A DNA stretch of 64,000 nucleotides from an uncultured Clostridia bacterium (GTDB taxonomy: Bacteria > Bacillota > Clostridia > TANB77 > CAG-508), in assembly GCA_934169775.1 (NCBI GenBank), contig CAKPOI010000001.1, forward strand, positions 16,558 through 80,557, written 5' to 3'. A model generated the notes under the pieces. That model searched no databases. It was not told the origin of the DNA and saw only the letters and a program-made list of their open reading frames with translations. This document shows positions 1 through 64,000 of this stretch, piece by piece (positions within the stretch are counted from its first letter, which is position 1; each line of letters begins with the position of its first letter). Made by a program: the position numbers and the translations under genes.

Positions 1-261
1 TATTAGCTTGTTTACTGGGTACATTACATATTTTGATATATATTTGTATATATACATTTCTATTATTATTGTTGCTAATATTCCCACTGCTATAAATATT
101 AAAACACTGGCTTTATTTGTGGCTTTGTAACTTGCTACTCCTGCTAATGTTATTAATATAATTTGTGTGATGCATATTATTGATATTATTTTGGATTGAG
201 TGTTCTTCAACATTTTTCTCTGTTTCCTTTCTTGCTAATAATTAAGATTTATATTTTCTTA

Positions 262-1389
262 TCATTTTGTATTTTTTGTATTTACTAATTGTGTAATTTC
301 TTTATATATTCTATCTTCTGCATCTTTTGTTGCTGCTTTTAGTGCATTTTCTCCCATTTTTTTTGCTTTGTTTCCCTGTAAAATTTGCATTATTGTTTTT
401 TGCAAATTTACTCCTTTTAGTTCATTATCTAATATAATTTTTGCTGCTTCTATTTTTTCTAATACTTGTGCATTATATAATTGATGATTATGGCTTACAT
501 TTGGCAATGGTATTAATATTGATGGTTTTCCTAAATTTGCTATTTCTGTTATAGTCATTGCTCCACTTCTTGCTACTATTAAATCTGCTATATTCATTAT
601 TTCTTCCATGTTATATATGTATGGTACAATTTTTGCATTTTCTATATTGTTTATTGATATCTTGTTTTCTTCTAATTTTTCTTTTACTATTTCATATTGT
701 TTTGGTCCTGTTGCCCACATTATTTGATATTCTTTGTTTTGTTTTTGTTTTATTATTTCTATTATTGCTTCATTTATTTTTTGTGCTCCTTGGCTTCCAC
801 CAAATATCAATACTATTGGTTTTTCATTTTTTAATCCTGCTTTTTTTATTATTTCATTTTTTTCTTCTTTTGTATATTCTCTTTTTTGAGTTTTTACTGG
901 TGTTCCTGTAAATACTATTCTATTTTTGCTTTCTATTCTTGGTATTGCATCCTCAAATGATACCATTATTGTGTTTGTTTTTTTGGCTAACATTTTTACT
1001 GCTTTTCCTGGGAATGCATTGCTTTCATGTAACATTGTTGGTATTTGTAATTTGTTTGCTTCCCATATTGTTGCACCACAAATGTATCCACCTGTTCCTA
1101 TTACTATATCTGGTTTAAATTCTTGTATTATTTTTTTTGCTTCTTTAAATCCTTTTAATGTTTTTATCATTTTTTTTATGTTTTCTATTGTTATTTTTTT
1201 GCTTAATCCATATGCATCTATTGTTTTTAGCTCATAGCCAGCTCTTGGTACTAAATCATTCTCTAGCCCTCTGGTTGTTCCTATAAATATGATTTTTGAA
1301 TCTTTTTCTTCTTTTTTTATTTTGTTTGCTATGGCTAAACCTGGATTGATATGTCCTGCTGTTCCTGCAGCTGCTATTATTACTCTCAT
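262..1389 (-). CDS. murG: MurG, UDP-GlcNAc:lipid I N-acetylglucosaminyltransferase. Start placed at MRVIIAAAGTAGH; the longer ORF-track start runs into the GC-rich repeat.
   Basis: N-terminal MRVIIAAAGTAGHINPGLAIA motif and the GT28 family signature. Last gene of the dcw cluster. Confidence 0.85.
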   Translation of the reverse strand: MRVIIAAAGTAGHINPGLAIANKIKKEEKDSKIIFIGTTRGLENDLVPRAGYELKTIDAYGLSKKITIENIKKMIKTLKGFKEAKKIIQEFKPDIVIGTGGYICGATIWEANKLQIPTMLHESNAFPGKAVKMLAKKTNTIMVSFEDAIPRIESKNRIVFTGTPVKTQKREYTKEEKNEIIKKAGLKNEKPIVLIFGGSQGAQKINEAIIEIIKQKQNKEYQIMWATGPKQYEIVKEKLEENKISINNIENAKIVPYIYNMEEIMNIADLIVARSGAMTITEIANLGKPSILIPLPNVSHNHQLYNAQVLEKIEAAKIILDNELKGVNLQKTIMQILQGNKAKKMGENALKAATKDAEDRIYKEITQLVNTKNTK

Positions 1390-1404
1390 TTTTTTCTTCC
1401 TTTC

Positions 1405-1468
1405 TGATGTTTTTGGGGACGGACTCAAAAAACACTAGTGTTTTTTTGCTCCGTCCCTAAAAACACTA
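1405..1468. repeat. Two inverted copies of the GC-rich intergenic repeat (TTTTGGGGACGGACTCAAAAAACACT / AGTGTTTTTTTGCTCCGTCCCTAAAAACACT) forming an imperfect palindrome.
   Basis: A GC-rich island in AT-rich DNA. Members of the same family occur at 7589, 24677, 42484, 42754, 47526 and 59851. Confidence 0.7.
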
Positions 1469-1475
1469 CTCAATG

Positions 1476-1603
1476 TTAATTGAGAAATAATTAAATTTTG
1501 GCAAGGAAAATTTTATTTAAAAGGCAAGGGCGCATACGTAGTGTATGTAACCGCGTTTTAAATGAAATTTGACGCAGCCAAAATTGTAATTATTTCTCAA
1601 TTC
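1476..1603. repeat. About 128-bp element bounded by 27-bp inverted repeats (TTAATTGAGAAATAATTAAATTTTGGC / GCCAAAATTGTAATTATTTCTCAATTC). It lies between ftsW and murG and abuts the ftsW stop codon.
   Basis: Near-perfect inverted termini seen directly. The TTGAGAAATA ends resemble those of the 34381-34583 element. Confidence 0.5.
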
Positions 1604-2727
1604 TTTGCACTGGCACGCGAAATATTCAGTAATACTCCCATCTGGCATAATAAGATGAATAATGCTGTTCCTCCATAACTAAAGAATGGTAGTGGCATTC
1701 CTGTAGCTGGCATTGAAGATGTAACAACTGCTATATTTATAATTACTTGTATACCAACTAAAGCTGTAATTCCAACAGCTACTAAGCTTCCAAACATGTC
1801 TGGTGCTTTCATTGCAATTAATATTCCTCTCCAAATAAAAATTGCAAATAAAATTATTATTACTGTGCAACCTACAAATCCTAATTCTTCTCCTATTATT
1901 GAAAAGATGAAGTCATTGTGTGGTTCTGGTATGTATAAATATTTTTGTTTGCTATCTCCTAGTCCTACTCCAAAAAGTCCTCCTGATCCTATTGCATACA
2001 AGCTTTGTATAACTTGCCATCCTGTATCTGTTGCATCTTTCCAAGGGTCTAAAAATGATACTACTCTTTTTAATCTATATGGTGATTTTACTATTAATAA
2101 TATTATTGATGGAATTCCTACTCCTCCTCCAACTGCTATGAATTGTGAGAATTTGCATCCTGCTACTATCATCATTATACATACTATTCCTACTATAACT
2201 ATTGAGGCACTAAAGTGTGGCTCTAATATTAATAAAGCTATTAGTGGCGCTACCATACAGATATGTTTTACTAGTCCTTTCCAGAAATATGGTAAATCGT
2301 CTCTATTTTTTACTAATATTCCTGCATAAAATATTATTACCAAAAATTTTACTATTTCTGATGGTTGAAATGATAGTGTTTCTGTTATATATATCCATCT
2401 TTGTGCTCCATTTACTGTTTTTCCTATTAATTTTACTGCTACTAGTAATGCTGCTGATATCCACCAGGCTTGTTTATAGAATTTTTGATAAAATCTATAA
2501 TCTATTTTTGAAATTGCCATCATTGCAATTACTCCTAATACTGCAAATAGTAGTTGTTTATTGAAGTATTTGTAGCTGTCTCCTGTTATTGCTAATGCTG
2601 ATGGTGAACTTGCTGATAATACCATTACTAGCCCTATTCCTATTAGCAATATTATTGTTATTAATAATGTAAAATCAATTGGATTATTTAAAAAGCTTGA
2701 AAATTTTCCTGTTTTTTTCTTTGCCAA
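1597..2727 (-). CDS. ftsW: FtsW/SpoVE (SEDS-family) peptidoglycan glycosyltransferase.
   Basis: Ten-TM SEDS-like sequence (GLGxSxQK-like and PExHTDFIF motifs). Sits in the dcw cluster. Confidence 0.85.
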   Translation of the reverse strand: MAKKKTGKFSSFLNNPIDFTLLITIILLIGIGLVMVLSASSPSALAITGDSYKYFNKQLLFAVLGVIAMMAISKIDYRFYQKFYKQAWWISAALLVAVKLIGKTVNGAQRWIYITETLSFQPSEIVKFLVIIFYAGILVKNRDDLPYFWKGLVKHICMVAPLIALLILEPHFSASIVIVGIVCIMMIVAGCKFSQFIAVGGGVGIPSIILLIVKSPYRLKRVVSFLDPWKDATDTGWQVIQSLYAIGSGGLFGVGLGDSKQKYLYIPEPHNDFIFSIIGEELGFVGCTVIIILFAIFIWRGILIAMKAPDMFGSLVAVGITALVGIQVIINIAVVTSSMPATGMPLPFFSYGGTALFILLCQMGVLLNISRASAKN

Positions 2728-2859
2728 TTTTATCTCATTCCTTTCTTATGTGTGACTTTAGTTTGAAAATAGTTTTATTTTTTCTTATTAAAAATAGTTA
2801 TAAGGTTGGAAAAAATTAAATTTTAGTTATAATATTTTTCAACCTTATTCCTCCTTTTT

Positions 2860-3849
2860 TTATATTATTTTTAATCCAATCATACACACAATTAAAGTTG
2901 TTATACTAAATATTATTACAACTTTATTTTCTTTCCATCCTGATAATTCAAAATGGTGGTGTAATGGTGCCATCTTGAATATTCTTTTTCCTGTTTTCTT
3001 AAAGTATAACACTTGCATTATTACAGATAATGTTTCTATTACTGGTACTAATGCTATTACTAACAATATTAATGGCATTTTTAAATATAGTGCTATTCCT
3101 GATATAACACCTCCTAATAATAATGAACCTGTGTCTCCCATAAATACTTTTGCTGGGTGTAGGTTAAACATTAAAAATCCTAAAACTGAACCTATTACTA
3201 TACTTCCAAATACAGATACTTCTGTTACTCCTCTTAACATTCCTATTACTGTTAAACATGTTATTATTATTGTTGATACACTAGATGATAATCCATCTAT
3301 TCCATCTGTTAAGTTTATTGCATTTGTTGTTGCTAGTATTACACATATTGCTGCTGGTACATATATATATAATGGCAATGTTATATATTGTTTTAATATT
3401 GGTATATATGTGTCTGTTCCTAGTTTTAATCCTTCTATTAGATATAATACATATGCTACTGATATTACTAGTAATCCTAGCATTTTATAACTTGGTTTTA
3501 GTCCTTCTGTGTTTTTTAGTACTAATTTTTTGTAGTCATCTATGAATCCTATTGCTCCAAATCCTATTGTTAGCAACAAAATTGGTATTAGCTTTGCTGA
3601 TAATTCTCCTTCTCCAGTTGCAACTAAATATACTGATGTTGCTACTGTTCCTATTATCATTGTGATTATTATTACTATTCCTCCCATTGTAGGAGTTCCT
3701 TGTTTTTTTAGATGTGATGCTGGACCATCATCTCTTTCTATTTGACCTACTTTTAATTTTCTTAATATTGGTATTGTTATGATTCCTAATATGATTGATA
3801 TTGCAAATGACACTAGCAATACTTCTATTTCAAAACTCACTTTTATCAA
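2860..3849 (-). CDS. mraY: MraY, phospho-N-acetylmuramoyl-pentapeptide transferase.
   Basis: GT4 MraY motifs (NAxNLTDGxDGL, DTGS). dcw context. Confidence 0.9.
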   Translation of the reverse strand: MIKVSFEIEVLLVSFAISIILGIITIPILRKLKVGQIERDDGPASHLKKQGTPTMGGIVIIITMIIGTVATSVYLVATGEGELSAKLIPILLLTIGFGAIGFIDDYKKLVLKNTEGLKPSYKMLGLLVISVAYVLYLIEGLKLGTDTYIPILKQYITLPLYIYVPAAICVILATTNAINLTDGIDGLSSSVSTIIITCLTVIGMLRGVTEVSVFGSIVIGSVLGFLMFNLHPAKVFMGDTGSLLLGGVISGIALYLKMPLILLVIALVPVIETLSVIMQVLYFKKTGKRIFKMAPLHHHFELSGWKENKVVIIFSITTLIVCMIGLKII

Positions 3850-3926
3850 AACCTTTCGTATTTGATTTCTTTGTATATTTTATTCTATGTTTTTATTATT
3901 TATTTATGTTTGTACTATTATTGTAA

Positions 3927-5411
3927 CTATTTTTTATTTTTTTCTAGTTTTTCAATAATTTCGTTTACTATTATTCTTTCGTCAAATGGATATTTTACTC
4001 CATTTATTTCTTGATATGGCTCATGTCCTTTTCCTGCTAATATTATTATGTCTTTTTTGTTTGCCATTTTTATTGCTTTTTCTATTGCTTCTGTTCTGTC
4101 TACTATTACTTCATATTTTCCTTTTGTCTTTTTTATTCCTTCTTCTATTTGATTTACTATTTTTTGTGGTTCTTCTGTTCTTGGATTGTCTGATGTTATT
4201 ATTGTGTAGTCTGCTATTTTTCCAGATATTTCACCCATTATTGGTCTTTTTCCGCTGTCTCTGTCTCCTCCACATCCAAATACTGAGATTACTCTTCCTC
4301 TTGTGTAACTTTTTGCTGCTTGTAATATATTTTGTAAGCTTTCTGGTGAGTGTGCATAGTCTATCATTATTGTTAGCTCTTCTTTGTTGTTTACTAATTC
4401 TGATCTTCCTGGTACTCTTACTTCTAATAATGCTTCTTTTATTATTTCTGGTGATATTCCAAATTTTTGTGCTACACATATTGCTGCTAATGAATTATAT
4501 ACACTAAATCTTCCTGGTATTCCTGTTTTTACTCTTTCATTTCTGTCTGTTATTTTTACTTTGAAGTCTACATATGCATTTGTTATTGTTATGTCTTTTG
4601 CTAATACATTTGCAAAGTTGTCTATTCCATATGTTGTTATATTGCTTTCTGGAAATAGCTTTGGTATTTTTGCTCCATGTAAGTCATCTACATTTACTAT
4701 TCCTGTTTTACACATGTGGAATAATTTTAGTTTTGATTGGAAATAGTCTTCCATGTTTGGATGTTCGTTTGGACTGATGTGGTCTTCTGAAAAGTTTGTG
4801 AATAATACTATATCAAATTTGCATCCGTCTACTCTATGTAATTTTAAGCTTTGTGAAGATACTTCCATTACTACAACTTCTACTCCTTCTTCTACCATTT
4901 GACTGAATAGTTGTTGTAATTCTAAGCTTTCTGGTGTTGTTCTGTCACTGTCTTTTATTTTCTTTCCATTTATATATGTTGCTATTGTTCCTATTAATCC
5001 TACTTTTTTGCCTGCTTTTTCTAGGATTTCTTTTATCATATATGTTGTTGTTGTTTTTCCTTTTGTTCCTGTTACTCCTATTAGTTTTAGCTTTGCTGAT
5101 GGATTTCCGTAAAAGTTTGATGCACTTATTGCTAATCCTTCTCTTGTGTTTGGTGCCATTATTACTGTTATTTCTTCTGGTATTTTTATTCCTTTTATAT
5201 TGCACCCTTCTTCTATCATTATTGCTGTTGCTCCGTTTTCTATTGCGTTTTCAATAAATTGGTGCCCATCTACTGCAAATCCTTTTATTGCTATAAATAG
5301 ATATCCTTCTTTTACTTCTTTTGAGTTTTTTTCTATTCCTTTTATTTCTTTATTTAAGTCTCCTCTTACTTTTAACCCTTCTAGCCCTATTAATATTTTT
5401 TTTAATTCCAT
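3927..5411 (-). CDS. murE: MurE, UDP-MurNAc-L-Ala-D-Glu:meso-DAP ligase (DNPR motif present).
   Basis: Mur ligase fold (GVTGTKGKTTT P-loop) and a DNPR motif near the C-terminus. Confidence 0.85.
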   Translation of the reverse strand: MELKKILIGLEGLKVRGDLNKEIKGIEKNSKEVKEGYLFIAIKGFAVDGHQFIENAIENGATAIMIEEGCNIKGIKIPEEITVIMAPNTREGLAISASNFYGNPSAKLKLIGVTGTKGKTTTTYMIKEILEKAGKKVGLIGTIATYINGKKIKDSDRTTPESLELQQLFSQMVEEGVEVVVMEVSSQSLKLHRVDGCKFDIVLFTNFSEDHISPNEHPNMEDYFQSKLKLFHMCKTGIVNVDDLHGAKIPKLFPESNITTYGIDNFANVLAKDITITNAYVDFKVKITDRNERVKTGIPGRFSVYNSLAAICVAQKFGISPEIIKEALLEVRVPGRSELVNNKEELTIMIDYAHSPESLQNILQAAKSYTRGRVISVFGCGGDRDSGKRPIMGEISGKIADYTIITSDNPRTEEPQKIVNQIEEGIKKTKGKYEVIVDRTEAIEKAIKMANKKDIIILAGKGHEPYQEINGVKYPFDERIIVNEIIEKLEKNKK

Positions 5412-5530
5412 TTAGAATCATCCCTTCGTTTTATTATGTTTTGCTGATAAAGTCTTATCTGCAATTTTTAGTATATTATATATCTATTTTTCTTTTTTGT
5501 ATAGAGTTTTTTTTATTTTTTTGCTATTAT

Positions 5531-5578
5531 GGGAAAAAATATAACTGTATAAATTATATTGCTAAAATTTATACAGTT
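5531..5578 (-). terminator. Rho-independent terminator downstream of the 5586..6815 gene.
   Basis: 13-bp stem AACTGTATAAATT/AATTTATACAGTT followed by a T-run on the minus strand. Confidence 0.45.
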
Positions 5579-5585
5579 TATTTTT

Positions 5586-6815
5586 TTATTTATAAAATGT
5601 ACTTCTGAAGCTAACATTGTTGTAGTTGTGTTTCGTATCATAATTTGAGCGACTAGCGGCTGAAAAACTAGAACCTGTATCATAATAACTGCCTCCTCTA
5701 ATAACACAGCTCTTATCATTGCTAGAATTAGCATATTCTAACGTCCATTCCCATTCATTTCCTGCTAAATCATATATATTCATTTTATTGGTTTCTTCTG
5801 ATGCTCCTGCTGATAATATAATATTACTTGCAGCTTTTGTTCCTGTTATTACTTCCCAAGTTTTGCCAGTATCTGTTGAATGTTTTGCATTTACACTTGA
5901 TATTGTCCTTGTTGTATTACTATAATTTCCCCAACTTGTACTATTGGAATTTATTTCGCCTATTGTTCCTCCACTTTTTATTTCTAAGAATTTGCATACT
6001 ATATCCCATTGAATTCCAAACATTAAACTACTTGTATAATCATTACTTGGTTTCATCTCTTTTGCTAATGCTTGTGCTTCACTACATAATAACCAGTTAT
6101 ATGGTATTGCATCTTTTTGACTTATTGCTTTTGGTGATATTCCAATTACTACATTTGAATGTGATGTTCTAGTTTTTGATGTATCTGTTGTACTTCCTTC
6201 TATTCCTGCTTCATATCTTGCAACCCAAAATCCTCCATAATTATATACACTTTTTAACATTTTTTGATATGCTTCTGTATATTCTTCTGAAGTCATTCCA
6301 CAGCCTTCGTACCATTCATCTTGCCAATTTAATCCTTGACCTGCTTTTCCTTCTCTATACGTTGTTGCATATGCTATTAATTTTTCTTTTATTGCTATAT
6401 AAATTTCAGTTGACATATTATTTGTATCAATTGTAAGTCCTGAAAACACTGTTGTTTTTGGTACTTCTACCCATACCCATTCATTATTATTTTTGTCTTT
6501 TATTACTATTCCTTTATTTGCATCTGATTCTATTACTGTTGAACCAGAAGGCATTGCTCCTGCTGGGTTTGTATTTGATAAATTTATATTATTAAAATTT
6601 GTTGCATTATTTAAAGCGTCTTCCATGTTTGACAATGTTTGTTCTTCTTCTTTTTGTGCTTGGCTAGTCTTTTCTTTTGCTTCTTTTGCTCTTGTTAATA
6701 TTCCATTGTCTCCACTTAAAGCCGCTATTGTCACTCCTGCTAGTATTAGAAGTACGATAGTTGTTATTACTAATGCTATTAATGTTATACCTTTATTTCT
6801 TATTTTGCTTTCCAT
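5586..6815 (-). CDS. Pilin-like N-terminal anchor plus FGE-sulfatase/C-type-lectin-fold domain protein. Paralog of the DGR target at 57048..58361; its C-terminal VR-like region has diverged from the TR.
   Basis: N-terminus KGITLIALVITTIVLLILAGVTIAALSG. C-terminal FGE/SUMF1-type motifs (GFWVARYEAG, AGNEWEWT, RGGSYY). About 75% identity to the 57048..58361 protein. Confidence 0.7.
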   Translation of the reverse strand: MESKIRNKGITLIALVITTIVLLILAGVTIAALSGDNGILTRAKEAKEKTSQAQKEEEQTLSNMEDALNNATNFNNINLSNTNPAGAMPSGSTVIESDANKGIVIKDKNNNEWVWVEVPKTTVFSGLTIDTNNMSTEIYIAIKEKLIAYATTYREGKAGQGLNWQDEWYEGCGMTSEEYTEAYQKMLKSVYNYGGFWVARYEAGIEGSTTDTSKTRTSHSNVVIGISPKAISQKDAIPYNWLLCSEAQALAKEMKPSNDYTSSLMFGIQWDIVCKFLEIKSGGTIGEINSNSTSWGNYSNTTRTISSVNAKHSTDTGKTWEVITGTKAASNIILSAGASEETNKMNIYDLAGNEWEWTLEYANSSNDKSCVIRGGSYYDTGSSFSAASRSNYDTKHNYNNVSFRSTFYK

Positions 6816-7173
6816 CTAAAACTCCATTCCTTTCTCACTTCACTCAATTGCTATATAGTTAATTTTTTTAAATTATTTTGCTTTTTAGTGAAGATATTAA
6901 ATTTTTTTCTTAAGTTTTTATATAAATCTTAAAGTCTTACTATTATATAGTATTTACATTTTTTTATTACTTTATACTTTATACATCGTTCCCCTCCTAT
7001 TCATTTTTATTCTTTTGTATTTTAAATACGAGTTTTGTCAATTTGTATTTTATCAAAAACTTTTTTTAGTGTAAATAGTTTTTTGTAAAAATATCATTTA
7101 TAAATTGTTTTTTATCGTTTATAAAATCATTCTAAAAATTTGCTTAAAAGTTTATATTATATTTATATATTAA

Positions 7174-7521
7174 TTGAAAGTAGGTAATTATATGAAAAAC
7201 ATTGAAATGAACGAACACATAGGAAAAGTTTGTCAAAAATATAGATTAAAAAATAAATTAACTCAAAATGAAGTTGCTGAATTAACTGGCCTAGAGCCTA
7301 GACATATTAGTCAAATTGAAAGAGGCATGTCAAAAGGGAGCATTGATACTTTAATTAAATTGTGTAATGCATATCAAATAACTCCTGATATAATTTTGTT
7401 TGATTTATTAGATAATAATATAAAAAACTCTATCTCTATATATGATGAGAAATTTAAAAAATTGAGTAAGCGTGACAAAGATTCTATTTTACATTTTATT
7501 GATTATTTTTTGTCTAAATAA
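7174..7521 (+). CDS. XRE-family helix-turn-helix transcriptional regulator.
   Basis: LTQNEVAELTGLEPRHISQIERG HTH motif. Confidence 0.75.
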   Translation: MKVGNYMKNIEMNEHIGKVCQKYRLKNKLTQNEVAELTGLEPRHISQIERGMSKGSIDTLIKLCNAYQITPDIILFDLLDNNIKNSISIYDEKFKKLSKRDKDSILHFIDYFLSK

Positions 7522-7541
7522 TTTTTTATTTTATGTTTTAT

Positions 7542-7580
7542 AACTAATGATTTTTCCCGTTTCGAATCATTAGTTTTTTT
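7542..7580 (+). terminator. Rho-independent terminator after the XRE gene.
   Basis: AACTAATGATT...AATCATTAGTT stem followed by T7. Confidence 0.55.
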
Positions 7581-7588
7581 GAATTTTT

Positions 7589-7660
7589 AGTGTTTTTTGA
7601 GTCCGGCCCCAAAAGCATTAGTGTTTTTTTGAGTCCGGCCCCAAAAGCACTAAAAACACT
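7589..7660. repeat. Two tandem copies of the GC-rich repeat (AGTGTTTTTTGAGTCCGGCCCCAAAAGCA) ending in an inverted AAAAACACT.
   Basis: Seen directly. Same family as the 1405, 24677, 42484, 42754, 47526 and 59851 copies. Confidence 0.7.
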
Positions 7661-7936
7661 TTAGATTTTTTTTAAATCTTCTCCGTATTTTATTCCTAAT
7701 GAATAACTAAATGCAAAATAATATTCTTCTGTTTTATAAAATAGTTTTATTATTTCATTAAATTTTTCTTTTTGTTCCCCTTCTAATGAATTGTCTAATT
7801 CTTCTATTAACTTTGATAAATTCATATAATACTTACTAAATTCTTTATTGTTCCCTAAAATATATGACTTGCTTTCTATAAAGTCACTTATATATTTATA
7901 ATCTTTATTTTCAAAAATTTTCATTTCAACTCTCAT
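7661..7936 (-). CDS. Hypothetical small protein (91 aa), convergent with the XRE gene.
   Basis: ORF only. No recognisable motif. Confidence 0.35.
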   Translation of the reverse strand: MRVEMKIFENKDYKYISDFIESKSYILGNNKEFSKYYMNLSKLIEELDNSLEGEQKEKFNEIIKLFYKTEEYYFAFSYSLGIKYGEDLKKI

Positions 7937-8155
7937 TCCCTTCTTTTTGATATTTTAATATAATAATGAATTTTTATTATTTCATACTTATTTTTCTTTT
8001 TTTATTTTGTCCATTTTATTTTTTATAATTCTTTTTATTTTGTTTATTTTATTTTTGTAAAAGATAATTTTTATATTTTTAAAATTTGATACAAAAATAG
8101 CTGTTTTATTAATTCCCAGCTATTTTCTATCGAATATATATACCTCGTTTTCTTT

Positions 8156-10264
8156 CTAATATTTCACAAAAACTTTATTTCCTTTATTTATCTTAATTCT
8201 TTCTGTTGGTGTCTGCTCTTTAATTATTATATTTTCTATATCTAGCCCCTCTTTATTTTCTTCTGTAATTCCCTCAATACTTATTTCTAATCCTACTTCT
8301 TTTAATATTTTCTTTGCTTCTTTTATTGATAATCCTGTTATATTTGGTACACTTACTTCCTCTATTTCTTCAGTTTCATTTCCCTGTACAACTTCTAAAT
8401 ATGGTAATATTTCGCTAAATATCTGACCTCCAACTGGAGCTGCAACTCCCCCTCCTTGGTGTCCTCCTTCTCCTGTTGGATTATATAAAGTAATTAGTAA
8501 AACAACTTGTGGGTCTTCTATTGGTGCTACTCCTAAAAAAGATGTAACATATTTGTTAGTGTTTACACCATCTTCAGAAGTTCCTGTTTTTCCACCAATT
8601 CTATAGCCTGCAACTTTAGCATTTTTTCCTGTTCCTTCAGAAACAACTGATTCCATCATACTTAAAACTTTTTCTGATGTTTCTTTAGAAATTGATTGTG
8701 ATTTTATTTTGACCTCTACATCTCTTTTTTCTCCTGTTTTACTGTCTATTATTTGTTTTACAACTCTAGGTTGAATTAAATTTCCTCCATTTGCAATGCT
8801 TGAAACTGCTGTAACTAATTGAATAGGAGTAATTTCAAACCTTTGGCCAAAACTTATTGTAGCTAATTCTACAGGTCCTGCTTTTTCTTCTTTTAAAAAT
8901 ATGCTTCCTCCTTCTCCTGGTAAGTCTATTCCTGTTTTTTCTAATAATCCGAATTTTTGTAAATAGCTATAATATGTATGAACTCCTAATTTTTGTCCAA
9001 GCCCTATAAATACTGGGTTACATGAGTTCATAAGTCCTTGTCTTAAGCTCTCTGAGCCATGTGGTCTATAATATCTCCAACATTTTATTCTTACTCCAGC
9101 TACTTCTATTCCTCCTGTACAGCAAAATTGTCCTTGTTTATCTATATCTGTAACTAGCCCTTCTTCTATAGATGCTGAGGCTGTTATTGTTTTAAATGTT
9201 GAGCCAGGTTCATATGTGTCTGCAATTGCTCTATTTCTCCAGACTGCTTGTAATTGTTTGGTCTTTTCTCCTTGTTCTAAATTTGGCCATATGCCTTGTA
9301 ATTCTTCTGTATATGCTGAATATGGATCATTTAAATTATATGTTGGATATGTTGCCATTGCCAAAATATCTCCTGTTTTTGGATTCATTGCTACTATGTT
9401 TCCACCATCTGTACACTTATTGTCAATACATGCTTCTTTTAAATATTTTTCTACTATTGATTGAATATTATAATCTATTGATAATACTAAATCATTTCCA
9501 TCTATTGCTGCAATATATTTTTCTCCTTCTTCGCCTATTTCTGCACCTTTAGCATCTGTATGCCTTTTAATCGCTCCTTTGGTTCCTGCTAGTTCTTTTT
9601 CGTATTTTGCTTCTATTCCATCAAGCCCTTGATTGTCACTACCACAAAATCCTATTATTTGTGCAGCTAAGCTGTTATTAGGATAATATCTTTTTGTGTC
9701 TTCATCTATATTTATTCCTGTGGTTATGTTGTTTTGTTCCATCCATTCTCTTAATTGGTCTGTTTTTTCTTTATCTACTTTTTTTACAATTGTTTCTATT
9801 GAACTTCTTTTTGTTACTTTTTTTAATATTTTTTCGTAGTCTAATTCAAATAATTCTGATAATTTTTTGGCTACTAATTCTTTTTTGTCTTTTTCTATAT
9901 TTCCCGGATTTACTGTTACTGTTTCTACTGTACTACTTATTGCTAATATATATTTTCCTGTACTATCATATATTGTTCCTCTTTTTGGATTTATTGCTCT
10001 GTCTAATGTTTGCTGTTCATATGCCATTGATGATAATTCTCCTCCTTGTATTATTTGTATAAATCCTATTCTTCCTATTAAAATTGTAAAAACTAAAAAT
10101 GATGTAAATAATATATTTCTCATTCTTTTTTTGGTAGATATTTCACTTGTTATTGTTTTATTTTTTATTCTTTTTTTTGTTGGTATTTCTCTTGTTTTTT
10201 TGTTTTTTCTTTTTTTGGTAGATACTCTTAATTTTTTGTCTTCTTTTCTTTTATATGTATTCAT
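8156..10264 (-). CDS. Class B penicillin-binding protein (FtsI/PBP2B-like transpeptidase) with a C-terminal PASTA domain.
   Basis: Dimerisation and transpeptidase motifs (STFK, SSN-like, KTGT) plus a PASTA-like C-terminus. Located between ftsL and murE. Has a K-rich N-terminal extension. Confidence 0.85.
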   Translation of the reverse strand: MNTYKRKEDKKLRVSTKKRKNKKTREIPTKKRIKNKTITSEISTKKRMRNILFTSFLVFTILIGRIGFIQIIQGGELSSMAYEQQTLDRAINPKRGTIYDSTGKYILAISSTVETVTVNPGNIEKDKKELVAKKLSELFELDYEKILKKVTKRSSIETIVKKVDKEKTDQLREWMEQNNITTGINIDEDTKRYYPNNSLAAQIIGFCGSDNQGLDGIEAKYEKELAGTKGAIKRHTDAKGAEIGEEGEKYIAAIDGNDLVLSIDYNIQSIVEKYLKEACIDNKCTDGGNIVAMNPKTGDILAMATYPTYNLNDPYSAYTEELQGIWPNLEQGEKTKQLQAVWRNRAIADTYEPGSTFKTITASASIEEGLVTDIDKQGQFCCTGGIEVAGVRIKCWRYYRPHGSESLRQGLMNSCNPVFIGLGQKLGVHTYYSYLQKFGLLEKTGIDLPGEGGSIFLKEEKAGPVELATISFGQRFEITPIQLVTAVSSIANGGNLIQPRVVKQIIDSKTGEKRDVEVKIKSQSISKETSEKVLSMMESVVSEGTGKNAKVAGYRIGGKTGTSEDGVNTNKYVTSFLGVAPIEDPQVVLLITLYNPTGEGGHQGGGVAAPVGGQIFSEILPYLEVVQGNETEEIEEVSVPNITGLSIKEAKKILKEVGLEISIEGITEENKEGLDIENIIIKEQTPTERIKINKGNKVFVKY

Positions 10265-10343
10265 ACAAAAACACCTCTAATAATATCTATTAGAGGCTTG
10301 CTGTTTTCATTACTATGATTTTGTTTGTTGTTTATAATATTTT

Positions 10344-10907
10344 TTATTTATTTGGAAATATCCAATCAGCAATTTTTTGTAACCATGTTTTTTCTTCTTT
10401 TAATACTACTTTTTCAGTTGCTGATTCGACATAATCTTTTTTTGGTAGTGTTACATACACAGTTTGTTTATTAGTTAGTTTTTCCATTCCTAATTTTTCT
10501 TTTGCTTCTTTTTCTATGTTTTTTATATTTAAATTGTTTTCTATATTTATTTCTAATTGTTCATTTTCTTTTTGTATTGTTGCTAATTTTTTCTTTTGTT
10601 CTTGCATTTCATTGAATTTTACTGTTATTTGGGAGTTTTGATAACTAATGGCTAATAAAACTGTAAAAGCTAATAATGCAAACATTGTTAATTTTACATG
10701 TTTTCTTTTTTGTTCTTTTGATACTTTTGGTTGTTGTTTTGGCATTTCTTTTACAACTTTTAACCCAGATTTTTTTCTGCTCTTGTTTTTATTTGGCATT
10801 TGTTCTTCTGTTTGTACTTTTCTTGGGTTAGTATCATATTGATAATAATTTCTTGCCATTATTATTTTTTCCTCCCTTCTTTTGTTTTTATTTTTATAAG
10901 TTTGCAA
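10344..10907 (-). CDS. ftsL: FtsL/DivIC-like septum formation protein.
   Basis: Single TM segment plus coiled coil. Conserved position between rsmH and pbp. Confidence 0.55.
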   Translation of the reverse strand: MQTYKNKNKRREEKIIMARNYYQYDTNPRKVQTEEQMPNKNKSRKKSGLKVVKEMPKQQPKVSKEQKRKHVKLTMFALLAFTVLLAISYQNSQITVKFNEMQEQKKKLATIQKENEQLEINIENNLNIKNIEKEAKEKLGMEKLTNKQTVYVTLPKKDYVESATEKVVLKEEKTWLQKIADWIFPNK

Positions 10908-10985
10908 AGTTTGCGCACAAATACGCAGACTTTAAAATGTTCTAATAAGTGCTAATGTTATTAATGTCCGCTTTTGTTCTTTTCT

Positions 10986-11915
10986 TTAAGCTTTTTCAAA
11001 AATTCTAAGCTTTGCACTTTTACTTCTTGAGTTTTCTTCTTGTTCTTCTTTACTTGCTATTATTGGTTTTTTAGTTATTATTTTTCCCTCTGATTTTGCT
11101 CCACATACACAATATGGTAAATCAGGTGGACATGTGCATTTTCCTTTTGCATCTAACATTGCTTTTTTTACTGCTCTATCTTCTAGTGAATGAAATGTTA
11201 TAACACATAACCTTCCTTGCGAATTTAAACATTTTATGCAATTTAATATGGTACTATATAATGGTTTTATTTCATTATTTACTTCTATTCTAATTGCTTG
11301 AAATGTTCTTTTGGCTGGATGTCCATCATTTTGTTTTGATTTTGGTATTGATTCTTCTATTATTTCTACTAGTTCTTTGGTGGTTTCTATTGGCTTTTCT
11401 TTTCTTTTTTTGCAAATATTATATGCTATTTTTTTAGAAAATCTTTCTTCTCCATATTCGTAAATTATATTACTTAGGTCTTCTTCACTATATTCGTTTA
11501 CTACTTTTTTTGCAGTTAGCTCTTGTGTTTTGTCCATTCTCATATCTAAAATGTTTTCACCTAAATAGCTGAATCCACGATTTCTTTCGTCCAATTGATA
11601 TGATGATACTCCTAAATCTAATAGTATTCCATCTACTCCATCTATATTTTCGTTTTCTAATATACTTATTATATCGTCATGGTTTCCATGTATGTATTTT
11701 ATATTTTTATATTCTTTTAAATTTGCCTTTGCTGCTTGTAGTGCTTCTTGATCCCTGTCTATTCCTATCAATATTCCTGTATTTTTTAAGGCTTTTGCTA
11801 TTTCTTTGCTATGTCCTGCTCCTCCTAATGTTCCATCTACATATATTCCGTTTTGCTTAATTTTTAATCCTTTTATACATTCATCTAACATTACTGGTTT
11901 GTGTTCAAATTTCAA
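10986..11915 (-). CDS. rsmH: RsmH (MraW) 16S rRNA m4C1402 methyltransferase.
   Basis: GTLGGAGHS SAM-binding motif. dcw position. Confidence 0.9.
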   Translation of the reverse strand: MKFEHKPVMLDECIKGLKIKQNGIYVDGTLGGAGHSKEIAKALKNTGILIGIDRDQEALQAAKANLKEYKNIKYIHGNHDDIISILENENIDGVDGILLDLGVSSYQLDERNRGFSYLGENILDMRMDKTQELTAKKVVNEYSEEDLSNIIYEYGEERFSKKIAYNICKKRKEKPIETTKELVEIIEESIPKSKQNDGHPAKRTFQAIRIEVNNEIKPLYSTILNCIKCLNSQGRLCVITFHSLEDRAVKKAMLDAKGKCTCPPDLPYCVCGAKSEGKIITKKPIIASKEEQEENSRSKSAKLRIFEKA

Positions 11916-12261
11916 ATTAATACCTCTTTATTTTTAATTTTTAAGGTCCTCATGCAGCTGGAAATTCCAGCTGCTTTGTCAAAAGTATATTATTAAAACT
12001 TTTGTATTTTTTCGAGTTCTTTTGCAATATCTTCTATTCTTTTGTTTTTTCTTTTGTTGCTTTATCTTTTGTAGTGTATTCTTTAGTTTTATTCTCTTCT
12101 GTAATTTTTTTAATCTTTTGTTTTATTTATCTGATGTGTATTTTTCTTTTGTTTTGATTTCTTTCGTTTTTTTGTCTTTTGCTTAAAATATATATTAATG
12201 AGGATTTGTCTTTTGTCTTTTTTACTTTTTTTCTTTAGTTTTTTATATAAACTTTTTCAAG

Positions 12262-12687
12262 TTATATACCTAAATTTGCCATGTTTTCTGCGATTTCATC
12301 TGCTGATATTTCTTCATCGCATTTTTCCCATGTTTCTTTGTTCCATATTTCTATTCTTGTTCCTACTCCAATTATTATTGCATCTTTTTCTAAGTTTGCT
12401 GCTGTTCTTAAGTTTGTTGGTATTAGGAATCTTCCTTGTTTGTCTATTTCACATTCTGTGGCCCCTGATAAAAAGAATCTTACAAAATTTCTTGCATTTT
12501 TGTCTGATAATGGTAGACTTTTTAGTTTTTCTTCAAAGTTATTCCATTCTGTTTGAGAGAACGCAAATAAGCATCCATCTAAACCTTTTGTTAAGATGAA
12601 CTTGTCCCCGATGTCTTGTCTTAGTTTTGCTGGCATTATTAACCTTCCTTTTGTGTCTAAAGAATGGCTATATTCTCCCATTAACAT
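12262..12687 (-). CDS. mraZ: MraZ transcriptional regulator.
   Basis: Duplicated SpoVT/AbrB-like MraZ domains and the MLMGEY N-terminus. First gene of the dcw cluster. Confidence 0.9.
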
Positions 12688-12702
12688 CTGGTTTCACCTC
12701 TT

Positions 12703-12745
12703 TCCACTTTTCTACCACTTTGTGCCACTTTTTACCACTGCAATT
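12703..12745 (-). promoter_or_regulatory. Putative MraZ operator: four direct AAAGTGG-type repeats at 10-11 bp spacing immediately upstream of the mraZ RBS.
   Basis: Coding strand reads GTGGTAAAAA GTGGCACAAA GTGGTAGAAAA GTGGAAAGAGGTG. CCAC on the plus strand at 12704, 12715, 12725 and 12735. Confidence 0.55.
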
Positions 12746-13065
12746 TTATTGTAATATAACTTTTTTAATTTTGCAAGTGTTTTTCTGAATTTTTATGATT
12801 TTTTTATGTTTTTTTTAAAATTTTTAGCTCTTTACTATTTTTTATCTAAAAAATGCTTTTTTCAATAGAACAAAATTGGACATTAATAACATTCAAATTT
12901 CTAAAATCTCCGTATTTGTTTGTACACGAAATTTGCAAAGCAATTATCGTAGCATTGTTATTTTAATATTTTAGGAAGTTCGAATAGCTTTCCTAGAATA
13001 TTAAAAAGCTCGTAAATTTATGCTTTTATAAAAATATAAATTTGCGAGCTTTATATAACTTATTT

Positions 13066-13833
13066 TTACACTTCTTTTGCTTTTACTATAAATCTTTGCT
13101 TTCCATCATCTGTACATGTTATAAGGGTTATTTCTTTTTTTCCTTTTGTTTTTTGTTCTAAACAACTAATATCTTCTGGCACTACTGTGTATTCATTATA
13201 TATTTCATATGTTACTGCGTTTCCCTCAGTACTTTTTGTATAATCTGTTATTATTATTTTTTCTCCTACTTCAAGTGTTGGAACTTTACTAAAGAATTTT
13301 TGGTTTCTATAGTTGTGTCCTACTATACAGAAATTTCCTTTTTCATTTGGTTCTGGTCCTGCTAATTTGCATGGTGACATTTTTAATAGTTCTTCTGTTT
13401 CTTTTTCTGTTCCTGTTACTCCTTCTATTATTGGATAACTTAAGTTTAATTTTGGGATTTCTATTTTTGCTATTGTATAATAACTATATCCATTTTCTGT
13501 TGTTTCTTTTTTATCTATTAGTGTTTTGTAGTCACTTTCATCTAATGTTTTTACTTTTAAGTCTTCTTGTGCATTGTTTAATACTACTGTTAATACATCG
13601 CTTTGTGCTTTTTCTTTTGCTTTTTCTGCTTCTTCTTGCGTTTCTTTTATATTTGCTAATATTTGTTCAGATACTTGTTCACTTTTATTTCTTTCATAAT
13701 TTGTATATATAAAAATGGTACTTATTATTAATACTAGTATTATTGATATTATAAAATTAATTTTGTATATTTTTTTCTTTCTTTTTAGTTCAGGTGTTAC
13801 ATATAATTTTTCTGTTACTAATATTTGATTCAT
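13066..13833 (-). CDS. Sortase (transpeptidase) with an N-terminal membrane anchor.
   Basis: TLITCTD active-site motif (TLxTC), conserved His, N-terminal TM. Confidence 0.75.
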   Translation of the reverse strand: MNQILVTEKLYVTPELKRKKKIYKINFIISIILVLIISTIFIYTNYERNKSEQVSEQILANIKETQEEAEKAKEKAQSDVLTVVLNNAQEDLKVKTLDESDYKTLIDKKETTENGYSYYTIAKIEIPKLNLSYPIIEGVTGTEKETEELLKMSPCKLAGPEPNEKGNFCIVGHNYRNQKFFSKVPTLEVGEKIIITDYTKSTEGNAVTYEIYNEYTVVPEDISCLEQKTKGKKEITLITCTDDGKQRFIVKAKEV

Positions 13834-13910
13834 TTTAACACCTTCCCTTCTTTTAAATATTATTCTTTCTTTTTTATTATATCATAATAAAAGCTTTTTG
13901 AAAATCTTTT

Positions 13911-14411
13911 TTAAATTAAAATTGATGATATATGAAATACATTAACATTTTCTTTTAAGAATTTTTGTGTTTCTTTTAAAATTTTATGATCATCATCTAG
14001 TAAAATCACTTTATCATATTTGTCTTTTTTTTCTTTCATTTTCTCTGCTTTTACTATATCTCTATTTTCTTTTGAATATTCTTTGTTTTCTTTATTTATT
14101 ATAATCCAATTTTCTTCTTTTATAAATGGTACATATTTTCTTAGCCATTCTTGTTTTTCTTTTAATATTTTTAAACTTTTTGCTAATGTTAATATATATA
14201 AATCTATGTTTGGTATATCATTTATTTCTTTTAATATTTCTATTATGTATTCTATTGGTTCTGCTTTTTGGTATTCTTCTTCCATCTTTTCCTTTACGTT
14301 TCCTTCTGGATAAACTTCATATACAGTTATTGTTCCATCCATATCTATAAACATTGCTACTTTTTTATTTTCTCTGCATATATTTTGTATCTTTTTTATA
14401 AATTTCTTCAT
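13911..14411 (-). CDS. HAD-superfamily hydrolase, likely a 5'(3')-deoxyribonucleotidase-like enzyme.
   Basis: FIDMDGTIT (DxDGT motif I) and LLDDD (motif IV). Confidence 0.5.
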   Translation of the reverse strand: MKKFIKKIQNICRENKKVAMFIDMDGTITVYEVYPEGNVKEKMEEEYQKAEPIEYIIEILKEINDIPNIDLYILTLAKSLKILKEKQEWLRKYVPFIKEENWIIINKENKEYSKENRDIVKAEKMKEKKDKYDKVILLDDDHKILKETQKFLKENVNVFHISSILI

Positions 14412-14469
14412 AACATTCTCCTTTTTTATAAAATGGCACAAAAGTACTAACTTCTGTGCCTTTCTGTTT

Positions 14470-15052
14470 TTATAATGCGTCTGAAATGATTTTATAAATC
14501 ATTTCATTCATTGCTGAGATCTCTAACTCATCTGTTCTTATTAGGCTTTTACGTAAATTTACGTCATTGAAAAAATCACAAAAATACTTGTTGTACTCTT
14601 TTATGTATTCTTCTTTTACGATTTTTCCTTCAGCTCCTCTACGTTTCAAAGCGGTTGTTGGTGAAACTATTAGTCCTAAAAGTAAGTCCGGATTTACATT
14701 TGATAAGCATGTTTTTTTAAAATACTTGTATTCTTCTAAGCTTGCTTTTTTTTTCATAAAAAAACTTCCAAGCATAAAACTTGCTATCGATAATTCCTCT
14801 GTCAATTAGAACCACTTCTGCCTGTGAATAAGTTGCTTTAAATATACCTGCTTGTGTTACAAAGTGCATCCATAAGTTTGCATCAAATGTTCCTTTGGGT
14901 ATTTCGTTTGGCAGCTTTTCAGCGGATTCTTCAAGTATCATTACTGAATGTCCTGCATTTTCAAGCATGTTGGAAACTACTTTGATAGCTGTTGTTTTTC
15001 CAGCTTCTGGTGTTCCCGTAAATTCTACCATAAACGGCTTCTTTTTCCGCAT
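14470..15052 (-). pseudogene. P-loop NTPase (nucleoside/nucleotide kinase-like) split by a -1/+1 frameshift in an A9 homopolymer.
   Basis: Walker A FTGTPEAGKTT. Two overlapping ORFs, 14717..15052 and 14470..14805. Removing one A from the A9 run (plus strand T9 at 14746-14754) gives the continuous reading ...YEKKASLEEYKYF... Confidence 0.5.
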
Positions 15053-15178
15053 AGTTATGCCCTCCTAATTATATATTTTTGTTATTAAAGTATACTATAT
15101 TTTTTAAATTATTGCAATGTTTTTTCTTATTTTTAGAGCTTAGAGCATAACTTTATTTATAGAGTTGCTTTTATTTTT

Positions 15179-15775
15179 TTATATTATTTTCATTTTTACT
15201 TCTTTACCTTTAAATGCAAATACCATTTTTGTTATGTTTGTATATCCTCTTTCTTGTAAATCTTCTTCGTATTTTCTTTCTTCTTTTTTGTCTTGGACAT
15301 CAAAGTCTTTTATAATTTTATCCATTTCTTTTGCTGTTATGCCAAAGTCGTCACTAAATTCGTCATCTAATACTGTATATACATCAAAGTTGTTTGCTCC
15401 ACTAAATATGCTTTCTTTTGCTACTCTTGATACTCCTGTTAATACTGTTTTTTCTAAGCATAGATTATCCTTGAATGTTGTTCCATAAAATATTTTGAAG
15501 AATTTTATGGCTTCTTGATAATATCCTTCTATATATGCATTTTGTAATGGTACATCATATTCGTTTAAAAATAGCATTACTGGCTTATCATAATATCTAT
15601 TTAAATATTTACTTAGTGTTTTTATACTGTTTCTTAATACTATTTCATCTTCTTTATATGATAATATTTCTTTTATTTGTTCTTTTTCAAATGGATATTG
15701 TTTTGTCTATATAATAATTTTTTCTTATCCTTATCCCTCTAAAATCGCTTTCTCCTATTCCTATTCCGTACATTT
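15179..15775 (-). pseudogene. Internally deleted remnant of the AAA-ATPase/PD-(D/E)XK gene found intact at 52951..54627.
   Basis: N- and C-terminal segments are about 85-90% identical in nucleotide sequence to the 52951-54627 copy, with the middle roughly 1.1 kb missing. C-terminal peptide RKYEEDLQERGYTNITKMVFAFKGKEVKM is shared. Confidence 0.7.
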
Positions 15776-15778
15776 ATT

Positions 15779-16696
15779 TCATTTTCCTTTCATTTCATCT
15801 GCAATTTTTGCAAATTCTTCTAAGCTTAGTTCTTCTGGTCTTATATTTTCTTTTATATTTAGATTCTTAAAAACTTTTGCTGCTTGTTCTTTGTTTGTGA
15901 AAATTTTAGTATTCACTAATGAATTTAATAATGTTTTTCTTCTTTGTGTAAAGGCATTTTTTATAATTTTAAACATTGTTTTTTCATCTATGACTTTTAT
16001 TGGTGGTTCTTTTCTTATTTTAAATTGTATTACTTCTGAGGTTACTTCTGGTGCTGGTATAAAGCTTTCTGGTTTTACTTCTAATATTTCTTCCGCTTCT
16101 GCATAGTAGAATACACTATATGTGATTGCTCCTGCTTTTTTGGTTCCTGGTATTGCTGTTAATCTATCTGCTACTTCTTTTTGTACCATTACAGTTATTG
16201 TTTCTAAATCTAATTTTTCTTCTAATAATTTCATTATTATTGGTGTTGTTATATAATAAGGTAAATTTGCTACAATTTTTACTTTTTTTATTTCATTATC
16301 TTTTTGTTTTTCTGTTTCTATTAGATTTTTTAAGTCTACTTTTAAAACATCTTCATGTATTATTTCAAAATTTTTATATAATGCAAATCTTTCTTTTAAA
16401 ATTGTTATCATTCTTGTGTCTAATTCTATACATATTACTTTTTTTGCCTTTTCTAGTAATTCTTTTGTTAGAGTTCCTAGGCCTGGTCCTATTTCTATTA
16501 TTAAATCTTTTTCAGTTATTTGGCTGCTTTCTATTATATTATTTACTGTTTCATCTTCTACTAAAAAGTTTTGTCCTAATCTTTTGTCAGCTTTTATGTT
16601 ATATTTATTCATTATAAATTTTGTTTCTTCTAATATTGTTGGCATAATATTTTTTCCTCCTTTATTGGATGACTTTTTATTGTTTTTCCTTTGCAT
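15779..16696 (-). CDS. rsmA: RsmA/KsgA 16S rRNA dimethyladenosine transferase.
   Basis: LGQNFLVDE and GPGLGTLT motifs. Confidence 0.9.
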   Translation of the reverse strand: MQRKNNKKSSNKGGKNIMPTILEETKFIMNKYNIKADKRLGQNFLVEDETVNNIIESSQITEKDLIIEIGPGLGTLTKELLEKAKKVICIELDTRMITILKERFALYKNFEIIHEDVLKVDLKNLIETEKQKDNEIKKVKIVANLPYYITTPIIMKLLEEKLDLETITVMVQKEVADRLTAIPGTKKAGAITYSVFYYAEAEEILEVKPESFIPAPEVTSEVIQFKIRKEPPIKVIDEKTMFKIIKNAFTQRRKTLLNSLVNTKIFTNKEQAAKVFKNLNIKENIRPEELSLEEFAKIADEMKGK

Positions 16697-16719
16697 ATTA
16701 TACCATGTTATCCTTGATT

Positions 16720-17073
16720 TTACAATATTTGCTTTATATGATTTACTTTTATTTTTCCATTTATTATATATACTTCTATTACATCAAATCTTATGCATTT
16801 TGTTTCTTGTTTTGTTTTATGTATATAATATTTTGCTGTTTGATACATATGTTTTTGTTTGTTTTTGTTTATTGCTTCTATTGGTCTGCCAAATTCTATA
16901 CTGCTTCTTGTTTTTACTTCTATAAATATTATTTCTTTTCCTTGTGTTGCTATTATATCTATTTCTCCTTTTCTTGTATAATAGTTTGTTGTTATTATTT
17001 TATATCCGTTTTTTTCTAAATATTTTTGGGCTATTGCTTCTCCATTCCTTCCTATTTTGTAATTATTTTTCAT
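16720..17073 (-). CDS. yraN: YraN-family (UPF0102) endonuclease-like protein.
   Basis: GEIDIIA...IFIEVKTR motif. Confidence 0.8.
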   Translation of the reverse strand: MKNNYKIGRNGEAIAQKYLEKNGYKIITTNYYTRKGEIDIIATQGKEIIFIEVKTRSSIEFGRPIEAINKNKQKHMYQTAKYYIHKTKQETKCIRFDVIEVYIINGKIKVNHIKQIL

Positions 17074-17095
17074 CTTGCTTTATTCCTTCCTTTTG

Positions 17096-18034
17096 TTAAT
17101 TTCTTACTTGTATTTTTATGTATCTTTGTCCTGGTATTTCTTTGATTTTTCCTTCTAATGTCAACATTGTTATTTCATAATTTATGTCTTGTATGTTCAT
17201 ATTACTTTTTTGTAAAATTTCATCAATATCAAATGGTTCGTCCTTTATATATTTATATATTTTGTATTTACTTTGTTCACTATTTTTTAATTTATACATT
17301 TTATTAAATTTTTCTTCTATTTTATATTCAAATCTTGTTTTCTTTTCTCTTTCTTTTTGGTTAGTTATGCTTTGGATTTTTTCTATAATGTCTTTTTCAC
17401 TTGTTGCAATGTTTTCTCCTTGTTTTATAAGTAAATTTGGTACATATCCTTTTTTACTTTCTAAATTACTTGGTATGCAAAATATTGGTAGTTCTAATTC
17501 TTTTGCTATTTTTGCAGTGTTTCTTGTTCCACTTCTATAATCTCCTTCTACTACTAGTATTCCTCGACTTATTCCTGCTACTATTCTATTTCTTTCAGTA
17601 AATTTTGAACTATCTGCTTCTGTTTCTTCACTATATTCTGTTATTGCTAGCCCTCCATTTTTTATGATTATTTCAAATAATTCTTTATTTTGTTTTGGAT
17701 ATATATTTTTAAATCCGCATGGTAGTACAACTATTGTTTTTGATTTTTCTATCATTGCTCCTTTATGTGCATAGCTGTCTATTCCACTTGCTAATCCACT
17801 AACTATTGTTATTCCTTTTTGACTTAGTTTTTTTGCAAAATTTAATGCCATATTTTTCCCATATTCTGTGTTCTTCCTTGTTCCTACTATTGCTATTTTT
17901 GTGTTTTCTGTTTTTAATAGTTCTATATTTCCTAATACATATATTTGTTTTGGTGGTTTTTTTAGTCTTTTTAAATTTTGTGGGTATTCTTTGTCTTTAT
18001 AATATATTATTTTTTCTTTTTGCAATTTTTTCAC
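17096..18034 (-). CDS. dprA: DprA (Smf) DNA-processing protein A.
   Basis: Rossmann-like DprA core (VGTRKNTEYG...IVSGLASGIDSYAH). Confidence 0.85.
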   Translation of the reverse strand: MKKLQKEKIIYYKDKEYPQNLKRLKKPPKQIYVLGNIELLKTENTKIAIVGTRKNTEYGKNMALNFAKKLSQKGITIVSGLASGIDSYAHKGAMIEKSKTIVVLPCGFKNIYPKQNKELFEIIIKNGGLAITEYSEETEADSSKFTERNRIVAGISRGILVVEGDYRSGTRNTAKIAKELELPIFCIPSNLESKKGYVPNLLIKQGENIATSEKDIIEKIQSITNQKEREKKTRFEYKIEEKFNKMYKLKNSEQSKYKIYKYIKDEPFDIDEILQKSNMNIQDINYEITMLTLEGKIKEIPGQRYIKIQVRN

Positions 18035-18043
18035 ATTCCTTTT

Positions 18044-27700: not shown

Positions 27701-30700
27701 CTTTGTGCCTCTATTTGTGCTTTTGATATTTCAAATGCTTTTGCTACATTTTCTTTATTCTGATATTTTTTAATATTTTCTAATGCAATTTCTTTGCTTT
27801 CTCCTACTGATATTACTAGGTCTAACTCTACTTTTTCTTGTGGTTTTATTTTTATTGTTCTTTTTAATGCAATTATTCCTTCTGTTACTAGTGATATTTT
27901 TTGTGATAGTGGCGTTGAATTTTTTACCATTTCTGGAATTTGTATATTTCCTCTTCCTGTAAATTTTTCTTTGTCTATTTCAAATTCTAGTTGCCCTATT
28001 GTTTCTATTTCTGGTGCAACTAAATTTACTGCTAAATATATCTTTTGCTCGCTTTTTTCTCTTGTTCTTCTTTTTACTAATATACTATTTGTGTTTTCAT
28101 CATAATTGAATTTTAGGAATAAATTGTTGAATACCGGATGTGCATAATCTTGTTCTTTTTTTGAAAGCACTGGTTCAAAATATGCAGTTATTTCTAATAT
28201 TTCTTCTTCTAGCCCCCTGTTTTCTAATGTTACTTTTCTAATTTCAGAATTATCATCAGGAGTGATTATTGTTTGTATTTTTGTCTTTATGTTATCTTGC
28301 TCTATTTCTTGTTCTATTTTGTCTGGCATAAAACTTATTTTGTAATTGTTTGTTTCTTTGTATTGGCATGAACTCCATATATTTTTTGTTTTTATATTTT
28401 TTACGTTAAAAAATATTCCTTGTGGATAATCGTCTGTTTTCTTGAATCTGTTTATATATATATCTTTATATTTGCTTACTCCTTCTCCTTTTTGATTCAT
28501 TGCTATTACATAATTTTCGTTTGATATAACATTTCCACGTATTAGTCTTTCATCTAATTTATTGTATGTTACAACACTATAGTCTTCATAATCTTGATAT
28601 TTAGGCTTTTCTATTTTTTCTTTTGTTTCTTTGGTTATTATTGAGGTTTCTGGCATTCTTTCTTGTAAAAGTATAGATATACTATTTATTTCTGGATTTT
28701 CTATAAACCTTTTTTGTAAGATATTATTGTTAAATAAGTTGTTTATTGCTAATAATATTAATGCTTGATGGTGTGCCATATATGTTTTTACTGGTGTTGC
28801 TTTTTCTACTCTTTCTGGTGTAAAGTCTATAGATTCATAAAATCCAAATTTGCCATTCATTCCATATTTTTCTAATAATTTTAGGTTTTTTATAACTTCT
28901 TGTGGTTCGTCTGGAATTGCTAATATACTTCCATATGTTGATGTTACCATTTCATCTGCTAATCCTCTTTTTAGTCCTAGCCATGGTATTCCAAATGCTT
29001 TATATTGATAGTTTCCTTGTAAATCTTTTAAATTAAATGCCGCTTCTGATATTCCCCATGGTATTTGTAATTTTTTTGCATATTCTTTTTGACTCATTAT
29101 CATAAATTTACATGATTCATCTAATAAACTGCCTTCGTATTTTGGTATATTAATATTTGGCATTAAATATTCAAATGATGTTCCTGACCATGATATTAGT
29201 CCTTTATATTTTCCTAATGTTGTAAGTGTTCTGCTTAATTTGTTCCAATGTTTTGCAGGCACATCTTTTTTTGCAATAGCTATTAAACTTGCTTGTCTAG
29301 CTTCTGATGCTAATAAATCATAATATGAATCAGTTAGTTTGTTTTCTTCTATGTTATATCCTATAGAAAAAATCTGCTTTTCTTTGTCATATAATAATGA
29401 AAAGTCTGTTGCGTTTATCATTTTATTTATACATTCTATATATGTGTTTAATTCTGGCAAATTTAGATTTTCTAAAAATGTTTTTGTCGTATATAAATAT
29501 CCTACAAAGTTTCCACTGTCTACTGTTGAGATATATCTTGGCATTAATGGTGTTTTAGTTATTGTGTCATACCAGTTATATAAATGTCCATTCCATTTTT
29601 CTAGACTTATTATTGTATCTAATATCTTTTTTAATAAATCTATTGCTTTTTCTAAAGTTATAAATCCTAAATCATAGCTTGATATTACTGCTAATAGTGA
29701 AAGTCCTATGTTTGTAGAAGATGTTCTTGATACTGTTTTTTGTTTTCTTCCTTCTTGATAATTGTCTATTATTAAATAATTGTTTTTTTCATTTAGATAT
29801 GTTACAAAAAATTCCCATGTTGATTTTGCAATATTTAATAAATATTTTTTATTTTCTTCATTTAATGTTTCTATTGCTGTTTTCTTTTTGCTTTCTTTAC
29901 TTATTTCACACATTATAAATGGAATTAATATCCACAAGATTCCTAGCAAAACACTACATATGTTTTTAATATTTAGTATTATAACAATTGCTCCTAAGAT
30001 CCAATTTATATACATTTGTTTATAATAAGAAATTATATCTGTTTTTGATTGTCTTTCTGCCTCTTCTGAGGTTACCCATTCTAATAAATGTTTTTTACTT
30101 ATTGTTTTTCTGTATATTGTTTTTATTATTGATTTTAATGAGATATATGCTTTATATGGCAAACATCCTAATGTTATTATCGCCCTAAAAGTTATACCTT
30201 TGATTCCTGATATTTGTGGTGTAAATGTTCTTTGTTTTTGCTCTCCTTCTTTTTTACAAATACATTTATTTAATAATTCTAATATTTGTGAAATTATCAC
30301 TATGAGTGATAATAATATTATTAATCCTTTTACTGATATTTGATAAATATTTCCTATTATTATTGTATAAATTGCTGCAATTATTATTGATATTTCTAAT
30401 ATACTTCTTCTTAAATTATCTAATATTTTATATTTTGAAAGTAAATTTAATTTTGAGTTTTTTAACCATTTGGTTATTTGCCAATCTCCTCTAATCCATC
30501 TTGATAATCTGTTCATAAAACTATTATATTTTGTTGGATATCCATCCATTAACATTATATCTGATGCTAGTCCACATCTTAAATAACATCCTTCTAATAA
30601 ATCATGACTTAATACAGTGTTTTCTGGTATTTCGTTTTTTAAAACTTCTGAAAACACTTTTAAATCATATATTCCTTTTCCTGTAAATATTCCTTCTTTA

Positions 30701-32028
30701 AAGTTATCTTGATATATATCAGATATTGCATTTGTGTAATTGTCTATTCCTCCTGATCCTGCAAATATTTTTGTAAAAGTTGTTTTTAGACTTACATCTA
30801 GGTTTATTCCAACACGTGGCTGCATTATTCCATATCCTTCTACTACTATATTTTTTTGTTTATCTATTATTGGTTCATTTAATATATGTGACATTGCTCC
30901 TATTAATTCTTGCGCTGTATTTAATACTAAATCTGTGTCTGCATCTAGTGTTATTATATATTTTATTTGTGGGATTTTTTCTATACTGTTATATAAAAAT
31001 GGATTGTTTATATTTTTTAGTAAGTATTCATTTAACTGATTTAACATTCCTCTTTTTCTTTCCCATCCCAAGTAGCTTTCTTCTTTTTCATTCCATATTC
31101 TTTTTCTATAAATAAAATTGAAAATTGGTAATTCATCTTCTTGACTGTATTTTTTGTTTAATTTTTCTATTTGCTTTTTTCCTTCTTCTATTACTTCTTT
31201 GTCAAATTCTTCTTCTTCTTTATTACTTTCTGAACAATCTCCTAATAATGTAAAATATAAATTTTCTGATTTATTTGCTATATAATATATTTCTAATTTT
31301 TTCATTAGTTCTTTTACTTTTTCTTTTGTTTTTACTATTGTTGGTATTACTACCATTGTTGCTTGTTCTTTTGGTATTCCATTTTGGTAATCCATTTTTG
31401 GTATTAGTTTTGGTTTTATAGTTTTGCTTAATATATATTGCACTATTTGTGTTACTATTTCGCTACATGGTATTATTAATAGTATTGCTAATATTACATT
31501 TAGAATCGTTCTTGTTATTGTTGATATTTCTGAATTTGTTTTTAATATTTTATAATTAATTACTAATGTTATTGATACTGAAAGTAATACTGTAAGTATA
31601 ACTATTAGTGTTACAAATTGTTTTGCTTTTGTTTTAGTATTTGTGGTCTTTTTGTGTCTGACTTTTAGGTTATCATATAGTTGTTCTATTCCTTTATCTA
31701 TTAAATAGTATCCAATATGTGATTTTTTTCCTTCTTCTTTTTTGGCTATTTCTAATATTTTTCTTGCTATATATATTTCTGATATTTTGGTTTTTTCTGA
31801 TATTTCTTTTATTTTGTTTCTGTAGTATTCCTTTGTTTTCCAATCCATGTTTGGATATACATTACTTGGATCTTGCTTTAGTACATCTTCTACTCCATTT
31901 ATTTTTTCAAATATTTCTAAAAAGTTTATTCTTTGTATTGTTTTTAGACTTGTTATGCTATTTCCCATTAGTACTTTTTGTATTGCTACATCAAAGTGTT
32001 CTTTTTGTATTACTTCTGATACTGTCAT
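24706..32028 (-). CDS. Cyclic beta-1,2-glucan synthase-like giant protein (Cgs/NdvB-like: polytopic membrane region, GT domain, GH94 phosphorylase domain). This is the C-terminal 2440 aa; it is continuous with 31991..32800 after a single-base correction.
   Basis: GT motifs (ITLDADTDL, MQPRVG, RLSRWIRGDWQ). C-terminal GH94 domain (ENGGQYTHASCW). Size and architecture match Cgs. Confidence 0.7.
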   Translation of the reverse strand: MTVSEVIQKEHFDVAIQKVLMGNSITSLKTIQRINFLEIFEKINGVEDVLKQDPSNVYPNMDWKTKEYYRNKIKEISEKTKISEIYIARKILEIAKKEEGKKSHIGYYLIDKGIEQLYDNLKVRHKKTTNTKTKAKQFVTLIVILTVLLSVSITLVINYKILKTNSEISTITRTILNVILAILLIIPCSEIVTQIVQYILSKTIKPKLIPKMDYQNGIPKEQATMVVIPTIVKTKEKVKELMKKLEIYYIANKSENLYFTLLGDCSESNKEEEEFDKEVIEEGKKQIEKLNKKYSQEDELPIFNFIYRKRIWNEKEESYLGWERKRGMLNQLNEYLLKNINNPFLYNSIEKIPQIKYIITLDADTDLVLNTAQELIGAMSHILNEPIIDKQKNIVVEGYGIMQPRVGINLDVSLKTTFTKIFAGSGGIDNYTNAISDIYQDNFKEGIFTGKGIYDLKVFSEVLKNEIPENTVLSHDLLEGCYLRCGLASDIMLMDGYPTKYNSFMNRLSRWIRGDWQITKWLKNSKLNLLSKYKILDNLRRSILEISIIIAAIYTIIIGNIYQISVKGLIILLSLIVIISQILELLNKCICKKEGEQKQRTFTPQISGIKGITFRAIITLGCLPYKAYISLKSIIKTIYRKTISKKHLLEWVTSEEAERQSKTDIISYYKQMYINWILGAIVIILNIKNICSVLLGILWILIPFIMCEISKESKKKTAIETLNEENKKYLLNIAKSTWEFFVTYLNEKNNYLIIDNYQEGRKQKTVSRTSSTNIGLSLLAVISSYDLGFITLEKAIDLLKKILDTIISLEKWNGHLYNWYDTITKTPLMPRYISTVDSGNFVGYLYTTKTFLENLNLPELNTYIECINKMINATDFSLLYDKEKQIFSIGYNIEENKLTDSYYDLLASEARQASLIAIAKKDVPAKHWNKLSRTLTTLGKYKGLISWSGTSFEYLMPNINIPKYEGSLLDESCKFMIMSQKEYAKKLQIPWGISEAAFNLKDLQGNYQYKAFGIPWLGLKRGLADEMVTSTYGSILAIPDEPQEVIKNLKLLEKYGMNGKFGFYESIDFTPERVEKATPVKTYMAHHQALILLAINNLFNNNILQKRFIENPEINSISILLQERMPETSIITKETKEKIEKPKYQDYEDYSVVTYNKLDERLIRGNVISNENYVIAMNQKGEGVSKYKDIYINRFKKTDDYPQGIFFNVKNIKTKNIWSSCQYKETNNYKISFMPDKIEQEIEQDNIKTKIQTIITPDDNSEIRKVTLENRGLEEEILEITAYFEPVLSKKEQDYAHPVFNNLFLKFNYDENTNSILVKRRTREKSEQKIYLAVNLVAPEIETIGQLEFEIDKEKFTGRGNIQIPEMVKNSTPLSQKISLVTEGIIALKRTIKIKPQEKVELDLVISVGESKEIALENIKKYQNKENVAKAFEISKAQIEAQSRYLRIKGKDIEQYQKILSYIIFDNPSKKLQLEKLPKKIYEQSELWKYGISGDLPIILVKVKDLNDSDVIKEILKAYEFFRIKKVEVELVLIDEEKHSYENYVREEMENIVLNSHLAYLKNIRGGIFQLNKNEIDKKDMELLEFVATVIIDSSKGSLKNAINDIEEEYFEKTKIIEDEENSNVIIEEKQEVNNFMKEIDDLKYFNEYGAFSSNGKEYLIKMNKENRLPTVWSHILANKKFGTLVTENMGGYTWYKNSRLNRITSWANMPTYDIPSESIYLKDEETKKVWSLGLNPMPDNNEYDVIYGFGYAKYIHKSNGIEQILEVYVPKEDSVKVQILHLKNTTPNRKKLKIYCYNKLVIGEDEQKITEYIDLKYDKNNNILIAQNLYNSDFKEVAYVASSEKIKSYTGDKKFFFGKGGIGNPDGIRKTMLNNIGSLGKSSCVVYQLEVEIESFGEKEISLLLGAEENILDSKNIAYKYSKIQNCKQELENIKNEWKNKVETLQVYTPIESINIMLNGWVLYQTISSRLLGKTGYYQSGGAYGFRDQLQDTLCLKYVDSEYLKQQIIKHSKHQFEEGDVEHWWHDETQRGIRTRFSDDLLWLVYATLEYIDFTGDNEILNIETPYLKGQILEQGIDERYDKYIESDKTGTIYEHCIKSIEKSLNFGKHGLPKIGSGDWNDGMNEVGNKGKGESVWLGFFLYNILDRFIPIVKQKEEFERAEKYEKIKQELKKALNTSGWDGRWYKRAFTDDGQVLGSMENEECRIDSIAQSWSTISKAGDNDKKYISMESLENHLVDKENGIIKLLDPPFEKGKLEPGYIKAYLPGVRENGGQYTHASCWVTIAEAMLGFGGKAFELYKMINPIEHARTKEMAQKYKVEPYVIPADIYGAGNLAGRGGWTWYTGSSCWYYKAGIEYILGIKIEKGVLKINPGIPKDWKAFSVRYKWKNTLYNILVENPNGYETGISKIFINNIEQTSNEIKLQENAGVMNVEVFLGG

Positions 32029-32800
32029 TCCGTGTTTTTTCTACTATTTCTTCTAATGCTTTTAAATATCTTGTTCCTTTTTTTCCATATCTTTTTAGTG
32101 TGTATGACATGTATTCTATAAATGGATATCTCATATCTTTTAACATTGTTTTGTTGAAATTGTGTGTGTTTTCTTTATATTCTTTGTATATTTGTTCTTG
32201 TCTTGTTTTTCCTTCTACTATTCTTTCTGTTATGCTTTCTACTTTGTATTTTTGTGCTTGATTACTTGCTATTTTTTCACTTATTTGTGAGATGTTATGA
32301 ATTATTGCTATTTGTATAAATGTTCCTATATTCCATATTTCATCCATACTTAGTGTTTTTTTGTTTTGATAACTTTGTAAATATTCTTCTAAATTTTCTT
32401 TTTCTATTTTGTTTTCTGTATATGCTACAATTTCACTTGCTAATACATATATTCTTGCATATCCTGCATATTCTCCATTTGCTATTCCTACAAAGTTTGT
32501 ATATTTTTTTAGTGTTAATTCTTTTTGGATTTGTTTTACTGTTTCTTCTATTATATAAAAATTGTCTAATAACCATTCTCCTGCAGGATGTATGTTTATT
32601 TTTATTCCTACATGTTGGTTTAACATTTGGTATACTTCTTTTATTTTTTCATAGTCTTTTATTAGTTCTGGTACTGGATATGTGTCTTTTTGACTTTTAT
32701 TTGTTATATTATGGCTTGATGCTATTTTTTCTAAGTGTTTTTTTAGTTGTTCTTTTTCTAGCATCGTTCCATTAATTTGTAATTTTTTATTTTCTTTCAA
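31991..32800 (-). CDS. N-terminal 269-aa part of the same Cgs-like gene, separated by a frameshift at about 32029-32040 (T6 run / CGGA context).
   Basis: GEWLLDNFY motif typical of the Cgs N-terminus. Deleting one base in the A6 run or the C of ACGGA yields ...LEEIVEKHG/TGMTVSEVIQ... as one continuous ORF. Confidence 0.65.
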   Translation of the reverse strand: MKENKKLQINGTMLEKEQLKKHLEKIASSHNITNKSQKDTYPVPELIKDYEKIKEVYQMLNQHVGIKINIHPAGEWLLDNFYIIEETVKQIQKELTLKKYTNFVGIANGEYAGYARIYVLASEIVAYTENKIEKENLEEYLQSYQNKKTLSMDEIWNIGTFIQIAIIHNISQISEKIASNQAQKYKVESITERIVEGKTRQEQIYKEYKENTHNFNKTMLKDMRYPFIEYMSYTLKRYGKKGTRYLKALEEIVEKTRNDSIRSNTKRTL

Positions 32801-32929
32801 AAAAATTCCACTCCTTGCACATATGTTCTTTTATACATATTGTTTGCAAAAAGTGGATTTTTATACTATTTATATACTTTTTACTTTATTTTATTTTTTA
32901 AATTTGATTTCTTTATTTTTGCATTTTTT

Positions 32930-33751
32930 CTAAGATAATTCCATTTCTGTGTCTTGTTCTGTTTTTGCACTTAGTTCTTGTACTCTTTTTTCATATGCTT
33001 TTTCTAATGCTTGATAATTTTCTGGGCTTCCTTTTAATTTTACATAATAGTCTGATTCTGTGTATGGATTTTCATATTCGCTTTGCAATATCATTTGTTG
33101 TATTTCTACTGGTACATAGTCTCCATCTATTATTCCCATTCCTGCTATTGTTGTGTGATTTTCTTTGTCTAGTATTGCTATTACTTCTTTTATGTCTTTG
33201 GCTTCTACCCAATCTAATTTTGAGTTGTCTTGTTCTGCACTTCCTGTATGGTTTTGTATATATTTTGTTTGTCCTTCTTCATCTGTTTCTCTATATATGT
33301 TTCCGTCTCCTAAATTTTCTTTTACTATTCCTATATCTTCTTTGCTTATTTCTTCCATTCCTTCTGGTAATTTTTCATTGTATCTTTGTAGTATTTTTTC
33401 TATTACTTCTTGTTTTTCAGTGTCTTCTGTATTTTTATTTGCATTTTGTTGCCCTACTACTTTTATGTCTTCAAAGAATTTTTCTTTTGCTGTTTTTTGT
33501 TCTCTACAATATTCATTTTTATATGCTTCAGATTCTTTTATTATCCTTTCTCCTGCTATATCCATTTGTTTTGTTGTTCTGTTTCCCCAAGCTACTATTC
33601 CTGCTGTTGCTGCTATTGCTGCTAATGATATTTTTCCTACTGTTTTTATCTGTTTTCTTCTCATTTTTTTTTGTTTCTGTGCTGCTCTTTGCATTGTTGC
33701 TTTTTGTCCTTTTAATTTAAATTCTGTTTCTTGATTATTTGCTTTTTCCAT
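32930..33751 (-). CDS. Hypothetical membrane-anchored acidic protein immediately upstream of the Cgs-like gene and on the same strand.
   Basis: N-terminal basic region plus a TM segment (ISLAAIAATAGIVAW). No known motif. Confidence 0.4.
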   Translation of the reverse strand: MEKANNQETEFKLKGQKATMQRAAQKQKKMRRKQIKTVGKISLAAIAATAGIVAWGNRTTKQMDIAGERIIKESEAYKNEYCREQKTAKEKFFEDIKVVGQQNANKNTEDTEKQEVIEKILQRYNEKLPEGMEEISKEDIGIVKENLGDGNIYRETDEEGQTKYIQNHTGSAEQDNSKLDWVEAKDIKEVIAILDKENHTTIAGMGIIDGDYVPVEIQQMILQSEYENPYTESDYYVKLKGSPENYQALEKAYEKRVQELSAKTEQDTEMELS

Positions 33752-33902
33752 AACAATTCCTCCTTTGACTTTTCAATACATCTTTATTATAACACTTTTT
33801 TGCATAAATTACAAATTTTTCATTTTACAACTTTTTTTAACATTTTTCTTCTTTTTTTCATACTATATATTAAATAAACTTTTGTTTATTTAGGAAAGGT
33901 AT

Positions 33903-34367
33903 GTGATTAAAATGGATATGGATTCAAATAAACCTCATTGCCCTATTTTAGATGTTGATGGCGTTATATCAGGAGGTAAACAATTTGATTTAGATATAAT
34001 TTTACAAGAAGATAATCGTGATGTTATATATGGTGTTGTTAAAAATTGTTTTAAAGAACCTGTTTCTAATGCCGTTGTAAAATTAGTTGAAGTTGTATAT
34101 GACTGTGGTAAAGAAGATAGAAGACCTATTGGCCATACTTTTACAGATAAAGATGGTGAATTTGTTTTTGGACCTCTTTGCCCTGGTAGAAAATATGCTA
34201 TTCAAATTTGGGCTAATGATACTAAAAAAATCAAGATTTGTGCAAAATGTTTCCATGAAGGAAAATGTTTAAAAGGTGAAAAACACGATAAATGTGATTG
34301 TTTTTTAAATGATGATAAACATGAAAAATGTGATAAAGACGAAAGATGTTGTGAAGATAAACAATAA
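33903..34367 (+). CDS. Hypothetical small protein with a carboxypeptidase-regulatory/transthyretin-like beta-sandwich motif and a Cys/His/Lys-rich tail.
   Basis: VVKLVEV...TFTDKDGEFVFGPLCPGRKYAIQI, followed by CxKC...KCDC...KCDKDERCC. Confidence 0.3.
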   Translation: MIKMDMDSNKPHCPILDVDGVISGGKQFDLDIILQEDNRDVIYGVVKNCFKEPVSNAVVKLVEVVYDCGKEDRRPIGHTFTDKDGEFVFGPLCPGRKYAIQIWANDTKKIKICAKCFHEGKCLKGEKHDKCDCFLNDDKHEKCDKDERCCEDKQ

Positions 34368-34380
34368 TAATTAATGATTT

Positions 34381-34583
34381 GAGGAGAGATACTTTGTACA
34401 TTGAGAAATATATTTTTTTGTGATTGAAGCAATATTAGAAATTCTTAAATAATTTAATGGAAAGAGTTCACGTCGAGCGAAGCGAGGACTAAGTGGAAGG
34501 GTGCCATTAAATTATTTTAAAATTTCTTAAATTGCGTAATGAACCTAAAAATATATTTCTCAATGTACAAAGTATCTCTCCTC
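34381..34583. repeat. 203-bp element with perfect 35-bp terminal inverted repeats (GAGGAGAGATACTTTGTACATTGAGAAATATATTT) and a GC-rich central core shared with the 42.6 kb element.
   Basis: Left end 34381-34415 is the exact reverse complement of 34549-34583. Core is GGAAAGAGTTCACGTCGAGCGAAGCGAGGACTAAGTGGAAGG. Confidence 0.6.
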
Positions 34584-34765
34584 ATTTTATAATATATATT
34601 GAATTACCAATTGCTTAAAGTTCTCATTACTTTTTTTCCTTTTTTCATTATTCTTTTCTTATTTTTGTTTAACATATCACTTTCTGAATACATCATTAGA
34701 ACTCCTGTTGCAAGTAGACCTCCTATTACTAATCCTTTAGCAAATTTCATATTATCACTCCTTTT

Positions 34766-35158
34766 TTATATTTTACTTTTATTTTTGTCAATTTTTTCTT
34801 TTTTATACTGTTTAATTATGGAATATATTTCATGGGCACTAATTATTAATAAAAATATTCCAAAATATTTTCTTAAAATTTTCATATCTAAATGTATTGA
34901 TAAATTTGCGCCTATTATTGCTCCTAATATGCCATATAGTGATATTATTATTCCTAGTTTTACATTTATATTTTTATTTTTTGCATTTACTATTATTGCT
35001 ATTATTGAAGTTGGTATAAAAAATATTAAATTTGTTGCTTGTGCTATGTGTTGTTCTACATTGCATAAAAATGTCAAAAGGAAAATGAGAATAGTGCCTC
35101 CTCCCATTCCTGTTCCACTTACTATTCCTGAAATGATTCCTATTATTGTTTTAATCAT
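34766..35158 (-). CDS. TSUP (TauE/SafE, DUF81) family permease, half-size (4-TM repeat unit).
   Basis: SGTGMGGGTILIFLL motif. 130 aa. Confidence 0.55.
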   Translation of the reverse strand: MIKTIIGIISGIVSGTGMGGGTILIFLLTFLCNVEQHIAQATNLIFFIPTSIIAIIVNAKNKNINVKLGIIISLYGILGAIIGANLSIHLDMKILRKYFGIFLLIISAHEIYSIIKQYKKEKIDKNKSKI

Positions 35159-35181
35159 TTTCCTTTCTCCTTTTCTTGTTT

Positions 35182-35367
35182 CTAGTTTTTTTGTTGTTCT
35201 GCGATTTCTGTAATTACTTTATCAAATCTATTTAGCTGATAAATTAACTCTTTACGTAGATTTTCTTCTTTTACATTATCTATTAAATCTAGAAACTTTT
35301 GCAACTCAAATAGATATTTTTTGTTTGCAGTTTTCCATATGTGCTGATTTATAGCCTCTTTCATCAT
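35182..35367 (-). CDS. Hypothetical small protein (61 aa) between the two half-TSUP genes.
   Basis: ORF only. Confidence 0.25.
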   Translation of the reverse strand: MMKEAINQHIWKTANKKYLFELQKFLDLIDNVKEENLRKELIYQLNRFDKVITEIAEQQKN

Positions 35368-35570
35368 TTTTCCTTCCTTTCTAAAGGCACAAATCAGGTC
35401 AAAAAAAAATCAACAGTTGATTTTTTTACCCCTTATTCTCCTTCAATCTATTTGGCATCTTATATTATGACATATTTTTAGCTTTTTTTCTCTTTTTCTT
35501 TATGAAAATGTCTTTTTAATTTACAAATCTATTTTTTATATTGTTTATAACCTTAATTGCTCTTTTTGTG

Positions 35571-35927
35571 TTATTTAAATATCATATTATATGCAGCATA
35601 AATAAGGAATATTGTAAATACAATTTTCATCTTTTCTTCTGGTATTTTTCTTAGTATTTTTGCTCCTATATATCCTCCTATTGTTCCTCCTATTGCACAT
35701 AATGCTGCTGTTTTCCATTCTATATAATTGCCTTTATAATAAAAGAAACTACTTGTTATTACCATTGGTAATATGCAAAGTATTGATGTTCCTCTTGCTT
35801 TTTTTGATTCTTCTTTTAGAAGATATATAAATGCTGGTACTAGTATTAGTCCACCACCTGTTGAAAATAATCCACTTATAAATCCTGCTAAAAAACCTAT
35901 TATTATTTTTTTTATAAAATCCTTCAT
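35571..35927 (-). CDS. TSUP (TauE/SafE, DUF81) family permease, half-size.
   Basis: FSTGGGLILVPAF motif. 118 aa. Confidence 0.55.
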   Translation of the reverse strand: MKDFIKKIIIGFLAGFISGLFSTGGGLILVPAFIYLLKEESKKARGTSILCILPMVITSSFFYYKGNYIEWKTAALCAIGGTIGGYIGAKILRKIPEEKMKIVFTIFLIYAAYNMIFK

Positions 35928-35991
35928 TAAAAAACCTACTTTTATTAGTAGGTTTACCTCTTTTTATAAATTTATGCATTTTTCTTCAAAA

Positions 35992-36711
35992 TTATTTTTT
36001 CTTGTTTTGTATTTGTTCTGCTTTTTGTGGATTTATTTTTAATGTGTCATTTTCTCCTGGGATATAATATCTTGTATTTTTTATTTCTTCTGGTAAATAT
36101 TGTTGTTTTACATAGTTTCCTGGATAATCATGTGGATACAAATATCCTTGATTGTATCCTAGTGCTTCCATATTTTTTACTGGTGCATTTCTTATATGCA
36201 TTGGTACTTCCCCAGTTTCTTTGTTTTTTACATCTTCAAGTGCTTGATTTATTCCCATATATGTTGAATTTGATTTTGGCGAATTTGCTACATATACTGC
36301 CGCTTCTGCCAATATTATTCTTGCTTCTGGCATTCCTACCATATGTACTGCTTGCATTGCACTATTTGCTATTACCAATGCTTCTGGATTTGCTAGTCCT
36401 ACATCTTCAGATGCACTTATAACTATTCTTCTCGCTAAAAACATTGGATCTTCTCCTCCTTTAATTGCTCTAGCTAAATAAAATAATGCTGCATCTGCAT
36501 CTGAGCCTCTCATGGATTTTATAAATGCACTTATATTGTCATAGTGTGAATCTCCATTTTTATCAAATACTGCTTTTCTTTCTTGTATACTATTTTTTAT
36601 AACCTCATCAGTAATGTGAATATATCCGTCTGAGTCCATCTTTGTAGTTAATACTGCTACCTCTAATCCATTTAATGCAGTACGGACATCTCCATTACTT
36701 ATTGAGGCCAA
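35992..36711 (-). CDS. rarA: RarA/MgsA replication-associated recombination protein, C-terminal part. Frameshifted relative to 36731..37282.
   Basis: GDVRTALNGLE and MgsA C-terminal motifs. The ORF track used a TTG start; translation is continuous with the upstream part if one base is removed near 36751-36757. Confidence 0.7.
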   Translation of the reverse strand: MASISNGDVRTALNGLEVAVLTTKMDSDGYIHITDEVIKNSIQERKAVFDKNGDSHYDNISAFIKSMRGSDADAALFYLARAIKGGEDPMFLARRIVISASEDVGLANPEALVIANSAMQAVHMVGMPEARIILAEAAVYVANSPKSNSTYMGINQALEDVKNKETGEVPMHIRNAPVKNMEALGYNQGYLYPHDYPGNYVKQQYLPEEIKNTRYYIPGENDTLKINPQKAEQIQNKKK

Positions 36712-36730
36712 TTTTTTTAATGTTTCTTCC

Positions 36731-37282
36731 TCAATTTTTATATTGTATTCTCCGTAAGCCTTCCTTACTTTTTAATGCATTTTTCAAAACTGTGTATATA
36801 TTTTCTGTTGTTAATGGCTCTAATTTTATTACCATTGATCTTGATATTAAAGCTTTATTTACTTCAAAATATGGATTTTCTGTTGTTGCTCCTATTAATA
36901 TTATTGTTCCATTTTCTACATATGGTAATAATGCATCTTGTTGTAATTTATTAAATCTATGAATCTCGTCTATAAATAATATGCTTTTTCCTATTGGATT
37001 TAACATAAAGTTTTTTGTTTCTTCTATTACTCTTTTTATATCTGAAACTCCTGCTGTTACTGCATTTATTTTATAAAATTTATATTTTGTTGTTTCACTT
37101 ATTACTCTTGCTAATGATGTTTTGCCACATCCTGGAGGTCCAAATAATATAATACTTGATAGCCTGTCTGCTTTTATTGTTCTATATAAAAGTTTGCCTT
37201 CTCCTATTACATGTTCTTGTCCTACATATTCTTCTAGTGTTTTTGGTCTAACTCTATATGCTAGCGGCTCATTTGAATTCAT
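36731..37282 (-). CDS. rarA: RarA/MgsA AAA+ ATPase, N-terminal part.
   Basis: GPPGCGKTSLA Walker A, DEIHRFNK, IGATTENP. Confidence 0.75.
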   Translation of the reverse strand: MNSNEPLAYRVRPKTLEEYVGQEHVIGEGKLLYRTIKADRLSSIILFGPPGCGKTSLARVISETTKYKFYKINAVTAGVSDIKRVIEETKNFMLNPIGKSILFIDEIHRFNKLQQDALLPYVENGTIILIGATTENPYFEVNKALISRSMVIKLEPLTTENIYTVLKNALKSKEGLRRIQYKN

Positions 37283-37391
37283 ATTTTTTCTTCCTTTCTA
37301 TGTTGTAAATTTTACACGCGAATAAATTTTCTGGCTTTATGTTATAATTTTAAATGTATTAATGTCCGCTTTTGTTTTTTGAAAGTATTTT

Positions 37392-37994
37392 TTAATTAGC
37401 CAAAATTGTAAGTCCTTTTCTTATTAAATCTTCTGTTGATAAATCTTTTTTGTCTAATTTCATAAATGCTTTTTCTATGTCTTTTTTATTATATCCTAAA
37501 ACTTGTAAAGCTGTTATTGCTTCTTCTACTTTATTGCTGTCTACTACTGCTTCTTTTACTTTTGTATTTTTGGTTTGTGTTACTGATTTTTCTTTTTTCA
37601 TTTTGTCTTTTAATTCTAATATCATTCTTTGTGCTGATTTTGCTCCAATTCCTGGTATTTTTGTTAAATATGATATGTCATCTGATATAACTGCTATTGC
37701 AAATTCTGATGGTTCTGTTACTGCTATTATTGTTAAAGCTGTTTTTGCTCCTACTCCACTTACTGATAATATCAATTCAAACATTCTTAATTCTTCATTT
37801 GTGTTAAATCCAAATATACTTATATCATCTTCTCTGACCCTGTAATATGTATATACTTTTACTTTGTCACCTATGTTGCCTAATTTTTCCATTCCTATTG
37901 CTGACATATATACTTTATATCCTAATCCTCCTACATCAATTACGACATAGTCTGTCATTTTTATTTCTAATGTTCCTTTTATGTATGCTATCAT
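37392..37994 (-). CDS. ruvA: RuvA Holliday-junction DNA helicase subunit.
   Basis: MIAYIKGTL...VIDVGGLGYKV N-terminus and HhH motifs (LTKIPGIGAKSA). Confidence 0.9.
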   Translation of the reverse strand: MIAYIKGTLEIKMTDYVVIDVGGLGYKVYMSAIGMEKLGNIGDKVKVYTYYRVREDDISIFGFNTNEELRMFELILSVSGVGAKTALTIIAVTEPSEFAIAVISDDISYLTKIPGIGAKSAQRMILELKDKMKKEKSVTQTKNTKVKEAVVDSNKVEEAITALQVLGYNKKDIEKAFMKLDKKDLSTEDLIRKGLTILAN

Positions 37995-38022
37995 TTTATC
38001 TTATCCTTTTCTTTTTTATTTG

Positions 38023-38577
38023 TTATATATCATAAAAATATGTTGCTTCTAAGTCTGCTTCATGTACTAATAATGCTAATGGGTATTTTTTGTATGCTAA
38101 TCCTATTGTTGTGTATTGTTCTTTTGGCTCTGTAAATCCCATATGCCATCTTATACAGTATTTCTCTTCTGGAGTTAGTTTCATGTATTCTGTTATCATC
38201 ATTACTGATTTTTCTCCATGTCCATATGGAATTGTGTCATCAATTGTATAATATGGAACCTTTTCCCATACTCCTAATGCGTTTTTGGCATTTCTGTAAT
38301 CTACTTTATAAAAGTTTGCTTTGCACAAATCATGTAATAATGCTATTATTATTAATGATTCTTCAGACACTTTTAATGGTTCTACATTTGTTTGTACTTT
38401 ATGTTTTAATATTTCATATACTTTTAAACTGTGTTCTACTAATCCTCCTTCATAGTCTCCATGAAATCTTGTGCTTGCTGGTGCCTTAAAAAAGTCTGTT
38501 TTTTGTATAAATTCTATTAAATCATTTATTCCTTCCCTATTTACTGTTTTTAATAATTCTAAAAATTGTTCTTTCAT
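38023..38577 (-). CDS. HD-domain phosphohydrolase.
   Basis: H...HD motif (IIALLHDLCK). Confidence 0.55.
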   Translation of the reverse strand: MKEQFLELLKTVNREGINDLIEFIQKTDFFKAPASTRFHGDYEGGLVEHSLKVYEILKHKVQTNVEPLKVSEESLIIIALLHDLCKANFYKVDYRNAKNALGVWEKVPYYTIDDTIPYGHGEKSVMMITEYMKLTPEEKYCIRWHMGFTEPKEQYTTIGLAYKKYPLALLVHEADLEATYFYDI

Positions 38578-39107
38578 TATTTTTCATATTCCTTTCTTTT
38601 TGTGTCATTATATGTTACATTATATAATCCATCTTCCATTTGTTCTAGCATATAGTAATCTGTTCCGTTATATTCTATTTTTTCTCCTGCTATTACTATT
38701 CTTTCTTTTATGTTTATTATATAGTTTCTTTTTACATTTTCTATTCCAAATGTTTCTTTTATGTATTCTGGTGTGCATAATCGACATCCATTTTTTATTT
38801 CTGTTAGTTTTGAACTGTCATTTTGGGCTTTCTTTTGTAATTGCTCTCCAACTTCTGCTGATTCTAATATTAGTTGTTCTTCTGTTCCTAATTCTGTTCC
38901 TATTGTTTTGTTTTCTTTTTCGTATTCCTCTCCTATTTCATTTACTTTTGTTTGCACTAGTTCTAATTCTGTTTTTAATGCTGTATATTTAGATGATTTT
39001 ATGCTATCTTTGCTTACTGCTATTCCTGTTCCTGCAAGTATTATTAATACTGCTATTACTACTGCTAAGCTTATTAGCGTAATTCCGCTTTCTTTTTTCA
39101 TTTTCAT
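38577..39107 (-). CDS. Small pilin-like protein with the same N-terminal anchor type as the DGR target proteins.
   Basis: MKMKKESGITLISLAVVIAVLIILAGTGIAV N-terminus (G-ITLI-A class-III-signal-like). Confidence 0.45.
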   Translation of the reverse strand: MKMKKESGITLISLAVVIAVLIILAGTGIAVSKDSIKSSKYTALKTELELVQTKVNEIGEEYEKENKTIGTELGTEEQLILESAEVGEQLQKKAQNDSSKLTEIKNGCRLCTPEYIKETFGIENVKRNYIINIKERIVIAGEKIEYNGTDYYMLEQMEDGLYNVTYNDTKRKEYEK

Positions 39108-39386
39108 TTGTTTTTGTATGATATTTTTATCATACTCTCCTTTCCTTTATTTTTATGTTTTCATTTTACTATATTATTTTTGAAATTGCAAGGTAATATT
39201 TATGTTTTGATAATATAATATTGATATTTTTCAAATTATTGTTTTGACTTTTAACTATTGACATTTTTTGATTCTGACTCCAAAAATATCAGCTTCAAAA
39301 ACACCTAAAAAATTGTTGACTATTTAGCATTTTTGAGGTATTATATATGTACTTAAATTTATTAAAGAAATGAGGAAAACAAAACT

Positions 39387-41768
39387 ATGTTATGTTCAAA
39401 ATGTAATAAAAATCCTGCCATCTTATTTTTTGAAAAAAATGATGGAAAAGGTAAAAATAAAAAATTAGAAGGATTATGTTATAATTGTGCTAAAAAACAA
39501 GGTATTGATCCTTTAGAAACTTTATATAGACAAAATGATGTTTTGGCTCATGACCCTGTAAGTATGGAAGAAATGAGAAAACAATTTGAAAATATCTTTA
39601 AAGATTTTGCTGAAAATATTTCTTTGGATGATATTAATAAAATTGATGGTGCTTTTACTTTTGGTACAGATGATTTAGATGATGGCGACTTGGATGATGA
39701 GGATAAACCTCATATTGCAGGTGCTGCAATTCCTTTGGGTAGTATTTTTTCTAGTCTTCTTAATGGAGATGATGAAAATTCTGGTTCTCAAGAAGAATTT
39801 GCTTCTCAAAGTAATTCTAGAAAAAAAATAAAAGTTGAAAAAAAGAAAAAACAAAATAAAAAGAAAAAATATCTTGATACTTATGGTACTAACTTGACAA
39901 ATAAAGCTAAAAATGGCGAACTTGATATTGTTATAGGTAGAGATAAAGAAATCCAAAGAATTGTTCAAATTCTAAATAGACGTTCTAAAAACAATCCTTG
40001 TTTAATTGGTGAACCTGGTGTTGGTAAAACAGCTATTGCTCAAGGTTTGGCTATTAAAATTGCTAATCAAAATGTACCTGCTAAATTATTAAATAAAGAA
40101 GTTTATTTGTTAGATATGACTTCTGTTATTGCTGGTACACAGTTTAGAGGTCAATTTGAATCTCGTATGAAAGGTATTATTGATGAATGTAAACAATATG
40201 GAAACATTATTTTAGTAATAGATGAAATTCATAATATAATTGGTGCAGGAGATGGTGAACATTCTATGAATGCTGCAAATATTTTAAAGCCAGCTCTTTC
40301 TAATGGAGAGATTCAATTAATTGGGACTACTACTTTAAAAGAATATCGTAAATATATTGAAAAAGATTCTGCTTTGGAGCGTCGTTTCCAACAAGTTTTA
40401 ATTGAGGAACCTAATACTGATGATTCTATTAAGATTTTGGAAGGTATTAAAAAATATTATGAGGAATATCATAAAGTTAAGATTTCTAATGATGTTATTA
40501 AACAGGCTGTTATTATGTCTGAAAAATATATCCATGATAGATTTTTGCCAGATAAGGCTATTGATATTTTAGATGAAGCATGTTCTCGTATTAATTTGGA
40601 AAATAAAGATTTATATAAATTGGAGATGCTTAAAAAGGAATTAGCTGATGTTCAAGCCGAAAAAGAGGAAGTTGTTGCTGCTGATTCTACAGAAGATTAT
40701 CAAAAAGCTGCCGATTTAAAAACTCGTGAATGTCAATTAATTGAGAAAATTGATAGTTTGAATAAAAAAATGAAATTGAAAAATTTGACTGTTCAAGATA
40801 TTGCTACAGTTATTGAAAGTTGGACAAAAATTCCTGTAAAAAAAATAACTGAGGAAGAAACTCAAAAATTGTTAAATTTGGAAACAAATTTGCATAAAAG
40901 AGTTATTGGTCAAGATCAAGCAGTTAGTGTTGTTTCTAGAGCTATTCGTAGAAATCGTGCTGGATTGCAAAGTACTAAAAGACCACCTTCTTTTATATTT
41001 GTTGGACCTACTGGTGTTGGTAAAACAGAATTGGCTAAAAGTCTTGCTTTTGAGATGTTTGGAAAAGAAGATTCTATGATTAGAATTGATATGTCTGAAT
41101 ATATGGAAAGTCATTCTACAGCTAAATTGATTGGTGCTCCTCCAGGATATGTTGGTTATGATGATGCTGGTCAATTAACTGAAAAAGTTAAGAGAAAACC
41201 TTATTCTATTATTCTTTTAGATGAAATTGAAAAAGCTCATCCAGATGTTTTTAATATTTTGTTACAAGTTTTAGATGATGGTAAATTAACAGATAGTCAA
41301 GGTAATACTGTAAGTTTTGCAAATACTGTTATTATAATGACTTCAAATGCTGGTTCTAATTTAAATACAAATTCTATTGGCTTTGGAAAACAAACTGTTG
41401 ATAAAGGAAAAATTGAAGATACTTTAAAAACTACTTTCCGCCCTGAATTTTTAAATAGAATTGATGAGATTGTTGTTTTTGACTCTTTAACAGAAAAAGA
41501 ATTGATTCAAATTGTTGACTTGATGTTAAAAGATACTCAAAAAGCTTTAAAAGAAAAAGATATGGATTTAGTGGTATCTGATAAAGCTAAACATTTTATT
41601 TTAGAAAAAGGTACAAATATCAAGTTTGGTGCAAGACCTTTAAGAAGGGCTATTCAACGTTATGTAGAAGATGAAATTTCTGAAAAGATTTTAAGAGGAG
41701 ATTTTTCAAATGGTCAAACAATTAGTGTCGATTTTGTAGATGATAATTTGACTTTTGAAGCAAAATAA
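39387..41768 (+). CDS. clpE: ClpE-type ATP-dependent Clp protease ATP-binding subunit (N-terminal zinc ribbon plus two AAA+ modules).
   Basis: N-terminal CSKC...CYNC. D1 region GEPGVGKT. UVR-like middle region. D2 region GPTGVGKTELAK. Confidence 0.8.
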   Translation: MLCSKCNKNPAILFFEKNDGKGKNKKLEGLCYNCAKKQGIDPLETLYRQNDVLAHDPVSMEEMRKQFENIFKDFAENISLDDINKIDGAFTFGTDDLDDGDLDDEDKPHIAGAAIPLGSIFSSLLNGDDENSGSQEEFASQSNSRKKIKVEKKKKQNKKKKYLDTYGTNLTNKAKNGELDIVIGRDKEIQRIVQILNRRSKNNPCLIGEPGVGKTAIAQGLAIKIANQNVPAKLLNKEVYLLDMTSVIAGTQFRGQFESRMKGIIDECKQYGNIILVIDEIHNIIGAGDGEHSMNAANILKPALSNGEIQLIGTTTLKEYRKYIEKDSALERRFQQVLIEEPNTDDSIKILEGIKKYYEEYHKVKISNDVIKQAVIMSEKYIHDRFLPDKAIDILDEACSRINLENKDLYKLEMLKKELADVQAEKEEVVAADSTEDYQKAADLKTRECQLIEKIDSLNKKMKLKNLTVQDIATVIESWTKIPVKKITEEETQKLLNLETNLHKRVIGQDQAVSVVSRAIRRNRAGLQSTKRPPSFIFVGPTGVGKTELAKSLAFEMFGKEDSMIRIDMSEYMESHSTAKLIGAPPGYVGYDDAGQLTEKVKRKPYSIILLDEIEKAHPDVFNILLQVLDDGKLTDSQGNTVSFANTVIIMTSNAGSNLNTNSIGFGKQTVDKGKIEDTLKTTFRPEFLNRIDEIVVFDSLTEKELIQIVDLMLKDTQKALKEKDMDLVVSDKAKHFILEKGTNIKFGARPLRRAIQRYVEDEISEKILRGDFSNGQTISVDFVDDNLTFEAK

Positions 41769-41874
41769 GTTATAAATACTGCAGATTGAAAATTTATACA
41801 TTTTTAATTATATTAAAACTGTTTTCTTTTCAATCTGTTTTAATATAATTTATTGTGAAAGGATGTAATTAAAC

Positions 41875-42480
41875 ATGCAAAAAAATATACAAAAAAATAT
41901 ACCAAATATTCTAACTATTTTTAGATTTATTCTTATACCTATTATTTTATATTTTATTTTTACTAGACATTATTTATTAGGTTTTATATTTTTTACCATC
42001 TCTGGTATTACTGATATTTTAGATGGTGCAATTGCAAGAAAATTTAATCTTGTTACTAATTTTGGAAAATTGATGGATCCATTGGCTGATAAGCTTACTC
42101 AGGTTTCTGTTTTGGCTACTCTTGTTTTTCAAAAGATTATTCCTTTTTGGATTCTTGTAGTTGTTCTTCTTAAGGAACTTTTGATGATTATTGGTGCTTC
42201 TTTCCTTTATGGTAAAGATGTTGTTGTTTATAGCAAATGGTTTGGTAAACTTGCTACTGTTCTTTTCTACCTTGCTATTGTTTGCTCTTTGATTAATAAA
42301 GAATTTGCTCTTACTGGTGTTTGGCAAAATTTAGATTTTATTCTTTATTGTATTGCCGTTATTGCTACTGTCTTTTCTTTTATTATGTATGTTAAATACT
42401 TATATAAAGATGGCTTTATTGATAAAAGTGATTTGAAAAAAGAGAAGCAACCTGTTATTATCAATAAAAAGAATAAGTAG
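41875..42480 (+). CDS. pgsA: CDP-diacylglycerol--glycerol-3-phosphate 3-phosphatidyltransferase (CDP-alcohol phosphatidyltransferase family).
   Basis: DGxxAR...G...D...D motif (DILDGAIARKFN...GKLMDPLADK). Confidence 0.75.
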   Translation: MQKNIQKNIPNILTIFRFILIPIILYFIFTRHYLLGFIFFTISGITDILDGAIARKFNLVTNFGKLMDPLADKLTQVSVLATLVFQKIIPFWILVVVLLKELLMIIGASFLYGKDVVVYSKWFGKLATVLFYLAIVCSLINKEFALTGVWQNLDFILYCIAVIATVFSFIMYVKYLYKDGFIDKSDLKKEKQPVIINKKNK

Positions 42481-42483
42481 CTG

Positions 42484-42784
42484 ATGTTTTTGGGGACGGA
42501 CTCAAAAAACATCACTATTACATATCATTAAAAATAATAAATGTTATATGGTTTAATAATTTTCTCGGTTCAATACACAAACTAAAAATTTCTAAAATAA
42601 AATAATGTAATCCTTCAGCTTAGTCCTCACTTCGTTCGACGTGAAGCTCTTCCATCATTTTATTTAAGAAATTCTAAGATTGTTCCAATCACATTCGAAA
42701 ATTATTCTTCCATATAACATTTATTATTTTTTATATAATTTGAAAAGATATATGGTGTTTTTTGAGTCCGTCCCCAAAAACATC
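42484..42784. mobile_element. MITE-like non-autonomous element. Two inverted copies of the GC-rich repeat (about 30 bp, GATGTTTTTGGGGACGGACTCAAAAAACATC / its reverse complement) flank 240 bp with no ORF that carries the GC-rich core shared with 34381..34583.
   Basis: Inverted termini at 42484-42513 and 42754-42784. The internal CTTAGTCCTCACTTCGTTCGACGTGAAGCTCTT is about 90% identical to the reverse complement of 34454-34486. Confidence 0.5.
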
Positions 42785-43395
42785 TATTCATAATCTTCTA
42801 TTATTTGACTTAAATTTTCTTTACCATATACTTTTAGTCCATTTTTTATTTCAATTTTATCTGTATCTGTTAAATATTCTGTAGAAATGTCAGTCTTTTG
42901 ATATTCCTTTTCTTGCCCATTTTCATCTAATAAATTTACAACTATCTTTCCATCTACATCTCTTAAAATATAATGTTCCCCACATTCGCCATCAGCTTTT
43001 TTTTGCAATACTACATTATTGGACTCAAATTCTTTTACTGTCCATTCTGGATATAGTTCATTTATTTCTCTTTCGTTTTTATTAACTAAATCATTTGTCA
43101 CATTTTTATACTGTTTGGTAACATGTCCACATTTTTCATATTTAATTTCATATATTATACTGCAATTAGGCGATATTCTTACATTTTCTTGACTATTTGC
43201 TTGTATGTCTTTTTGATTTGATGTTTCTATTTCTTTCCATTCTTCTGTACAATCATCTTCTATTGTTTCAGCTAAATCTGTTGTTTTTATTGGCTCTGTT
43301 TCATTATTTTTTTGCATTTCATATATTTTGTTTCCAGCATATATGGCAAATATTATAATTCCTAGGCTTAGTAATATTATAATAATTTTTTTCAT
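42784..43395 (-). CDS. Hypothetical secreted or membrane-anchored protein.
   Basis: N-terminal signal/TM segment MKKIIIILLSLGIIIFAIYA. No known motif. Confidence 0.4.
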   Translation of the reverse strand: MKKIIIILLSLGIIIFAIYAGNKIYEMQKNNETEPIKTTDLAETIEDDCTEEWKEIETSNQKDIQANSQENVRISPNCSIIYEIKYEKCGHVTKQYKNVTNDLVNKNEREINELYPEWTVKEFESNNVVLQKKADGECGEHYILRDVDGKIVVNLLDENGQEKEYQKTDISTEYLTDTDKIEIKNGLKVYGKENLSQIIEDYE

Positions 43396-43420
43396 TTTGA
43401 CTCCATCCTTTCTTATTTTA

Positions 43421-45865
43421 TTATGAACTTATATTAATACTTTTATTCAGTTTTATTGTTATTTCTCCAAATTCATCTGTTCTATATATTTGTATATTCA
43501 TTTCTTTTAATTTTTTTATTGTAATTTCTGATGGATGTCCAAATTTATTATTTTTGCCTACTCCTATTAATGCATATTTAGGATTTACAGCTTTTAAAAA
43601 TTCTGATGTTGTTGATGTTTTAGATCCATGATGTGCTATTTTTAGTATTGTTGATTGTAATTCTTTTGAATATTTTTCTAAAATTTTTTTCTCTGCTTTT
43701 TCTTCTATATCTCCTGTGAATAATACTGAAAACCCTTTATATTTTAACTTAAAAACTAATGAATTGTTGTTTATAGAATTTTCTGTAATTATGTTTTTAG
43801 AATCTGGCCATAAAATATCAAAAATTAGATTTTTTTCTATGTTTATTTTTTCTCCTGCTTCTACAATCTTTACATTTATTTTCTTTGTATTTGCTATCTT
43901 TAGAAATTTTTTATAATTATCACTTGTTTCATATTGTTTGCCTATTATAATTGTTTTTATTTTTATTTTTTGCATTAGATATATAATTCCGTCACAGTGG
44001 TCAAGGTCCATGTGTGTTATTATTGCTAAATCTATTTTGTTGTATCTTCTATCTAAAATATATGGTAATAGTGTGTTTTTTCCGATGTTTGTATAGCTAT
44101 TTCCCCCTCCATCTATTAAAATTGTTTTTCCTTTTGGTGTTATTATAAATGTACTATCCCCTTGATTTACATCTATAAAATGAATTGTTAGATTTTTGGG
44201 GATTATTTGTATTATTAGTAATACTGATATTATTATGATGCTTATAGTTTTAATTCTTGTTTTTTCTTTTTTTGAAATTCTATATTTTATATAAAATTTT
44301 ATCATTGCTATTGTGTTTTTAAATCTTTTTATTGTTGATGTTATATTTTTCGTTTTGTATATATAATAGGTGAAAAAGAAAGTATTTATTGCCAAAAAAT
44401 ATATTACAATTTCAATAATTGTTGGTGTTGGTATGTATATAATTGAATATGGTAATTTTGATATTTTAGATATTAAAAGTAATATTTTTATTGCTATTTG
44501 CAATATTGGAGAAAATATTTTTGAGATTTTTATATTTATTATCAGGCAAATTAAAAATATGAAACTACATATCATTATAGGTCCTATTAGAAATCCGAGA
44601 ATTAAGTTGCTTAAAACGAAATATATATTTAGTGTATTAAATTGTATTATGCTTATTGGTAAAACTATTAATTGTGCTGATATTGTTACAGACAATATTT
44701 CTATTATTTTTTTTGATTTTATTATTTTTTCTAAGAAATTTTTTGAAATAAATTTTTGAAATAAAACTATTCCTATTGTTCCTCCAAATGAGAATTGAAA
44801 GCTTAAATCTAATATTGTGTACTGATTTTGAATTAATAGTATTAATGCTGATATTGATATATTTGTTAATATATCATTGTTTTTATAAAATATTTTTGAG
44901 CTTATTAATATTATTCCCATAATTCCAGCTCTTATTATTGATGGTGAAAATCCTGTTAAAAACATATATAATATTATTAAGATTATTGACATATAATATG
45001 CTTGTTTTTTTCCTGCTATTTTTCCAAATATTTGACTAGAAAATAAAATTAAGTATGACATATGCATTCCAGAAACAGCTAAAATGTGTGACATATTTGC
45101 ATTTCTGAAGTCTTCTGTTATATTTTCTGATATTTCTGATGTATCTCCTAATGTTAAACCTATAAATATGCTAGAGATTTCTTTTGGTAATATATTATCT
45201 GATTTTTGTTTTAATTTTTTGTATAATTCTATGCTTTTAGCCTCTATATATTCTGATGGATTTTTTATTTCATTTCTGATTTTCTTTATATTTGTTGCTT
45301 TTAAGTTTCCTACTACTTTTTTGGTTTTTAAATATAATTTATAGTCAAACCCTTTATAATTTCTGCTTGAGTCTGGTTCTTCAAATTTTCCTATAACTTG
45401 TATTATGTCTCCATATTTTATATTTGTTTTATCATTGTTTTTTTGATGTACATATATACTTTTATTTGCTATTTTTGTTTCTTTTCCTTTTTGTATTATA
45501 GATTTTATTTTTACTTTATATATTTTTTCATAGTCTTTTATTTTTGTTTCTCTTTCTACTTTTCCTTTTATTATTATATTTTCTGTTTTGCTTAGTTCTT
45601 TTTGTATTTTTTGATATTCATTTTCTTGGTATTGTATCAAACTGCATGATATTATTGCTGTTAGTGTTAAAACTATTGCTGCTTTTCTATTTATATATAA
45701 TTTAATGTATCTTTTGTATCTTTGTATTCTCCATATTTTTTTATTTTGTTTTTTTGATAATATTATAGCAATTACAAAAAAGAGAACTATACTTTTTTGT
45801 AAGTATAGTCCCCCTAATATACCTATTATATATCCTATTGCTATAATTAAAATTGGTCTTTTCAA
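43421..45865 (-). CDS. comEC: ComEC/Rec2 DNA internalisation channel (DUF4131, competence domain and metallo-beta-lactamase domain).
   Basis: Competence domain (ILAVSGMHMSYL) and C-terminal MBL domain (FIDVNQGDS...HMDLDHCDG). Confidence 0.85.
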   Translation of the reverse strand: MKRPILIIAIGYIIGILGGLYLQKSIVLFFVIAIILSKKQNKKIWRIQRYKRYIKLYINRKAAIVLTLTAIISCSLIQYQENEYQKIQKELSKTENIIIKGKVERETKIKDYEKIYKVKIKSIIQKGKETKIANKSIYVHQKNNDKTNIKYGDIIQVIGKFEEPDSSRNYKGFDYKLYLKTKKVVGNLKATNIKKIRNEIKNPSEYIEAKSIELYKKLKQKSDNILPKEISSIFIGLTLGDTSEISENITEDFRNANMSHILAVSGMHMSYLILFSSQIFGKIAGKKQAYYMSIILIILYMFLTGFSPSIIRAGIMGIILISSKIFYKNNDILTNISISALILLIQNQYTILDLSFQFSFGGTIGIVLFQKFISKNFLEKIIKSKKIIEILSVTISAQLIVLPISIIQFNTLNIYFVLSNLILGFLIGPIMICSFIFLICLIINIKISKIFSPILQIAIKILLLISKISKLPYSIIYIPTPTIIEIVIYFLAINTFFFTYYIYKTKNITSTIKRFKNTIAMIKFYIKYRISKKEKTRIKTISIIIISVLLIIQIIPKNLTIHFIDVNQGDSTFIITPKGKTILIDGGGNSYTNIGKNTLLPYILDRRYNKIDLAIITHMDLDHCDGIIYLMQKIKIKTIIIGKQYETSDNYKKFLKIANTKKINVKIVEAGEKINIEKNLIFDILWPDSKNIITENSINNNSLVFKLKYKGFSVLFTGDIEEKAEKKILEKYSKELQSTILKIAHHGSKTSTTSEFLKAVNPKYALIGVGKNNKFGHPSEITIKKLKEMNIQIYRTDEFGEITIKLNKSINISS

Positions 45866-45908
45866 TAAAAGTTGCCTCCTTTAATTATATAATTTTTTCT
45901 TGATAATT

Positions 45909-47315
45909 TTATTTTATAATTCTTCTTCCTCCAGAAAATCTGCTTGCTGCTTGGCTTAATGGTACAATACTTACTGTTTTTCCTGGTCTTGGTGAATGTA
46001 TTACATTTCCTCCACCTACATATATTGCAACATGCCCTGAATATATTACTAAATCTCCTGCTTGTAGATTTGCTTTCGTTACAGCTGTTCCTACTCCTGA
46101 TTGACCTCCAGATGTACGTGGTAATGATATTCCAAAGTGTTTGTATACATATGATGTAAATCCTGAACAGTCAAATCCTGTTTTTGGAGATGTTCCCCCA
46201 TATGTGTATTTTGTTCCTATAAATTGTTTTGCATATGCTACTACATTTGCTCCTGTTGTAGTACTTGTTGTAGTCGATTGTTGTGTTGTGCTTGTTGTTT
46301 CTTGTTTTTGTGTGCTTTGTGTTTGCGTGCTTTGTGAATTTTCTGTTGTTGTTTTTGCAGCTGCTGCTATTCTTGATTCACTTGCTCCTCTGGATGTTTC
46401 TTGTTTTGTTGTTGATAGTAATGTTGATAATATATATCCTTCTTTTCCATTTGATTTTACTTTACTCCATCCATTTTCTTCTGATACAACTTCAACTTTT
46501 GTGTTTATTGCTAATTGTACTACTATTGATGATGTTCTATTTGCACTACTTCTTAAATTTACTGTTTCTGTATTTATATACATTGTTTTTGAAGTTTGTT
46601 TTGCTGTTTCTTGTTGTGTAGTTTGTTTATTATTTGTATTATTATTTTCTTGGTTTTCTGTTTTTTGATTTTCTTCTTTTTGAGTACTTTCAGTCTTTTG
46701 TTCTACTTTTTCTAGTTTTTCTAATTTTTCAAATATTACCCATCCTTGTTTTTCTTGTACATTTACATATGCCCAATTATTCATTTTGTCTTGGATTTCT
46801 ACTTCTGTGTCTTTTTTTATTTCTTCTATTTCTAATGCATTTATTAATGGTATTACTTTTAATTTTATATCTTCTTTTGCTTTATATTTTTCTATTGTTT
46901 CGACTGTTGTAGTTTCTATATTTGCTGCTGTTTCTACACTTTCTTCTGTTTTGCTATCTTCTACAACTGTATTTGCTTTTTCTGTGTTATTGTTTGTTGT
47001 TTCTTCTTTTTCTGTTTTTGTTGTTTCATTGTTTAATTGTACTAAATCATTTCTTAAATATCCTGTTATATTTTTGTACTTAACTTTATACCATTCTCCT
47101 TTTGTTTCTAAAACTTCTACGCTTTCTCCTTTGTTTACTAAGTCTAATATTTTAGAGTCTGAGTCTGCTGTTTCCCTAAGGTTTGCTGTGTCTACCGTTA
47201 CTTTTGCAGTGTTTGCTGCTAGACTGGTATTAATAAAAAATAAGCTAATTGTTGTTACTATTATTGCTGCTATCCCTAGTGTTAGCACATTTTTTATATT
47301 AAGTTTTATTTTCAT
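45909..47315 (-). CDS. Secreted NlpC/P60 (C40) cell-wall peptidase with SH3b domains and a Thr/Ser/Gln-rich linker.
   Basis: C-terminal FDCSGFTSYVY...GH (Cys-His) motif. N-terminal SH3-like repeats. Signal peptide present. Confidence 0.8.
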   Translation of the reverse strand: MKIKLNIKNVLTLGIAAIIVTTISLFFINTSLAANTAKVTVDTANLRETADSDSKILDLVNKGESVEVLETKGEWYKVKYKNITGYLRNDLVQLNNETTKTEKEETTNNNTEKANTVVEDSKTEESVETAANIETTTVETIEKYKAKEDIKLKVIPLINALEIEEIKKDTEVEIQDKMNNWAYVNVQEKQGWVIFEKLEKLEKVEQKTESTQKEENQKTENQENNNTNNKQTTQQETAKQTSKTMYINTETVNLRSSANRTSSIVVQLAINTKVEVVSEENGWSKVKSNGKEGYILSTLLSTTKQETSRGASESRIAAAAKTTTENSQSTQTQSTQKQETTSTTQQSTTTSTTTGANVVAYAKQFIGTKYTYGGTSPKTGFDCSGFTSYVYKHFGISLPRTSGGQSGVGTAVTKANLQAGDLVIYSGHVAIYVGGGNVIHSPRPGKTVSIVPLSQAASRFSGGRRIIK

Positions 47316-47525
47316 TTTCTTTCTCCTTATTTTATTATATTCATTTTTTGAAAGTACTTTTCTTAATATATCATATTTTTCTTATTTTGTCAAATTTTTA
47401 CTGAAGTCAAATGTAGAATCGTTTAATGTGAATTGAAAAAATGTAGTAAATTTTCATTCATTTTACTACATTTTTCGATCTTTATTTTTTGTTATTGATT
47501 AACATACTAATATTAATCTTAATAT

Positions 47526-47585
47526 GGTGCTTTTTGAGTCCGGCCCCAAAAGCATTAATCTTATAAGTCCGGTCCCTAAAGCATC
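47526..47585. repeat. Two tandem GC-rich repeat copies (GAGTCCGGCCCCAAAAGCATTA / AAGTCCGGTCCCTAAAGCATC).
   Basis: Seen directly. Intergenic, between the NlpC/P60 gene and ppaC. Confidence 0.65.
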
Positions 47586-47587
47586 TC

Positions 47588-48523
47588 TTATATGTTTTTA
47601 TCAATTTGTGGTAATAGTTGTTTTTTTCTTGAAACAACTCCTTCTAAAAACATCATATTCTCTTTTAATTCTTTTTCAAATGCTTTTTCTACAATATTAC
47701 TTTTTTCTCCTAGTGCAATTATTTGTGAATTACTATTTAATATGTCTGTTATTGCTAAAACAAATAATACCAAATCTTTTTTTTCTATTTCTGCTTTTAT
47801 TGCTTTTTTTAATTCTTCTTTTCTTTTTAAAACATCTTCTATGCTTACTGTGTTTACTTGTGCTATTATGAATTTTTCTCCGTTTTTGTCTAGGCTTTTT
47901 GCATCTAAGTTAATTAGTTCTTCTGCTGAAAAATCATCTAAGTCTGTTCCTGCTTTTAACATTTCTAATCCATATTCTTCTATATTTATATTTGCTTTTT
48001 TTCCTAATTCTTCTAATGCTTTTTTGTCATGTTTAGTTGTCGTAGGTGATTTTAATAATAATGTATCAGATATTATTGCACTTGCCATTAGTATTGCTTC
48101 TGTTCTTTCTATTTTATGATTACGTTGTTTGAATTCTTCAAATAATATTGTTGATGTACAGCCATATGGCTTTGCTGTGTAATATAATGGTTTTGATGTT
48201 TCGAAATTTGATATTCTATGGTGATCTGTTACATCTAATATTTCTGCTTTTTCTATTCCTTCTACACTTTGACCAAATTCATTGTGGTCTACTAATAATA
48301 CTTGTTGTCCTTCTTCTACTTTTTCTAGTAATTCTGGTGCTTTTATTCCTAAATAGTCTAATACATATTGTGTTTCTTTATTTATGTTTCCTAATCTTCT
48401 TGCTTCTACACAATCCCATCCATCTTTATGACTTAATATTTCCTTTACAATACTTGAACAAATTGAATCTGTGTCTGGACTTTTGTGTCCAAAAACTAAT
48501 ACTTTATTTTCCATTCTAATCAT
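47588..48523 (-). CDS. ppaC: Family II (Mn-dependent, DHH-family) inorganic pyrophosphatase.
   Basis: MENKVLVFGHKSPDTDSICS N-terminus, DHH motifs, size about 310 aa. Confidence 0.75.
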   Translation of the reverse strand: MIRMENKVLVFGHKSPDTDSICSSIVKEILSHKDGWDCVEARRLGNINKETQYVLDYLGIKAPELLEKVEEGQQVLLVDHNEFGQSVEGIEKAEILDVTDHHRISNFETSKPLYYTAKPYGCTSTILFEEFKQRNHKIERTEAILMASAIISDTLLLKSPTTTKHDKKALEELGKKANINIEEYGLEMLKAGTDLDDFSAEELINLDAKSLDKNGEKFIIAQVNTVSIEDVLKRKEELKKAIKAEIEKKDLVLFVLAITDILNSNSQIIALGEKSNIVEKAFEKELKENMMFLEGVVSRKKQLLPQIDKNI

Positions 48524-48536
48524 TACTCCTTCTTTT

Positions 48537-49418
48537 TTATACTTCTTTTATTATATTTTCTAATTCTTCTTTTGTAAACATATATTTTTTATTGCAGAAA
48601 TGACATGTTAATTCTGCTTTTTCATCTTCTTTTATAATTTTCTCTAGTTCTATTTTTCCTATTGTTTTTAAGGCTTCTGCCATATGTTCTTTTGAGCAAT
48701 CACATTCATATATTGGTGTTATGTTTTCTTCTAATACTTTTATATCTTTATCTCCTGTTATTTTTTCTGCTATCTCTTTTAATGTTAGATTTTCATCTAG
48801 CATTTTTGATATTGCTCCTGCTTTGAATATGTTTTGTTCTATGTTTGATATATCTTCTTCTGTAGCATCTGGCATTGGTGTTATTATATATCCTCCTGCT
48901 GATTTTACACCTTCTTTATTTACTAATACTCCTAATCCAACTGCTGTGTTTTTTTGCTCTGATTTTGCAAAATATTCTGCAAAATCTTCTGCTATCTCTC
49001 CAGATATTAGTGGACATATTCCTACATATGGTTCTTTTAATCCTATATCTTTTATTACATTTATATATCCTTCTGTTCCAACTGCTCCACTTACATCTAG
49101 TTTTCCAAATTCATTTAATGGTATGTCTACATGTGGTTCTGTTACATATCCTTTTAGCTTTGGATAATTGTTTGCTGTTACTAATATGTTTCCTGCCGGT
49201 CCGTTTCCTTTTATTTGTATTGTTATTTTATCTTTACTTGATTTCATTTCTGATGCCATTATGCTAGTCATTGTAAGTATTCTTCCAAATGCCGCTGTCA
49301 TTACTGGACTTAAGTCATGTATTTTTCTTGCTTCCTCTACTAGCTTTGTTGTACTTGCACATATTACAGATATTCTTCCTTTATATGCTAGCATTTTTAT
49401 TATTTTGTCTTCTTTCAC
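48537..49418 (-). CDS. hslO: Hsp33 (HslO) redox-regulated chaperone.
   Basis: Hsp33 N-domain and a C-terminal CxC...CxxC zinc centre (YECDCS...CHFCNKKY). Confidence 0.85.
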   Translation of the reverse strand: MKEDKIIKMLAYKGRISVICASTTKLVEEARKIHDLSPVMTAAFGRILTMTSIMASEMKSSKDKITIQIKGNGPAGNILVTANNYPKLKGYVTEPHVDIPLNEFGKLDVSGAVGTEGYINVIKDIGLKEPYVGICPLISGEIAEDFAEYFAKSEQKNTAVGLGVLVNKEGVKSAGGYIITPMPDATEEDISNIEQNIFKAGAISKMLDENLTLKEIAEKITGDKDIKVLEENITPIYECDCSKEHMAEALKTIGKIELEKIIKEDEKAELTCHFCNKKYMFTKEELENIIKEV

Positions 49419-49595
49419 ATTTAATGTCTCCTTTCTCTAGATTTTTTCTGCTTTTTAATATAGCATATTATAATTATTTTGTCAAAATTAGTTTGCATAA
49501 TTTATATCATTGCATGCTAAATATTTTTTTATTTCTTGACTATATTTTTTGATTATTGTATAATTTGAGATAGAAATGGTAAATGTTTTTTAATT

Positions 49596-50522
49596 ATGTG
49601 TGCTCTTTTAAAATTGAAAGGAATGAATTTTGATATGTCTAATTTACCGGTTAAATCAAATGGGAATCTTCCTGCAAAAATAAAATCAAATATTAAAAAA
49701 TCAGCTAAAATTTTAGGATATTCTGCTAGTGTTTTGGCTTTAGGGAGTGTTGCTGTATTGGCTCCAGTACTTGCTGTTCCGTCTGTATTAGGTATGTGTT
49801 ATAGTTTGCAAAAAATTTTTAATTCTACTGTTTATAAAAGTTATCCTGATTTAGCTCTTTTGGCTAGACATTCTGGAAAGAATATAAAAATTGTTCAAGA
49901 TGCTTTTAGACCTGATTTATTAAAACATCTTTTGAAATTGCCTAATCGAGAAAAGGCTGGTTTTATGCAATTACAAACTTTAGTAGGGCTTTCTAAAATG
50001 CCTTATTTAGATGAAAATGGAGTGCCTTTTTCTTTTGAAACTGATTCTCATGGTGTTATTAGAAAATCTTTAATGAATTTGCAGAAATTGGGTTATATTC
50101 AAAATTATCAAGAGTCTTTTTTGAAAAATTCGCATTTAATTGCTCCTAAACTTGCTATTGGTAATTTTAAAGGTATAAAAGATACTGTTGAAATGTATCA
50201 TATTAATTTTGATAGAACTGATAAGCCTATTGATTTTTATGATAAAAATTTACAAAAATCTTTTCCTTTAGTTTTTTCTAAAAAATCTGGTTTATTAGCT
50301 AAAAATAATTTTGATTTAATAAAAAATGATGATGGTTCTTTTTCTGTTGATTATAATTCTGAACATAGTTTTATACAACCTGAATCTTCTGTAAAAAATT
50401 CAGATTTTTTAACTGAATTAAAGGAAAATACACCTTCTTATGAGAAGCAATCTGAAATTTCAAAAGATTTTATTGATAAAAGTAATGATATTCAAAAATT
50501 TGTTGATGAAAAAGATAGATAA
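49596..50522 (+). CDS. Hypothetical protein with an N-terminal hydrophobic segment (true start possibly at MNFDMSNL).
   Basis: ORF only. TM/signal-like segment ASVLALGSVAVLAPVLAV. Confidence 0.4.
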   Translation: MCALLKLKGMNFDMSNLPVKSNGNLPAKIKSNIKKSAKILGYSASVLALGSVAVLAPVLAVPSVLGMCYSLQKIFNSTVYKSYPDLALLARHSGKNIKIVQDAFRPDLLKHLLKLPNREKAGFMQLQTLVGLSKMPYLDENGVPFSFETDSHGVIRKSLMNLQKLGYIQNYQESFLKNSHLIAPKLAIGNFKGIKDTVEMYHINFDRTDKPIDFYDKNLQKSFPLVFSKKSGLLAKNNFDLIKNDDGSFSVDYNSEHSFIQPESSVKNSDFLTELKENTPSYEKQSEISKDFIDKSNDIQKFVDEKDR

Positions 50523-50563
50523 AAAAATGACATGATTATGTTTATTTTAATCATGTCATTTTT

Positions 50564-51808
50564 TTATCTATCTTCTTGATGGACTTGGAACATATCTTTA
50601 CTTTCACCACATACTGGGCAAACCCAAGTATCTGGTAAATCTTTGAATTCAGTTCCTGATTTTATTCCTGCTTTTTCGTTTCCTACCTTTGGATTATATA
50701 TATATTTGCATTGTAAACATTCATATGATTCTTTTCCTGTTCTTTCTGGTGCAAAGTTTTTATATCCTGCTACTATTGCAACTATTACTATAAGTAAAAA
50801 TGAAATTGCTTTCCAAATTCCACTATCACATATTATTATTGCGAACATTCCTAATATTGCACTAATTCCATATAATAATATTACTGCTTGTTTTTGGCTG
50901 TATCCTTTTGCTAATAATCTATGGTGTAGATGTCCTTTATCTGCTTTGAATACTGCTTTTATTGATTTGCCTTTTATTATTCTCCTTACTATTGCCATAA
51001 ATGTATCAAATATTGGTAATCCTAATACTATTAATGGTAATACAATTACTGCTGCTGTATAGGTTTTAGCTGATCCTAAGATTGATATTATTGATAACGA
51101 GAATCCTAAAAAGTTTGAACCTGTATCTCCTATAAATGTTTTTGCAGGTGAAAAATTGTATGGCAAAAATCCTACTAATGCGCCTGCTAATGCTGTTATT
51201 AATACTATTGATATCATTGATGAACCATTTAATACAAATATTATTAGTAATGATACTGCTGATATTACTGATATTCCTGATGATAATCCGTCTAATCCGT
51301 CTATCAAATTTATTGCATTTGTTACTATTATTATCCATGCTATTGTTAATATTACTGATGTTACTTCATGTATTTCTGGAAAGTTTACAAATGGTAATGT
51401 TATTCCATCTATTGTTATTCCTGATAGTACAACTACTATTGCTGCTAATAACTGCCCTGTTAGTTTTGTTAATGGTTTTATTGTTTTTGTGTCATCTACT
51501 ATGCAGAAAATTGCTAATATTATTATTGCTATAAAAAATCCTATTAACTTTTTGGCGTATTGCTCTACTCCAAATAGATTTATTGTTTTTTCTAATGACA
51601 TTACTATTAATAAATATATTGTTGATACCAGAAATCCAAGTATTACTGCTGGTCCTCCAAATTTAGGTATTGTTCTTTTGTGTGTTCTTCTTTCATCTTT
51701 TGGTATGTCTTCTGCACCTATTTTTTTTGCTATTTTCATAGTATATGGCGTTGCTACAAATGCTACTACAAATGCAAGTATAAATGCAATGGCTATATCT
51801 CCCCACAT
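50564..51808 (-). CDS. MraY/WecA-family (GT4) undecaprenyl-phosphate HexNAc-1-phosphate transferase fused to a C-terminal rubredoxin-like zinc ribbon.
   Basis: GT4 motifs (NAINLIDGLDGL, DTGS). C-terminal CLQC...CPVCG. Confidence 0.7.
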   Translation of the reverse strand: MWGDIAIAFILAFVVAFVATPYTMKIAKKIGAEDIPKDERRTHKRTIPKFGGPAVILGFLVSTIYLLIVMSLEKTINLFGVEQYAKKLIGFFIAIIILAIFCIVDDTKTIKPLTKLTGQLLAAIVVVLSGITIDGITLPFVNFPEIHEVTSVILTIAWIIIVTNAINLIDGLDGLSSGISVISAVSLLIIFVLNGSSMISIVLITALAGALVGFLPYNFSPAKTFIGDTGSNFLGFSLSIISILGSAKTYTAAVIVLPLIVLGLPIFDTFMAIVRRIIKGKSIKAVFKADKGHLHHRLLAKGYSQKQAVILLYGISAILGMFAIIICDSGIWKAISFLLIVIVAIVAGYKNFAPERTGKESYECLQCKYIYNPKVGNEKAGIKSGTEFKDLPDTWVCPVCGESKDMFQVHQEDR

Positions 51809-51831
51809 ATTAATACCCCCATATCCTATAT

Positions 51832-52287
51832 TTATTTCATATTATTTTTTTCTATTTCTTCTATCATTTTTAGCCTTTCTTGGTATTTTCCACCTTTGAA
51901 TTCTGAGGCTAACCAATTTCTTATTATGCATATTGCTTCATTTTCTGTTAAATAGTCTGCTCCTAATGTTATTACATTTATGTCATCATCTGCTTTTGCA
52001 AATTTGGCTGATTCTTCATTATATATTGCTGCTGCTCTTATTCCTTTGAATTTGTTTGCTGCTACTGTCATTCCAAATCCTGAGCGACATATTAATATTC
52101 CTTTTTCTGCTTCTTTTTGTTGTATTGCTTCTGCTACCTTTTTGGCATATATTGGATAGTCTGTTCTTTCTTCACTGTTTGTTCCATAGTCTTTATATTT
52201 TATTTCTTTTTCTTCTAAATATCTTTTTATTTTTTCTTTTAATTGGTATCCTCCATGGTCGCTTCCGATTGCTATCATTTTTATCAC
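51832..52287 (-). CDS. rpiB: Ribose-5-phosphate isomerase B (RpiB/LacAB family).
   Basis: MIAIGSDHGGYQLK...CRSGFGMTVAANK. Confidence 0.85.
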   Translation of the reverse strand: MIKMIAIGSDHGGYQLKEKIKRYLEEKEIKYKDYGTNSEERTDYPIYAKKVAEAIQQKEAEKGILICRSGFGMTVAANKFKGIRAAAIYNEESAKFAKADDDINVITLGADYLTENEAICIIRNWLASEFKGGKYQERLKMIEEIEKNNMK

Positions 52288-52497
52288 TTCTCCTTGTTTT
52301 TTTTATATATAAATTTATGCTACACAGAATTTTACTGGAAAATCTTTGTTTTTTTAGCTTCCTTATTTCTTTTTTGTAGTTTTATTTTCATTTGTAATGT
52401 TAATCTTGTCCTTTTTTCTTTTCTTCTACAATATATCATACTTGCCTTTACTTTACAAGGAATTTTTTAAATTTCTGTGTAATTTTTCTGTAAACAC

Positions 52498-52526
52498 TTG
52501 CCAAATGTGAAAAAGTATGGTAGAAT
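52498..52526 (+). promoter_or_regulatory. Sigma-A-type promoter for rpsT: TTGCCA, 17-bp spacer, TGn-TAGAAT.
   Basis: -35 TTGCCA at 52498-52503. Extended -10 TGGTAGAAT ends at 52526. RBS AGGAGG upstream of the ATG at 52571. Confidence 0.5.
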
Positions 52527-52570
52527 GTCTAATGTTATAGTGTAATATTGACTAAGAGGAGGTGCTAGAT

Positions 52571-52837
52571 ATGCCAAATATTAAATCAGCAAAAAAGAGA
52601 GTTAAAGTAATTGAGAAAAAAACTTTAAGAAATAATATGATAAAATCTGGATATAAATCAGCTATTAAAAATTTTGAACAAGCTATCGAAGCTGGAAATA
52701 TGGATGAAGCTAAAAAATTATTTTCAGAAGCTACTAAAAAAATTGATCAAGCTTGTACAAAAGGTGTTATTGTTAAAAACACTGCTGCTAGAAAAAAATC
52801 TAGTTTATCAAAAAAATTAAATGCAGCTATGGCTTAA
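52571..52837 (+). CDS. rpsT: 30S ribosomal protein S20.
   Basis: [13 protein letters not shown]... K/A-rich sequence. 88 aa. Confidence 0.9.
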
Positions 52838-52880
52838 GTTTAATTTAAAATAAAGATTATGCATAGTTTTTATTAGAAAA

Positions 52881-52918
52881 AGATTATTGAATTTTGTAAA
52901 TTTCAATAATCTTTTTTG
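52881..52918 (+). terminator. Rho-independent terminator of rpsT.
   Basis: AGATTATTGAA...TTCAATAATCT stem followed by T6. Confidence 0.6.
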
Positions 52919-52950
52919 TTTTATTTAGCTCTAGTGTATTTTATTTTTTA

Positions 52951-54627
52951 TTATATTAATTGCATTTTTACTTCTTTTCCTTTAAATGCAAATACCATTT
53001 TTGTTATGTTTGTATATCCTTTTTCTTGTAGATCTTCTTCATATTTTCTTTCTTCTATTTGCTTTTTGGCATTTTCTATTGTGTCTTCTATATCTTTTTC
53101 TCTGTCCTCTTTGTATACTTTAAATTCCATTATAAAGCTGTTTCCGTTTTTGTCTTTTGGTTCTAACATTATATCGTATCTTCCATATCCTGATTCTCTA
53201 TTGGATTTTACATAGTAGCTGTCTTTTAAGCCTACTAACATTCCTAATACAAATGCATGGTAAAAGTTTTCTGCTGTGTTTTCGCCTACATCCATATAAC
53301 TGAACATTTGAGTTACTAGTACCTTGAATTTTGTTTCAAATTCATCTAAATTTAATGTTATTAAGTCTTTTAATATTGTATTTAAATTGTTTCCTATTAC
53401 TTTATCATTAAACCATTCTCTTATTATGGTTTGAAATAAGAATTTTATTTCATAATTTGGTATTTTTACTTTGTATATTCCTGTTGCTAAATCTACTACT
53501 TCTGTTACTTTTAAATATCCTGTTCCTAATAATAGTCCCCAGATATTTTCTTCGTTTTGCTCTATTCCTACTATTACTGTGTCTAAATTTATTGGTACTT
53601 CTATTTCTTCATCTCGTAATAATTGCTCTATTTTTTCTTTTACTGTTACACTATTTTTTAGTATTAATTTTATTAAGTCATTTGAACTTGTGTTTACCCA
53701 ATATGGCATTAATTTTCTGTCTGTTAAATAGTTTAATATGCTCCATGGATTATATATTCCTTCTGTGTTTCCTATTGTGTATCCATCATACCACTTTTTA
53801 ATTTCGTCTTTTTCGTCTTGTATTTCAAAATCTTGTATAATTTTATCCATTTCTTTTTCTGTTATTCCAAAGTCATCACTGAATTCGTCATCTAATACTG
53901 TATATACTTTAAAGTTATTTGCTCCACTAAATATGCTTTCTTTTGCTACTCTTGATACTCCTGTTAATACTGTTTTTTCTAAATATGGATTGTCCTTAAA
54001 TGTCGTTCCATAAAATATTTTGAAAAATGATATTCCTTTTTCATAATAACTATTTACATATGCTGTTTGTAAAGGTACATCATATTCATCTAAAAATAAC
54101 ATTACTGGTTTATCATAATAGCGTGATAAATATTCGCTCAAATCTTTTACACTATTTTTTAAGGTTACTTCATCTTCTCTAAAATATAATATATCATTTA
54201 TTTTTTCTTTTTCAAATGGATATATCTTATCACTATCTAACAAGTACATATGTTCTTTATATGTATTTAACATTGCTGTTTTCATATTTAGTATCATGTT
54301 TTCATATGTGCTTTCGTTTACATCTTTTAATGTTATGTATATACATGGATAATATCCTAGCTTTGATGTGTATTTTTCATCTTGTTCCATTATTTTTAGG
54401 CCTTCAAATATTTCTTTACTGTCTTTTTTTGTACAGTCAAAATAGTATTTTAACATACTCATGTTTAGCGTTTTTCCGAATCTTCTTGGTCTTGTTACTA
54501 ATATTACTGATGCCTCATTGTCTATTATATCTTTTATATACATGGTTTTGTCTATATAATAGTTTTTTCTTATTCTTAATGCTTTAAAATCACTTTGCCC
54601 TATTCCTATTCCATACATATACCTCAC
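52951..54627 (-). CDS. AAA-ATPase-like / PD-(D/E)XK nuclease family protein (DUF1703-type), 558 aa. Intact copy of the remnant at 15179..15775.
   Basis: N-terminal YGIGIGQSDFKALR...VTRPRRFGKTLNMSML (AAA-ATPase-like). C-terminal nuclease-like region (FDIM...EFKV). Confidence 0.65.
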   Translation of the reverse strand: MRYMYGIGIGQSDFKALRIRKNYYIDKTMYIKDIIDNEASVILVTRPRRFGKTLNMSMLKYYFDCTKKDSKEIFEGLKIMEQDEKYTSKLGYYPCIYITLKDVNESTYENMILNMKTAMLNTYKEHMYLLDSDKIYPFEKEKINDILYFREDEVTLKNSVKDLSEYLSRYYDKPVMLFLDEYDVPLQTAYVNSYYEKGISFFKIFYGTTFKDNPYLEKTVLTGVSRVAKESIFSGANNFKVYTVLDDEFSDDFGITEKEMDKIIQDFEIQDEKDEIKKWYDGYTIGNTEGIYNPWSILNYLTDRKLMPYWVNTSSNDLIKLILKNSVTVKEKIEQLLRDEEIEVPINLDTVIVGIEQNEENIWGLLLGTGYLKVTEVVDLATGIYKVKIPNYEIKFLFQTIIREWFNDKVIGNNLNTILKDLITLNLDEFETKFKVLVTQMFSYMDVGENTAENFYHAFVLGMLVGLKDSYYVKSNRESGYGRYDIMLEPKDKNGNSFIMEFKVYKEDREKDIEDTIENAKKQIEERKYEEDLQEKGYTNITKMVFAFKGKEVKMQLI

Positions 54628-54727
54628 ACTCCTTGGTTTTCATGTTTACATTGTACTATATTTTTTTTATTTTGTCTATGTTTTTATTTCTACATTTTTC
54701 GACAGTCTTATGTTTTTTGAGTTATTT

Positions 54728-54976
54728 TTATTTGCTTTTTACTAGCTCTTTTATAACTATTTGTTTTTCTTCTATTCTTCCTTCTATCCATATTATATCT
54801 TCTTTTTTTAATTTTCTATAGCATTTGTCTGCTATCTCGTTATATCCTATTACTTTTATTTTTGATTTGTTATCTAATTCTATTTCAAATATTATTACTG
54901 CATCTGCATTTCTTATAAATGTAAATTTATATTCTGGTTCTGTTATTATTTTTCCTTTTATAAAACATATATTCAT
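54728..54976 (-). CDS. Hypothetical small protein (82 aa), possibly an OB-fold.
   Basis: ORF only. Confidence 0.3.
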   Translation of the reverse strand: MNICFIKGKIITEPEYKFTFIRNADAVIIFEIELDNKSKIKVIGYNEIADKCYRKLKKEDIIWIEGRIEEKQIVIKELVKSK

Positions 54977-55181
54977 TTCTTTTTCCTTTTTTTATTTACT
55001 TGCGTAAAATAAATACATTCAATTTCTTTACTAATATTTATTTTACTGATTCTTTTTTACCTATTCTTATTATTTTTTCTATTTTTATATATTTAATAAT
55101 TTCGGAAGGAATAAATCTCTTTAATACTAATACCTTTACTGTATATATTCCGTAAAATATATAATCTGAAATTTGTATTAG

Positions 55182-55315
55182 AGTGCTGGACGGAAACTAA
55201 TATTGTTGTTGCTGTTAGTCGTGCTATTGTTATTACGGTTAGAGGCTGGATTATTAGAGCCTGTATTGTTGTAATTGCCTCCCCTGTTGGCACAAGGATT
55301 GCTACTGTTGGAAGT
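55182..55315 (-). other. DGR template repeat (TR), 134 bp, located 68 bp downstream of the RT gene.
   Basis: 134-bp homology to 57061-57194 (VR). All 16 differences lie at TR adenines (sense strand). The TR is rich in AAC/AAT codons. Homology ends at ...AGTGCTGG. Confidence 0.85.
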
Positions 55316-55383
55316 TTTCGATTTATCCCTAATTTTCTTTTTTTGTTTATATTGTAATATTAAATTAAGTTATTTTATATTTT

Positions 55384-56169
55384 TTATTCTATGTAAAATA
55401 ATTTGTTTGTTAAATTGTATACATTTGCTATTTGTATATATCCCATATGTCCTGCTAAATATTTTTTTGCTTCTTGTTTTGTTTTTACAAATATTATGCT
55501 GTCGTCCAAATATCTTTTATAATATTTTATTTTTAACTTATGCTTTATGTATTGGTCTACTTCATTTAAATATATGTTTGCAAACATTTGTGATGTGTAA
55601 TTTCCTATTTCTAATCCTTTTGGTCTTTTCTGTGCATATATTATTTCTTCTAATAACCATATTACATCTTTGTCTTTTATTTTTCTTTTTAATATTTTTA
55701 GTAATGTTTGTTTGTCTATATTATCAAAATATTTTGATATATCCATTTTTAGTATATAATATTCTCCCCATTTAGCTTTACAGTGTTTCATTGTTTTTTG
55801 TGTGTCTAAACATGCTTTATGCATTCCTCTGTTTTTTATACATGCATATGTGGTTTTTATAAATTGTGGTACATATGCTGGTTCTAAAAATTTGTCTACT
55901 ACCCATCTGTGTACTATTCTGTCTATATATCTTGATTTTTCTATTTTTCTTACTTTTGGTTCTGTTACATAAAATTCTGTATATCCTCCATGCCTGTATG
56001 TTTTGGTTTTTAGTTTTTCTAATAGCCACATTATATATTCTTCTTGTTTTAAATTAAATTCTATTATTTCTTTTCTATAGCCTTTTCCTTTTTGTGATTC
56101 TTTATGTGCAAGCATTAGTTTTTCGTATGTTAGGTTTTCTTCATATTTGTTTCGTATCGTTTTTGGCAT
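55384..56169 (-). CDS. Diversity-generating retroelement reverse transcriptase (261 aa; short, thumb region reduced).
   Basis: RT motifs 1-5 with the DGR-specific IGNYTSQ motif 4 ([I/L/V]GxxxSQ instead of QGxxxSP) and a YLDD catalytic box. The N-terminus aligns with Bordetella bRT-like RTs. Confidence 0.8.
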   Translation of the reverse strand: MPKTIRNKYEENLTYEKLMLAHKESQKGKGYRKEIIEFNLKQEEYIMWLLEKLKTKTYRHGGYTEFYVTEPKVRKIEKSRYIDRIVHRWVVDKFLEPAYVPQFIKTTYACIKNRGMHKACLDTQKTMKHCKAKWGEYYILKMDISKYFDNIDKQTLLKILKRKIKDKDVIWLLEEIIYAQKRPKGLEIGNYTSQMFANIYLNEVDQYIKHKLKIKYYKRYLDDSIIFVKTKQEAKKYLAGHMGYIQIANVYNLTNKLFYIE

Positions 56170-56530
56170 AGTATTTTATTAGTCCTCCTAATATTTTTCC
56201 TATTTCATATATTTGCTCCATTGCTATTCTGAATTTCTTTTCATCTATCCATTGGTTCTTTTTCATTATTCTTAAATAAATTCTTTGTGTATTTAGTTCT
56301 GCATCTATATGGTTTAATGTTTCTATTATTTGACTTTTTTCTCCTTTACCTATTTTGTTTATATACATTATTTTTCTTATCATTTGATACATACTTTGTT
56401 TATATTCGTTTCCTATACTAAATTTTTCTATTCTTGGAAGTTTTATTATTACCTGTAATATGTATTCTATATATTTTTCTGCCTTTGGTATTAATTGTAG
56501 TTTATTTTCTTTTTCACTCTTTTTATCCAT
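56141..56530 (-). CDS. avd: Avd-like accessory variability determinant (129-aa basic helical-bundle protein); overlaps the RT start.
   Basis: Size, basic helical character, and its position immediately upstream of and overlapping the DGR RT. Confidence 0.55.
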   Translation of the reverse strand: MDKKSEKENKLQLIPKAEKYIEYILQVIIKLPRIEKFSIGNEYKQSMYQMIRKIMYINKIGKGEKSQIIETLNHIDAELNTQRIYLRIMKKNQWIDEKKFRIAMEQIYEIGKILGGLIKYYAKNDTKQI

Positions 56531-56779
56531 TTAATCGTTTTCCTTTTTATTGCTTCTATATTCTTTTTCTTCTAATTTTTTCATATATGTTTCTATTGAA
56601 TTTACTGGTATTCCTATTTTACATACTTCTGGTTCCATGCATAATAACTTTAACCCTAATATTTCGTTTAATTTTACTGCGTCTTTTCCTCTCGCTAAAT
56701 AAAATGCTCCTGCATTTGTCAATATTATGTATCCTTTATTTTTTTCTTGTAATAATTCTAACATTTTACTAAATCCCAT
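56531..56779 (-). CDS. Small protein resembling MutS mismatch-binding domain I (82 aa); first gene of the avd-RT operon.
   Basis: AGAFYLARGKDAVKLNEILGLKL...IGIPVNSIETYMKKL aligns with MutS domain I ([23 protein letters not shown]...AGIPYHAVENYLAKL). The mismatch-contacting Glu is replaced by Leu. Confidence 0.35.
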   Translation of the reverse strand: MGFSKMLELLQEKNKGYIILTNAGAFYLARGKDAVKLNEILGLKLLCMEPEVCKIGIPVNSIETYMKKLEEKEYRSNKKEND

Positions 56780-56843
56780 TTTCTACCTCCTGCTTTGTTT
56801 TATTTTTAAAGCTGGCGCGGTTCGTTTTTTTGCCTGAAAGCTC

Positions 56844-56880
56844 AAAAAAAACGCTACCGCCAGGTAGCGCTACCTCCAGG
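56844..56880 (-). terminator. Rho-independent terminator about 170 bp downstream of the DGR target gene.
   Basis: Minus strand reads CGCTACC-TGGC-GGTAGCG followed by T8. Confidence 0.55.
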
Positions 56881-57047
56881 TGAAAAATTGTATTTCTGGA
56901 TTTACCAAGAACAAGTTCTTGATAAATTCTGTCCTTCAATTTTCCACCTGCCTCTAGCGTATTTCATTCGCTAGAGGGTACTTATTATTCAATTTACCGG
57001 CTATAAAATGGCTCTCTCGCCTATTTTATAATCACGGGCTTTAGCTT

Positions 57048-64000: not shown

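What the first reader, a model, noticed from the sequence alone, without database searches (positions are those of the whole stretch)
56531..56779. MutS-domain-I-like small ORF as first gene of the avd-RT operon
An 82-aa ORF directly abuts avd (stop and start are adjacent) and aligns with the mismatch-binding domain I of MutS (AGAFYLARGKDAVKLNEILGLKL / IGIPVNSIETYMKKL against [23 protein letters not shown] / AGIPYHAVENYLAKL). It lacks the catalytic Phe-x-Glu glutamate. A mismatch-recognition-like module encoded inside a DGR, whose cDNA-target heteroduplex contains A:N mismatches, could be a previously undescribed accessory factor. It might instead be an unrelated small protein.
Basis: inference. 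Interest (0 to 1): 0.6.

Follow-up and report, generated by a model that had tools for sequence, protein, structure and literature searches.

The report
Truncated MutS-like (MSL) DGR accessory gene
The small gene is a real relative of the mismatch-binding domain of MutS inside a diversity-generating retroelement, but this accessory gene class (MSL) was described in 2018, and the copy here is a half-length deletion remnant in an element whose reverse transcriptase is also broken.

Summary
An 82-aa ORF at 56531..56779 (-) abuts avd and matches Pfam MutS_I above the curated cut-off (E 2.9e-7). It keeps the Phe but lacks the Glu of the Phe-x-Glu motif. It lies in a genuine DGR: 17 of 18 TR/VR mismatches fall at TR adenines.

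MutS-like (MSL) proteins are a published DGR accessory class (Wu et al. 2018; Bacteroides Msl, 2024 preprint). They are not a previously undescribed factor.

Intact relatives number 593 homologs, all from uncultured gut Clostridia, and are 140-170 aa. They have a confirmed MutS-domain-I fold, an invariant Phe, never the Glu, and a conserved four-Cys motif. In 65 of 75 genomes they sit directly upstream of avd and RT; the other ten are deletion remnants.

The window copy matches only residues 1-74. A deletion of about 209 nt removed two core strands, the CxxC motif and the tail. A second deletion of about 214 nt removed RT motif 7 and about 77 residues around it. The same doubly deleted allele occurs in at least five independent metagenome assemblies. 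It is most likely a non-functional relic.

One side finding is less ordinary: a mini-SSB (OB-fold) gene is strictly linked to these cassettes, and I found no description of it.

The parts
56531..56779 (-). Truncated MSL (MutS-like) ORF, 82 aa. Residues 1-74 (56558..56779) are homologous to the MSL family. The last 8 codons and the stop are created by the deletion.
   Evidence: ORF list. Pfam MutS_I E 2.9e-7, above the gathering score. Homolog alignment A1. tblastn with P0017 residues 1-74 maps to 56779..56558.
56549..56558 (-). Deletion junction in the MSL 3' part. The window lacks L001 1313-1521 (about 209 nt) and L002 480-663. The flanking short repeat in the intact relatives is AGAAAGAATA.
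   Evidence: blastn of the window against L001 and L002. Junction sequences.
56141..56530 (-). avd, 129 aa, apparently intact
   Evidence: Pfam bAvd PF22296 E 2.9e-19, profile positions 5-106 of 107. Same length as in L001.
55384..56169 (-). DGR reverse transcriptase with an in-frame internal deletion: 261 aa against 338 aa in L001. The stretch after YLDD, including the FCGY motif, is missing.
   Evidence: Pfam RVT_1 E 1.6e-13, ending at profile position 170 of 205. L001 RT is 338 aa. tblastn covers L001 RT residues 1-250 and 305-336 only.
55465..55475 (-). RT deletion junction. An 11-nt overlap marks microhomology between the repeats AAAGAAGCAAAA (KEAKEAL / KEAKKYL). The window lacks L001 2606-2819.
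55179..55318 (-). Template repeat (TR)
   Evidence: 140-nt direct repeat, 87% identical to the VR. 17 of 18 mismatches are at TR adenines.
57058..57197 (-). Variable repeat (VR) at the 3' end of the target gene
57048..58361 (-). DGR target gene, 437 aa. It has a pilin-like N-terminal hydrophobic segment and a weak FGE-sulfatase-type match at the C-terminus that carries the VR.
56780..57047 (-). Structured spacer between the target stop and the MSL start. It contains a conserved hairpin and a terminator-like hairpin at 56871->56850.
   Evidence: RNA fold z-score -7.57. Terminator scan. Covariation in 26 loci.
55004..55183 (-). RT-14 RNA motif (Rfam RF02921), starting at the 3' end of the TR
   Evidence: 79.4 bits against a gathering score of 48.1, full-length model match
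54728..54976 (-). Mini-SSB (OB-fold) ORF, 82 aa, the last gene of the conserved cassette
   Evidence: Sub-threshold Pfam SSB and OB hits. AF2 pLDDT 88.4. Top 50 Foldseek PDB hits are all bacterial SSBs, TMq 0.75-0.90. Linkage to the DGR.

Best explanation
The ORF is a deletion-truncated allele of an MSL (MutS-like) accessory gene. It belongs to a chromosomal DGR of an uncultured gut Clostridium.

Shown: the cassette order is pilin-like target (VR), structured spacer with terminator, MSL, avd, RT, TR, RT-14 RNA, mini-SSB. Intact MSL proteins of this clade are 140-170 aa. They consist of a stand-alone MutS domain I fold, with an invariant Phe at the mismatch-wedge position and never the Glu. They also carry a conserved Cx5C...CxxC motif and a basic helical tail.

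Inferred mechanism for the intact family: MSL binds the densely mismatched cDNA:VR heteroduplex formed during mutagenic retrohoming. It has no Glu, no connector, no clamp and no ATPase domain, so it cannot license repair. It would therefore act as a shield or decoy that keeps host MutS/MutL from restoring the parental VR.

Shown for the window copy: a deletion of about 209 nt between short repeats removed residues 75 to about 150. This takes out two core beta strands, the CxxC half of the Cys motif and the tail. A second deletion of about 214 nt removed RT motif 7 and about 77 residues around it.

Inferred for the window copy: the 82-aa product and the element as a whole are most likely inactive relics of a formerly active DGR.
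For: - DGR identity: TR/VR are 140 nt, with 17 of 18 mismatches at TR adenines. avd and RT are present.
- MutS_I homology: Pfam. Full-length members also pass the gathering score.
- Fold: AF2 model of P0017 has pLDDT 80-95 over residues 1-100. Strands 76-82 and 87-94 lie beyond the window's homologous part. The top 50 Foldseek PDB hits are all MutS or MSH domain I.
- Family features: 593 homologs, typically 140-170 aa, nearly all with PF01624. Phe is invariant. The Glu position is I113/L8/V5/N2. Cx5CK is present in 127 of 128 and tail CxxC in 126 of 128.
- Linkage: 65 of 75 loci have avd/RT directly downstream, and 48 of 52 have a target-like gene upstream.
- Truncation: the alignment diverges after Y74. 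The closest species representative, L002, has an intact 152-aa MSL with NCYIC. blastn shows both deletions and their microhomology.
- The allele is real: identical 82-aa MSL and 261-aa RT occur in at least five independent ENA assemblies. The VR is identical in four of them, while 1-50 substitutions occur elsewhere.
- Literature: the MSL class is defined in PMC5758913. Deleting host mutS raises Bacteroides DGR output 5-10 fold. MMR is suppressed to make engineered DGRs work.
Against: - No experiment on any MSL protein was found, so the shield/decoy mechanism is pure inference.
- The truncated ORF keeps a strong Shine-Dalgarno sequence, an intact frame, the Phe-bearing hairpin and two helices. 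It persists unchanged in several samples, so residual function cannot be excluded.
- VR invariance is not diagnostic. A lineage with an intact-looking cassette (L089-L091) also shows identical VRs in three assemblies.
- RT inactivity is inferred from the missing motifs and was not measured.
- The family is more basic (pI 9.2 +/- 0.4) than the MSL set of Wu et al. (7.2 +/- 1.7). I could not compare sequences with their 16 MSLs because their supplement is not held.
- A profile of the family finds no PDB sequence at E <= 0.01. The MutS link therefore rests on the Pfam HMM and the fold.
Confidence: 0.85

Rival explanations
1. The 82-aa product is a functional minimal MSL. The N-terminal beta-hairpin with the Phe wedge and the two helices would be enough to bind DNA or to partner with Avd. 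The short form would then be a selected variant rather than a relic.
For: The ORF is intact, has a strong ribosome-binding site and is translationally coupled to avd. The identical allele is present in at least five assemblies. Several other short forms (87-116 aa) are abundant among close relatives; P0006, for example, has 142 member sequences.
Against: It lacks two core strands of the domain I sheet, half of the conserved four-Cys motif and the tail. The short forms end at different points and some carry frameshifted tails, which is the pattern of decay. The same cassette has an RT missing about 77 residues. 54 of 79 species representatives keep the full length.
Confidence: 0.08
2. Intact MSL is not an anti-repair shield. 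It is instead a structure-specific DNA or RNA:DNA-binding subunit of the Avd-RT ribonucleoprotein that helps target-site recognition or cDNA integration.
For: MSL always occurs with avd and is encoded directly before it, often with overlapping stop and start. The family is basic (pI about 9.2) and has a probable zinc site and a helical tail that are absent from MutS. The cassette has conserved hairpins next to the VR.
Against: Nothing tested here separates this from the shield model. The invariant Phe at the wedge position argues for a MutS-like mode of DNA contact. Most DGRs work without MSL, so it is not a core integration factor.
Confidence: 0.3
3. The similarity to MutS is a chance match, and the ORF is an unrelated small protein or a non-coding stretch.
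For: Direct sequence similarity to solved MutS chains is weak (E 0.075). The family profile finds no PDB sequence.
Against: The Pfam hit is above the curated cut-off for the window ORF and for full-length relatives. The fold search is unanimous. The protein is conserved in 593 homologs.
Confidence: 0.01

Closest known systems
MSL (MutS-like) DGR accessory proteins, Architecture D of Wu et al. 2018 (PMC5758913)
   Same: A small stand-alone protein with MutS homology. It is encoded inside a DGR cassette, always with avd, and there is no HRDC gene here. The gene order MSL-avd-RT fits the described class.
   Different: The window copy is 82 aa, outside the published 112-283 aa range, because it is truncated. 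The clade is more basic (pI about 9.2 against 7.2 +/- 1.7). The four-Cys motif and the systematic Phe-yes/Glu-no pattern are not mentioned in the passages I could read. Sequence identity to the published 16 MSLs could not be tested.
Msl of Bacteroides DGRs (Bfr, Bth, Bun; bioRxiv 10.1101/2024.11.15.621889)
   Same: [quoted passage not shown] It occurs in gut bacteria whose DGRs diversify pilus-type surface proteins.
   Different: Different phylum. The target here is a Gram-positive pilin-like protein with a weak FGE-sulfatase-type match at its C-terminus. No direct sequence comparison was possible.
MutS domain I (PF01624) of canonical MutS/MSH proteins
   Same: Same fold. Pfam match. The Phe is conserved at the mismatch-stacking position, and the surrounding G-x-F-Y ... 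G-K/D-D-A motif is shared. Compare Bergeyella MutS 'VGDFYEAFGKDA' in L081.
   Different: Stand-alone, with no connector, lever, clamp or ATPase domains. The Glu of Phe-x-Glu is replaced by I, L, V or N in all members. There is an extra Cys4 motif and a basic helical tail. Crystal entries of E. coli MutS E38A/Q/T mutants bound to a G.T mismatch appear among the fold hits. From established knowledge, these mutants still bind mismatches but are repair-defective.

Membership tests
MSL DGR accessory gene class (Wu et al. 2018) | Encoded within a DGR cassette (RT, TR/VR with adenine-specific differences) | tested here: met
   The ORF lies between the target gene and avd-RT. 17 of 18 TR/VR mismatches are at TR adenines.
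MSL DGR accessory gene class (Wu et al. 2018) | Detectable homology to MutS | tested here: met
   Pfam MutS_I E 2.9e-7, above the gathering score. The fold of a full-length relative matches MutS domain I.
MSL DGR accessory gene class (Wu et al. 2018) | Co-occurs with avd and not with HRDC | tested here: met
   avd is directly downstream. The cassette ORFs give no HRDC hit. avd follows MSL in 59 of 75 related loci.
MSL DGR accessory gene class (Wu et al. 2018) | Size 112-283 aa | tested here: not met
   The window ORF is 82 aa because of a deletion of about 209 nt. Intact relatives are 140-170 aa and fit the range.
MSL DGR accessory gene class (Wu et al. 2018) | Near-neutral charge (pI 7.2 +/- 1.7) | tested here: inconclusive
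   The window ORF has pI 8.5. The family mean is 9.18 +/- 0.37, at or above the upper edge of the published range.
MSL DGR accessory gene class (Wu et al. 2018) | Sequence relatedness to the 16 published MSL proteins | not testable with these tools
   The supplementary data of PMC5758913 are not held.
MutS domain I (PF01624) | Match to the Pfam model above the gathering score | tested here: met
   31.1 bits against 20.6
MutS domain I (PF01624) | Complete domain I fold (mixed sheet with all strands) | tested here: not met
   The full-length relative has the fold. The window ORF ends at residue 74 of the homologous part, before strands 76-82 and 87-94 of the model.
MutS domain I (PF01624) | Phe-x-Glu mismatch-recognition motif | tested here: not met
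   Phe is present (F26) and the Glu position is Leu. The family has I, L, V or N there in 128 of 128 members.
Canonical MutS mismatch-repair protein | Multi-domain architecture with an ABC ATPase | tested here: not met
   The protein is stand-alone, 82 aa here and 140-170 aa in the family. For contrast, the ordinary 867-aa MutS is seen in L081.
Functional DGR | Complete RT (motifs 1-7 and thumb) | tested here: not met
   261 aa against 338 aa. L001 RT residues of about 251-304, including the FCGY motif, are absent.

The most novel reading that the evidence does not exclude
The intact family behind this relic may be a zinc-stabilised, stand-alone MutS domain I. It keeps the Phe wedge but has lost the repair-licensing Glu. 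It would bind the A:N-mismatched retrohoming heteroduplex and block host MutS. It would act together with a dedicated mini-SSB that is strictly linked to the same cassettes and that I could not find described. Under this reading, this Clostridial DGR type carries its own anti-mismatch-repair and cDNA-handling module.
Probability: 0.3. Interest if true: 0.65.

Novelty: new member of a known kind. Interest (0 to 1): 0.25.

Why it matters
As stated, the finding re-discovers a published DGR accessory class, and in a broken copy, so on its own it adds little.

The family-level details may still be useful to people trying to explain how DGR-made mismatches escape repair. That question is now experimentally live: deleting host mutS raises Bacteroides DGR output 5-10 fold, and engineered DGRs need MMR suppression. 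No function has been shown for MSL. The details are:
- Phe is always kept and Glu never.
- There is a conserved four-Cys motif.
- MSL is strictly linked to avd-RT in 65 of 75 genomes.

The linked mini-SSB gene, the RT-14 RNA and the conserved hairpins next to the VR define a compact seven-part cassette that could be reconstituted. The many independent deletion alleles give natural loss-of-function controls.

Tried and rejected
1. Chance similarity was rejected by the Pfam, homolog and fold evidence.
2. Sequence searches against solved structures gave little. The single sequence found Taq MutS only at E 0.075. The family profile found nothing at E <= 0.01.
3. Phage or prophage origin was not supported. 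There was no tblastn match in 50,697 phage records and no relative in IMG/VR.
4. I looked for a link to Bacteroidota MSL through L081, but that locus is simply an ordinary 867-aa MutS.
5. I used VR invariance among assemblies as a test of inactivity. The VR is identical in 4 of 4 assemblies with the deleted allele. The control lineage with an intact-looking cassette also has identical VRs, so the test does not discriminate. That control is itself imperfect, because an IS element sits between the target and MSL.
6. I searched for a promoter for the MSL-avd-RT unit. Promoter-like sites are not more frequent than in shuffles, and none lies between the terminator and MSL.
7. The supplement of Wu et al. 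is not held, so I could not check whether these Clostridial loci are among their 16 MSL DGRs.
8. The paralogous target-like gene at 5586..6815 was tested as a second VR. Its 3' end is about 61% identical to the TR, with mismatches at all four bases, so it is not a current target.
9. I did not model the 82-aa ORF itself. A confident model would not tell whether the fragment is stable.

Full report
**1. What is at the coordinates**

The minus strand carries an 82-aa ORF at 56531..56779. It starts with ATG and cannot be extended upstream. An AGGAGG ribosome-binding site lies 6 nt before the start. The TAA stop is immediately followed by the ATG of the next gene.

The next gene (56141..56530, 129 aa) is an Avd (Pfam bAvd, E 2.9e-19). 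It is followed by a reverse transcriptase (55384..56169; RVT_1, E 1.6e-13).

A 140-nt direct repeat links 55179-55318, just downstream of the RT, with 57058-57197 at the 3' end of the upstream 437-aa gene. Read on the coding strand, 17 of the 18 differences lie at adenines of the RT-proximal copy. This is the signature of a DGR template repeat and variable repeat.

**2. The MutS similarity**

- The ORF matches Pfam MutS_I (PF01624) at E 2.9e-7 and 31.1 bits, above the curated cut-off of 20.6. The match covers residues 10-75 and profile positions 10-79 of 113.
- A direct search of PDB sequences returns only Taq MutS, weakly (E 0.075).
- F26 aligns with the mismatch-stacking Phe, and the Glu two residues later is Leu.
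- A profile built from full-length relatives finds 593 homologs. They are typically 140-170 aa and nearly all are pre-annotated with PF01624. One source calls its member 'MutS domain I protein'.
- An AlphaFold2 model of a full-length member (P0017, 143 aa) is confident over residues 1-100.
- In a Foldseek search of the PDB, its 50 best matches are all MutS, MSH2, MSH3 or MSH6 chains aligned over domain I (probability 1.00, 90-110 columns, rmsd 2-3 A).

One wording point: the Glu is not catalytic. From established knowledge, it hydrogen-bonds the mismatched base and couples recognition to repair.

**3. Association with DGRs**

A scan of one genome per species (GTDB) with the family's conserved peptides returned 80 loci. 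All but one are from uncultured gut Clostridia MAGs. The closest, L002 (MGYG-HGUT-03977), is 96% identical. The exception (L081) is an ordinary 867-aa MutS.

I scored stop-to-stop ORFs of these loci with phmmer:
- 65 of 75 evaluable loci have avd and/or the RT directly downstream of the MSL gene.
- 48 of 52 have a target-like gene upstream.
- The ten exceptions are remnants: MSL fragments fused to downstream genes, or MSL fragments next to a target gene. One case has an insertion of about 2 kb.

The subfamily has no relatives in phage records or in IMG/VR contigs. It is a chromosomal system.

**4. It is not new**

Wu et al. 2018 (PMC5758913) defined MSL, 'MutS-like', as one of two new DGR accessory genes. 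They found it in 16 of 372 DGRs. The proteins are 112-283 aa, always accompanied by avd, never found with HRDC, and form 'Architecture D'.

A 2023 survey lists MSL with the Pfam attribution PF01624 as a known DGR accessory protein (PMC10053308). [quoted passage not shown] It also shows that deleting host mutS raises VR mutagenesis 5-10 fold. A 2026 preprint cites the MutS-like homologs as the reason for suppressing mismatch repair in engineered DGRs.

I found no experiment on an MSL protein itself.

**5. This copy is a remnant**

In the alignment with homologs, the window protein follows the family only to Y74. It then ends with eight unrelated residues, where the others continue with YSYIVY..., a second strand, an NCxxC motif and a helical tail.

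In the P0017 model the missing part includes strands 76-82 and 87-94 of the central sheet.

At the DNA level, the window lacks L001 1313-1521 (about 209 nt) and L002 480-663. The short repeat AGAAAGAATA sits at the two edges in the intact relatives. L002 encodes an intact 152-aa MSL with NCYIC.

A second deletion removes L001 2606-2819. It lies between the repeats AAAGAAGCAAAA, and the junction has an 11-nt overlap. The RT is 261 aa instead of 338 aa and lacks the stretch that holds the FCGY motif and the following basic segment. From established knowledge of group-II-intron-like RTs, these are motifs 6-7 and much of the thumb.

The doubly deleted allele is not an artefact of this window. The identical 82-aa and 261-aa proteins are encoded together in at least five independent metagenome assemblies.

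In the four assemblies that cover it, the VR is identical to the window's, while 1 to 50 substitutions have accumulated elsewhere in the aligned 2-3 kb. This fits an inactive element but is not proof. A lineage with an intact-looking cassette also shows identical VRs in three assemblies.

The lineage was active in the past. The VRs of the window and of L001 differ at 46 positions, 35 of them at TR adenines.

Decay of this kind is common. Only 54 of 79 species representatives have an intact-looking MSL. The rest are truncated, frameshifted or fused in frame to RT, avd or the downstream gene.

**6. Family features and likely mechanism**

Among 128 full-length members:
- the Phe is invariant;
- the Glu position is Ile (113), Leu (8), Val (5) or Asn (2), never Glu;
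- a Cx5CK hairpin is present in 127;
- a tail CxxC is present in 126.

The last two together suggest a four-Cys metal site that MutS lacks. This is inference; I could not measure distances in the model. The proteins are basic (pI 9.18 +/- 0.37).

A domain that keeps the DNA-inserting Phe cannot signal repair if it has lost the Glu and all the machinery for ATP-driven clamp formation. Entries of E. coli MutS E38A/Q/T mutants bound to a G.T mismatch are among the fold hits. From established knowledge, such mutants bind mismatches but are repair-deficient.

The most economical model is therefore that intact MSL occupies the mismatches of the cDNA:VR heteroduplex and keeps host MutS away. This agrees with the measured negative effect of host MutS on DGR output. 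I rate this at roughly 0.3-0.4 against the alternative that MSL is a structure-specific subunit of the Avd-RT particle.

For the window copy I commit to 'non-functional relic' with high confidence.

**7. Surroundings**

- The 268-nt spacer between the target stop and MSL folds far better than shuffles (z -7.57).
- Twenty-six loci share a hairpin with compensatory changes (5-9 double changes at several pairs) and a terminator-like hairpin followed by a T run.
- MSL-avd-RT is therefore separated from the target gene by a terminator. No convincing promoter was found.
- The TR runs into an Rfam RT-14 RNA match (79.4 bits).
- Next comes an 82-aa ORF (54728..54976). It is conserved as a protein, models confidently (pLDDT 88.4) and matches only bacterial SSB OB-folds in the PDB (top 50 hits, TMq 0.75-0.90).
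- This ORF follows the TR in 48 of 64 evaluable genome loci.
- Searching from its side in metagenomes, 16 of 24 evaluable loci have the RT within 900 nt upstream. The other eight are target-plus-remnant loci.
- Three full-text searches found no description of an SSB or OB-fold DGR accessory gene. The library lacks most subscription journals.

**8. Verdict**

The specific ORF is a truncated allele in a decayed DGR. Interest in the finding as given is low. The mini-SSB linkage and the family-level sequence rules are the parts worth passing on.

Noticed in passing
window 54728..54976 (-): An 82-aa mini-SSB (OB-fold) gene follows the TR and the RT-14 RNA. AF2 gives pLDDT 88.4, and the top 50 PDB fold hits are all bacterial SSBs. 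It is strictly linked to these DGR cassettes or their remnants: 48 of 64 genome loci, and 16 of 24 metagenome loci with the RT upstream, the rest being remnants. No description of it as a DGR accessory gene was found in the held literature.
   Followed up: yes
window 55384..56169 (-), junction 55465-55475: The DGR RT carries an in-frame internal deletion of about 214 nt (261 aa against 338 aa). It lies between the short repeats AAAGAAGCAAAA and removes the FCGY motif region.
   Followed up: yes
window 55004..55183 (-): An Rfam RT-14 RNA (RF02921) starts at the 3' end of the TR. It scores 79.4 bits against a gathering score of 48.1 and matches the full model. It is presumably the structured RNA 3' of the template.
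   Followed up: partly
window 56780..57047 (-): The spacer between the VR/target stop and MSL is highly structured (MFE z-score -7.57). It includes a hairpin (about 56948-56975) with compensatory changes across 26 loci. It also has a conserved terminator-like hairpin at 56871->56850, followed by a second T-run/A-run hairpin. Spacer length is conserved at about 220-290 nt.
   Followed up: partly
related loci L008, L010, L013, L025, L041, L046, L049, L056, L057, L059, L069, L097-L099; proteins P0040, P0041: Internal deletions of the cassette recur and create in-frame fusion ORFs: MSL-RT, MSL-SSB, avd-MSL and avd-SSB. P0040, an MSL(1-35)-SSB fusion, is seen on 25 contigs. About 30% of species representatives have a damaged MSL.
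   Followed up: partly
full-length MSL family (A2, P0048-P0162): A four-Cys motif is conserved: Cx5CK in the beta-hairpin (127 of 128) plus CxxC in the tail (126 of 128). Canonical MutS domain I lacks it. It is probably a zinc site. The window copy keeps only the first two Cys.
   Followed up: partly
window 5586..6815 (-): A 409-aa paralog of the DGR target, 64% identical over the C-terminal 236 aa and with the same pilin-like N-terminus. It has no adjacent DGR parts. Its 3' end is only about 61% identical to the TR, with mismatches at all bases, so it is not a current target.
   Followed up: partly
window 57048..58361 (-), N-terminus: The target protein begins with a type IV pilin-like N-terminal segment (KGITLIALVITIIVLLILAGV; Pfam N_methyl E 0.023, below threshold). 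The DGR seems to diversify a pilin-like surface protein.
   Followed up: no
window 52951..54627 (-) against L082 3397-4596: The genes downstream of the cassette differ between carriers of the identical deleted allele. The window has an AAA-ATPase/PD-(D/E)XK (PDDEXK_9) gene, while L082 has infC-rpmI-rplT. This points to an insertion or rearrangement next to the cassette.
   Followed up: no
L089-L091, 1728-3223: In a very widespread lineage (MSL P0089, listed in 727 index blocks), an IS element (DDE_Tnp_1) is inserted between the VR end and MSL. Its inverted repeats start directly after the VR.
   Followed up: no
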